A stretch of 64,000 nucleotides of DNA from Yuukianura sp. NJ FZ-2021 (taxonomy: Eukaryota), in assembly GCA_046563655.1 (NCBI GenBank), contig CM102290.1, positions 14,260,001-14,324,000 of the forward strand, in the 5' to 3' direction. The notes beneath the pieces were generated by a model that was not told where the DNA came from, ran no database searches, and saw nothing but the letters and a program-made list of their open reading frames with translations. Below are positions 1 to 64,000 of the stretch, piece after piece. Both the position numbers and the translations under genes were made by a program. Positions within the stretch are counted from its first letter, which is position 1; each line of letters starts with the position of its first letter.

Positions 1-2010
1 CAATACTAAAAACTACACGGCACAAACCAGCCCTTTAATTCTCCAATTCCGATAAGAGTTGGACCAAGACCCAGGCGTTTGGCAAGGTTATTGACCTTGA
101 CCTCGTGACCTCTCCGGATAAACCGAACTTCCGACACGACCGAACCGAATCGTCACGCGGTCCGACTCCATCAACGTTCGACTCGATACTGAACAGTCAC
201 TTGTGTTTGGTGGTCCATGTTCTGGAACTCCTGGAAAAGGGAGCCTCCAAGACGCACACTCTGACAAGGCAAAGATGTGTTTGTGTACTACAAGAACAGC
301 AGACTCATCCCTTCAACCACAACGTTCAATTTTTTTTTGAATTTGGAGCCTCGGAGATTTGAAGACACGGACATTTTTGGGGGCGGGGCTTAAGGGAGCC
401 CTGAGAAATGGAGTAGTGTCAAAGGTTCCCTGCCTCGTGGCTATTAATTACAACAACGCAAAGAGCGTTTTGCTCAAGGCCGTTCCTGTCTTTTCAAAAA
501 TTTAAATGGCGGGAGAATTTGAAAAGTTTGAAAAGATTATCTCCCGTGTTATGCTAAGCTGGCCGGGAATGTGGGCGAAAGCGCGGGAGATTTAAACATG
601 ACATTTGCCCTTTTCCTGCTCTTCGGTTGTGGGAAGAACTAAGAAGCCCTCGGGCTATTAACATTCCTTTGGTTTTTCCAAAAATTTCTTCCTGTCTTTT
701 CAAAATTCTTGAAAAGTTGTGTCTAAAAACTGTTTTTCCAAAAAGTCAAAAGTGTAACAATGACTACGAGGCCTTAAATTTCGATGGTACCAGATCTAGT
801 AAACGTGTTGCGTTACGAAATTTTCTTCTTGATGCAATCTAGCTAAGTCTCAGGAATACCAAAAATTTCATCTTGATGCAATCTACTTAAGTCTCAGGAG
901 CTTTTAATTTTGATATTGCGCAAATTTACTTTATTTACTTTAATGTTGCACAAAATTGCGCAAAGTTGAGCTTTTCATTTTGATGTTGTTGTTGAGCCTC
1001 TCGTGTTTGTTTCATTTCCCTCGACTAGTACTGGAACGTAGCAGGGATAGAGCCATTTCCTGGCACTACAGCGTTCGTTACCATAGGATTTTGGGCCTAC
1101 CCGCCATTTCTATTGTGCACAAAACCTAACAAAAGTTGAGAGCGGGAACAAAAGAGTGCTACCATTTACAAAATATAATGCCTCTGGAAATGGCCTGGTT
1201 CAAATACACAACAAGGCTAAAGAGCCTTATCACCTCAGTCACATTCTTCCCGCTTCTGCACAGACGCAAACATTCAAACATATCAACAGTTGAGACTGGT
1301 GCCAACTCTTCACCACAAAAAAACAAACAACAGTGCCAGAATTTTTGAAAAAAATTGATGCCTTTTGAACTGAAGATGAGTTTTGAGGGGAATTGTGTTT
1401 GAATTTTTTAGAAGATAGGCGCTGGAAAAACATTTGCGTTTCGATCCACCATATTTCATAAAACATATCCGTTTTTTCAGCTTTTTTGAAGAAAAAAGTT
1501 GGCAGAGCTGAGTGTTACATAACAGCGTGTCGTTCGGTATAATTTCATGTTCCAAACACGTTATTTGAAGAGACTGCCATTGACACCTTCCAATATCTAA
1601 CTACCAGATCCAATTTCCGTCACTTTCACTCCTGCCCTTTGCTTATTCCACCCAGGGTTAGTCATTTCCCCGGACATAAACGGGGAGAGGAGGAAATTTA
1701 TACAAATAAATTCAAAAATAATAAATTTGATATATCACGCTTGTGTTTTTTGTTTTAGGTAAGCACCAACTTTTCAAATTTTTGAATTTTCCGCCCCTAT
1801 ACTTAACCAAATGTGAGGTTTGTGTAGTTTCAGAGGTCGAAAGAACAGTGCTTTTGCGGGTCAAATCAAATTAAAATTGCTTTTTGAAAAATTTTGAATT
1901 TCGGAAATCGTTACATACCAATAACAAGTTATCAGTAAGTATGATAAGTACACATTGACTACAGTAAACGTGTTGGTGTAAAAATTTCAAAAATTGAACA
2001 ATTTCAAGTA

Positions 2011-2157
2011 CAGTACATTCTCTAAATAAGAAACTAAAAACCTCAAACCTTTGTCCACTTCCTTTCAGTGAGGCCATTGAAGAAACCTCACTGAGGCCCA
2101 CGACAACAAATGGAAAAAGGGTTGAGGTTTTTAGTTTCTTATTTTGAGAATGACGTG
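2011..2157. mobile_element. Short TA-flanked inverted-repeat element (Tc1/mariner-like MITE)
   Basis: Arms CATTCTCTAAATAAGAAACTAAAAACCTCAA and TTGAGGTTTTTAGTTTCTTATTTTGAGAATG, TA on both sides. Termini resemble those of 51533-52129. Confidence 0.6.
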
Positions 2158-3540
2158 TACTTGGAATATTACTAAATTTATTTTAAAAAATTGAGTAAAA
2201 AAAAATAGTAAAATTTGAATTGGTGCCCAGGATGGGGGGCTGTGTAACCCTGGTATTATTGGGACGGGTTCTGCGGGATTTAGGTTTGTTCAGAAAAAGA
2301 GTGAAGCATGCTAAGTAAATAAAAGGTTTTCCAGGAACATACAAGAACCTTGGCAGAAGGTCAACCTTTGACCTTTGACCTCTGGTCTTGTCTGTGATGG
2401 CCATCTCGAGTCCAATTCCTCCTTGAATTGACAGGACTTTGGAGGAATGTAGGCTGCAGACGGAGAAAAACCAATCAAATGTAAAACTTGTTGTTGGTGG
2501 CAAGAGAAAGTCTAAATCAAAGTCTCCCGCTCTTTTTTCTCCATTTTATGATTCTCCAGAGGTTCCCTTGATTGCTTCTTCGGCAAACCCAAGAAACTGA
2601 AAGTGATTTAGGAGAGGGGCATAACGTGGCGTTCAAAGACAACCAATAGTTACTCCCTCTGCTCAAAACCCTACGAACCAATTAAGACTTGGAGAGGGAC
2701 TTAATCTGGATATTTACGGAGCTTAAGGGCCTGTCTTCGCTACTGAGAACACACAACAACCATTTTCTCCAATCAACCACGTACAATCACCCACTAAATA
2801 CTTAGTGTAGTGTCGAAAAGCTAAGTAGTGGCCTAACGAACCTAACGAAAAAGGCGGGGAAAAAAAATAGACAAAAAACAAGTTGCACTCTCAAAAAAAA
2901 TTTACGTTAAAAGGCGTTGATATGCCGAGATTCGAATTTTTACATCTTACAAATGTTTTTTTCAGGAATGAAATTTGCGTTTTTTCGAAAAGTGGTGAAA
3001 GCGGTGAAAGTTTTTTTAAGTGCTTTCGAAATGAAAATTAGTGTTTTTCAAAACAAAATTTTGTTGTTGTTGTCCAAAATCGTTTTCTTTTTGAAAATTT
3101 GAATGTTGCACGTACTAGTGCTTGTAGGAGCAACAAAGAATAAAATGTTGCGCAATTTATTGACAACTTTTGGCGCCAATTTGGAACAACCGATTGTGTT
3201 TGTCTGCTTGGATGGATTATGGATTATGAACGATTATCTGTAATGACGGAAACCAAGAGGAGGATTATGTTTAGGTTGTTGTTGTAGCGGTGTAACGGTT
3301 TTCACGGTTTTAGTTGTAACGGCGTAGTCACTGAACCAAATACTCTTGGTTTACAAAGCTTATCCCAAGAATTGGAAAATCTAACGCTTGTGACAGAGAA
3401 GCCCGACAAGAGAAAGTGACGGAAAGCTTTTGAAATTCCCGCTTTGTGGAGAAGGCAATGGAAGATCATTAGGAGAGGCTTTGAGCTATCATGTCACTTC
3501 TTCAAAGACAATATGGTGATTAAGTACTAGCACTTATGGT

Positions 3541-3827
3541 CAAGGTTTGTTGACTTTGATTTTCTTTAACAGGTTGAGTAATACCTGACGTTTTTTTTGG
3601 ATTTTGCAAAAAAAAAAGTGGTCTTTCATTTCCGGGCGTCGTAGTCATAACAATACAGCCGAATTTTTTAAATTTTACATTCAAATTGGCACCAATTTTT
3701 TGTATTGGTACCGATTTTCGTGTTCTTTTCAACATTTTTACTGATTTTCTTTTTTTTTTTCTGTCAACAAGCGAGGTAGTACCCTACCTGTTAAAGAATA
3801 TTAACTTTTCGTTGTCAAGAAACCTTG
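3541..3827 (+). mobile_element. hAT-type MITE, CAAGGTT family
   Basis: Termini CAAGGTTT...AAACCTTG, internal inverted TTCTTTAACAGGT/ACCTGTTAAAGAA, perfect 8-bp TSD CTTATGGT (3533-3540, 3828-3835). Confidence 0.9.
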
Positions 3828-4849
3828 CTTATGGTTAGCCTGACTTATGTTGGTAAGGCTACTTTTTTCTTAAATTTTTTCAAAGCGGTTACCTTGGTGA
3901 TGGAACACTAGTTATACCACGTTACACCGACTTGTTTTTGATTAGAGAGAATTCTGTACGATTCGTGCTAACTATTGATCTTATGTTATGAAACCCGCCT
4001 TCTTCTTTATTCTCTTTTGTCATGGGGGAAGTGTCACACATGCTGAAATTAGACTTCCCAAAGTCCCAGTGCTTCCCATCTATTACAAACATCATTACAG
4101 GAATACTGCTGCAGCATCTGACGCTTCCAAGAACTTAGACTTCCACAGAATCCTATCATTTTCACTTTGGTCAACAAACATAAGCAAACAGAATGAATAG
4201 AAGACGCAGATTGTTTCTCGGAAAAGTGATTGACGGATGAGCTTTCACCGAAATTTATTTTTGGAAAAAGATTTAACACTTAGTTAAAATTTACAAGACA
4301 AAAATTAGCACCGAAAATGGAGAACACTAAAAAGTTTCTGTAAGGGAATTAGCGTTAAGCGGGGAATTTAAAACAAGTGGCTCGTGCTAACTCAAGGTTG
4401 TTTGGTGGAAGGAATTTGTTTATAGTTTGAAATTTTGAAAATTTGCGGTCACTAAGCTTTGATGTTTGTTGCATGCTGCCCCCATGCACTTCCCCACCCT
4501 AACACTTTGTTATATTGAAGTGAGTGTTTAGAATGGGGGAGGAGGGGGGCTTGCTGTTGCTGGACGAGAAGGAATTCCTTATTAGTGGAAATGGGAATGT
4601 GCCTATTTTGAAGTCACAATTGGAGCGGCACAAGTCTTTTTTTTACATAGTTGTTGGGATAAGTGGACTCAATTCAAGATTCCACTTTCAAAAGTCTTCC
4701 AGAGACAGGGTTTGCCGATCCCCCTACCACCCACTCCACAATAAATTTACTACGCAACAGTTTCAAAAGTTACTCAAATCCTGAAATGAAATCTCGTGTC
4801 GAGCATTAACCAGATAAAAAACGAACGAGTTTATCTCAAACACCCTTCC

Positions 4850-5330
4850 AACATATACCACATAAACCATATACACACATATCATATATCATGTCATACT
4901 AGATATCAAGCATACCATATAGCATACGTGCCATATACCATGCATACTATATACCACACACACTATATACCATACATGCCATATACTATACGTACCACAT
5001 ATGTTGAACACCATATACCATGTAATGTTGCATAGCATACCCACTTTACATTGTATACCTACCGCATAGCCAGTGTTGCTGGATGGATAAAATATTTTTT
5101 CATCTACATCAAAATAGGTGGAAGTATCCCGAAGTATCCACGTATATCCAATTTATCCAGCCATTTCTACCGGATAAAACGGGATGAAATATATTATCCA
5201 CTGGATGAAACGTCAAAAAAGTGGATATCCAGCAACACTGCACGTACCACACATCATACATGCTACAGCCATATACCATATACTCGTGATATACTATACA
5301 TAACATACCCCATGTATACAGTGTACTATG
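4850..5330. repeat. Degenerate ACCATAT/ACAC-rich low-complexity repeat interrupted by a MITE
   Basis: Repeated CCATATAC/CATAC/TACC motifs on both sides of 5071-5240. Confidence 0.7.
5071..5240 (+). mobile_element. MITE with TIR CAGTGTTGCTGGAT
   Basis: Perfect 14-bp TIRs CAGTGTTGCTGGAT/ATCCAGCAACACTG with GGATA/TATCC-rich interior. A diverged inverted copy lies at 63577-63738. Confidence 0.8.
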
Positions 5331-7839
5331 CACCCTGTCGGTTAATCTGCAGATACCCAGTTGTAGGCGTGTAGCCAGAAGGTAGTGAACCCTGGTGGGT
5401 AGTGTAGAAGTGGAGCAGGCTGTTGTGGGTGACTGAGTCATCTTAGGGCGTTTTGATGCCCGTGACAAAGTGTCTTTAATTCAGAGTAAATAAACCAATT
5501 AAAGGAAGTACAACCACCACCAACACACAACACAATGCATTCCTATTTCCAAACATTCTGGAAGTTGACCTCTTGCTCACAGCTTACAAAGAGGTCAACC
5601 AACCACCACAACAACACTTACAACCAAATTACTCTTTGCTTAACTTCAAAAGAACTTCACTCTCTCCCATTTCTATCCATTTTAATTCCCACTAAAAATA
5701 TTTTCACACCATTTCAAAAATTAAACAAAAATCTTTTCACTCGTCAGTTAAAACTTCAAAAACAAACTTTTTACAAATCACATTTGTAGATAAAATTCAC
5801 AAAAAATTACAGAATGAAAATTAATATTTTAAGTTTCCCGGTTTCACTCACTATTAGCAACCTAATGTAGCACCCTAGCAACCTTATCTAAAACCCTAGC
5901 AACGTAAAATAACACCCTAGCAACCAACTGGACGAAGACACTTGAAGTCATGAATCCTTATGTCATTCGACTCCTGGGAAAAGATCTGCGTCTTCCCTGT
6001 TTACTTTTTGAAGAGTCGATAATTCTGGACTGCTGCTCGTTGTGTGTGAAAGTTTGGAGAAAGTGGGGCTTTCTCTCCAGCCCACAAAACTAAGCTAAGC
6101 TGAGTCCCCTGGTATGCTGTCGGAGTGGAGCTGGAGCTGGAGTGCGCAGAAGCGGCCGCGGGATCGATCCCCGCTTGCCACATGGGCTTTAGCCTAATTG
6201 AGTCCCTTCCTGGGACACTCCATGCTCAACGCAGGACATGAAAAACTTGAGAAAGTTACACTTCAGACGTCCAGAGAGCAGAGTCGGCTGTTGCCATGGA
6301 GATGCTGGACAGGAACTTGACCTCTGACCTTGAGCTTATAACGAATCCTAAACTCAAGCAAGCTGTAACTTCCTATCTCACAGCCTACTTTTTTTTGAAA
6401 AAAAAGTTTCGAAATTTTGGAAATAAACACGAGTTTAATAAAAACAGAAGAAAAAGTGAATAATTTAAAGGAAATTTGCAAGAATTTAAAAATCTAAGGC
6501 TCAGTGATGGCTTAAATTTTGAATAGAGAATTTGGGACATTGTGAGAATTTCAAAAATTCTGCGGCTCATGTTAAAATTTTGAGTAGAAAACTTGGGGTA
6601 ATGCGAGAATTTTAAAAATTTGAGGTCAAAGGTCAATTTTTTGGGTATGCTAAGTTGTGTTAAGAATTTGTTGAGGTGAGGTTAGTTGGAAGCAGGGTGG
6701 AATGACCTCTGTGAGAAAGTTGGAATTGGTTTGACCTAGTTTTGAGCCTAGCCTAATCTTAGCCTAACCAAAAAGTTACGTTAGGTTAGCCTAACCAAAG
6801 CTAATGAAAAGTTCGCTTTGAGCCCTTTTCCTTGTCCTATTTCCTTCAAAGTGTACCTTTAATTGCTTTGAGCTTTGAACAGGATCTGAAGGCTTTGCAC
6901 AACTTTTCGAGAAAAAAAAAACCGCCTAAGGCCTCAAGATACAAAATTTTCCCGGGGAATTTCAAACATCGGAAGCACTTTTCCCACGCTGCTTTTTGTT
7001 CGTAATTTCGGAGGACGGAGAATTTTGAAAATAAAATCCAAATATTTACTGAACTTGTGCTCATTTCAACGGAAATGAAAACCTGCAACGAGCTTACATA
7101 ACCCGGTTTTGAAATTTTGAAAAAAAATGTGGGAATTTAAAATGAAAAGATAAATTTATTGTCTCATTTTTAATTAAACTTTGAAATAGCTTAAATTTCC
7201 AGCTCCGAAATTTGAAATGACCACAACGCTGTATTAGACTCAGAACTTTAGAAAATTGGATTTCATAAATCACTTTCCAACTTTATGAGGTTTTCCGAGA
7301 ACCTAATCTTCGAAGCCAAAAACCTAATGAACCTAACGTAAAACCTAATGCTCAGGCTAACTTTCTCCAAAAACCTACCCTGGAAGTCTCCTTTTCAAAA
7401 GGATAGTCAGAGCGCCCTCTGTTTTAGAAAAGTTCAAACTCCGCATTCCCGTTTCTCTTGACTTTTTCAAAATTTTGACCAGAAGATGGAGCTTTCAGTC
7501 TCTTTTTCAACTCAAAATCTACAAAAAGTGAAATTTGAAAATCGATTTTTGCCGCCGCTGCTCCTCGTGTGCCCTTGCAGCAGCCCCCAGGAATTTTTGT
7601 GGCTCAGAAAGTGAAAGTGGCATTTGTCCATTCAAGGTCACTTTCTCCCTTTCTCCATTCAACTACTCGATACTACAGTTTAGGAGGTTTGGTGGGGCAG
7701 GGGGAGCCACCATGGTGGGTTCAACTAGCCCCACCGTGACCTACATTCCTTTTCGTTTGTATTTATGTATCAAAATTTCACCAGATTTCTGTTTTAATCT
7801 GAAATTTACTTATTTGGCGTTCACAATTTACGTAAGCCC

Positions 7840-8149
7840 AAGATTCCTATTGCAAAATAATAGTTTTTCTTTAACAGGTTAGGCAATAAGTTCCCGTTTT
7901 CACAAATCCTTGTTGGAAACATTTTTTCCCTCTGATTTTCCTCTGAATTCTTTTTGTGCAAGAATTTAAAAGTTTGCACTAACCGGAACGTCCGAAATTA
8001 AGAAATGAAAAGTTCGGAGGAGAATTTTCGAGGGAAAAGAGAGTTGCTGATATGCGTTTTAATTTTTGAAATTTCGAAGAGACAAAAATAAAAAAGCGAC
8101 CTATTACCTAACCTGTTAGAGAAAAAACTATTTTCTTGTTTATGAACCT
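7840..8149. mobile_element. Diverged CAAGGTT-family MITE
   Basis: Internal inverted TTAACAGGTTAGG/CCTAACCTGTTA. Flanked by direct repeat GTAAGCCC (7832-7839, 8150-8157). Confidence 0.65.
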
Positions 8150-8537
8150 GTAAGCCCGTGAACTAAATTTTGGAAAAAATACTGAAAAAAATTTCCCCTC
8201 CTTTTTTTTAATTGCTCGGAAATTTTTTTTGAATGTTTCTATTTATTCCGTGAACCCATGTGTGTTATTGACGTAGTTTGTGAACGTTTTCATATCAAAA
8301 AATGTATAAGTTGTGAACATCAAAGGTAAAAGCACAAGAAGGAGAAGATTTGAAACTACTTTTTAGCCATAAGCAGAAGCACAGAAGCGTCTAAGCAGCA
8401 AATCAGCTTGAAAGCACACAGAATCTCAAGGGGTCACACCGTGACCTATGACCTTTTGACACATAGGAGGAGTGGTTAGTTCAGCCGGGGGTGGGTGGGG
8501 GCGAAAAAAAGACAAAGTTGGTGGAGTTTTGACTTAC

Positions 8538-8950
8538 CCGCCGGAGGGGGGGCCTTTGCCCCCCCGCATGAGGGGGGTCTTGGAACTCGTTGCTAGGATA
8601 CCGTTGTGACTCTTGATGGACGTCGTGTCCTTGTTGCTGCTGTTTCCGTCTCCAAGGATACCTTGAAGGCTCTCTTCATCTCCACCAGCGTCCTTCCGCT
8701 TCTTGCGACAGCAGTAGAAGAGAATGTAGGCAAAGCTCATGATGACGCCGAGGGCTACTGCGAGGAGAATGACGGTACTCGGCGAACTAGCGCCCATCCT
8801 CGGCACTTCCGAACCACTCCGAGGACCTGCAGTGTCCAAATCATCCGAAGATCTGTTACAAACTCCACCAACTAGCTCAAAGCCACCAACTGCCCCACCG
8901 GCCCCACCTTGGGTGGGACACGGCTCAGCCCCTTGGCTTCTAGCGGCCAT
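8538..8950 (-). CDS. Probable coding exon of a single-pass membrane protein (downstream exons unresolved)
   Basis: GC-rich ORF in an AT-rich background, starting at ATG 8950. Hydrophobic stretch VILLAVALGVIMSFAYILFY followed by CCRKKRK (positive-inside rule, possible palmitoylation). Ends at a strong donor GG|GTAAGT. Confidence 0.6.
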
Positions 8951-9913
8951 TTTCTGACTAAAGCTTCTACGGTTCTGAGCTTCTAAGAGTATACAAAACA
9001 CTGTGGGCGTGGCTAACTAACAAACTACGTAACGTATAACAATCTCACTCGAAGCAATTCTACTGGACGTCAAAGGTCAATCATCAACTCGGAGGTCAAA
9101 GGTCAACTTGGAGGTCAAGGTCAACACGAATATAGTTTTGTATTTTGGGGGAAAAAGATAATGTCACATTTCACATTTAAAAAAAAAACTTTCACTTAAC
9201 TTTCCGCTGCAAAGAATTTGGAAATTTGCAGGGACATTTTTCAAGTTTGGTGTTCCGTGTTGTTTTTTGGAGAAAAAAATCTTTTTTTGAGAATTTTTCT
9301 AAAAAAACGAAAATTTTAAAAATATTTTATGCCAAATATGTTTTTTTTACAAAACGGAGAGGAAATAGCGGAATGGGGCGAATTGAGACTCGCGAAATTT
9401 GTTTACACTGAACATCAAAAACGGGAGAGAACTTTGTGTGCAAGAATGTTTCATATTTTCAAAAAAAAAATTCTTTTCAATTTTTTTTTTTCAAAATTTC
9501 TGTCGGTGGTATGACCTTGTTCCAGAATCTTGGTAGTAATGAATAAGTTGAGAGGCGGAGCGGAAACTTTGAAAATTAAATGAGACTGTTTCTGCTTCTC
9601 GAGAGCAGCATCACCAGCATCTCCTGTTTTCTCGCTCTTTTGTTAAGCGTCTCAGTGCTAGAAGCCTTTAGTCTAATGACCTCAACTCCCGAGAGGTCAA
9701 CTCTCTCCTTGTGTCGATTTTTGAAAAGACGCTGTTTGAACAAGTTTGGACAAGGATGTTCAAACAGGATTGAGAGAAGAACAAAGTTAAGCGGATTTGG
9801 CCTATTAGTCGGATCGCTGTCCAGCGTCCGTGTTTCTACACTTGTCCTTTGTGTGATCCATTGTTCAGCGGCTAAGTTCTCCTTGGGAGGGGCTGTTACA
9901 AGCATAGATGGGC

Positions 9914-10112
9914 ATCCTCAAAGAGGACGTCCTCAAATCCTCTATCCTCAATCGATTACCGATCCTCAAGTACTCTTCTCCTCTATCCTCACTCGATTTC
10001 TAGTCCTCAAATCTTCAAAACCTCATCCTCTTTGGTATCCCAATCCTTAAAACCTCAAATACTCTATCCTCAATCCCAATAATGTCCTCAAATCCTTAAA
10101 CCTCTATCCTCA
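9914..10112 (+). repeat. Left subterminal (A)TCCTC motif array of the hAT element
   Basis: Many TCCTC/ATCCTCA motifs directly inside the left TIR. Typical position of hAT transposase-binding arrays. Confidence 0.85.
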
Positions 10113-10249
10113 ATTAAGTGAAAATAACTATATATAAAGTTTGGTTCACCAAGTCAATTTTATTTCAGACTAATATTCAATTTAATTAACCAAAAAGCCC
10201 ATAACCATTAAGTCAAGCCTTACCAAAGGGATTCAAACAGTTGTAGCAA

Positions 10250-13101
10250 TTAGGCTGAACAATCGCGATTGTTATTGGAATTTGTGTTAAGCAGATGTTG
10301 GCGTATCATTAACACTTTTTCCAAAAGCCTAACGGTTATCCGAGACCTTCTTGATCTTCCCAAAGCTCCAGCAATGGAAAACAAGCGTTCAACTGAACCG
10401 GATGTAGCTGGAATCACTAAGTACACTGAAGCTAGACGCGCCAATATTGGAAAAGTCTTTTCGTGAGCATCCCAGAAGTGAAGAGGATTCTTAGAGTATG
10501 CCTGTAATGGAAGCTTCAAATATTCGTCTATTTCTACGAATGTGGTATGGGCTTGCGTCCCCGCAATTTCTCCAACGTAGTCAAACATATTTCCTGAGCG
10601 TCTCCGTTTTGGTGCAGGCTCAGCATCAACGGAACAGCCGGACTGCTTATCGCTTTCGTTTGTCCCAGAGCCACACGTCACAATCGTTTCTTCTTCTTTA
10701 AAATTGCGCCGAAGCATTTCCAGTACACTAGCTTCATCCGGTAGCTTTTTACAAACTGTGACTGGCAAGGAGTCGGTTCCTGTTAAAATAAAAAAAATCC
10801 GAGTTAACCTACGCTTAAACAATCGCGATTGTTACTACAAACTTTTAAATGCAGTCGTCTTAATCCTTGGGTCCAGCAAAGTAGCCATGATAAATGACTC
10901 ATCTGAAAAGGCATCGATGGTGACTATATGTCGCCGTTTTCCGTCTTTATGTACAGCTTCCCCTTTGTCCTGATTTGTCGTAAAACGAGTAATAACTGAA
11001 TTAAGGATAGCATCTCTGAATTCCAGTAAGTCTTCGGCCTCGGAAAATTCCTCGTCACATTGTAATTCCACGCACCCTAGAATAAACATAAAGTTAACTT
11101 TCACTATAGCTAACTTCTGCTAAATGTAACTCACTTTTTATGGCACTGAGTAGTCCAAGAATAACTAAAGATGATGTCACACCGTCCGCTTGAATGTCAT
11201 CAGTGAGTTCGGCAAATGGTTCCAAAACGAGAGTCATGAAGCTTATAACCAGTATCTCGTCATCTGTTATATCTTGTGGAATGTTCTTTTTTTGCTTTCC
11301 TTTCACAGCGCGTCTCGCATTTGCTAGCACGCTGTTCACACTTCCAATTACATTAACCTACCAGAATAAAGCAAAGTGATCAATCGCGATCAATTCAGGG
11401 CAATGGAACAATCGCGATTGTTTAGAAGGTGGCATACCTCAGCGCGGTTCTCCCCAATGAAACGTTTCAGACAGTGGTAAAGCGAATTCCATCTGGTTAC
11501 ACAAGGCTTCAGCAATGAAAGTCCGTTGGTACATTTTCGGAGCATTGAGTTCCATTTTGTGCTATGATGAAAGAAATTAACGATACTGTTGATCTTTTTG
11601 ACCGCTCGCTTAACAACTTCACATGTGTTCATTCCATCTTTAATTGCCAGCTGTAGAAGGTGTGCGAGGCAACCGTTACGTTTGAAGTTTTCTTTGACGA
11701 GAAATGGGCTTTGTGTAACCGGATCTTGAATGTTCGGTTCAACGTCTTCCAGCCCAATGTCTAAGGCTTCAAATGAATCGTCGTCGGACAAAATCAAGTA
11801 CTCATCTAGTTCCTCCAGCATCTCATCTTCGATTTCATCAATTTCATCCTCGTCGATTAACTCAATAGAATTTAGCCCAACTTCAAGTTCCGGCATTTTT
11901 AGAGCAGCCAGTACGTTTGCTGCATTGTCGGCTGTGATGGACGCAATCTATTAAAAAACAATCGCGATTGTTATGGTGCAGCTGCATAATTACTGTTAGT
12001 AGGCTGTAGAGACTAATCAAAAATATTACCTGTTCCTGTCTCAGTTTATATATGTCGCCGAGATTCCCTTGAATCATAGTTTTAATATTCTCAGCAGTAT
12101 GAGAATCATTAAAACTTTTAAAAAGAAGAACCTCTTGGAAAATTTTCCAGTTTCTCATGTACCTCAGCTGCACACCAATAACCGATTCCTTCTGCTTGGT
12201 TGACCAAATATCAAAAATGAGATGACAGGATTTTTCAGGTAAGAGAGACACCGTTGATTGGAGGTTTACCAGGATCTGTGTTTAAAACTTTTTTTCAGAA
12301 TGGTAGTAAATTATACGTAACAATCGCGATTGTTAAAAATTGTACTACCTTTCCATGGTCCTGTATAATCTTTCGAGTAACAGTACGCCTGCTGGGAATT
12401 CGAAGTTTTGGGTCCAAAGAGTTTATGAGATTCCGAAATCCAGGCGTGTCGACGATAGGAAATGGGACACTGTCTGTAACAATGAAATGACGCAGATTAT
12501 TTTCAAACGCAAGTTGTTTCACGTCCGTTGACTTGTAGTAGTCAGCGGTACAAGTCGACTGAATCGGAAACGGAATAATTTGGTTAGAATTTTGTTCCGT
12601 TGATCCTGGTTTGTTATGCCGGATGTGCCCCAAGTATTTTTTGTTGACCTCAGGATGTGTCTGGAATTCAGTAAGAAAATATGTTTACAGTCCACAGACG
12701 AAAACTCATCCTAACGTATTTGCCATATAAAACAATCGCGATTGTTTCCTTACCTCCAGATGTCTACTGAAGTTATGACTTCCCCTGCCAATGATTCCTT
12801 TATGGTTTTGTTTGGCTTTGGATTTAACACACTCCCTGCATTTCATCACAACCTCAGCAGTTCCTGTAGTTTTCTTTCCAGTGTATTTGACAAATTCAAA
12901 AAAAGGTTGAAGCGACAAGATCCAGGAAGGGTACTTAAGGTCATTTTGTGTTTCAGCGTCAGGAACACCACCAGTAACTTTCTTGTAACGTAGACGGTTG
13001 ATAACTTTTGCAGATGACGAAGATTCGATTTCTTGTACTTCCTCGTCATTAATCACGACAGGACCAAACTCGAGTGTTGCCTGTTTTAAGTTCGACGACA
13101 T
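10250..13101 (-). CDS. hAT transposase with BED zinc finger, DDE core and C-terminal dimerization domain; 7 exons, ~800 aa, apparently intact
   Basis: Exons 13101-12754, 12660-12349, 12275-12030, 11947-11438, 11357-11135, 11076-10843 and 10779-10250 join through GT-AG introns into 2403 nt without stops. Motifs: BED-like CREC...SHNFSRHLETHP, FDIWS (D1), ITADNAAN (D2), CLAHLLQL (CxxH), TRWNS, LLDPRIK, PLHFW...FPILARLA...IPATSGSVERLFS (E, hATC region). Confidence 0.95.
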
Positions 13102-13245
13102 GTTGTTCACTAACTAATTTAAATTAGATACACATCACTTCGGACTATACTGTTGGCAGTGGCAGCTGATGATACAAAAGAATAATAGTGAAGAGAAGAA
13201 ATAGGATCAAAGCTCATGCTCAACTTTGAAACAACCGCGGTTGTT
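10258..13245. repeat. Dispersed 16-bp palindrome AACAATCGCGATTGTT (6 perfect copies, 1 compensated variant, 1 degenerate copy) inside the hAT element
   Basis: Perfect copies at 10258-10273, 10818-10833, 11407-11422, 11957-11972, 12319-12334 and 12731-12746. Variant AACAACCGCGGTTGTT at 13230-13245. Partial copy at ~11379-11394. Confidence 0.95.
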
Positions 13246-13304
13246 AGCGGGATGTCTCATTTGACTCAATTGGCTAGGAATTGCGAAATTGAGGAGTGCT
13301 CAAA

Positions 13305-13531
13305 TACTCAATCCTCAAGTAAATTTGAATCCTCAACTACTCTAATCCTCTATCCTCACTTCATACTGTATCCTTAAGTACTCAAAACCTCTATCCTCAT
13401 TCAAAGTCCATCCTCAAAACTTCAATCCTCTATACTCTTCCCGGCCATCGGTCCTCAAATCCTCTATACTCAATCCTCATCCAAAATCGTGTCCTCTTTG
13501 AGGATTTCGTCCTCTTTGAGGATTTTTTGAG
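13305..13531 (+). repeat. Right subterminal (A)TCCTC motif array of the hAT element
   Basis: Many ATCCTC/TACTC motifs. Two copies of GTCCTCTTTGAGGATT near the TIR are inverted relative to ATCCTCAAAGAGGAC at the left end. Confidence 0.85.
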
Positions 13532-16500
13532 TGAGGACGCCCATCTATGGTTACAAGGTACACTCACTCCCATTGTATTCTGGGGGCGGGGAGGGAGAGG
13601 GGAAACTGAAACAAGAGTTTCTGAAAGTCTGGAAGAAACTCTGAAAATCTAGCACAACTGAAATTCAATTAAAATCCCAACCAAAATCAACTGAAAATGT
13701 CTATGGGGTAATGTGAGAATCACAAAAAATCTCTCCAGGGTCAACTGAACATCGGTTTGAGGTAAACTGAAACTTTTTCACAAATTTCTGGATAACACTG
13801 AACTATTTTTGCAGACAACTGAAAATGGTTTTGGGGTAAACTGAAACCTTTTCAGAAATTTCTGAATAACTCTGAAATCGTTTTGGGGGAAACAGAGATT
13901 CATCAATTCTGTTTGAGGTATTGTGAGAATCACAGAAAATCTGTCCAAGGTCAAAGGTCAACTGAAAATTGGTTTGGAGAAAACTGAAACTTTTTCAGAA
14001 ATTTCTGAAAAACACTCAAATGTCTCTGCGGCCAACTGAAAATCGGTCGATACACCTCAAAATTCTTGTAGAGTGGACTTCGTTTTGTTTGAATCTTTTG
14101 GAAATGTTTGTGCGAGCAAAGAAGAATGCGTGAGTAGCAGTTTGGCTGGAGTGCGTTCCAGCGGCAACTGGAGAGTTTAAACTAATTTTGAAGCTGGCGC
14201 TGGAAGTGACACTGGATCGAAGTGTCTGTTGGCCCTTCAACTCATGACACAATTGATTTTAATTGCTTCCGTGTGGTCAAATCCTTTCAATTATTGGAAA
14301 AGGAAAAGATCCTTATGACTCTCAACCACAAGCGACTCCAGGCATTTCTGGACTCCAGGCGATGTCCATACTCTCCACTTCTCCAGTTCACTCATCCGAA
14401 AACAACTTAAGCCTCACCGAATTGACCAAAACCCGGGTAGTTCCACTCCAAAACAACTTGACCCAGTTTCATCTAAAGCTTTGAATTACTTTGAATTTGG
14501 TCAATCACTGCTTAGTGGTATTCGGTTTTTGGTAAAACTGAGAAAAACGGAGGCTATGATGCAAAATTTTATTTTTTATAAAAAAATATTCCAGTTTTTC
14601 AACACACGAACTAAAGGCACTGAAATTTAAAAATTTCCCACTAACAAATTTTTAAAAGTTTCCAACTTGTTTTTTTTTTCACTAAATTTGCCATCATTTC
14701 TAAGTGTAAAAAACTTTTTTTAGTGTAAAATTTGCAAATTTAGCAGAAAATTTGTGTTTCGGTCAAATCACAAAAAAATTGTTTATGTATCAGATTTTGG
14801 AGATCAGGAGATTTTAAGTTTCCTTTTTTTTTTGCATGAAATTTATATAAAATTTCTCTTTACATAAAAAGAATTTTGGAAATTGGGGCGATTTGCGAAA
14901 CTAAATAGCTGAAACCGCGACTTCCAAATCCAAAAACTAACTTTAGCCTAATTTAATCTAATGACTAAAATCCTCCAGAAGAACATCTCCAATCTTAATC
15001 GGATCTTCCAGAAATCTAATTTGAATTTTGGAAATTTGTAATTAAAGTGTCCAAAACCTAAAGTCATTTCCGCTTCGAATATTAACTAAAAAGTTAAAAC
15101 GAAGTTATGGAGGGAAACAAGTTTCAAAAAGACGCGCGGATTATGAATTCAAAATTTGGTTTAAGAGCTTCCGTCCACACTTCAAGTCAAGGTATATTAG
15201 TAAATCTTTTCTCTTTAATTGAACTTGAATTTTCCACTTGAAAAAATTTTCAAGTGTTAACACTTAAGTCAAAGCTAAACTTAACTTACACTTGAAAACG
15301 CTTCCTCTTGAAAATGGAGATTAACTTTAGTCACCAACTTTTCCTATGTTTAGCCGCTTAACTCCTCGTTTTTGACAAGTTTCAAAAAAATGTTAAAACA
15401 AATTTCCCTGAAAAATCGGTTCACATTTGACTAAAATTTGACCCTTCTGCCTTTTCCGCCACATTTTTTTTTGTATTTGCTCAAACAAAAACTTTCTTTT
15501 TCTAAAAACTACTTTCAGTTTCAAAAAAAATCTTTTGTGTTCGAAAATCGCACATTTTTTCCAAAAATGACATTCGTGACCTCTCCAATTTGTTATTCTT
15601 TTTTATTGTAACTTTTTCCTTTTGCGTGTTTTTTATTTTCTGTCTTTCTTTCTTTATTTTTCTGTCTGATATTGATCGTTTTCCATTTTTTGTGCAAAGT
15701 GATGCATAAATATGCGACCATTTTGTGAAACAGGGCATTTGCTTTTGACTTTTCGTTGAAAAAAAAACGGGTAGATTCAAAAATACCCGGGTATTGATTC
15801 AGGTACGAGCAAGCCCCGCAACAAAAGTGTATAATTACAACAACTTTCTCCCAGGCTCTGCTTGCTAATAAAACGGAAGTGTTTTCTCCAAAGTGGAAAA
15901 CCTCATGCTAAAAACTACGTTTTTCGAATTTAGTTTCAAACAGCGCGCCAACATCGTTTTTGAATTTTCTCTTGGCGGGAGACGAGACTGCTCTAATAAC
16001 AAAACCTAATTAGGTCCTTGTTCTTAATGTTATGGCATGAACACAGGTGTAACGCGGTACCAAATTTGAAATTTCAAATTTAGAACAATAACTTCCTGCA
16101 ACATGTTTAGAACAATAGCATTTCCTGTGGAATACTTAGGACAATAAGAACTTTGTTGAACAATAATAGTTAACAGTTGAGAAAATTGTGTAAAACCTTG
16201 ACTTTTTGTGAGTCAATTTTCACTTTAAGAATTTTTGAAATGGCGGGAAATCTTTTGAAGTTTGAAATTGACAAATAGAAGAGCAGGAAGAAGATGATGA
16301 TGATGAAAATCTACAGAGCGTGAAACCTAAGGTAAAAAATTTATGAAGCGCAGCGTTTTCAAAGTTCAATCAATCACTTTTCAACTCGCCAAGAAAAAAT
16401 GTGGAATTGTGAATGGCAAGCCTGACACCTTCCTTTCACCTAAAATTTCAAAAATAAAAATTTCAAAAAAAGTAGCTCTGGATTCTCTAAAGTAAAAGTT

Positions 16501-17559
16501 TGAAAAAAAAAAGATAACAGTGAAACGGAATTTGAAAACTACAAAAAGCTCTTTTCTTCCACTTTTGCCATAATTTGTTTTGTTTTTGTGGTCGTGTAGG
16601 CCGCAGTTTTGGAAGTTTCAAAATGAAGTTTTCGTTATGTTGCAAACTTTTTTTTGAAAACGTTAAAACTTTTCTCATGTATTATTTTATGAAAAAATAT
16701 GAAAAACATGGGCGAAATCCTTGTGAGAAAACTTTTCACCTTACTGCTTTCTCTCCGCCATACTTTCTCTGAGAGTCCCTGGACACAAAGTCTACAGTTT
16801 TTGAAACAGGAGCAGTTGAACTCAACTCTACTCGAATTAAGTACACTCAACTCATTTCCATCTTAAAGAACTCTAGCAAATCAAGTACACGTCAAAATTT
16901 TCGGGAAAAACCGTACCGGTACTTCTCCTCAACCTAATTATTCAAACCCCGATGCAAAGGAACCTAACCTAACCTGAATTCAAAACACTAACATTAAAAA
17001 CTAAAAGTAAATACCTTCAAAAATGTACGGACAAAACTGTACCGCTACTCGGTAAACTTTTTTTTTCGTAAAACATTTTCAGGTTTGAGTTTTTATAGTT
17101 TTTGTTAATTTGATAGTTAATACATTACGGTACGGTTTTCCTCCGAACATGGTCGTCCTGCCGCGTGAGAAAGAGAGAGAAAGTATGTCTAGATTTGGAC
17201 AATTAAAAGGCGGGAGTTGTTTTGCTCTGATTCTGTTCCATGTTTCATAAAGCCGAAAGTGTTTGAGTTTGTAGTCTCCCGGGTCCTTGGACTCCCTCTC
17301 TGGTGGGCACTTTTGCATTATGGAGTTGAGATTAAAAGGAAATCCAATTGGAACTTTAATCTTCTCAACCTTAGTTCCTCTTCTTTCCAAATTAATAATT
17401 TTGTACTCCTTGAGGAACTTGTCTCAAACAACTTCAGCCGGGAGCATTCAAAACGCGGAGGAGCATGCTATTGATTACTTCATAATTATCAATTATTATT
17501 AATAATTATCGAACATGTTTTTTAAAACGCTACAGAAGTAGCTCCAACCTATGAAATGT

Positions 17560-17815
17560 GCAAAATACAAAACAAATGGCAATTGGACAAACGGTGGTTA
17601 GAAAACGTTCTACTGTCATTGCAAAATCCACCTATTGCAAATGGTTGTATTTTGCAATGGCAATGGGACCTCAGAGTAATGAAATTTTCTTACCCCCGTT
17701 TCTGCAATTGCCATTTGTTTTGCATTTTGCAATGGCAATAGAAATCTCAGAGTAATGAAATTTTCTTACCCCCGTTTCTGCAATTGCCATTTGTTTTGCA
17801 TTTTGCAATGGCAAT
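17560..17815. repeat. Inverted/tandem TTGCAATGGCAAT-rich repeat with a 76-bp tandem duplication
   Basis: CTCAGAGTAATGAAATTTTCTTACCCCCG...GCAATGGCAAT starts at 17670 and again at 17746. Left arm GCAAAATACAAAACAAATGGCAATTG is inverted to the right units. Resembles the interior of 19049-19290. Confidence 0.75.
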
Positions 17816-18416
17816 AGGATGATGATGTACATCCAATGTTCTAAAAGCATGGTACTGATAGGCTGAAATTTTTGTTTGAAGTATTTCAAAAAATATTCTG
17901 AGGCCACTGAAGTTTGAAGCGGAAAAGTAACGAAACCGAGCAGAAACAGCTTGTCAATCATTTTCAAAAAACCTTCTTATACAGTTTTTCATCTTTTCGT
18001 TTTTGAAATTTTGTTTGAATGAACCCGCCAGTCTTTTGAGTTTTCCTAACCTGCCATCATGCATGACAGGCCAATTTTGGTTCAAAATTTTTTCTGTTTC
18101 AAATTCAACCACCTTTCCCTCCACTTTTTTTGAAACTGATTTTTGGAACGTCGTTTACCTTATGCCTAACGGAAATCGTAATTGGAATTGCATGTCGTGG
18201 ACCCATGCGTCACGACAACAAAAGTCTATTTGTGCTCATGTTGTGTTGTATTGTGCTCTACACGCAACTAATATTTGGCACACAATTTATAATGTTAGGT
18301 TTCCCGCTTATACTAATAGTCAAGGTCACCATGTGACCTCTGTCCAAACTCACTCCTGTTTCATTGTCATTGTATAATACAAATTTACCGCAAAACTTCT
18401 AATAAATACTCGTGTT

Positions 18417-18626
18417 CAAGGTTCCTTGACAACGAAAAGTTAATTTTCTTTAACAGGTTGGGTACTACCTCGCTAGTTGACAAAAAAATAGTACCAATCC
18501 TAAAAATTGGTACCAATTTGTGTGCAAAATTTAAAAAAAATTAGCTATGTTTTTTTTTTTGTAAAATCGAAAAAACATGGGATATTACCCAGCCTGTTAA
18601 AGAAAATCAAAAGTGAACAAACCTTG
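18417..18626 (-). mobile_element. CAAGGTT-family hAT-type MITE nested in a TA-flanked TIR element
   Basis: Reverse-orientation copy of 3541-3827 with perfect 8-bp TSD CTCGTGTT (18409-18416, 18627-18634). Host element has inverted ends TACCGCAAAACTTCTAATAA (18386) and TTATTAGAAGCTTTACGGTA (18720). Confidence 0.88.
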
Positions 18627-19048
18627 CTCGTGTTTGTTCAAAATCTGAGCTTTTGCAAGCGTTCACTACCGTAAGTGCGGCGCTTATTAGAAACCGGAGG
18701 TTATTAGAAGCTTTACGGTAAACTAATCTAGCTTTGCCATAAATTATACGTTAAGTGACCAAATAAGTGTCAGGGGTGTGTTTTGCATGACGTAATTTGC
18801 GTATAGTCCCGCTGGAATCCTAACATGAAATTAGTCCACTCTGCACGTAAACTTGACTTAAGTGTAAATTTGCACAACTCGCACATTGAATTTTGCAGTG
18901 GTAAACAACATTTGGGTTTACAAATCCGCTGGAGCACGAAATTTTGAAATTTTTTTAGAAAAACTAACATAATTTTCAAAACTTTGACAGACACAACTTT
19001 AGAAGAGAAGTTTGTGTTTAAATACAAATTCCGCGTTTAAAAGAAATA

Positions 19049-19290
19049 CAGTAGACTTTCCCACTTATTCCATTTGCCAAATACAAAACAAAATACAATT
19101 GAACTACACTGGGGTTAGAAAATTACATGAGTCTATTTTTTATAAGGTCAAATCGTCATTGGCAAATCCCCCATTTGCCATTGCATTTTTCATTTTGCCA
19201 TTTTACCGCCAGTGTACGGGTGCGGGTTTTGTATTTGTCAATTGAAATTGTTTTGTATTTGGCAAATGGAATAAGTGGGAAAGTTTACTG
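19049..19290. mobile_element. Tc1/mariner-type MITE (TA TSD)
   Basis: ~42-bp near-perfect TIRs CAGTAGACTTTCCCACTTATTCCATTTGCCAAATACAAAACA, flanked by TA on both sides. Confidence 0.88.
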
Positions 19291-21324
19291 TATTGAACTT
19301 TATTTTTATTGCCGAACTTAATTTTTTATTGTCAATTTTTTTTTGTAGTGTAAAATAAATTATTTGTTCGTGTGGTAGAAAAAATGTGTTAAATTTTGAA
19401 AAACGTGCAGTTTCTTTTGAAATCTTGTAAAACTTGACTTTTTTTTTTGAAATTCCAAGGTGACAAATGTTGGCGGTGACTTTATCGCTGTGTTGGCGGA
19501 AACCTTTGGGCGGTTTGGTTACACCGACAAGATATCATTTCGGTAATGGCCAATGCAATTTCCTGTCCACCCCTTTCCAATCACGCTTCCTTCCACTCAC
19601 TTCTGCCTGCCAACTTCCTTTTTTGGTGCGAAATTTCAAAAAAATTCAATTTTGAACAACACACGCCCAACATCATCATTTTGACAGTTACTTTCACGCT
19701 TTCTTTTCAAACGAAATTGCTAACTTTACACAGTAACTCCACATGTTTCACGCCAAATGAAAAACGCACGAATTTCAAAATTAGCACGCCACAAAACGAA
19801 AATCTGCCTTACTCCAACCTAATCTTAACCTAATTAGGTTTACTTAACTTAACAACCTAATGCCATTATAAAACTTAAAAAAAGGAAATTTCGGGAAACT
19901 TTTTTTTTCAACTTTTCTTTTATCCAAAATTTCACCTTTAGTAAATTTGATCATGAGGGGGCAACTGTGCCACTTTGATCCAAATTCTTTTGAATTTAAA
20001 ATTACAAAGCACGCTTTCATTCCCTTTTTTTATCTTATAATTTTAAAAGTTTTTTTTTAAACTTCGAACTTTTTCCAACTTTTTGAGTTTTCAATAGACC
20101 TATTAGAAACTACAAGCTAAAAACTAGGTACAAAACTTGTAATTTAAAAATTGAAGTGTAGTGTTTAACTTTCTGGGTTCCAATTTCCTTAAATTTTAAA
20201 TTTCCATGAATTACTATCCCTTTCAGTTTTCAAAGTCTTTCATCGAGATTTTTTTTTATGTCAAGTGCACTTTAAAGTTGTTTCAACATTCCAGAAAATT
20301 GAGTTTTCAAAAACGCCGCTAGCAATTTAAAAAATTGGACTCGTAATTTTTGTGGACATGGTCGCGGCAGTTCCAATTTCAACTTTCAACAATTTTCAAA
20401 CAAATAGCAACAGACATTGCACTACCCCCTCATGGACTTTCAAAAAAAATATATTGGACACGACGCCTCTCCATAAATTCTTGATCTCAAGATTTTAAAA
20501 ATTTACATTCCCTCAAAGGACAAAAGTGAAATTTTTGGTTAAATCCAACTCGACTTGAGTCTACTTCAACCTAACAAGCTAAATTGTTCACTTTTACGTT
20601 TTTACGAACTGCGTTTACAATCTTTTTGACTTGTTTTTCAAATTTGGAAAATCGAACAGACAATTTAAACTCAAATTTTGAGTTAAAAGTCAACTCTACG
20701 CATCACAAAAACTTTCATGCTCCTCCTGAAGTGAATTTTTTTAAACGAGAAATTTCTCGAAACTTTAGTTTTTTTTTACAGTCTTCTTAAGTTTCTTTTG
20801 TTCCGCAAAACTTGAAATGACAAGAGCCACGCTTTTAGTTTTTGGTAAAAATTGGAAAAGTGTAGAAGAGTATCAAATTTTGAAAAAGAAAAGTTTTTTT
20901 TTGAAAAGTTGAAGTGATCATAATGGTGACAAGGAGTATGGAGTCATAAAGGAAGAAATATGGGCCACTTCTGTCTTTCTGCATAAGAAATTTTCACAGT
21001 CTTTGGAGCCAACTTTTAAATCTGTCACAACCTACTTCACCAAATGGCTTAAAGTTAGGCTAAGGTTAGGCTGTTGTGAAAGTTACGTTATGGTTACACT
21101 TTTTTGAAAAGTTAGGTTATGGTTACACTTTTTTGAAAAGTTAGTTTATGGTTATGCTTTGTTGAAAGTTAGGCTAGTTTTAAAGTGTGATGGATTGGAA
21201 GAAGTATATTTCTGTTTTGAGAGTTTGAGCGGGAAGCAGAAGGGAAAAATTACTTTTGACATCGCCACTTCTCATCGCAATTGAAATACGACTCCCTGGA
21301 TACGACAACTTCTCACTCCATTCA

Positions 21325-21410
21325 CGTTAGGCTACTAACCTAACCATCACGTTAGGCTACTAACCTAAGGCTACTAACCTAACCATCACGTTAGGCTACT
21401 AACCTAACCT
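21325..21410. repeat. Short tandem repeat with TAACC/TTAGG motifs
   Basis: CACGTTAGGCTACTAACCTAACCAT-like unit repeated about three to four times. A related 30-bp tandem lies at ~21076-21180. Confidence 0.7.
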
Positions 21411-23172
21411 TTGACAAAAGAGCCACTTTACGACAAATGTCGATAGCAGGATTTTCCAATCCAACGCATGACTGAAAACTTACTTTTAGCCTAAAACTAA
21501 CTTATTCACAAATCCATTCTATCATGATATTTTGAAATTAGGTTATTAGGTTGGAATTATTTAAATCCCATTAGGTTTTCTTCCCACATGACCACACAAA
21601 CAAAAAAGTTTTTTTTTCCAAGAAGTTTTGTGTCGAATTTTCAAAAAAATGGTCGGTTTGGCGCCACAAAAAAACGAAAAGTTCAAAAACAGACTTTTAT
21701 TAAAAACTTTCTCTTTTGATTTCTCTTTCGCCTTTTGTGCCCAAAGTTTATAAAAAAAAAAGTTGGAAGAATGAAATCGGCCTAATGAGGGCAACAGCGT
21801 CGCTTCTCTTCTAAACAATCCATTAACCTAAGCACATCCACTCTAACGTTCAAGTTTTTTAAAAAATGTTCAAAAAAGTATTTTTTTTTTTAAATTTTGA
21901 GTTGTTTTTGTAAGAAGTCAGTAGAAAAGAGATATCAGCGAAAGTTCAACTCCGCATTCCACTTTCTTGTCAGTTATTCGGGAAACCAATCCATTACTTT
22001 TTTCGAAAAAAAAAATGAAAAAACGAAGACAAAATCGAAAAACGAAAATTTCTAGTTAATTAATCATTGAAGTATTGACAACCGTAAGAGGAAGACGGAC
22101 AGGCCAATTTCTTTTGTTTTTCATACAAATAAACTAACTTTGTGTACCTTCATTCTGTCTCCAAAATTTTCAAATTTGCTCAGGAACCGTTTTTTTAAAT
22201 TTGGCTCGTGTCCGATTCTTCATTATTGAATTTGACTCGTTTTTGAAACTAAAAACTAAAAGCAGTTTGCACTGCGTTCATAATTTATGAATTTTGAGAA
22301 AAGTGGTCACTGGATGACGTAATACACCCGTGAAAAAAAATAAGTCTTTCATAATTCAAAATACGGAATTCAAAATTTTGAAATTTGTTGAACAGTGTAG
22401 ATAATCAATACTTTGCACACTGCGCACACAGTTTGTTTTCTTTCAAACGGTGAAAGGAAAGAAAATTTCAATTTTGTTTTTGTTCCACAAAGCTTCTGCT
22501 GGTTTTCTTTCGGTTTTAGCACAACCAAAACTGTGTTTTAAGACGCAGACTGTTTTTTGTGTGTTTTCAAAAAACAGACCAGTTTTTGGATTGTGTTTTG
22601 GTGGGACATGATGTGACGACAAATGATTTTCCTGGAGAAAGGCACACTGGACTTGTCGTCACCTCATCGATTTCCTACTGCTCCTGCCCTATTTATTTAT
22701 TAATGCCAAATCGAACTCTACGTTTCAACTTAAATTTTACCTCAATTTTGTCTTTCAAAGGTTAACTTATTTAGCTTATTTTAATTTAGGTTTTAACCTT
22801 TAAGTTCAAATTATTTTGTTAGGTTTATGTAAGTTCCAATTTAGTTTTTATAAGAAGTTTGTAGTTCAATCAATTTGAGGTCACTCAGGTCATGTTAAGT
22901 ACATAGCCTACCGTTAGGCTTTGCAACTTAACTTTCCCTTTTCAGAAACTCACTTGGTTTGGTTTAAAATATTCAGTGGAACAGAATTTTGAAGAGGATC
23001 CTGGCGAGGGTTTGGTTGAATTTTAAATTTGAGGTCGTTTTTGCCAAAATCTCTTTTCTACACCCACGTGATCACTGCACAAGCGCGGGAAAAAATTGAA
23101 TTTGAATCAAATGGCCTCCTAAGGCATTTTGTTTGAACTGTACCGTGTGATCCAAAGTGATCTGGATTTTCC

Positions 23173-23367
23173 CAAGGTTGCTATAGCAACGAAATAGTTT
23201 TCCTTTAACAGGTTAGGCACTAAGTCCTGTTTTCCAAAAATCTTGAGTCAAAGAATTTTTTTTTATCTTTTTTCTTTTTCTAAAAATTTTCACAAAAAAA
23301 CTTAAAATTCGAGTTATTGCATAACCTGTGAAAGAAAAAGTATTTTTTTTTCTGTTTATCCACCTTG
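23173..23367. mobile_element. CAAGGTT-family MITE (second subfamily)
   Basis: Termini CAAGGT...ACCTTG, internal TTAACAGGTTA/TAACCTGTGAA, perfect 8-bp TSD GATTTTCC. Confidence 0.85.
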
Positions 23368-24489
23368 GATTTTCCCGCTTTTATTAAATTTAATATTTTC
23401 TTTTTGAGATTTGTGAAGAGAAAATTTCAGTGAATTTGATTGGATGAAAACTTAAGTTTACTTTGCATCAATCAGTGGCTTTCTTTCTTGTTTGAAAATT
23501 CAAATTGAGAAAGAGCGGGAAAATCCGAATTAATTTGAAACAGGCTGTACTAATACGAATTGTAAACAATTCCACTTAAAGCCACAAAGGCGGAGTGGAT
23601 ATCGTAACGAGAAGGGTTTGTTTTCCTTTGGTTAGTGAAATGACAGGGAGAAAGTCAAGTGAAGTTAAAAATTCCGGTGTAGTTTTAATCGATTTTTGAT
23701 TTTAATCACTTTTGGGTTTGAGTGCCAGATGAAATGGATTTTGATTGAAAAGTTGATGTGAATAGTTAATGTATGCATTAAGGTAAGTTGTTTACCAGTT
23801 CCAAATTAAGTGGCACTTAACTCCCGCCAAAATTTGAAATTTTGAGAGGATATGTTATGAGCACGGGTTTTTGGTCGTATAATTAGTATATACTACTCAT
23901 TTCCTTGCTGATAAAATCTTTCAAAATGGTACACGAAATTCAAAACAGGAAATTGCAATTCCCCCTGCTTTGCCGTTTCGCCAAAAGATTGTAATCACAA
24001 ACCAAATTTTTTTTTTAATTTTAAATTCCCGCGCTACAGCATATCGCAAATTTCACCGCAGAAAACAACATTACATATTGTACGATTACGCACGAAAAAA
24101 AAACGTCATCCAATACCGATACCGCCAAAATGACGTCATCTAGTACAAGTACCGTCCAAATATCGTCATTCAGTACCGGTACCGTCATGAGACGTTTTGA
24201 AATACCGTTTCTGCAAAAATACTGTCCAGTACCGTTACCGCTACAAAATTCAAAATTTGGAATTGAACAAGTTTTTATGATTTATGTTCCCGTAAAACTC
24301 TGATTTTATCGGTTTTATTTAAGTTTATGAAAAGTTTTCATATGTTTGAATCATCAGTGGTAAAAATCGAACAAATTTTGCTAAAAATCAAAACAAAAAT
24401 CGATTTGGCGCCACAGCTTTGTTTGAGAATCAAAGTCTCTTTACCTGCCTGCCACACGGAGTTTACCGACCAAAGTCTCATCAGTTACC

Positions 24490-24608
24490 GTTGCTACGTC
24501 TACCGTTTGTTACAAAAAGTTAAGGCTGAGCGTGTCGTATCATCTGTCAGCTACGCAAACAAGGAACGGCTCTGCACTCCCAATCTGATTAGGCACCTAA
24601 AACTCTGA
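24490..24608 (+). pseudogene. Possible decayed BED-finger/hAT transposase fragment
   Basis: Translation ...VSYANKERLCTPNLIRHLKL* resembles the S/T-N-L-x-R-H-L end of BED fingers. TACCG-rich repeats lie upstream (24110-24240). Confidence 0.3.
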
Positions 24609-27600
24609 ATTGACAGAATGGGAACGACGAAAACCAGGAATTTTCAAAATTTACGTTCAAAAAGTACCGCGATGGCGCCCACTTTCTTTCCTTTCAAAAC
24701 ATGCGGTTTACTTTTTCTTTTCCCCAAAAGCCCCAAGTCAGCAAAGTTTGAAGAAAAACAACTTTTTCAATGAACGGAGCAAAAGAAAGTCGAAGAAAAA
24801 ACATTTTTCAAGAAAACAGGTTTTTGGAAAAACGAAAAACTTTTGAAAAACTCCTTTTAAGAAGTTTCCATTAAGACTTAACTGGAAAAACGTAACGGCG
24901 TGAGTAACTGTTGGAAAAAATGTTGAAAGTGAAGTAAAATATTGGAAAGGAAAAGCGTATTGACTGGAGGGAGTAACTATGGCGCTCTTTTTTAAATTTT
25001 GAATGAACACGGAAACGATTTTGTTTTGAAATTTGTAATTTGGGATGTTTAGAAAATCCGTTTGCCGCGTTTCTATGATACGCTGTGCTTCATTTCCTAT
25101 TTCTTTCTTAGTTATTTTCTTTTTAAAAAGTCGGTTCTATTAAAAAAGGAGCAGGATTAAACCCGCCTAAATTCAAAAATTGGAAACTTTTTGCTTTTCT
25201 TTCACTACTTTCACTTTTAGTCTGTTTCTCAACGGTGGTCAATAATCTAATCATGATTTTGGGGTTTAGCATGCGGTTGCAGATAAGACTACTAACAGTA
25301 TATACTGGAGTTTTCATTGATTTTTTCTTTACTTTTTCAAACTGGTATGGTACATTCAACAGACTTTTGCCGCAAATTTGCAGTCGTGGATACAACCGAA
25401 TGATTTTGGCTCAAGTCAACCGCAGTAGCAAGACGAATAACTTTGTTTTACGAAATGAATACTTTAGTGCACTTGAATTACACAGAAAATAGCCGTTCAA
25501 AAATTTTCAAAAAAATAAAATAAAATTTTTATTTCAGTTTTGTTTCTTAGTTATTTGGTTTACCATGCCGGTATATCATAAATACCAAATTTTTTCAGTC
25601 AAAAATTTTATTTTTCTGAATTTCGTGGTTGACTTTAGAACTTTAGTTGTTTTAGATTTTTAAAATTTTCACAATTAGAACAACGAAATGATTTTTTTTG
25701 CAAATATAGAATGTCAATTTTTTAAATTTACATTTTTGTTGAAAATTTTATGAGTTCTGCTTTCCGTAATGCCTTTTCTTACCTTTCTTTTTCAGCGGGA
25801 GCCGCAGTTTTTTTTCTAGCAAACAGCATATTCTCCTACCGATTTTATCGGATTTAAAAAAAAACTTGTTCAAAACGACGTTCAAATCGTGCGATGGTAC
25901 TTTACGAACTTCACTTTCACTTCAAAAACCTTCTCATGTAAGTAGTAAAAAGGGTTTTCCAAAATCTTGGCACGATTTTTAAATTTTTTGAAAAAAGTCA
26001 CTTTTTCGACGACACTTTGAACAAAGTTTTTCTCCTTTTCTTTTCTCCCGCTTTTTTTCTCTCGGTTTAAAAAACTTTTTTAACAACGTAGACCTCGTTG
26101 ACCCCTTTTTTGATTTGGAAACAAAATTGACACTTTTGAGGTAAAAACTTTTGACCTCCAACTTTCAAAATTTTGACTTTTCTAAGCAAAAGCTTAAAAG
26201 TGTGGTTCCCCTCGAGGTGTATTTCTGTTTTTGAGTTGAAAAACTTACTTTCACTTGAGTTTTTACTCTTGTTTGAATATTTTAAAACTTTTTGGTCAAA
26301 AGTTGAAACTTGACTCTGGGTCAAGTCAAACTCAGTAATCCACTTTCACCAACTCACTCAAAAGTTTTGGCGCCAAAAAATTTAAAACAGCCCGAAACTG
26401 TCGTCAATTGATCCAACCACAGCAGTATCAAATTTCAAACCAGCGATTCTCTAACATTAGCGCAAACTTTTGCTTTTTAAACCTTCAAACAACAAGGAGT
26501 TGGATTTCCCTAAAACCACGCACAAACAGCACCACACAAAGTTTCTTTTTTCCAAAAAACGTTACGTAACTGTTTTTGAAACTTTTTTTCAAAAACCATA
26601 GACACTGGCTGTAACTGGTGCAGTGGTAAATTCCAAAAACGAAAAAAGAGAAAGTTTTCCAAGAATGCTGAGTTTTCCTCACTTCGTTGCAGAATTGTGT
26701 TTGTTGTTTTTTGTTGCGAGGTCCGTTGGTTGTGCTGACGCTGAGTCGACTACACACTTCCAATCCAAATAAATGGAGCTCAACTTGAACTTTCTCTCAA
26801 ATGGATGTTGGTCCACTGGAAGTTAGGGGCGACGGTTAGGCAGAGTTGTGCGCCGACTCCCGCGCTCCACCAAAAAACTCACTTTCTCCACCTCAGAACC
26901 CTTGGCAATCAACTCCCTACACTGCAAAGTCCACTTTCTCCAAGGGCCTTGTGCCAAGTCCTCGTCTAATGAGCCTAACTTTAAATGAGGACATTAGGCT
27001 AAGCCTAACCTAGCCTAATCTTAACCTACTACATAACCTAATCCTTTGTTTTAGCAAAGACATACTGCCCTAGCTACTAAAAGGACCAAAGGTTAATTAA
27101 GCTACTCAAATTCAATGTAAATAAACTTGCCAAATTTGAAGTAACTAAATTCACATTTTAGGTTTTCTATTACATGCGAATTTTAGGTATTCACTCTAAA
27201 TCTAAAACTAACAAATGGGCTTTTACGTTGAAAAGTTAGTGATGAATGTTAGGCTAACTGAGCTTAACAATAACTTAAACTGTGAAGTTGGTAGGAAAGA
27301 GAGTTTGGGCGTGTAAAACACAAGTAGAAAGTTTTTGGAAGAAAGCTTTCTCTTTAAACTTTCTCTTGAAAAACTGTGAGTGCAGAATGGATTAGTTTCA
27401 CGTTGCAGTAGAAACCTAACCGTAGAGGCGCAAAGTCCAAAGCATTTCTCAGGATTAACATTTGTTTTCCTTCAACAACCGTAATTCCAGTGTCAAGAAA
27501 AACAACGGTACCCAAAAACGGTATCGGTACCGAAACTTTCACTCCGATACCGAAACCAAAACGGGCCAGGCTGTATTCAGATTTATATGAAAAATTAAAT

Positions 27601-28272
27601 CTTTAAGTCTTAAAGCCTTTTTTAATTGGGGTACCGTGGTACCGTTCAAAATCGGAAGCAATTGGTACCGCGGTATTTGCATGTTGGTACCGCATTATGT
27701 TATGTTGGTACCGTTTTGAATTCCAAACCGGTACAAGTCTAACCACCTTCCTGGCACCGTTCCAAGCTGGTTTTCTTTGTGCTGAATTTCCTACTTGGAG
27801 AAAAGGGAGCTGCTTTCACTTTTGAGTAAAAACAAAGTTTCAAAAGTTCGCGCGCTTTTGGCGGTTGTGCGTTCTTTGGGTTTTGCCGTTGAGCCTACGT
27901 ATAGTTAATTAGCCTCAATTTCTTCTCCACCATGGTTCGTTGGAGGCTCAAGTTGGTGGAGCAGCGGGGTTTTGAAAAAACAAAGTTTTGTGGCGGGTCT
28001 TTTGAAATTGAAAATTATCCAAAGGCGCTGTTCAAAATCCTGCCTTTGACTCCTCGTTTCTTTCAAGTGCCACTAGAATTTATTCCAAGTCAAAGTAAAA
28101 TTTAAACTTTAAAGTTTGTAGTTAGTTAACCTCACCAACCTAATTAACCTAGTTAGGCTAACATTATTTACTAACCTAATCATCTAAGCCACTGACAATC
28201 AAAATGGAAGGAATTGTATGCCAGGTACGACAACACACTTTTTTTTTTTTTGAAAAAAAAAAGCAGGAATCC

Positions 28273-31200
28273 TCATTTTTGTGTTAAAATTACACTGAAA
28301 ACTAAAAACAAGCAGAGCTGGAAGTTGATGGCGGAGGAGGTGGGGCTGGAGCCACCATGGTGGGCCGGCGCCCCACCGGATTTAATTCTGCCAGACTCTA
28401 CGCACTTGGTGTAGTACGGTCCCACACAAGCGGAATAAGCAATCACGTGAGCTACATGGGTTTGCTCATGGACGCCAGGGAACAAGTGGGCCATCGGACC
28501 TGTGATTTAAATCACTTTTCAAACTTTTTGTTTAAAACGATAAAATTTTGATTAAAATCGTAAAATATTATGTAACTTGCCATTTGCATAGACTGGTACG
28601 TCCTCACCACCGTGACTCTCGTAGTCCGTCCAAAATCCGGCCAAATGCGGAGTCGTCCGGTTCACTTCGGCCTAAATTCAACCGCGGAAATTTTCAAACT
28701 CACGTAATATTCGAAAACAAAATTTTCGAAATTTTTTTTTGTAAAATTTTCTTAATTTTTTGTTAAGAACTGTACCTCAGTGAGGTTTTTCCAAGTATTG
28801 AGTGTGCTAGAAGAGCTTTTGGGTGTGGCTGAATTAAGGCTGAGGTTGAGTCGGTGGTGCGTGTATCCTGGTCCGTTGATGTAGGACAGTGTTTCATAAT
28901 GGTAACCTTCTGGCGTCACATCACCTAGGCCTAAAATCCATAAAATTTTGAACTTCCCGCCAAAATTTTCTGATTCAAAAACCAAAATCAATAATGCCCT
29001 CCACACACAAAACAATTGTGCCCCAATTTACTCAACCAAAAACAACACAAAACATTGTCAAAAACGTCAAATTTCCATCCTGACTCAAAATTTATCAACA
29101 CAGACAAATTTCCATACCTACCGCAACAATACTTTTCAAGGTTTGTTGACTTTGATTTTCTTTAACAGGTAGGGTAATACCTCATGTTTTTTTGAATTTA
29201 CAAGAAAAAGTGTATTTTCATTTCAGGGCATCGTGGTCATAACGATACAGCCGAATTGTTTAAATTTTGCATGGAATTGGAACTGATTTTTTTTCTCTTT
29301 TTTTTGTCACCAAGCGAGGTAGTACCCAACCTGTTAAAGAAAATTCACTTTTCTTTGTCAAGGAACGTTGAACACGAGAGTTTATTAGAAGTTTTGCGGT
29401 AAATTTTCAAATTTTCCTATTTTTTTTTCAAAATTTCAGATTTCATCGTTTTTACCTGCAATTGGATTACCACGGACAGGGTATCCGTTGATAACAAAAG
29501 CATGAGAATGATCCGCCGTTACGACTATAAGTGTCTCTGCGGCGTTTGTAAGTTGAAGTGCTTTGGCTATCGCTCGGTCAAATGCGGCCATTTCCTCCAT
29601 TGCAATTTCAGCCAAGTTGTCGTGATGCGCATGATCAATTCTAAAAACCAAAAAAGTACCATGTGACCTTTCGTTTTTCAAAAATCAATAAAGTTTCAAA
29701 ACCTCCCGCCTTTTGTGCGTCCTACTGCTGGTTTTTGGCTTAATTGAAAATATGGAACATTACCTTCCGCCTTCTACCTGGAAGAGAGAAATAGAGACGG
29801 AGTGGAGATTAATTTGGAGTGGCAGAGGGGGGTCGTGGGTTCGAGACTCACAATGAGCAAGAAACCGTTGGAGTTTCTGCTAAGAACTTCAATTGCTTTC
29901 GTCGTCATTTCTTCTAAGCTGGGCTCATTCTCTGTTCTGTCTTTGTCGTATGGCAAATGCCCAGGACCAAAAGTACCTTCGTATGGAAATAGCAAGAGTG
30001 AGCATATAACTAAAAACTATGTTTTATGTTCAAAGGAAAGCGGCAAAGTTTGAATTTGAATGTTGGCGCGAACCCAAAAGATAGTCGACGGAGGAGTTGA
30101 CTGCGAGGAGACTCTGTCGGTTGGACACGTAAGAGAACTGACGCTGCTGCTTCTGCTGGAATTCCTTCCACTCTTCGATCAAGTCCTTCCCGTCGCCACG
30201 GAAACAAACGGATGAACTGTTCACTGGAACTGACGCTCGAAGCGTCTGTTCTCCACCACCAAGTATTACCTAAGGTTCAGTTAGTGTAAAGTTAGCTTCG
30301 GCAGTGGAAAAGGTCAATGACCTCTGCAAATTTCGCTTCAAGGTCAATGACCTCCAGAAGTAACGCTCAAGGTCAATGACCTCAAATGCCGATCCTGATG
30401 AATTCCCAGTTACGTTACCGTTCTGATAAAAAAACATGTCTGGCAGACTTGCCTTCCGGCAAGGTTGTTCGAATCAAAATTTTATTTTTTTTAACAGGTT
30501 GTGTCATAACTCCTATTTTAAAAAAAAAAATTCTTTGCTTTGAAATTTTTGTTCGATTTGTTGACCTCGCGCCTTGTAAAGTACATGAGATTGGTCCAAA
30601 ATTGTTTTTTTCTTGAATTTTTAAAAAAAAATCGGAGTTATAACATAACCTGTTAGCGAAATTGTATAAATAGGCGCTATAGCAACCTTGCCTTCGGGCT
30701 AAAATTTTAAATTGAAAAACAGTTTCTGTGCTAGTTGTAACGACTGCTGTTCTCTGAAAAATCGGAACCTTGAGAGCGGGAATGTTTGAAATTCGGTTTA
30801 AAGTTTGAAATGTTTACGTTAATGCTTCTGCCTGGTTCGTCCTCGACCAACTGCCTTGCAATGTCCTTGCAGCCTCCTTTGCGTTCCTCCCGGGGTATTT
30901 TGGAGTCGCATTCCCAGTCTCTGTTCGTACAATGAGCATAGGCAGCAGCAGGCGTCGCATGAGTCACTCGAGTCGTCGTTACGACACCTACATGCACATG
31001 GAAACTGTGACATCAATGGACACTTCAGCACCATCAACGACCCTTAAGTACTCCCACAACCCTTAACTTACTCTAATATGCAGATAAACATAACATATAC
31101 TAAGCCTAACTCTCACTTTGTCTCTTCACACACATAAAGTTCAAAAAAGCATAAGACTGTATGCACACAAAAACGTTGTATGAAACCAAAATTTTGTCAA

Positions 31201-34200
31201 ATTTCCACTCTTTTTTGCATAGCGACCAATTTTTTTCAAATCTTCACATTTTGTTCTAAAGGAATTTTGGTATAACCATAAGCTTCATATGAGAAGTTCA
31301 CGATTCCAAAATTTTGTCGAAATTCAATTTTGTCGAAATTCAATTTTGTCGAAATTCAACTTTGTCTAAATTCAATTTTGCCGAAACTTGAAATTGTGTT
31401 ACCGGTTGATTTGCCGGCGTCGATTCCCCATGCCATGAGCCCATCTACGCTAGCTCTGCGTTGTGCGTCGGCGCGACAGACGTTGAATGTGGCCGTGCCG
31501 TCGAGCCCCACGGTGTAGTAGTTGGCCTTGACACCGCTGAAGAGCGCAGTCGCTGTGGCAGCAGAGTCTGGCACTTGGCGATCCACGTTGTACGTCTGGA
31601 AACAGGATTAAAACGGCTTAGTTTGTAAACTTAAGCTGAGACAAGTAAAGGCTTAGCCGTAGCGGTGGCACGGTTCCACGGTGCCACGGTGTGACGACTA
31701 ACATTGTAACGGCGTGCTACCTAATCTATCTTTAGAGTGAATGACGATGATTGATTACCATTCTACGAAGTTCACGTTTGGCACAACACAAAGAAATAAA
31801 CGAAAACCAATTCAACTTTTCCCGCGCTTTGTCCAAAAAAAAAAGCAACGAGCCAGAAAAGTTTCGTTTTTTTAGAAAACGTTTTTTTTGTTTTTTGAAA
31901 AAATTAAAAATTCATTTGGCCTGCCACATGAATGTCGAAACTAATTAATTTCCAACTTTTCTGTTTTTTATAACTCAATGCACATTCCACTGGAAATGGC
32001 GGCTAATTTGACTTTCTGAGTTCAAATTAAGTACAAACCGCAAACATCAAAAACATTCAAAGTTTTTCAACATTTTTAAAGCCAGCGTAAAATTCTTTTT
32101 CTCAAAGGAAAGTTGAAAAAAGTTGTTACATAAGTGAGAATTGAATACAACTTTTTGAAAACTTTTTCCTTTTTCTAATTTTAGCCTTTCAGGAAATTAT
32201 AACGTTATTCTCAGGCACAGAAATCGTGTCGGTAAAAAAAATTTCGGAATTCATTTTAGTCAAAATTTTGAGATTTTTTAATATTTCTTATCACGTTCAC
32301 TCTACTGACTTCATGTCTCACGTCATTATCACACGTGGCATGACATTGGAAGAGTCCAAAAATTCAAAATTTCGAACTTTCCAGATTGTAAAGTCCCCGA
32401 AATTTAAGAATTTTAGAAATTCTTCAAATTTTGTTTTGTTGTTGTAACAAATTTGGGAGTTTATTGAACCATAAAAGTAAATAAGTTTATGGCTCCATTT
32501 TCCACTTTCTTCGTAATTTTTTCCGTTTCATTGAAAAAAGACGAGAAAAGCGGAGGGGAGACAATAGGTCGTGCTAAATAATAAATTTGTTGGCAAAATA
32601 CGGCTCTTTGAGGAAGCTTTTGTCACAAAAAGTAAGCGTGACGGGCGGGAAACTTTAAACCCCCCACCCCTCCCCATCTCTTCCATTTCAATGTCTGTCT
32701 CAAAAACGTAAAAGAGAAAGCCTATTTGGTTAAGGTTGAGAGAAAGCATTAGGAAAGCTTTTAGTTTCGCTGTCAATAATACTATGGTCTTAAGTGAGCG
32801 ACTTAAGGTGCGGACACAGAGCCCTTCAAGGCCCCCCCCCCCCATAAAAAGTGTCGAAAGCGTCGAAAGTAGAGGGGGGGGGACTTGAAGGGGTCCTAAA
32901 ACCTAAGGGTAATGTCACACTCTTGAGCCTGAAAACGTCTTATTTCACACTTTTGCTAAATCGCTGGACATTTCATCGCAATTTTTTAAAATGGTTACCC
33001 TAATTCCCGGCGTTTAGTTTCACGAGTCTCAAAAAATCTCGGAAAAAAATAATCGCGTAAAGGTGAAAGTTAAAATTTCGAAATTGTGAGCTTTGGGTAA
33101 AATGAAACAAATTAAAAAAAAGTAATTTTGCACTAAAAAAATTTATTAAGATTTTAACAGGCAACTTTGGAATACTGCTTGTTTTTCTTTCAAACATCAA
33201 ATTGCAAACGATTATTTGCACAACATTTTTTTTTGAAAGTATTTTTGAAATTGAAAATCAAATTGAAACGCGCATGTTTCCAATTATTCAAAAAGTATTC
33301 AAAACCTAATGATTTGTTGACAAACATTTTGAGAAAAGGAGAAAGTAAATGAGAAATTGAGTAGAAAGTGAAACGCTTAAGTTTACTTTCAATTTCCAAA
33401 GCTTCAAATTGAATAAACTACACACTTTTTTCAAATTGAGTTTCAGAATTTCAAAATCGACTTTTTTTTTTAAATTGAAAAAATAACTTCCAAGGCCAAT
33501 TTTCAAATTTATATGATTGACCCTGCAACGGACTAAACTTGGTTGAAAATGGAAGTTTAAGCAAAAAAGTTTTTCAAATTCAAAATAAATTCAAAACTCC
33601 CCAAAAATCTCACACACTTTTCCGTGAATTGAAAAACGTTGCTCCAAGGGAAGACTTTAAAAAAAAATCATCTTTTTAGGAACAAACTTTATGTTAGAAA
33701 AACTTTAGCCTGTTTCTGTCATCACTTTCACTTTCACCAGCTTTTTACTTTCCCCCGTGGCAAACTTGCAAAAGTTGCACAAGTGACCTCTTAACACATG
33801 CATTTGCGTACAGAGGTCACCGAGGTCAACTATTAAAGCTACGCTAGCCCGCCGTAGTCAAGAAAAGGTCAAAGGTCATCGTCGGTCAAAAAGTTCAAAA
33901 GCTCCCTCCTGACTTCAAAGGAAAGTTGCAGAGTTTTTTTTTCATATTTTGAACGTTATTTTAAACAAAAACTTTCTTTTTTCAAAAAGTTATGACCAGC
34001 ACATTTTTCTTGGAGTAGGAGCAGTAGGATTTGAACCCCCAGCAGGTTTTTGGTGATGGATCTTGTAGATGATATCCAAGAACACGAAAGTTGACAAGAT
34101 GAAAAGGAAAGTTTTAGAGAAAAGGAAAAAAGAGCGCCAGGTTTTAAAATGGAAAAGAAAGGAAATCTCTGGAGTGGTATATCTTATTTAGACTTTCTTT

Positions 34201-36628
34201 TTCCTTAAGGTTCTCTCTCAACTCTTTTTTCCAGGAATTAGTATTACTTCGACAACAAACCGTCAACTCAACCTGCATACAACTACATCAACACCAAAAA
34301 GTTCAACAAACTTAAAACAATTTCTAAAACCCTAAATTCACTTCACCAAGTCTTCTCCGTCGTCTTTTCAACAAAATCTGTAAAAATTAAATGTTGATCT
34401 TTTTTCTGTTGAACTTTTTGTATGTTCCTTTACGAAACCTGACTTTTTGGACTACCTAAGGTAGTGAACCTCTTCCAATAAATTATTTAGTGATAAATCA
34501 AGTGGGTAGATGTTGAAAAGACAAGGAGGCAACCCCCCCCCCACTTCCTACACCCCCCCCCCTCTTTTACTGAACCCCCCCCCCCTTCTCCGGGAAAGCC
34601 CACGCTTTTGAGCAGACGTCCCATTGCGGAGCCTAAAGTTTTGGTTTCTGGGGGAAGTTGAGACACTTCGTTATATCTTCCACCGGGAAACGACTGAAGT
34701 TTGAGCGACTGATCATTGGCGGGCCAGAAAGAAGGCACTCCGTGTCTAATGGACAGGACAAAGTTGAGTGAAAAAGAGTGAAGTAAAGGGAGTAACTACT
34801 GTAACCCGAAAAAGAGTGAAGTAAAGGGAGTAACTACTGTGTCCACCCAAACTATGCGGAATAACTTTCTCTTGGTCTCAGTTTTCTGTAACTTCGGACT
34901 GTGCATCATAGAAGATTGGAGTCCCAATGGACAAACTTTGACCCTTGACCCACATAAATTCTACTCTAATTCTCTCTAAACGACAACCGGCAAACGACTA
35001 CACTTTCCTCAACAACCTACTTTTTATAAGGACTTAATGATCCGCGTGTTTCAAAATTACAACTTTTTACTCTTGCTACTTCCAAAACTTCATGCTCCAA
35101 AGCTACTGTCAAAGATAAAGTCAAGTTAGCCGGAAACCGAGCATACCTGAACCAAATAAATGAAAACAGGGCCTACCTGAATCAAGGTTTGTAGACTTTG
35201 GTTTTCTTTAACAGATTGAGTAATACCTCAAGTTTTCTCCATTTTGCAAAAAAAAAGTTCATTTCATGGTATCGTAGTCATAACAATGCAGCCGTTTTTT
35301 AAATTTTACAATTGGTTCCAATTTTTTTTCATTTGTTTGTCAACAAGCAAGGTAGTACTCAACCTGTTAAAGAAAATTCAGTTTCCGTTGTCAAGGAACC
35401 TTGAGCTGAATGAAGTAACGGAAAACCGAGCATATCTGAGCCAAGTACGGAACATGCCTCGGCCTAACTTGAGTCTGGCTTGTTTCTAAAAGTGGAAAGT
35501 GAAAGTGTTAAGTTGTGTTTTGGTTTGAAGGGTGGTTGACCCTTGACCTTGCGAGTGAATGTGAGTGACTGGATTGAGAAGAAGGAGAATGAAGTGAAAT
35601 TGGATTGGAGTGTTGCTGAAGTGAGTGTTAACAAGATTACTCTTTTTCCTGAGAAGAGGCAGATGCTCCTCACTTTTCAATCCCATTCTCTCTCAACTTT
35701 CTCAGTCCAATACACACCAAAGAGAAAGGAACTTATACTGATCAAATGTACTGCCTAAGTATGCTGCTCAAAAAGCTTCTCTCTTAGCACAACATTCATC
35801 AAGCTCCTTTACTACCTTCTAAACGTAATCAAAAAAGTATAATCTCTGCTGTACGCAATTTACTTCCTCAAATCGCTTCTAACACCTTCAGTGTCTAATC
35901 TGGTTCAAATTTACTTCGTACCAGATCAGTTCTGATCGGAATTTAAAAAGTTTGTACCAGATCAGCTTCCGATCAAGATGCAAGAACGTTGTACCAGATC
36001 AGCTTCCGATCAAGATTCAAAAATTAAGCGTGTACCAGATCAGCTTCCGATCAGAATTGAAAAAGTTCGTACCAGATCAGCTTCCGATCAAGATTCAAGC
36101 AGCTCAAGATCAGTTTCTGATCAGAATTCAAGACGTTCAGATGAGTTGCTGATCAGGATTGAGGGAGTTTGTACCAGATCAGCTTCTGATCAGGATAACC
36201 GCTCGTACCAGATTAGTTTCTGATCAGGATTTACTTGTACCAGATCTGGTTTAGGTTGTTACCTTCAGTAGTCCGGTGTTCCTGAACTTCTCAAAGGTCA
36301 AGTATGCCTCCTCTCCACGGTGTCCATTCAGTTGCCCTTTGAAGATCCTACCTGCTGTGATCGTGGACATTCCCATGCCATCTCCAACAAACAAAATTAC
36401 ATTTCTGGCCACCCCGACATTCCTGTCGTCCTTCAGCGCCTCCTCAATCTCACTCTGCCCCAACTTGAGCCAAAAGGCCCCAGGAGCATCTAGAGAAAGT
36501 GGAGAAAGTTAGGCCTTGTTCTGGGCCTAATTAACTTAAGACATACCTTCTCCCACTCCAGTCACTCTGCAAGTAGCACCACTCAGGCACCAGCACAGCA
36601 CCACCACTTTCCCCACCATGGACACCAT
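28273..36628 (-). CDS. Alp: Alkaline phosphatase, membrane-bound (GPI-anchored) type; 11 coding exons, ~554 aa
   Basis: Exons 36628-36547, 36489-36263, 31595-31403, 30987-30818, 30269-30074, 29976-29852, 29777-29764, 29640-29456, 28930-28776, 28671-28581 and 28499-28273 give an open 1665-nt frame. Motifs: signal peptide, [21 protein letters not shown] (catalytic Ser), [44 protein letters not shown], hydrophobic C-terminus. Confidence 0.96.
29137..29370 (+). mobile_element. CAAGGTT-family MITE in an alkaline phosphatase intron
   Basis: Strong similarity to 3541-3827. No matched TSD. Its right flank equals the inverted left flank of the 18417 copy. Confidence 0.85.
30311..30382. promoter_or_regulatory. 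Three perfect IR-1 nuclear-receptor elements AGGTCAATGACCT (EcR/USP-type) in Alp intron 4
   Basis: Exact copies at 30311-30323, 30341-30353 and 30370-30382. The match is certain; function is not shown. Confidence 0.5.
30460..30690. mobile_element. CAAGGTT-family MITE in an alkaline phosphatase intron
   Basis: Termini CAAGGTTG...CAACCTTG, internal TTAACAGGTT/AACCTGTTA, TSD CCTTCCGG/CCTTCGGG (7/8). Confidence 0.8.
31308..31390 (+). repeat. 16-bp tandem repeat AAATTCAATTTTGTCG
   Basis: About five consecutive units next to the Alp exon 3 donor. Confidence 0.85.
35183..35403 (+). mobile_element. CAAGGTT-family MITE in an alkaline phosphatase intron
   Basis: Similar to 3541-3827. TSD ACCTGAAT/AGCTGAAT (7/8). 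Confidence 0.85.
35915..36250 (+). repeat. ~40-bp minisatellite GTACCAGATCAGCTTCCGATCAAGATT in Alp intron 2
   Basis: Roughly eight to nine diverged units, each with an internal GATCAG..CTGATC/CCGATC dyad. Confidence 0.9.
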
Positions 36629-39199
36629 CCTCCTTCTAAAGGTCACACACAAAAGACACTCCAAATCAACTTATGATCTATGCATTAATTCAATTCCAAC
36701 AGCAGTCAAACCCTAATTGAAACAAATTGCAATTTCACTAGAAAGTGGTGAAACACTAACTCATATTGGCTCCTCCAATCACATTCTCAGATTTCTAACA
36801 GTTAAGTTTTTCAAACATAACCTAAGTTATGTTTTAAAGGATCTTGTTCTATGATATGTTTAAAAAATGTTATTAAAATTTTGTTATACTATGTTTAAAA
36901 ATTGGTATGGTGTGTTTAAAAAAGTTATGTTTAGCCTAACTTTATTATGTTTGCAGGAAATTGGATTTCCAAGGATTTTCTTAACCCGTTACAGGTTTTC
37001 ACAAGAATTTCACAAAACCGATCAATTTTTCCAAAAAAAAATCTTTTTCGAAAATTTTGGAAAAGAAAGTAATTTAAGGCGATAAAATTTTGATCTTTTG
37101 TTAAAAGTATAAAAAACTGACCTCATTTTTCCTTCTTCCTTCCACACTAAATGGCAGACGATGAGTTTTGTAACAAAATGAGACAAAAGTCTTGATTCTT
37201 CTTTTCAATTTTTTCCCTCTCCAAAATGTCTTTTCTCCTTCAAAATTGTCAATTTTTTTCTTTTTTTTGTTCTTTTGCAAGTTCCAGGCCTCGGAGCGAT
37301 GAGACAAACGTCTTTTCGAAATTCCTTTTGTCTGTTCCAGCAATCTAAAAATTCAAAAAACTTGAGTTACATACGGCACACAACGACACGCGCCGTGTAC
37401 AGTTCTTTCAATTTCAAAATTTCTTTTGTTTGCCACTCAAAGTTGAATCTTGTTCTCAATTTTGTGTTTTTGAATTTGATTTTTTACTTTCCCGGACGCG
37501 TGTCACTTTCTCGAATCTAATCTTTTAGTACTTTTTAGTACAAAAGGACTACAAGTTCCAGTCAAAATTTAATTTCTACTAAAATTTATAATGAAATAGA
37601 ATAGGTTACTAACAAAAGTGAAATTCCAGAATTCCTGGAAGATGAGGAAGCGATGTGTGTCAAAATTTGAAATTGTTATGAGACACTCCGCTTCAGTTTG
37701 ATCCTGATTCTGACACTTCTGTAACCCACAAAACCTAACTTTTTGTGTCTACAGTTTCTATAGTTCCGACTAAAAAGCTACTTTTAGACTTTTAGACTTA
37801 ACGTCTAACTTCCTCCGTTGACTGAACAACTGGAAATGAAGTCTATGACAAAACAGAGACTAGAAATGATGAGCTAGACACAACCGGAATGGAGAATCGG
37901 AAACAATTAGTTACAATTAGGCAGTTGACCCTGACCTTCTAGTTGTTATAGTCGCTTCAAAATGTAGCCAAAGTACTAAAAGTACTAAAAACTAAGTACT
38001 AAAAAGGGAATGAAAGTACTAAAAATGACTATTAAAGGGCATGACACTGCAAAAATAAATTTTGAACTACGTAGGCAAATCGTGACTGTGAGAATCCGAA
38101 TTGAAATGAGCAAATCCCAGTCGTAGCAAATTTTTGCAAATTTTGCTTTTGAGTGTGAGAAACTTTTCCATTTTTGGATTCTCTGAACTTTCCGTAGGAA
38201 ATTTCAAAAAAGTTGGAATTTTGACTTGGAATGAACCACAATTCGAAATTTTGGCACCCAGACTAAGGAAAACCAAAAAAAAAAGGAAGTAAAGAATGCG
38301 AAATGACCTCATTTTGTCAAGGTCAACGCAACTTTTTTTTCGTTTTTTCTCTTTTTAAAAAAAGTGTGACTAGACTCTCAGTTTCAAAAGTGTGTAGAAA
38401 TGAATGAAACTAAAAATTTAGAACAAAGAAAATTTGGCACAGAACCTGAAATTTTTTAGAACTTTATCCTCCGTAACTTCAAATTAACAAAAAAAGGGCG
38501 GAGCTTGAATAAACTCTCTTAAAACATCTAAGCTCCACCCACTGCATTTGTATTTAAATCAAACATACTATAACCTATGTGTTTTCAATTTTTACTTTTG
38601 TTAAATTTTTCAAATTTTTTCAAATTTTTAGTATAGTACCGTCTATCGTTTGAGTTATAGTCTTTTAGACTATGCTAACCTAGGCTAAGTATATTGCCTT
38701 GAGAAGACTAGAAATAGACCCCACCCTGTTTTATTCCTGGCGGCAAAATTGATCTTTCTCTTTTCAAAAAAGTTTCATTTTGGCTAACCCACTTGGAATC
38801 TTTGTCTGGAACTAATATGGCTCCAACAAACGAGAAATAGCTTCATCCTCTATTACTTATAGTACAATAGTAGTACTATAAGTATACTATAGGACTACAC
38901 TAGTCCTACAAAGACTAAAACAGACAATAGAAACGGAAAAGTTTGTAAAGACGCTCGTAAGCTCCCGTAGTCTTCTAATTACCACTTTCTTTCTTCTCCC
39001 AAAATTCTCTCCTGCTCAAAGTCTTAAACACTCACTCAACAAATTCTCAATTGAAACAAAAACAGGATCAAATTACGAAAAATAAAAAAAAAGTTTTCCA
39101 AAAAGAAGATGAAAAAAGAATTTCCAGAAAAAACAAACACTTACCACAACTTTTCACCTCTTTCTAGATGCTTGAGATCAGCAAAAAAATTAATGACAA

Positions 39200-39255
39200 G
39201 CTACTGGAATCGAACCCACGCCACCGTCTCAGAGGAAAACCACCTACACCACTGA
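39200..39255 (-). mobile_element. Degenerate tRNA-like/SINE fragment
   Basis: Minus-strand A-box-like TGGTGTAGGTGG (39251-39240) and B-box GGTTCGATTCC (39216-39206). Confidence 0.35.
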
Positions 39256-39830
39256 CCTCCCACTGAAATCGTTAATCTTTCGTGCCCTTGACGTGTTTTT
39301 CAGCTTTTCCTTTTGTAGTAACTTTGTCTAAAAAAGTAGAATTGGATGACAACGAGTGACTATTGTATCTTTTAGTGCTTTTGAAAGCTTCACTTGTGAC
39401 TGGCCTGCCTTGATTTGTGTCGTCTCTTGTCAACAACTGTGAACGGGAAGAGAGAAGAGAGGCAGTAAAGCTATAAATATCAAAATTAAACTGGATAGCA
39501 TTCGCAGAATTGCAATTTGCAACAAACTACAAAACTAGTTTCCACCATTTGAATTGAACCCCCCCCCCCCATGGTGTGAAATAAAAGAAATAAAAGAGGG
39601 GGGGGGGGAGTAAACCATTCACTGCTCCACTCCTAATGGACACTACTCAAAACCCACAACATTAAATTTGTGGTCGAGTCAACATTAAATTTTCAATTCA
39701 ACAGGAGATTCATCATAAAATTTTAATACATTTTAAAAATAAATACATTGATATTTTAAAAAAAAAGTACAAGTGTTGTTTCAGTGCGTCTTATACGCGA
39801 GTGCGCGTTATACGCCGATAAATGAAGTGG

Positions 39831-42800
39831 CTATATGTTGCTACCTGACTTCTCTTCAGCACCAAACGTCGGACTACACTTGATGTCAACTACGAGATGG
39901 TCCACACGGGGGGCAAATGACTTGACCTTGCAAAGTGACACGGTGTCCGTTGTCCAGGAGACGGAGTGTCCAATGGACACTAAAATTGACATGATCTTGT
40001 GCTGGACATCGTTGGCCCACTGTCGATGTGACATTGCATCTTCCTTGGTCTTCTTCAAGTCACAGTTGCCATGGACACGCAGAATGCCACCGACGTCTGG
40101 ACGCAGAGCTTTACAAGCAGCTTCATAACTCTCTTCGCAGGACGGAACATAGCCTAGGTTCACATGGTCAGCTACTCCTACAGGAGTCACCTACAAAAAA
40201 AATTTTTTAGAAAATGCAAACTTTCAAAATTTTGAAAATTCTGAGTACTGCTCACTTGTCTATTGTCACCCTGAATTATAACGCAACGATCTTGACATTT
40301 GTTCAGCTTCAAATTGTGTTCTAAAGCTTCTACAGCGTCTGGATTCAAGTCAATTGCATACACCATCTTGGCCTAAATTCAAACCACAAACAAAAAAGTT
40401 TGAAACATAAAAACAAAAATTTTCTAAGGAAAAGTTACACTAAAAGTTAAAAAATTCTCTGAAAACTTCCATTCCTTTCATTTGCTTTTCAAAACTTTTT
40501 CTCAATTTACCCCAGAAGCCATTCACTTCTTAATTAACAACCATCACACTTTCACTCAAACTTTCTCAGAAATTTCTTCAAAATAGCCATTTTTTCGAAA
40601 TTTCTAAAAAGAGCCACTTTTTTTAAGTACTTTCTACACAGTGGTCGACACAGTCGGCGGTCGCCGCTCAAAACCCAAATTTAAAATCTCTGCTGGAGAG
40701 AATAGATTAAACTGTCATGTCTCCAGAGCTCTCTGGAAATTAGAACTTTAAAAAAAGCATAAAAACCTGTACTAAAAACTAAAACTACAAATTTCAAAAA
40801 CTCAAAAAATTCAATTTCATAAAACATCATATGTACATGTTAGCCCAAAATGAAATGCCCTCCTAACATTCCATTTCAAAACTAATAAACAAGAGCTCTC
40901 GTGTCAAATAAAAAAAAAAGCAAGCGCATTCCTGAAATAAAAGAAAGTACAAACGGAGCCTAAAAACATAAAAACAAGCACCAAAATTTTGGTGCAGCAG
41001 AAACTAGTATACTAAAGTGAAAATAAAAAAACGCAAAGCTAGTCAACTGCAATGTACTTGCACTACTACGCAATACTTTCCATGCAATGCGTCAAAACAT
41101 CACGTTTTTCTCTTTTTCCCTCTCTTTTCTCTCTTTTTCCCTAACTTTTTCCCTCTCCTTTTCTCTTTTTCCCTCTCTTTTTGCTCTTTTTCTCTTTTCG
41201 CATCTCTTTTTGCTCGTTTTCTCTTTTGGCATCTCGTTTTTCGTTTTTTTCCCGTCTTTTTTTTGTTTTCATTTCCAGATTTTTGGAACTCTGGTTGGAG
41301 AGATGAAAAATGAAGGTTGATCCAGAGCATCAAAATGAAGTGGAGAGGCAAGATAGGATTTCTATTCCAAAGTACACAAAACGTGAAAGGATGAGCGAAT
41401 TGAGGAAGAAAACCCCGAAAAACCGAAATTCGGGAAGGAAAACCCGAAATCAGGACAAGGAGAGTCAACTGCTTTGAGAGCTCTGCTTTTGGCTCCTGCT
41501 GGACATGCGAGACATGGATATCCACACAATTTTTTTTTCTTCATAACGTTGCTCCCAAGGAAGAACTGTGCAAAGAATACACAATTCAAACTCTCCCGCT
41601 AACTCACGCTGTCTCAAAAAAGAGAAAAAAAAAGTTTGAGTTTGAGCTAACGGAAACTGGCGATCGGAATTCCCGCTTTTCTTGACCTTGGCAATTTCCT
41701 ATGCTCCACATATTCTCTATTCCCTACATTTTCAAACCACATAAATTGATTCTCAAAATTTTGAAAAAAAATTTGCCAATTTTTCAAAAACGGACCAAAA
41801 CCTTTCACATTCTTTGCCTGCCTCACGCATACGACAAAAACAAACCAGAAAATGGCAAATTTTGAACTTCGTGTTTGAAAAAGAGCTTAAAAATTTTTGT
41901 TTTCTGAAAACTCAAAATAATTCAAAAGTTTTTCTTGTGTTAAAAAAAATGCTAAAAAAGTAATAGTTCTCTGAAAACCGCATGCAATGAGACCGGAAAC
42001 AACTTAACTTTGTATAAAAACATTCTTTTTTCATAAAAGTAAAACAAAATTATAAAAACTAATTTTTTTTTCTTTTTTTTCTACATAAAAAATGGAAAAG
42101 CGAGACAGAACTTTCCGTTTTACAAAATACCTGATTTGGAATTCACACAAGGAACTCGTTTTTTTTTTCAAAAACTGAAAAACCGAAGCAAAAAACGTGG
42201 ATCGCGTCTTGTTTCTAAACTTCTGTTCCACTTTTGCCATACTTTTTAGTCCGCTTTGATATTTGCCTTTTCCTTTATTCTCTTCCTCTCGTATAAAACC
42301 GCATTTAAAATTCTATTTAGTCACAGTTTCTCCGTCTCACTCTCTAGCCTAACGTTATCCTACCTAAACCTAACGTGAACCTAACTTTATCCTACCTAAA
42401 TCTAATGTGAGCCTAACATAAACCTAACCTACCTATGTTTAGTATAACTTCCTGTTCAAAATGCATTGCAACTGAGAGGAAAAGTTCCTTTGAGACGCAA
42501 AAAAGAAGCACTTTGCGACGTATAGATTGGAAGCAAAGCTATAGAAAACAGTTGACAAAAAAAATCATTTTTCCCTAGTTCTAGCTTTTCCTTTTCCCTC
42601 TCCAATAGAAGTCTCAGCTCAATTCAAGTTTTTTAGTGTGTTTTTTTTTTCGAAAAAAAGTTTTCAAGCATGAGGAAAACTCTCTCCAGAGAGATTTTAG
42701 ACACACAGAGAAGAAAAAGTGAAAGAGGGAGTAAATGGAGATTTGAGAGAATCAGGAAAGAACTTTCACTGCATACTTAAGCCATTTAATCTCAAGCAAA

Positions 42801-45400
42801 TAAATGAATCTACCAAAAATTCAAATCTTCCCGCCTTTTTTACAAGCAGTTGATGGTAACGAATGTAATGTAATCAGGCATGTTCGTAAACAAGGAACTC
42901 AATTTTGTAAACGTGATTCTTACTGAAAAAAAAAACCAATCTTATGAAAAACTGATTTTGAAAATTTTGGAAACTAAAAAATTTGAGTTGTGCAAAGTGT
43001 AAGACTTTGTATATTTGCAAATCGCGAGTTTTGCAAATTGGACGAATTTTGTAGTTTGGTAGATTTGCAGAAACTCTCTAATGAAATTTCATGAATTCGT
43101 TGTTTTTTTCTTAAAAAGTAGCAAAGTGATTCAAATTACCTTGGCTTTGACTAGATACGGCAATGTAAAGTACCCAATTCCAGCAAACATGTCAACAACA
43201 ACTTGGTCAACACAATTGAGCTTGGCGATCCGCAACTTTTCTACCGTATTTCCAGGTGAGTACATGCATTTCACAAGATCCCAACTATATCTAAACAAAG
43301 AAAACAAAAAACTTCAACACCTTTTCATTCAACATGAATTGCTTCAACAAATATGTAAATTACTTTACTCCGTTTTCAGTTTTTGACACCATTGTAGATC
43401 CATCTCCGGGCAGTAGAATTTCAACATTAGGTCTGCGTATTCCCTGACTCACAGGACCACCTACGCGCGCCAGGCGCGAAACTTTGAAAATCTGTGCCAC
43501 TTCGCCCCAGAGTTTATTTCCTGTAAAACATTTTCACAATTTAACATGCAACGCAGCCTAATGCCCGTATACATAATGACGGTTCACCCGTAACCTACGG
43601 ATCAGGATTTGGTGAGACCGATCCGGGGGTCAGGATCACACTAATCCGTGAACGGTATACATAATATAATCTTGAGCGGTGGATTTGTAAATCCGGTTCA
43701 CCTGAACGTGATCATCGGATTACTCATTTTTACATGCCACATTTAAATACTTCAACAACAATGTATTATGTTGATTAAAAATGTGACAAGTTTAATGCTC
43801 CTTTTATTTTCAGGTGGCAAAGTTTTCAAACTTTCTATAACACAACACCATTTTTGTTGTGTTTTAACGAAATAGTTAATGATTCAATTAATTTCTGAAC
43901 AAAATAGGAAACTAATGGGGCAAAATGCGGCCATGCTGTGCATATACTGCGCAAGCACTGCGCAAGTACTGCGCAAGCACTAGGCACTGCGCAAGCACTA
44001 GGCACTGCGCACTGCGCAAGTACTGCGCAAGTACTGCGCAAGTACTGCGCAAGCACTGCGCAAGCACTGCGCAAGTACTGCGCACTGCGCAAGTACTGCG
44101 CACTGCGCAAGTACTGCGCACTGCGCAAGCACTGCTCACTGCGCACTGCGCACTGCGCAAGCACTGCGCACTGCGCAAGCACTGCGCAAGTACTGCGCAC
44201 TGCGCAAGCACTGCGCACTGCGCAAGCACTGCGCACTGCGCAAGCACTGCGCAAGTACTGCGCAAGCACTGCGCACTGCGCAAGTACTGCGCACTGCGCA
44301 AGCACTGCGCACTGCGCAGTTCTATAAATTCTAAAAGTTTTTTCTGACATTTATAACGCAAACTCCTTAATAAAACTGAACGCTTAACTCGTGGGAAAAG
44401 AATATAACTAAACAAAAATTAAAATAATTCCAGTTGAATCAAGTGGTGAACCTACCCCTATACCAGGGTCACGAATTTTGATCCCGATCATAGTGATCCG
44501 GTTTACTTTTTTGTATTATGTATACGAATATAACCCTGAGCGAGGGATCAAACAAATTTTTGATCCGAGGTTTACGTGAGCGGGTCACCGATGACCTCGA
44601 GACTCATTATGTATAGGGATCAGGGTGATCGGTTCAACTTTTCATGATCGGATCACCGTGATCCGGCATTATCTATACGAGCATAACTAACAAAAAACAT
44701 GAAAAATGATCAACATTGTTTAGGTAAACAGATATTTGGTCAACATCCAAAAGTTCAACAAACGTTATAAGCCTGGAGGCTACTACAGGAGGACATTGGT
44801 GACCTAATTACGTGCTGTTGTAATTATTAATTCAGGAACGGAGTCCCACTGTGCTGGAAGGGCGGATTGAGAATACTTTGGAAGCACAAGGCAGTACTTT
44901 AACTTTGAATTTCCCTCATTCCTTAACCTTTAGTGCTCCAGCACGTAACTCAACTAGTAACTTTTGACAGAAGGCAGGAAGCATGTCGCCACATGAATAA
45001 TAATTAATCCCACTACTTCAGAAGTGCTAAAACATCTCTCTCTTTCTCCACTTACATCCTGGATCCATTTTCTCCAGAAGGCACCGTCTTCCTAATCAAG
45101 TTAGTCTGGATTCTCTTATAAAACTAAAAGTTGTGCAAGGGGAGCGGCCGATTGTCATTAAAGCACACTAGGAAATGTTCTCAAATCAAAAAGTTTATTG
45201 CTAATTCTTACCACATTTCCGCCAGTTGTCGTGTACAAAACTTTGAGCTGGAAATAGGATCAAGTCGGAGTAGGAGTTCCAGCCACGCGGAAGTTCAATT
45301 TCTAAGCCATCGTTCCACAGCCCCTCTGCAACCATCACCTCCTTGATTCTTTGGTGTAACTTCTCAGTCAACTTCGGAACCATTATCAGTGTCCTTGCAA
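39831..45400 (-). CDS. TYW2: tRNA wybutosine-synthesizing protein 2 homolog (TYW2/TRMT12, Met-10+-like SAM-dependent aminocarboxypropyl transferase); 5' end uncertain
   Basis: Exons 45400-45212, 43520-43364, 43290-43140, 40372-40256 and 40190-39831 splice in frame. Motifs: ENGVKYSWDLVKCMYSPGNTVEKLRIA, VVVDMFAGIGYFTLPYL, AIDLNPDAVEAL, GDNR, VNLGYVPS, GGILRVHGN, KVKSFAPRVDHLVVD. First in-frame ATG seen is 45383; upstream exons could not be resolved. Confidence 0.88.
41100..41270. repeat. CT-rich low-complexity microsatellite in a TYW2 intron
   Basis: Repeated CTCTTTTT/CCCTCT motifs. Explains the spurious Phe/Ser and Lys/Arg ORFs. Confidence 0.85.
43562..44683. mobile_element. Non-autonomous TIR element with TAA TSD (PIF/Harbinger-like) in a TYW2 intron, carrying a TGCGCA array
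   Basis: TIRs TGCCCGTATACATAATG and CATTATCTATACGAGCA (15/17), TAA on both sides, GATC/CCGG-rich subterminal regions. Confidence 0.7.
43946..44320. repeat. Tandem array of ACTGCGCA(AG[C/T]) 7- and 11-bp units
   Basis: About 375 bp of GCACTGCGCAA/GTACTGCGCAA/CACTGCG units. Source of four overlapping repetitive ORFs. Confidence 0.97.
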
Positions 45401-48215
45401 CTAAAACATCAATACATCATAAAAAAAAACAAGAAACTTTTAGCAAATTAGAGAAAAGAACAACTTTTTCATCACTTTCCCCAAACAAAAATTTTCCGAT
45501 CCAGGAAAGAATTTTTTTGGTCAAATTTTTTGACAATTTCCCCCCCTTCCTTTTCACTTTTTCTGACGTTTTAAGCCATTTCCAATCGTTTCCCGCAATT
45601 TTTTTTGGTGACAAAGGTGTGTAGGTAAACGCTGTTGATGGAATGTTACTGAGAATGACAGAACTATGAGTTCGACTTGTGTAACTACATGAAGACGGAA
45701 TTGAATTTGAAGTTGGTTTTTGGTGGTGAAATCGTTATGTTTTCGTTTCCTTCGGAGGAAACTGTGTGCGTTAGTTGTTAAGTTGAAAAGGTAATTAATT
45801 AAGTTGCCCTGTCCGCTCTCTGTCGAGTGGAAATTGAGATTATGGGTTTTAATTAATGGGCCTTGCTAAAAGGGTGCTCCCACTGTGAGTCCAATCCATT
45901 TCATAAATTATTCTTGACAGAGGAACACTGTCCTACATACTTCTGGATAGTACTGGATACTTCCTAGATACTTGTGTAGTGGTGCCTACAAGTCCTCAAG
46001 TAGACCTCTGAGAGAGGGAAAACGCAAGTTCAAACTTTCCCGCCCCAATGTCCTTCCTCTGCCAATATTTGTCTTCATTTGGGAGAAGAATGGGACGGAG
46101 GGAGTAACTATTATCTGCTCAAGACCAAGGTTCTGGAACAACCAAGAGGTCAATTCATGTCGGCAGAGTAGGGAGGTTGTGCTGACCTCACATTTGTTAC
46201 AGAACTGGATTCTACCTACTACAACCAGAAAGGAACGAATCGACGACTTCAATTATACTGTAATTAAGTTGACAATTACTTGCTAACTTGGTCACTTTTA
46301 CCCCAAGACACACTCAAGAGTCAGCTCTTTTCCGAAGAAATGAATCACTTCAATTGGTTTCGGGCAGTGACTTCTGTCTATCCTTTTCCTTCGACGTCGC
46401 TAATTCGTTTTGCTTAGGAAACAATCTCACCCTATAAGCAATGAATAAATAAATGCAATTAAGGTAAATTCAATTAACTAGATTAACTCAAATTAAGTTT
46501 TATGTTGCAGTGTGCCCTCTGACCTGTCATGTTAGCCCCCCCCCCCTCCCTGCAAAGATTTTTCCGATTTTTTTGTTAAACTGAACGGTTTATAGTACTG
46601 TATTGTGCCTGGATCGTTGCAGCAACGTTACTAAAACGTTTTACGTTTTGTTAACTAGTTGCAAATGTACTTGATTACCACGACTGCAGTTAAATTTAAT
46701 TATAATTAACCATACCTCTTAATTACTTGCTTTTTGAATTGGAAGATGCAATGGCAAACTTGTAGGAAACTCAATCAGCTGTTCGAATGTGAATTAGATG
46801 TGTGACTGTAACATTCCTAAGAGTGACCCAATTGTGGAGTTGAATTGAAGCATTAAATCAATTACTAATTAACTAATTAACAGAAAATCGAAAATCGTCG
46901 TGGAGAGTTTCCTGAACAAGATTTTTCTTTCCTTTGCTTTTAGCTTTCTGCTTGTGAAGATTTTTCGGTGAAAGAGTTTCTCGCGGGTGAAAAATTTGAA
47001 TTTTCGTCCCGCAATTTTCTTCGTTGATACAATAACAAACATTTTTTTTTGATTTTTCAAAATTTTGGAAACGATTTAAAACAACCGAAAATCAGAAAAT
47101 ACTAAAAAAAAATAAGTGTCTTAGTTAAGGAATTCACAAAACCTCCAAGATGTTTCAAATGTCTGTTTCATTTCTAGCGTCACTACAAAAATTTATGACA
47201 AAAGGCCTCCCTCCATTTTATGAAAGTCATTTTCATTTGCTCCCGCCATAAATAATTAAAGTTGAACTTTAAAATACTCATGTTTTTATAACAAGCAGTA
47301 GAAGAGACATTACGTTTAAGTTGTTTTCCATGTTAGTCCATTATGCACAAAAGTTTTTAGTCATTTTAGCACGAAACACTGTAAAGTTTCTTCAAGGAGC
47401 TTCAAGTCATTTTCGAAATTTGAATTTTAAAATTTATAAGTTTCATCAAATCGCTGCGGGATATGCTTCCCCAGTGCAATATCAAAGACCCCCAAATTTT
47501 AAAATCCAAAATTTTTATGCACAACTTAAAAAATTACTGCCAAAACGAAATTTGTTATACCGCAAAAATTTAGGTCGGAAAAAAGTGCGGTAAAACGTAC
47601 AACATTAGAAAAACATTACCCACACGTTTTGTATAAGCCTAGTTATGTACGTAAAGCAACGACGACACACTACTGGAACTTACTGTAAGTTTGAAATTTG
47701 ACATTTGACCTTTGTAGGTCACGAGGTCACGGAGGTCATCATGTGACCTTAGATTTAAAAAGATATAATAACTTTTCTGGAATGAGCAACTCTAATCTGA
47801 TTTCTGTCACCACCAGCAGCACTAATGTTATACTATGAAAAGGCTCCAGGACACACGACTTCTAAAAAAACGAAAAAAGAGAGATTTTCAAACAAATGGA
47901 ATTTTGCCGCCATTTCCGCCTTCCTTCCTTCCGGCATCTTTCTTTTCCTTCTTCATTTCACCTTTCTTTAGTTCTCTCTTCTTATGTTTTCTCCCCAATC
48001 ACAACCGTGTTCTGATCAAAATAGTTACTCCCTCCAAAAAAACATTCGGAGGGAGTAACTATTTTGATTTTTTTTCTATTTCTTTTTCATTTTCAATTTC
48101 GGCTTTCCAATTTCAAACTATCCCCCTCGCAACTTTTCAAAAATTGTTCAGTCACATGATCTCTGTAGTTCCTTCAACGGGGTGAAAGGTTAATCGTTTC
48201 AAAACTAAAATTTCA

Positions 48216-48284
48216 AAAAAAAAACGCAAAGTTGAGAAATTTAGCACTTAAAGTGTGAAATTTCTCAACTTTGCGTTTTTTTTT
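48216..48284. repeat. Near-perfect ~69-bp palindrome (fold-back)
   Basis: Arms AAAAAAAAACGCAAAGTTGAGAAATTT and AAATTTCTCAACTTTGCGTTTTTTTTT around AGCACTTAAAGTGTG. Confidence 0.85.
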
Positions 48285-49211
48285 ACGATCAAACAAAAGT
48301 GTTCAAATAATGTTGCGTAGCCCAGTTTTCACCTGGGTTTGTTCTACTTAAAATTCTGTCTTTCCCGCTTTTTGATTGTTTTAAAATTCAAAGTTTTGCA
48401 CCTTCAACATGTGTGAAGCTTAACATTTGTTAAAATGGTAAAAACTGAATGAAAAAACCATGAAAAAGGCCTCGTTCCTACTAGCAGACAAAGGAATGGT
48501 TTTTGCAAAACTTTCTTTTGTCAAAATGTTGGCGCCAATGTTTTCTACCGCTAAAATTTAAGTTGCTTACACCTCAACATGAATGCAAACCTAAAAATTC
48601 TTAAATTCAAAAAAGTTTTTATGGAAAAATTGATTAGAAACGATAGTGGTAATAATCTAAGAAAGTTTTTTTTTGTGTTTTCTCTGAGTTTTGTTAGTTT
48701 AGGGAGACAATTGGAGAAAAAAGTAAAGTTTGTTGGGTGTGATGTGTCATTGGTGTGTTTCTGAAAGTTAAAGTGTATGTAAATGTACTTAATTTAGAAA
48801 ACAGTAAGAATTGGAGTGTTTAGAATGAATGGTTTTTGGTCCATGGACACCCAACTGACAACAGACACCGACATGGCTAACGGGTTCTCAAGTGACCGAT
48901 ATATTTAGCATTCAAGTGGGCAAAAGGTAATTGTGGCCAATTGCTAGCACCCACCGTCAGTCCTCTTCCAACGTTTCACAAGGAACAATTTACACATTTT
49001 TCAAAAATTTTGACATTTTTCACAAATTTTGAAATTTTTGAGACATAAGTTTTCAGGTGATTCTGGAAATTCCAAGACTACTGTAGACGCTAAGCCCTCG
49101 TAACCTTCCAGGAATTTGTGTGACTTGTGAAGTTTTCAAAGAAAAATTTTTGTGGAAAAAATTTTTTTTCGCTTGATCTGAAAGTGCCGACGACTGTGTT
49201 ATTTTTGGAGA

Positions 49212-52200
49212 ATGGAGAGACAGGGAACAGTCGTTCTGTTCTTCCTGCTCTTCATTGTCGCATCAACAGTCGGCACCAAAAAAGCAACTCCGACATCATC
49301 TTCATCTTCTGCGGCAACAAAAAATGCCGAACGGCGCGAAAGTTCCAATTCGGACTCGTTTTCAATGCAACCGAGTTTTTCTTATCAGTATCACACTAAC
49401 GACAATGAAGACAACAGTGGTTCTGGTAAATTTGTTTTTTTTTATTGCAGTAAACTTCGGTTTTTCAAAATTCGAGTTTTCATTTTTTCCCGGTTTTTCT
49501 TCAGTAGAGAGCAAATTAGCACTTTTTCAAAAAAATTTCGTTCAGCTCCATTTCCCTCTCCCGGCATTTGAAAAGTGTTTGAAATGTCATCTCAAGACGT
49601 TTCGGAGGAAAAAGGGAAGAAAATTTTTGAAAAAGTCGCTTTTGATTTTTTCTTTTGATTTTGGGAGCCAAAACGTGAAATAAATCTTGACGTTGCCTGA
49701 ATCGATTTCTCTCTACTTATCCTTGTCCAACTTTTCTCTCTTTTATGACACAAGTCGCTTTTACTACTTCTTGGATAAGAACGTTATGAATGGAGGGAGG
49801 AGGAAGAAAGAAGGTTTGAATGTAAGCGCGTCCTTTTGAATCTTCCCTCCAAATCTGATCAGTTTGAATCTTCTTCTGAAGTGGAAGAAATACTAAAGTT
49901 GAAAGGAAGTTTTGGATAAGCCTAACGGCAAAGCGGCTTTTCCAAATTGAAAGAGGAACGGCGCCAAAACTGTTAATTTCAAAGCAGTTTCAAAAGTTTT
50001 CCATTTTGGGATTACGATTTTCAAATTTTGATGTTTTTAGGAAATTTGAATGGTCAAAGTAGCGGACTGGAAGGAACAAATACTGGAAGACAAGCCGTAG
50101 TGCAACAGAGGGACTCTTTTGCTGCTCCTATGGATTCATACTATGCACCCCCACCACCCACTTACGGACCACCCCCGCCACCCACTTACGGACCACCCCC
50201 ACCACCCACTTACGGACCACCCCCCACCCCCATCTCAACTTATGGCCCCCCACCAGCTGATACATACAGTCCCCCGCCAGCGCCACCTATGGACTCCTAT
50301 GCTCCGCCCCCCGACTATGTATACCCCATGCATGCATACGGTCCCCCGGAGCCATCTTACGGACCACCCCCTGCAGTATATGGCCCACCAGAACCTTCAT
50401 ATGGCCCACCCCCTGCAGTATATGGCCCACCAGAACCTTCATATGGCCCACCCCCTGCAGTATATGGCCCGCCCCCTTCAGTATATGGCCCACCGGAACC
50501 TTCTTATGGCCCACCCCCTCCAGAACCCTCTTATGGCCCGCCGCCTCCAGTATATGGCCCGCCAGAACCCTCTTATGGCCCACCCCCTGCAGTATATGGC
50601 CCACCGGAACCTTCATATGGCCCACCGCCTCAGGCATATGGCCCTCCAATGCCATCTTACGGACCACCAAAACCGTCTTATGGTTACGGTGGATATGGAG
50701 GGGGAGGAGTTGGTGGAGGAGGAGCCGGGGGAGGGGGTGGTGGAGCAGGAGGTGGAGAGGGTGGGAGTGGCGCCCTCCCACCACCCCCTACGGCCCCCGC
50801 AGTCAAGGGATCTATCGACTACGTCCTAATTCCTCTCATTTTGATTGGAATTGCTGGCCCCATTTTTGTGGTTCTGTACGTCGTGCTCGGGGCATTCGAA
50901 TCTCGGTTGGCTCCGGTCCTCGTGCGCTCCATGCCTTGGTCTTCTGTCATTACCAATTCATGGGAGACTCTCAAGGTAAATTTTGAGCGGGAACCTTTAA
51001 AATTTTAAAGTTTTCAAAAATTTGGTCTCTTTTTGTATTCACAGCCAGGAGCAGACTCACTCCTGGCCTCTGTCTCTCGTGCTCTCGACAATCAACAGTG
51101 CATGGAACGTGCCCTCTGCCACATTGGCAACTTCTGTCATGACCTTGGTCTCTCCGACGGCGGATTTCTACAGAGGTAAAGTAGGGGGGGGGGGGTACAA
51201 AAAAGAGAGGGAAAGTTTAAATTGAATTACAACTTGAAAGGAGATTGGAATTGGTGAGTGTAATGCTAGCCACTCAAAATGAGACCAAAAGTTAACGAGA
51301 AAAGGTCACGACGACGTTGAGCGGGAAAAAAAGAACTTTTTTTTGAAAACATCGTAGTATTTCAAATTATTGATCTCGCAGAAATTTTGTGAAAGACGAA
51401 GGTATTCAATTTTTTGAAAAAATTTAGGAGAAAGTGGAGAAGCTTCCAAGATTATGATTACAAAGAAATTGAAAAAAAAACGCCAAGATTTCAAAACGGA
51501 GGAGGAAAAGTTTAAATGTTGAAAATGTTTTACAGTGGATTCTCTAAATAAGGGACAGGAGCTCCTCCTCTTTCTCACTTTCACTCGAAGTCGCGGTACC
51601 GTAAAGTTTTAATTTTGGAGGGAACGTATGTTTCAGTTTATCGGCTTATTTTTTACGATTGTTTTTTTTTTTTGGTTAATTTTTTTTTGGTGCGAAACAA
51701 AAGTAATTAGATAATTAAATGGAATTAACTAATATTAATATATATATATTATATATATATATCTGCGCACAACCTGCGCAACAGCGCAAAACCTGCGCAA
51801 CAGCGCAAAACCTGCGCAACTGCGCACTGCATTTAATATATTATATTATATAACCTGTTTAATAAGGGTGACATTCACAACGTAATTTGCATATAATATA
51901 CCATATAATATTGATTAGTATATAGATATCACATATAATTAGCATTAATATTTGAATATTATGTATATTAATATTAATTATACTCTGAACTTCGAAACAG
52001 GAAATTTTGGTGTTCCTAGCCTTAAATTCCATATAGCTGACAGTTTACCAGAAATCTTACGGTACTGGGGGAGGCGTCTACTACCAATCCTCCAATCGTG
52101 ATTTTTTCCCTTATTTAGAGAATCCACTGTATTTTAAAATGTTTAATAATTTTCCATTTTTTTTTGTTTTGCAAAAACCGCCAAATTTATGAGATTCAAA

Positions 52201-53389
52201 TTCGGCCATGACCGCGAACTGTTTTCCTTTAACACTTTGCTTTTCTGTGTTACACTTACTGTAACCTTGTTAGTGTTACACTGTTACACTAATTGTAACA
52301 GAAAATGTCATGCACTGCTGCACAGAACAACTTCATCTCCGAATGCGTAAAAATCTTTTTAAAAAACCGTGTCAACACGCAATTTAAGCCAATTTTAAAT
52401 TTCCGATGAGAAATTTTGTTACTTGTACGACTAATTAAGCTAATGTAGCAAAATACGCAATTCTGCAAAAGTTCAACTATGATTTTTGCAATGTTACCAA
52501 TTCGGTGGTCCCCAAATTTTCAATTTTACTACCGCTTTGCGTCAGAACTCTCCTCCAAAACTTTCGCGCCTTTCTTTCAAAAAATTTTTCTGCGCCAAGA
52601 AAATCAAAAAGTAAACAACGGTTGAATTGAAGAAAAAAGTTGTCGCGTGCCCGTCACTTCTTTTTCCCACCACTCTACAATTTAACAAATCAGATGGTTT
52701 AGATTAAGTAAATTCTACCATCACTAAACATTGACAATGGTCATTGATGATTATCAGGCTTGCTAAAAATATTTACTAAAAACCGCCAACATATTTATTG
52801 AAATATTTGTTCTCAACCAACGAAAAATGAATTGTCCTAACAGGTTGAGTACTACCTCGCTTGTTGACAAAAAAATGAAAAAAAGAAAAATTGGTAAATA
52901 AATGAAAATAAAATATGTAAAATTTAAAAAACTCGGTGCATTGTTATGAAACGAAAGATACTTTTTTTTTAAATCGAAAAACAAATTCAAAAGTTTTGGA
53001 GGAGAGTTCTGACGCAAAGCGGTACTTTCTCCAAATTTTTCAAAATTTGAAAATTCAAAATTTCACTGAACTGAAATCTACGACTCTGAATTTGAAATTC
53101 CGAATAATAAGTTGTTGTTTTTGAATTTAGTTTTTTTTAGAAACTACTTTAATTTTTTATACTTTTCTTTGAAATGTACAGTATGATCCATAATTGTCCA
53201 GTCGTTGTTAAAGTTAAAATTTTAATCAACGGTTTTTGTCTGGGTCAAAGGTCATTGGACGGAGTGCCATGGAGTAACAACCTGCGGAAAAAGTACAGAA
53301 AGTACCAAAAGTCCATTGAAGTTCTGTCGTTGTCAATTAAAAGGAAGAAAACCTGCTCAACTTTCAAGTGTAGCCCAGTGCCCAACTAA
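49212..53389 (+). CDS. Secreted/membrane Pro-Tyr-rich (YGPP-repeat) protein with hydrophobic segment and C-terminal Cys motif (DM4/DM12-like); 4 exons, ~472 aa
   Basis: Exons 49212-49425, 50041-50975, 51045-51175 and 53251-53389 splice in frame. Signal peptide; many SYGPP/VYGPP repeats; Gly run; hydrophobic [30 protein letters not shown] and terminal CSTFKC. Confidence 0.88.
51533..52129. mobile_element. Tc1/mariner-type MITE (TA TSD) in an intron
   Basis: 23-bp perfect TIRs CAGTGGATTCTCTAAATAAGGGA flanked by TA. Interior has an AT microsatellite and short CTGCGCAAC repeats (51762-51830). Confidence 0.88.
52532..53022. mobile_element. TA-flanked TIR element containing a fragment of the CAAGGTT MITE
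   Basis: ~33-bp TIRs CCGCTTTGCGTCAGAACTCTCCTCCAAAACTTT flanked by TA. Internal CTAACAGGTTGAGTACTACCTCGCTTGTTGAC matches the CAAGGTT family. Confidence 0.8.
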
Positions 53390-54627
53390 CTCACAGTTAA
53401 TCACGCTGTACATTTGGATACGTGCACCCACAACCGTCAAAAGGTGCATGATCATAGATGCACCTCCAAAAACCAGTTTCGAAAAACAACTTTTTCCAAC
53501 AAACTATTTTCTAAAGACATTACTACACCCTGCTTTGTCCTTTGAATTGAAATTTTGACGCCATTGGAATCCGGAATGTAATTTGAAACTTCCCGCACAC
53601 AAAAAGTGTTCTGATGACCTCCACTCACATTCCGCAATCTCTGACGCAGTTAAAAAAAATACCGTGTGGCCCAAATTAAAATTTTCCCGCCATATTCAAT
53701 TTATATCCCAAAATTCATTTTGGGACATCCGGTACATTCCTGAAAAAAGAGAAATTTGTTCCTTCGTTGATAAAAACTAAACTATATAAAATGCAGCAAA
53801 ATATATATTATATATTAAATTATTATATTATGTTTTTATCTTATTAAATATTATATAGTTATTGTTATGTTAATGTTTTAGTGTTACTTTAAAATTTGAG
53901 AGGCAAAAGGGAAATCTAAAGGGGTAAAATACAAATTTTGAATAAAAAAAAAGTGTAAATTTGGTTGTGTTTTGTGTCATTAACGAAAGAGAAAACGATT
54001 GAGTTTTTGTACAGGATGTAACAAAAGTTAATAGAGAATGTACACTGTGTACCAAAATGTAATAATTTCCAAAGGTCATAGTCATCCTTTGAACTCTAAC
54101 TGCAATATGTGAGTAGTTAGTAGGCGAATGAGTTATGAAAAAAGTAACCAGTTTAACAAGTTTTCTCCACTGAACAGTTTTCGATTTAATTAAGTAAAAG
54201 TTATATAAATTATTATACAATTAAGCATAAAAAGTTTAACAAAAAAATATTTCAAGATTTCACAATTTCATAATTTCCAAATTCTGCAAAAATTTCCACC
54301 AAAGAAGACATAAGTATGGGATTTAAGTTTTTATTTGTGACATTTTTATTTTGAGTTTCGTAAAATATCAAGGTGAAACTAAATAAGAAAGTAAAGAGGC
54401 TTGACAAATTCTGAAAATCTGAAATTTTGAAAATCGAAATTTTTATAAACTGAAAGAATTTGAAATTTGTTTTACAAAATAAATACGAAACGATGGCTCT
54501 GGAATTATTACCTACCTGAGGATATAATACAAAATCTTTTTTTTTTAAATCTATTTTTTCAGTCTTTTAACATTTCCTTTCAGTTTTGGCGCCCTTTTTG
54601 AAACTCGAAATTTTGAAATTCGGTTTT

Positions 54628-55322
54628 TTACTCCACATTGACAGCGTTCAAGCTCTGGTACTTTTCAAATGCCTTGAACACACTGCGAGCAATCCTGGCC
54701 ACATCGTCTGTGCTCACTTTTTCTGCCAGTTCCTGCAGACTTCGGCTCCCGCGCAAATTCAAAATCTTGGGAACCAATAGAAAACCGCCTCCAACTACTG
54801 CAGCCACTGACACGAGAGCAACTGCAATGTCAGTCATGTGATACTTCTCCCAGGCACTCACTTGTTGTTCCGGCATGTATGGCACGGAAGCAGGATAGGT
54901 GGCGCCCTGTCCGTTCTGCAGTGGCCCGCCGTTAGGGTAGTACACAATGTTAAACGTCTATATAAAAACACATGTAATTATGTAATATTATATAATATTT
55001 GTTATTTGTTTATGTAAATTTAGCCTTTCCTGCCAAAATTTACCTGTGGCTGAACAGCTGATCCAGCTCCGGCGGGCGCCCCAGGATCCTGGGCGGGCAG
55101 GACACTTTCCCGCTCCTCTGCTACTGGCTGATGCAATTGGGCGGGTTGTGCATGGACTTCGTCAGAGGGCGCCACGAGCGATTTCCCTGCAGGCATTGGT
55201 GATCCCACAACTGAGACGACTGATGGATTTCTGGTGTAGACTGGACGGCTAGGGGTGTGAGTCATGCAGGTTCCAAACGCCACCAGTCCAAAAATGACAA
55301 AAACGATTCCGGATGACCTCAT
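54628..55322 (-). CDS. Secreted/single-pass Pro/Gln/Tyr-rich protein of unknown function; 2 coding exons, ~202 aa
   Basis: Exons 55322-55044 and 54957-54628 splice in phase 0. Signal peptide MRSSGIVFVIFGLVAFG, VYYP motif, hydrophobic IAVALVSVAAVVGGGFLLVP, then RSL and an amphipathic tail VARIARSVFKAFEKY. Confidence 0.85.
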
Positions 55323-56404
55323 GTTGACCTTTTGGTTAGAAATTCTGCAAATAAAAATTTCAATCAAGCAAAAATAACATCAGATGAATGGTAGGACAGA
55401 CACAGACGGATATAAAAAAAATTAGTATAACCTTCAATTTTTTTTGTCCGCGGTTTTCCGAGAGAGCAGAGATTTAAAAAAGTGAGGAAAGAAGTGACAA
55501 AATCACTTGAAAAAGAGACATTTTTTGACCAAAACATGGCACTCGACGCATGAAATGTCTGAAAATGTCACTTTTTCGTCTACACATGAGTCGGTTGAGT
55601 GAGTGACCAAAAAAGTGACATTTTTGTAAAATGTGGATGAGTTAATTAAAAGTAAAGTAAAAGTGAGAACATCCTGCACTTTCGCTTGTCGTTTTGTTTC
55701 TCACTGTAGGTGGAATCGCCATGAATCATCTTTTAATTAAAATCTCTCAAATAAGGAGAACAGGATTCTGAACTTGACCTTTGGGTGAGAGAGTGTAGGT
55801 GAATCATGCGCAGAAGCCAAAAGAAGTATGTGCAGAAGCACAAGAGAAATGCACTGCGCAGGAGTGAGAGAAACCATTGGGCAATCGACTGCAACTTTAA
55901 AGAGCAAGATTCAGAGGAAAGATGAACATGATGATCTAACTACCACGGTAAAAGCTACAAAAAATTCAACTGTTCACAACTTTTATAACAAAACGAAAAA
56001 GAAAATCAATGTTTTCAAAATTTTCAAAATTTTTCAAAATTTTGCATACTGCCTAGCTCCATTTCCAACTTTCGAATCATAGTAATTACCTTTTTTGGGG
56101 GGAGTTTGAGATTAAGTAACTTCCGGCTAAAAACTTTTTTTTTCAAAAAAAAAAAGTAATTAACCTGGTAGTTTTAAGTACTTTTTTGGCACTTTTTGTA
56201 CCCAAAGTGCTCAAAGGCTCAAAAGTGCTCTCAATTTTACAAATTCAAAAACAAAGAATTTTTTTTCGAAACTTTTTTTTTTCAAAAGTGAATGACGTAG
56301 TTTTCCCTCGTTCTATTTTCCCTTGCTGACATTAATTGTTCGACCAAAGAAAGTTAGTTACTTCCTTCCTCTGTTTCCCACCTCCTCCGATTAGAGTGAC
56401 ACAG

Positions 56405-56490
56405 AAACGGAGTGACCAGGAGGCGGAAGTGCGTCTGCCCAGAATCCTCACCTGACTTTGGCCGTGGGTTCGAATCCTCGTTCCCTCAAA
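56405..56490 (+). mobile_element. tRNA-derived SINE-like head (degenerate)
   Basis: Pol III B-box GGTTCGAATCC at 56467-56477 with a weak A-box-like sequence upstream. No convincing full cloverleaf. Confidence 0.4.
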
Positions 56491-57669
56491 GTGGGTCTTG
56501 ATCTCCTTACTGTTTTGATTAATTTGGAGTTTAAGGGCGTGTGATTCCTTGGCAACTGAACCTTGTCCTCCTCTCTCCTGCAACACTTTGAGGCACTGAG
56601 GCCTGGATCCTCGGTTTTTCTACTTTTCCAAGGGCCCACCCCTTCAACCTAACACTAACGTTCAAGGGACTCAAGAGTCCAACCAAACTGGAGGGGGCCC
56701 TTACCTAGCTTAACTAAAGTGATTAAGGGACCATGCAGAAGGTGAGTCCAAGGGCTCCCCTGAACAGTCAAGGCCGGACAAACGCCTTTCAGCTTGACCT
56801 CGACCACCAATCCGATTATTTTGAGCTTTTTCAAAAAAAAAAACATAAATTTCTCGACAAAAAAATCTTAAGGGCTCTTCCCTTAACATTGTAGATATGA
56901 AAAAGTGGAAATTGACTCAAAATATTCATTCTTCAAAATTACGAAAATGTGAAAGTTTAACAAAAATATTCACTGGTTTAGTACATGAAGTTCGTCACGT
57001 AATTTGACCAAGATTTTTAACACGTGATTTCAAGTAATTCACGTTCCTTTTTTCAAGGTACAAAAAACGAAAAATTTTATCCAAGAAAAACATTTTTAAC
57101 TTCAAAACAAGGTCCAAGATTGATCAACTTTAGAGAAAGAAATTAAAATTTTTAATTTAAATTGGGGCACTGTGAGATTTTGCTCTTTTTGGGGCAATGT
57201 GAGATTTTTCTCTTTTTAATTCCCTTAAAGCCGCCTCAAGTCAATATAAATCACAGTATCTACTTAATTTTCATTCCTTGCAGAGTCAACATTTGTGAAT
57301 GAAGCAGATCAAACTTTCTTTTCGTTTTCTGCGCAGCTATCAATGGCTTACTCAGAACTGTTCTGCGCATACACCAAACGTAAATGAACTTATAGCCTAT
57401 GGGTTTTAGCTATCCAAAGCCTATAAATTATGCATGGTCTCATTTCTCCAATTCCGAATCCATTTTTTTTCTTACTGTAAAGAAAATCTTTACTTTGAAG
57501 GTGAAGATTCCCGTAAGAAATGAATGAATTTAAAAAGCAACTTTTTGTACGTTCCGGGACACTTTTGGACGGTCACTTCCGGACGGAAGGTTGCGGACGA
57601 TATTCTTATGGTAAAAAAGGACATGACTTTACGTGGCTTAAAAACATACCAAAGTGACCGGGCACTATA

Positions 57670-57850
57670 GTGCCGTCCATGAGTCTTCCGGTACCGGTAC
57701 GACAGTTACCGTTCATGAGTCTTCCGGTAGCGGTACGACATTTACCGTCCACGAGTCTACCGGTACGACAGTTACCGTCCATGAGTCTACCGGTACGACA
57801 GTTACCGTCCATGAGTCTACCGGTACGACAGTTACCGTCCACGAGTGTCT
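57670..57850 (+). repeat. 30/36-bp minisatellite CCGGTACGACAGTTACCGTCCATGAGTCTA
   Basis: About five to six units. Explains the repetitive ORFs MDGNCRTGRL and TVTVHESTGT. Confidence 0.92.
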
Positions 57851-60651
57851 CGGTATGTTTTGAAGTGAAGATGAGGTGATTTGCCTAACACCCCCTTAAC
57901 TTTTTAACTTAAATTTTTGCAGTGTTGCTCACTTTGTGCAAAAAAGTAAAGTTTTTGCATCTTGAGGGGCAGAGCGGGGTGCTTTTCCCGCTGCAAAAAG
58001 AAGAAAAAAATCGCCAAGTATAAAATCCGACTGAGGCCTCACCAACGAACCCAGTTTTCATTTTGACATTTTCTCAAAAAAGGAATTTCAAGTGCAAGAG
58101 TTTATTCAAAATCGAAAATTTTGAAAAAAGTTCATTTGATTAATTTCCAATTGAGTTGCAACCCTAAGTGTGGATTTTTGACCTTTTGGATTGACCGGTT
58201 GACCCTCTGTGGATTTTTTTTGGAATTTTAATAAAACCAAGTTTTTTAAAAAAAGGTGAGCAAATTTTTCATAGCAGTTTGGATTCAATTTCTAAAAAGT
58301 TTTAGCAGTTTAAAAAAATTGTTTCCAAGTACCCCCTGCCCTTAAGTGTTAAAGAAGCCAAGGGTACCTTTTGACCGCCCCTTGTTTGGGGGGTGGGTGG
58401 GGTACCCTTAGTCCCTGATGTGATGAGATTACTGAGGAATGCAAGAGATGAGGGGCCCTTGAAGGAGTCCTTGAGGAAACCAAAAGGTGTCTGTTAAGGG
58501 CTCCTCTTCACTTAGGATGTTAAGGGCCCCTCTGCACTAAAAGTCTGAGAGTAACGGTACTTTTGTGAAGGTCAACTGCATCATTTCCTTACACAACACT
58601 CACCAGTTAACCTTCAAGGTCAGGAGGGCCCTTAAGAGCAGGACTTAATTCAGAGAGGGTACTTCAAGTTGTTGAACCCTCTTCCAGCAAATCCTGCTCA
58701 TCATTAAAGGATCCAAAAAAAAGTTTTTTTTTTTAAATGTGGAAATTTTTTAAAACTATTTTTAATTTCTCTATTACAAAAAGTAGACCATTCAACATCA
58801 TTGCATTTTTTTTTTGTTTTTCCGCAAAGAGTGCTCCAGAGTGCGTTCAAAATTTCAAAAATTTCCACTTTTCAAAAAAAGGTTCAAAGACAATGTGCAA
58901 TTTGAATTGCAATTTATGTATCTTGCATTTCGAGCAGTATGGTTATTTTTTTTTGTAAGTTGAAGGTGTAGGTCATTAGGATCATAGCCGCCAAAATTTA
59001 AAAAAAAAAAGTTGTTGGCAACCGAAATGTGGCATAAAAACGTTTCTCATTAAAAAATTATGGTTTTTGTTCCGCTCCGAAAACTAAATCAAACATTACT
59101 CGCAATGTCATCACTTTTAATGATTCCTGTTTCCAAATTCGAAGTTTTGTTTTATCAAATAGGGTTAATGATTCTTATTTTTAAAAAAAAGCAATTAAGA
59201 AACTGCAATCTAAAATCTAGAAAAATGTAAAATGTCAACTAGAAGTTGTAAAATTTTCAAACTTTAACAACTTCCGTTTCAGTTTTCACTTTTCAAAATA
59301 TCCTGTGATTTCTCTTTTTGTTGAAATAGGTGATACCTACCATGGTTTAAGAATTCTTGAAACAGTAAAGTTTTTAGGAATAGTTGTCACTTTTTTTAAA
59401 ATCTAAAAAAGTAATCCAACTTTCAAAAATAACTGGACGAAAGTGTAAAATTTTTTAAACATCTCACAAAAAACAACAAAGTTTTGGAGAAAACTTTTAA
59501 TTAAATTAATTGAGCTCTGCACGTAGTTGACCAGTCAAGGATGTACAGTTGCGCAGATCTTCTTTTTTTGTGTATTGCATTGGAAAGTACAAAGTGAATC
59601 AAAAAGTGGCCAAAGTGATCATAAGAGTTGACATGATTAGAAATTACATGATGTTGAGAAGGTGTAACTTTCCAAATGGAGAGATTCCGTTGTAAAAACA
59701 ACAGAAAATCATCCAAAATGGAAACAGTTGTAACTTTCAAGTTACAAAATGTTACACATTTTGGAAGTTAAAAAAATTTTGGGACTAGGGCGGGATTAGG
59801 TTAACAATTTGAAAAAAAGTAGGTGAAGAGCAGGGTGAAGCAGGATACAGTTTAGAACGTAAAAAGTTCAGCGTCCCGTATCGGTCAGAGTAGCAGGTCA
59901 ATGTGAAGGCCGAGGATCCGTTAGGGAACAAGTTGAGCAACAACAACAATTTCAACCCCCCCCCCCCCACTACAGCACTACAGGTAGTGAGGGGGGGGGG
60001 TTCACTCAAAACCTGAATCTTACCCCCCCCCTCAAACAACCAAAAATGTTTCATCTGTTATCCCCCCCCCCCCTAAACGCCACAAAATCTCTCAATCTTC
60101 TCGGTAGAACAGAAAGAATTTCACAGTAAGTGAAGAAAAATTTTTTAATAAAAAATTTTTATCAACATTTCTCTGAAAAGTAGGTTAGGGGTGGTGAGTG
60201 GCTGCTTTCGGGAAGGGGGGGGGGGGTATGGCTTTTGGCAATTGATGGGGGGGGGTCAGGTCCCCACCCCTAGACGCATCTAATTGCAAAGTCACTGCCC
60301 CAGAAGATGTTCCTCAAATTACGCACACCGTAAGGTTCACTTTGATAATTTTCGGTGCCCATCAGATTAAAGTTTCAAAAAAGTGCGGTCATTCACAACT
60401 TTTTGAAAAATAAGAGAACTGTGTCGTTCCACATGAAGAAAAATGAAGAAAAACTTTCAAAAAATTCAAAATTTACTGCCGCAGATCCAATTATGTTGAG
60501 GTGCCAAAATTTTAAAAAGAAAAGTTAAAGTTGAGATGCCAAGTAGAACTGTTGTATTTTGATTGAGTTATGCGCCTCACCTGCAACACTTTTTCAAAAA
60601 AAATGGCACCAAATTTTGAAAATGTTTAATTTTTAAATTAGGTAAAAAGAC

Positions 60652-62335
60652 ATGGCGTGGCATCGAGAGCTTCTGTTGGCCTTGGCCTTCATTGCGTCTG
60701 CCCTTGCGGCTCCACAGGCTCAACAACTCCAACAATCCTCACTTCAGGTTAAAACTAAGTTAAAAATGTTAAAACTTAAGTTGAAAATGTTAAAACAATG
60801 TTAAAATGTTAGAATCAAAGTAATCGAAATTTGTGGTGCAGACATCAGCAAGTCAACCAGTGGCTCAAAACAGAGAAGCACCAGCATACCCCGATTCGGG
60901 CTACTCCACGGGCTACGGTGGTGGCAACACTGCAGCCTACGGTGCACCAGCAGCAGCACCATCTAATGCTTATGGTGCACCAGCAGCCGGTGGCTACGCT
61001 GGTGCTGCCGCTGCACCATCACAACAGTATGGAGCTGCCGCTCAACCCGCTCCAGGCGCAAACACGGGCTACTATTACTACTACTACCCTGTACAGGTAT
61101 TTTGTCTTTCGGCGGGAAAAAAGTTCATGGCGGGACAAATTTTTAAATTTTGGCGGTTTTTGTTAAATTTTAGGAGCAAAAGGAAGGCGGTGGTGCTGGA
61201 GGAGCTCACTACACTCCAGCGTCTAACAAAGAGAACTACGCTGCATCAGACTCTTACGGAATTGACCCCTTGGGGATCATCGCTGTTCTGGCTGTCGCTG
61301 GACTGGTCATTGCTGGCCTTGCTCTTCTCTTTCCAGGATGGGCATATGTTAGGAGTGACGAAAATGTTTACTACAGAGCTTCCTCAGGTAAACAATCCAT
61401 TTGTCTTCATTTTTAACACTAGAGTTACTGGGGAAGTGTAAAAAGGTCAACATAAACTGTTCAACAAGTTACAAGCTAAACACTGTGTTTTTTAAATAAT
61501 TTTAAACATTGATTTTTGTTTGAAATGTTCCCGCCATAAATTGTTCCGACAAGCCGGGTTGGGGCGACGTGAGATTTGTTACGTTTCAAGTAAAAACCTA
61601 TTGTATTGTAAATTAGAATCAGCGGCGAAGCCCCAGCAAGCTTGGTAGGGTAAAGCTTGTTCAAACAAAGAAAATAAAGTAGGTTTTAAAAACATGAGAA
61701 TTTAAAAGATTTATTAAAATTTAAAAATTAAAAAAAAAATTTTTTAACGAATTGAAAAGAAAAATTAGGTTGATGGATTGATGTTGACTGTTTTGCTGTT
61801 GATCTTTTTGAAGCGAGAACATACACAACACTTGTCGATTCTGGATTTTAATGCTCCTCCTTTAGCCTTGGTCCCAAGGAGTCCACTACGACAGTTCGAT
61901 TTTGAGAAAACGAAAAAAAAAATTTTTTTTTTTGAACCTCCTTTTTTTTAACAGAAATTTCGAAATTCTTGGGCATGAGCAGTGAAGACTACTCGACGAT
62001 TATGCGTCTTGTACTCAAGGCTATTGAAGGAGAAGACTGCGTTGAAAAGACGCTGTGTGGCGTTGGGAAACTGGTCAAGAAGAAAGTGAAGAACGCCGAG
62101 GGATACTTGAAGTAAGCTTGACCTCTGACCTCTAAGGTCAATGACCCCTGACCTCTAAGGTTAATGACCTCTGACCTTAAATTTTGAATTTTCGAAATTT
62201 TGAACTTTCAGGGTCGTAGAAGAATTTGCTCCAAGTTCTGTGTCTACAACTGTTCACAAACTGCGCTCAATTATGAAAAAGGGAGACGAATGTACGAAAA
62301 CCGTCGTTTGTGCAAAGAAAACCAAACAACAGTAA
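60652..62335 (+). CDS. Secreted/membrane Tyr-Gly-Ala-rich (YGAP) protein with hydrophobic segment and DM4/DM12-like Cys motif; 5 exons, ~281 aa
   Basis: Exons 60652-60747, 60842-61096, 61174-61387, 61955-62111 and 62212-62335 splice in frame. Signal peptide MAWHRELLLALAFIASALA, YGAP repeats, GYYYYYYP, hydrophobic IIAVLAVAGLVIAGLALLFP, CVEKTLC and terminal CTKTVVC. Confidence 0.9.
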
Positions 62336-63576
62336 AAAAAATAATTTGAAGATGCAAAATCTTAGACACAAGGTTGTTCTAAAAAAAATTCTAAAAAATA
62401 GGTGATTGAGGGACACTTTTTTAAAAAAAACCAAAACGCTAAAACGTGAGATTTTAATTAAAATTTTACTGACTTGGGCATAAGGACAACTAACAAAAAT
62501 TGTGACAAAAAAACTGAAATGTCGCTTTACTTAACTAGACTTTTTCTGACTGTCCGTTTCCTGTAGTTAAAAAAAATGTGACTTTTTAAAAAAGTTTTAA
62601 AATTTTGACTTTTTGAAAAGTCTACTTTGTACTTTATACGAATATAAACATACTGTATGCTAAGATTTTTAAAAACTATGTTTCAGACGGGACTAAAAAA
62701 TGTTTTAGAGGTTATTTTAGGTGCTCCAAGCAGGTATGACCTTTGACCTTACAAATATCAAAATACGAATATTTTCAAAAAAAAAAGTTGACAAATTTTG
62801 ACAACATTTTTTGAAAATGTGAAATTTTTTGAACGTAAACTTAACCAAAGCGTGGAATGTTAACAGCTTTAATATTTTTTGATAATATTCGACAGTGTGC
62901 GCCGCTCAAACGACAAATCGGATTCTAAGAATATTTTTTTGCTTAAATCCCAATTACACCTCAATTATTTTGTTAACTTTGTTATGGCCAGGCGGCATTG
63001 TTGTAACGCAAAAAAAAATTGTTATGTTTTAACTTACTAAAAAATGTTCAAGTAACATCATGTTCAAGGGGATATTATTACTTTGTTTAATTATGTTTAA
63101 GTAATATACACAAAAACAAGAAATTGAATAAAAAACAACGTTGTAAAAAATCAAAGTTGCTGCAACTTTTCCAAAAAAAAAACGTTTCTTAATGAAAAAC
63201 TTCTTTTTTTTTCATAAAAAAGTAAATGATAGAAAGTGGGGCCGTGAGAAGTGTTATTAATCCGATTCCTGAGGACATCCTGTTTTCTTTAAAAAGTAGA
63301 TCTATGTCCTCAATCCTCATTAACCTATTGGTTAAATTACTCTACTTTTCTCAATTACAAAAACTATTTTTTTTTTCAAACTACCAACAAGTTCCTTCAG
63401 AAACTTAGTTTCAGGCAAGAATATTAAAAAAAAAAGTTTTAAACTCTATTTTGTTTAAATTTTAAATACTTCTGCCACCTCTGATTTAGTCTACTACCAC
63501 TGTAAACCATCTAAAGTTGCAACTCGATCCTGATTGGTTAATTTGGCGCAAATCATAAGCTTCCTCTCATCAAGAG

Positions 63577-63738
63577 CAGTGTTATCAACCTCTTTGACAT
63601 TTCGTCCAGTGGATATCCATTAGGTAATATAAATATATTTCATCCGGTTTTATCTGGCAGAAATGGCTGGATAAAATGGATACTTCCACCTAATTTGATG
63701 TAGGTGGCAGAGATATTTTATATAATCCAACAACACTG
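63577..63738 (-). mobile_element. Diverged second copy of the CAGTGTTG MITE
   Basis: Reverse-complement similarity to 5071-5240 (AATATATTTCATCC, GAAATGGCTGGATAAA, GGATACTTCCACCTA, ATCCAACAACACTG). Confidence 0.75.
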
Positions 63739-64000
63739 CACCATCCAAACCGTCAGCAGTTGGTCCCTCCAGAGACTTTCGGTTTTACGGTATTCCACCG
63801 AGAAAAAAAAGTTGCAATTTGAGAGGGTTTACTGTATCAAAATTTTGAAAAAATGAATGTCAACTGGAAAGAAAGTTAGAAATTAAGCAACTTGACGAAC
63901 GCAAGGAATTTATTTATCCATAAACTGAGTAAAAGAAAAGGATTAGCGCTTCCTGTGGAGTTGGAGGCGTTCTCGTCGGAGCCAAGCGGCGTGTCGACTG

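Follow-up and report, generated by a model that had tools for sequence, protein, structure and literature searches.

A conserved array of 16-base palindromes in the introns, leader and tail of a hAT transposase gene, with a possible role in the control of its expression

The subterminal transposase-binding repeats of Ac and Hermes lie at most about 300 bp from the element ends, are not palindromic, and are needed in cis. The 3′ stem-loop of histone mRNA is a protein-bound element of 16 nt, made of a 6-bp stem and a 4-base loop, and shows occasional compensatory changes. Dimer sites of the Sox/HMG type have a consensus with a CAA-containing core, and Smaug-type loops read CNGG. To our knowledge, conserved non-coding elements within transposon genes are almost unstudied. 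As described in the available part of one report, BED proteins derived from hAT elements bind CG-centred palindromes and self-associate via their hATC domain; their recognition sites are hDRE, TGTCG(C/T)GA(C/T)A, for ZBED1/hDREF, and DRE, TATCGATA, for Drosophila DREF, and the BED zinc finger follows the pattern CX2CXnHX3-5[H/C] (PMC7471704). For the P element, the accessible portion of its source places internal THAP-binding sites next to the ends, and reports that intron 3 is retained tissue-specifically via an exonic silencer bound by PSI and hrp48 (PMC7776569). Finally, template switching at quasipalindromes is described, in the sections at hand, as keeping or restoring the symmetry of short inverted repeats, which gives mirrored double changes (PMC7202029, PMC8604942).

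The window (the whole stretch of 64,000 nucleotides analysed here) contains a complete hAT transposon with the following features, strand being given where it was assigned.

9903..13549, minus strand: complete hAT transposon, 3,647 bp (TIRs, 8-bp TSD and empty-site joint)
13550..13557: TSD on the 5′ side of the element, CTTGTAAC
9895..9902: TSD on the 3′ side of the element, CTTGTAAC on the minus strand
13533..13549, minus strand: 5′ TIR, 17 nt, CATAGATGGGCGTCCTC, matching the other end at 16/17 positions
9903..9919, minus strand: 3′ TIR, 17 nt
13288..13525, minus strand: 5′ subterminal GAGGA/TCCTC repeat array (repeat analysis)
9921..10115, minus strand: 3′ subterminal GAGGA/TCCTC repeat array (repeat analysis)
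12754..13101, minus strand: exon 1, aa 1-116, with a CX2C...H zinc-finger pattern
12349..12660, minus strand: exon 2
12030..12275, minus strand: exon 3
11438..11947, minus strand: exon 4, with an Atlas lead to the ZBED1 RNase-like helical domain
11135..11357, minus strand: exon 5
10843..11076, minus strand: exon 6
10250..10779, minus strand: exon 7, hAT C-terminal dimerisation domain and stop codon
10159..10164, minus strand: AATAAA, possible poly(A) signal about 90 nt past the stop

Two hallmarks of hAT elements were found, namely an 8-bp TSD and short TIRs (17 nt, 16/17 complementary), and the empty-site joint 9894->13550, with 8 letters in common, was present in 4/4 sequencing-read runs. 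The transposase gene was rebuilt on the minus strand with its ATG at 13101, its stop at 10252-10250 and an open frame of 800 aa. Its six predicted introns (93, 73, 82, 80, 58 and 63 nt), placed from reading frame, splice signals and homology, all have GT..AG borders. The C-terminal dimerisation domain was recognised by Pfam (PF05699, E = 2.5e-14, 53.2 bits, the cut-off being 21.4), and the exon 7 product matched PDB chains of the Hermes transposase at E of about 3e-6. Exons 2-6, each searched alone, gave no Pfam match. For the RNase-H-like core, the Atlas lead had a score of 0.90, and the exons are conserved in relatives. Pfam found no BED domain in exon 1 at E <= 0.1; C88, C91 and H114 of the finger pattern are invariant in 4/4 aligned sequences, and the next His of the putative finger is encoded in exon 2, so that the finger is split by intron 1. 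Among 92 ORFs of the surrounding host DNA, Pfam recognised two alkaline-phosphatase exons only, and a tRNA search of the window gave no match; the Atlas pointed weakly to arthropods, and cluster look-ups yielded generic names and no taxon.

A whole-window count found six exact copies of the 16-mer AACAATCGCGATTGTT and one copy with two mismatches, AACAACCGCGGTTGTT, whose two changes mirror each other. They are listed here with related sequences; L001 and similar numbers designate related loci introduced below.

13230..13245: upstream palindrome, variant AACAACCGCGGTTGTT; the AACAAC/GTTGTT arms are also found at the upstream site of L003
12731..12746: intron 1 palindrome (intron 12661-12753); orthologous L001 site 15/16
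12319..12334: intron 2 palindrome (intron 12276-12348)
11957..11972: intron 3 palindrome (intron 11948-12029), 9 nt ahead of the 3′ splice site; L001 16/16
11407..11422: intron 4 palindrome (intron 11358-11437); L001 16/16
11377..11390: partial second copy TGATCAATCGCGAT in intron 4, whose RNA folds onto the full copy (z = -2.27)
11090..11101: 12-bp dyad AAAGTTAACTTT in intron 5 (intron 11077-11134)
10818..10833: intron 6 palindrome (intron 10780-10842); L001 15/16
10258..10273: tail palindrome in the last codons (NNRDC); L001 16/16

All 7 copies lie inside the element, against 0.02 expected per window, and 7 copies were reached in 0/100 shuffles. The 8-mer ATCGCGAT occurs 7 times within the element and 0 times across the remaining ~60 kb of the window. 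Five exact copies are in introns 1, 2, 3, 4 and 6; the sixth is coding and specifies NNRDC, 7 codons ahead of the stop, and the variant is placed 129 nt upstream of the ATG. With random placement between ATG and stop, at least 5 of 6 sites would fall in introns with P = 5e-4. The centre is CGCG at 7/7 sites. Successive sites are 560, 589, 550, 362, 412 and 499 bp apart. The sequence-only reading of the locus had reported this arrangement, with spacings of 362-589 bp tiling the element, the 16-mer confined to the element, a distinct dyad in intron 5 (58 nt) as the sole intron lacking it, introns otherwise unrelated, and separate TCCTC subterminal arrays; our recount agrees on every one of these, the 16-mer being the sole sequence that the introns have in common. 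The intron 5 dyad may be a centre-less remnant of a site with AACGTT arms that is kept in intron 5 of L002-L004. No difference was seen at the intron 6 palindrome in copies about 3% diverged, and among the 40 of 132 read differences listed (to 11593) none affected the palindromes at 10258, 10818 and 11407. A protein 38% identical to the transposase, P0018, also ends in ...NNRDC.

Twenty related hAT loci were taken from metagenomes by protein similarity, L001 and L003-L008 sharing one sample prefix (one metagenome). An array of the same kind was found in 6 of the 20, in the same places, i.e. leader, introns and end of the coding sequence. The transposases of these six are about 37-62% identical to that of the window, and their exons 59-68% identical at the DNA level. 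They carry 6 (L001), 4 (L002), 9 (L003), 7 (L004), 6 (L006) and 5 (L007) sites. The unit has a 7+2+7 organisation, in which the outer AAC/GTT and the inner C/G are invariant and the middle arm bases are variable but mirrored. Perfect 7+2+7 palindromes numbered 6 in L001, 2 in L002, 11 in L003, 6 in L004 and 6 in L006, for 0.03-0.43 expected, and 0-1 in each of the remaining 15 loci. Site positions are orthologous (introns 1, 2, 3, 4, (5) and 6, and the tail of the CDS). Outside introns, the window and L003 have upstream sites, the window and L001-L004 are occupied in the CDS tail, and in L003 the downstream region is occupied as well. Intron sites lie +4 to +24 from the 5′ splice site, and the intron 3 site is close to the 3′ site. 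In L001, intron 5 is a GTGAG...AG intron read through in frame, according to the DNA alignment. The 3′ end of this locus has the same GAGGA/TCCTC array as the 3′ end of the window element. Locus L005 counts against our preferred reading below: it is about as close to the window element as L002-L004 (45% identity versus 43-46%) and shares the introns, yet has no array. In the more distant hAT element L009, aa 164-470 are read through without extra sequence. A FastTree tree of 12 elements was poorly resolved, with support of 0.11-0.64 at key nodes; closeness is given here as pairwise identity, and no claim of gain or loss is based on the tree. A search for further relatives in genome contigs and viral contigs found none. 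A control scan for the motif in viral contigs gave singletons only, with a second site within 2 kb in 0/80 motif-seeded loci.

Alignment of relatives, put forward in the sequence-only reading as a check, showed palindromes conserved and the rest of the introns diverged. Between the window and L001, the five aligned sites are identical at 78/80 bases, compared to 59.2% for exons and 42.8% for the rest of introns. Between L003 and L004, identity is 96/98 in the arms, 7/14 in the centre, 48.3% in the rest of introns and 67.8% in exons. The arms are thus better conserved than exons, and drift at the two central bases is comparable to that of introns (L003/L004). Pairing of the arms was analysed on 44 sites, pre-filtered for at least 5/6 paired arm positions: 98.1% of 308 cells were paired, and 35 cells had changed on both sides, involving 5/7 pairs. 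None of 500 shuffles scored as high, and slid controls gave 28-45%. This pairing is not an artefact of selection, as unfiltered 16-mers starting with AAC in DNA of the family have a bimodal distribution (62 with 7/7 pairs, 14 with 6 and 14 with 5, n=1,115); in 14 other hAT loci, 0/1,747 such 16-mers had 7/7 pairs. Nine of the 308 arm cells are not Watson-Crick, including 3 G.T and 3 A.C or C.A. No G.U pair occurs among 273 arm cells outside L007, hence no sign of an RNA-type tolerance to wobble or of a preferred arm strand.

Arms that deviate from the consensus are kept site by site: AACAAC upstream (window and L003), AACAGT in introns 2 and 3, AACATT in intron 4, and AACGTT in intron 5 of L002-L004. 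Over the 7 sites shared by L003 and L004, arm positions 4-6 differ at 0/42 bases, compared to 7/14 for the centre. Such site-by-site states are predicted by a pairing constraint, and not by additive recognition of half-sites. The centre is uniform within an element and different between elements (CGCG, CTAG, or CGCG with asymmetric flanks), which fits a reader encoded by the element. It is self-complementary at 7/7 sites in the window (CGCG), 6/6 in L006 (CTAG) and 4/6 in L001 (CGCG); in these elements and L007 the centre itself is conserved and self-complementary, L007 having an asymmetric centre in both orientations. In L002-L004 it reads CNNG, with NN free. The 16 centres that are not self-complementary all have a single orientation relative to the gene, the reverse complement being never seen, for which we estimate a probability of ~1/64 given roughly 12 independent events.

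Deletion derivatives devoid of any internal site were 10-40 times deeper than the interior of the element in four read runs, one of which (X4) had 5/30 bins without coverage. Since copies without internal sites are abundant, mobility does not require the array in cis, and it is unlikely to take part in transposition as such. Its beneficiary is probably the transposase gene. The main deletion joints, 10191->12954 and 9957->13332, are not at palindromes; another, 10262->13115, falls within the tail palindrome and has a filler containing AACAAT. Among the 24 of 82 loose ends listed, 7 lie at most 7 nt from the edge of a palindrome (10278, 10279, 10280, 12339, 13225, 13246 and 13249).

The retention of matching palindromes at equivalent positions in distant relatives points to a conserved control signal, and sustains the earlier suggestion of a real, selected array in non-coding slots of the transposase gene. 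Our preferred reading, with a probability of about 0.4, is that the 16-mers are a selected cis-acting array of the transposase gene of the autonomous element, outside the DNA substrate of transposition, and that they would fold back and be held by a protein that feeds back on expression, probably the BED-finger transposase of the element itself. Wherever coding constraint is lacking, one unit would be present: in the leader, in every old intron, and in the tail at the C-terminus or the 3′ UTR. The arms would be read while paired, in a small hairpin formed either by the nascent transcript or by DNA during transient unwinding; within this reading, we put RNA at slightly better than even odds, and single-stranded or extruded DNA at slightly less than even. 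The hairpin would be held by a sequence-specific protein, most likely the transposase dimerising via its hAT C-terminal domain, and the bound protein would in turn affect the output of transposase mRNA (splicing, elongation or stability), thereby throttling the element. Autoregulation through the BED domain of the element, already raised from the sequence, may apply. The idea of RNA hairpins, of the same origin, gains from the mirrored, compensatory arm changes and suffers from the marginal thermodynamics of the hairpin: the isolated form is worth only -1.3 to -1.8 kcal/mol as RNA and -2.7 as DNA, and intron folds were no better than shuffles in 5 of 6 cases (z = -0.14, -0.98, +1.51, -1.30 and -0.67), intron 4 alone standing out through its partial second copy. 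Rfam, at gathering scores, gave 0 matches in the window. Among the signs of a structured RNA, compensatory changes were therefore found, and a fold more stable than shuffled sequences and membership of an Rfam family were not. The lack of any sign of wobble tolerance or of strand preference in the arms also weighs against folding back, as does the conserved self-complementary centre of the window, L001, L006 and L007, superfluous in a hairpin loop. A more specific version of our proposal, which we consider quite unlikely, is that the old introns of the clade are retained as bearers of a hairpin "barcode", one stem-loop per intron plus leader and message end, which the zinc-finger region of the transposase would recognise on its own nascent pre-mRNA, blocking or delaying splicing and so limiting its own output.

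The main rival is a plain operator of duplex DNA, somewhat unlikely in our view, on which a homodimer (the transposase through BED finger and hATC, or a truncated product) would sit on double-stranded palindromes and regulate transcription or chromatin of the gene body, the mirrored changes resulting from quasipalindrome template switching. The full two-fold symmetry of the window, L006 and L001 sites, centre included, suits such an operator, as do the L007 centre in both orientations, the strict Watson-Crick symmetry outside L007 and the marginal free energy of the hairpin. The inner 10 bases, AATCGCGATT, have the abutting half-site geometry and TCGCGA core of the ZBED1 site, and ZBED1 self-associates through hATC, as stated in the available part of PMC7471704; likewise, the accessible sections of PMC7202029 and PMC8604942 are consistent with arms being homogenised by template switching at imperfect inverted repeats. 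However, additive half-site recognition gives no reason for site-specific states at arm positions 4-6 when other states work elsewhere, template switching alone allows mirrored drift, yet none was seen at these positions between L003 and L004, the centre is strand-biased, and Pfam recognised no BED domain in exon 1 at E <= 0.1. Recognition by a host transcription factor licensing or silencing the element, whether a Sox/HMG dimer, a DREF/ZBED1-like factor or a reader of the CGCG element, has scant probability. The AACAAT arms resemble HMG-box sites, and sites are present in gene body and leader. The TCGCGA core recalls the ZBED1 site (PMC7471704) and the CGCG element (PMC6192621), as far as the available parts of these sources describe them. 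Against this, the centre differs between elements even in one metagenome, the mirrored changes are left unexplained, and the ~60 kb of host DNA around the element in the window do not contain the motif. Because centre bases are free in L002-L004 and CTAG in L006, the elements have no one host motif in common, and a CGCG-specific reader (ZBED1-like or methylation-sensing), as envisaged in the sequence-only reading, does not hold as a general principle. A palindrome of the ZBED1/DREF type was rejected since its essential central hexamer TCG(C/T)GA, found at the 6 exact window sites and 4/6 L001 sites, is not kept; the upstream variant is centred on CCGCGG. The Sox/HMG dimer site, also suggested earlier, was abandoned since the arms AACAGT, AACATT and AACGTT, conserved at introns 2-5 of L002-L004, are without the CAA core. 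Centres reading CGCG, CCCG, CTCG, CATG or CTAG do not fit Smaug-type loops.

It is improbable that the palindromes are relics of intron birth, i.e. that an introner-like, palindrome-bearing insert created introns repeatedly and the palindrome was kept for splicing. There is indeed one site per old intron, the intron-rich structure and the array coincide in the window, L001-L004, L006 and L007, L009 lacks extra sequence, and invasive intronic elements with inverted repeats are described in a dinoflagellate in the part of PMC7789003 available; but sites also exist outside introns (upstream, CDS tail and downstream), the introns share nothing else, there are no repeats at their borders, the distance to splice sites varies, and L005 has introns without sites. 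Introner-like or MITE-derived introns were discarded in particular, as near-identical introns, terminal repeats and target duplications at the borders were not found. Very improbable, too, are junctions of recombination or repair, the palindromes being points of template switching or re-annealing in gap repair after excision. The loose ends near palindrome edges and the joint inside the tail palindrome would agree with it, but the loose-end rows listed are not independent, the main joints are elsewhere, identical sites in one element favour harmful out-of-register switches, and mirrored arm evolution gets no reason. An excision footprint or target duplication does not apply, the two halves being inverted and not direct. 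Chance, or a neutral by-product of recent duplication in one copy, has nothing in its favour beyond the first sighting in a single copy; its probability is negligible, and it is refuted by the counts (7 seen versus 0.02 expected), conservation of the array in six relatives with such divergent exons, and the control loci.

Neither literature searches nor Rfam yielded a description of such an array, in line with the sequence-only reading, which had known of none. Every known kind tested failed a defining feature; hence we regard the architecture as new. The novelty appears to reside in architecture and evolutionary signature and not in a demonstrated mechanism, the control signal being seemingly of an undescribed kind and its exact job a proposal only. 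A 16-base element is here held tighter than coding exons across transposases just 37-62% identical. If the array is an autoregulatory operator or a hairpin set, it would be a new mechanism of self-limitation of a DNA transposon and a regulatory module both compact and portable, and would help to explain why the introns of transposons persist. Should the splicing version be true, it would give eukaryotic cut-and-paste transposons their first autoregulatory loop between protein and RNA, with introns persisting as holders of a signal impossible in coding sequence. The array further offers a clean natural experiment on whether mirrored palindrome changes come from selection for pairing or from template-switch mutation, and the 7+2+7 unit is a diagnostic marker for annotation of this hAT clade, separating autonomous copies from deletion derivatives.

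Compared to the ZBED1/DREF sites, as presented in the portion of the source available, the palindrome is likewise short and CG-centred, its inner 10 bases in the window share TCGCGA and abutting half-sites, and the presumed reader has an encoded BED-type finger (as a pattern only) and a hATC domain. Those sites, however, are host promoter elements of domesticated proteins, single or few, whereas here 6-9 sites tile the gene of an active transposon, each spans 16 bp with an extra invariant AAC/GTT, the CG core is lost in relatives and the arms evolve by mirrored changes. With the P element, again as far as its available source goes, the likeness of a eukaryotic DNA transposon whose transposase output is set by cis elements tied to its own introns would exist only if feedback acts on splicing. 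The P system involves one exonic, non-palindromic element, one intron and host-protein readers, unlike the repeated palindrome found clade-wide in every old intron, the leader and the tail. As with the subterminal repeats of Ac and Hermes, many short motifs are repeated within one hAT element, but the palindromes are present only between leader and stop, are missing from mobile deletion copies, and coexist with separate GAGGA/TCCTC repeats. Quasipalindrome template switching is a mutational process, not a function, and leaves unexplained the conservation above that of exons and the site-specific arm states. Finally, the histone stem-loop is likewise 16 nt long, with a stem that is too weak to matter unless its protein is bound and with positions in the stem that are sequence-specific; it has no sequence likeness to the units described here, which are present in many, mostly intronic copies per predicted transcript and for which Rfam is blank.

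The complete hAT transposon lies at 9903-13549 of the window, on the minus strand, and its features are listed below.

Terminal inverted repeats: 17 nt each, 16/17 complementary
Subterminal arrays: GAGGA/TCCTC
Target duplication: 8 bp, CTTGTAAC
13101, minus strand: transposase ATG of the rebuilt gene model
Six introns: 93, 73, 82, 80, 58 and 63 nt, all GT..AG
10252-10250, minus strand: transposase stop of the rebuilt gene model
10258, 10818, 11407, 11957, 12319 and 12731: six exact copies of the palindrome AACAATCGCGATTGTT
13230: AACAACCGCGGTTGTT, a single variant copy with two mirrored changes relative to AACAATCGCGATTGTT

The rebuilt product is 800 aa long, its introns being placed by frame, splice signals and homology only. 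The last exon encodes a hAT dimerisation domain (PF05699, E = 2.5e-14 in Pfam) and matches the Hermes transposase (E about 3e-6). In exon 1, a CX2C...H pattern was invariant in all four relatives aligned, and Pfam called no BED domain there. Directly upstream of the 5' end of the element, at 13600-14100, there is a repeat, tandem or dispersed, with many TTTCAG...TTTCTGAAAAA units and a 74-nt period at 13742-13885; it probably belongs to a different repeat family that was the target of the hAT insertion.

Five of the exact palindromes lie in introns, and the sixth codes for NNRDC shortly before the stop; under random placement, at least five of six sites fall in introns with P = 5e-4. Seven sites were seen for 0.02 expected, a number reached in none of 100 shuffles. 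No further match to AACAATCGCGATTGTT with up to 2 mismatches occurs in the 64-kb window, and the core ATCGCGAT is present seven times within the element and never outside it. The sequence-only reading had reported the positions, the variant, the intron placement, the NNRDC tail and the confinement to the element, and every one of these details checks out. The finding is confirmed, in a stronger form than the one first given.

Elsewhere in the window, two ORF pieces on the minus strand at 30418-31607 correspond to an alkaline phosphatase (PF00245, E = 1e-16 and 5e-13); no other host gene was recognisable in the 92 ORFs scanned. For one of its exons, the closest Atlas clusters are mostly arthropod, a weak lead. 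A 343-codon open frame at 49977-51008, with proline-, tyrosine- and glycine-rich repeats of 21/42/63-nt periods, had no Pfam match. At 43946-44318, an 11/18-nt unit (ACTGCGCAAGC...) forms a 370-bp array in which several frames are open, and a shorter related array lies at 51763-51826.

Searched exhaustively against proteins (E up to 0.001), the last exon returned 6,262 relatives, the closest being 63% identical over a fragment. P0018, a relative with 38% identity, has ...NNRDC as its C-terminus, which is the translation of the palindrome. The last exon was then aligned with 25 hits (A1). With this alignment, 112 candidate stretches of metagenome DNA were retrieved, from which 20 loci (numbered L001 onwards) were confirmed; six of them carry arrays.

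Array-bearing relatives (identity to the window element over shared columns; sites; type)
L001: 62%; 6 sites; as in the window
L002: 43-46%; 4 sites; CNNG centres
L003: 43-46%; 9 sites; CNNG centres
L004: 43-46%; 7 sites; CNNG centres
L006: 37%; 6 sites; [AT]ACAA[GA]CTAG[CT]TTGT[AT]
L007: 38%; 5 sites; 5-bp mirrored arms around ACGCGC, in either orientation

Perfect palindromes of two 7-base arms around two bases (7+2+7) numbered 6 in L001, 2 in L002, 11 in L003, 6 in L004 and 6 in L006, for 0.03-0.43 expected, and 0-1 in each of the other 15 loci. By tblastn and DNA alignments, the sites of the relatives stand at the positions seen in the window: directly after exon 1, in introns 2, 3, 4 and 6, and in the CDS tail. 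L002-L004 have an additional site in intron 5, and L003 one further site upstream and one downstream. The GAGGA subterminal array is common to L001 and the window element. Exon 1 of L004 is interrupted by an in-frame stop (L004:250-441), so this copy is defective; six of its seven palindromes are perfect, the intron-2 site having one arm mismatch. In a control, 80 viral-collection loci seeded on AACAATCNNGATTGTT (306 kb in total) all lacked another family-type site within 2 kb.

Some other repeats were noticed in these loci. L001:2719-2734, in the coding last exon, is an extra AAC...GTT 7+2+7 palindrome, AACTTGCCAGCAAGTT, with no window counterpart, and may be due to chance. Two introns of the hAT relative L005 (2372-2389 and 2940-2957) open with the same 18-nt motif, GTATTAAT[AG]AAAAT[TG]ACT, an imperfect dyad that may be a decayed or alternative form of the array signal. 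L008, a more distantly related hAT, contains a non-palindromic, CTGACGACTCCT-like 12-mer at four places (230, 1619, 2170 and 2645), three of them about 500 bp apart within the gene; this may be a comparable internal array, or else a coding repeat.

The sequence-only reading had proposed as a check that the palindrome be kept in related hATs while the rest of each intron diverges, and this is what was observed in two comparisons. Between the window and L001, identity was 78/80 in the palindromes (five aligning sites, the sixth being shifted), compared to 42.8% in the rest of the introns and 59.2% in exons. Between L003 and L004, 96 of 98 arm bases (14 per site) were identical and only 7 of the 14 central bases, with 48.3% in the rest of the introns and 67.8% in exons. 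Because the arms are kept and the two central bases drift, the unit is 7+2+7. Positions A2, C3, C7, G10, G14 and T15 show little or no variation, the bases in mid-arm vary, and the centre is free. We concluded, from a comparison that covers seven elements only and in which some sites are not independent, that the array is a clade-wide set of selectively maintained self-complementary elements in non-coding slots of the transposase gene. An array produced by chance can practically be discounted.

Changes in the arms are mirrored. Over 44 aligned sites, preselected by a filter of at least 5/6 pairs, 98.1% of the 308 cells formed by the seven arm pairs were paired, and both sides had changed in 35 cells, at five of the seven arm pairs. 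The observed pairing, double-change count and covariation score were reached by none of 500 shuffles, and slid controls paired at 28-45%. Unfiltered counts gave the same answer: of the 1,115 16-mers of family DNA that begin with AAC, both strands counted, 62 had 7/7 pairs, 14 had 6 and 14 had 5, and none of 1,747 in 14 other loci had 7/7. Non-consensus arms are tied to a given site and common to several elements: the upstream site has AACAAC in both the window and L003; intron 2 has AACAGT-type arms in L001, L003 and L004, as does intron 3 in L003 and L004; and in L002-L004, intron 4 has AACATT and intron 5 AACGTT. The dyad AAAGTTAACTTT in window intron 5 may be a centre-less remnant of the latter site.

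Four public DNA runs from two organisms were compared with the element. They contain copies about 3% different from it (84 differences over 2,705 bases in one contig). The empty-site joint 9894->13550, with 8 shared letters, was found in all four runs and both organisms, so the insertion is polymorphic. The ends of the element (9903-10191 and 12954-13549) were 10-40 times deeper than the interior, and joints 10191->12954 (filler TAACCTAA), 9957->13332 and others correspond to high-copy, MITE-like internal-deletion derivatives. The window element is thus young, with deletion offspring. The 10191->12954 derivative keeps the upstream palindrome alone and the 9957->13332 derivative keeps none; as these are mobile, internal palindromes are not needed in cis for mobilisation. 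Among the 40 of 132 differences listed (places up to 11593), eight fell in introns 4, 5 and 6 and none in a palindrome, which is weak on its own (P about 0.25 by estimate); one, at 10817, directly adjoins the palindrome. Seven of the 24 loose ends listed (82 in all) lie at most 7 nt from a palindrome edge (10278, 10279, 10280, 12339, 13225, 13246 and 13249), and the deletion joint 10262->13115 falls within the tail palindrome. It may be that breakpoints between variants of the family fall preferentially at the palindromes; that these are recombination junctions is very unlikely.

Our main reading, with a probability of about 0.4, is that the palindromes are protein-bound fold-back elements: a protein would hold the arms folded back, and the bound elements would feed back on transposase expression. 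The paired-arm form is favoured by the mirrored changes, and by the confinement of every site between leader and 3' UTR. It is also favoured by the fact that none of 42 site-specific middle-arm bases differs between L003 and L004 at their seven shared sites, where half of the centre bases do; these arm bases are under purifying selection. Mirrored changes can arise without selection through template switching at quasipalindromes (PMC7202029, PMC8604942), but this leaves the site-specific conservation unexplained. A further argument is the strand bias of the centres, since for 16 non-self-complementary centres (CC, TC, GT, TG, TT and AG on the sense strand) the reverse complements were never seen; the chance of this is estimated at about 1/64 for some 12 independent events, and transcription-coupled mutation bias is another possible cause. 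Alternatively, the palindromes could be a duplex operator for a dimer, which we consider somewhat less probable. The single hairpin is weak (-1.3 to -1.8 kcal/mol as RNA, -2.7 as DNA), two copies could pair as a 16-bp duplex (-22 kcal/mol), five of the six introns fold no better than shuffles, and outside L007 no G.U is seen in 273 arm cells. The window, L001, L006 and L007 moreover have a conserved, self-complementary centre, and the asymmetric L007 centre occurs in both orientations.

As to the reader of the sites, centres are uniform inside each element and vary from one element to another: the window (7/7), L001 (4/6) and L007 (5/5) have CGCG, L006 (6/6) has CTAG, and L002-L004 have a mixture of CNNG centres. 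This suggests a reader encoded by the element itself and not a single host factor, and sites for host factors appear quite improbable. L005, 45% identical to the window and about as near as L002-L004, has the same introns and no array, so the array can be lost; an intron-birth relic needed for splicing seems improbable as well.

Rfam had no match in the window. Full-text literature searches returned no account of a palindrome array in hAT transposase introns, in line with the sequence-only reading, which knew of none, and since each known kind tested lacks a defining feature, we rate the architecture as new in kind. According to the relevant passages of PMC7471704, the hAT-derived protein ZBED1 binds a CG-centred palindrome and self-associates via its hATC domain; the TCGCGA core of the ZBED1 site also lies within the inner 10 bases of the window palindrome, and the window transposase likewise has a dimerisation domain. 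That a DNA transposon can gate its transposase by intron-linked cis elements is described for the P element in parts of PMC7776569.
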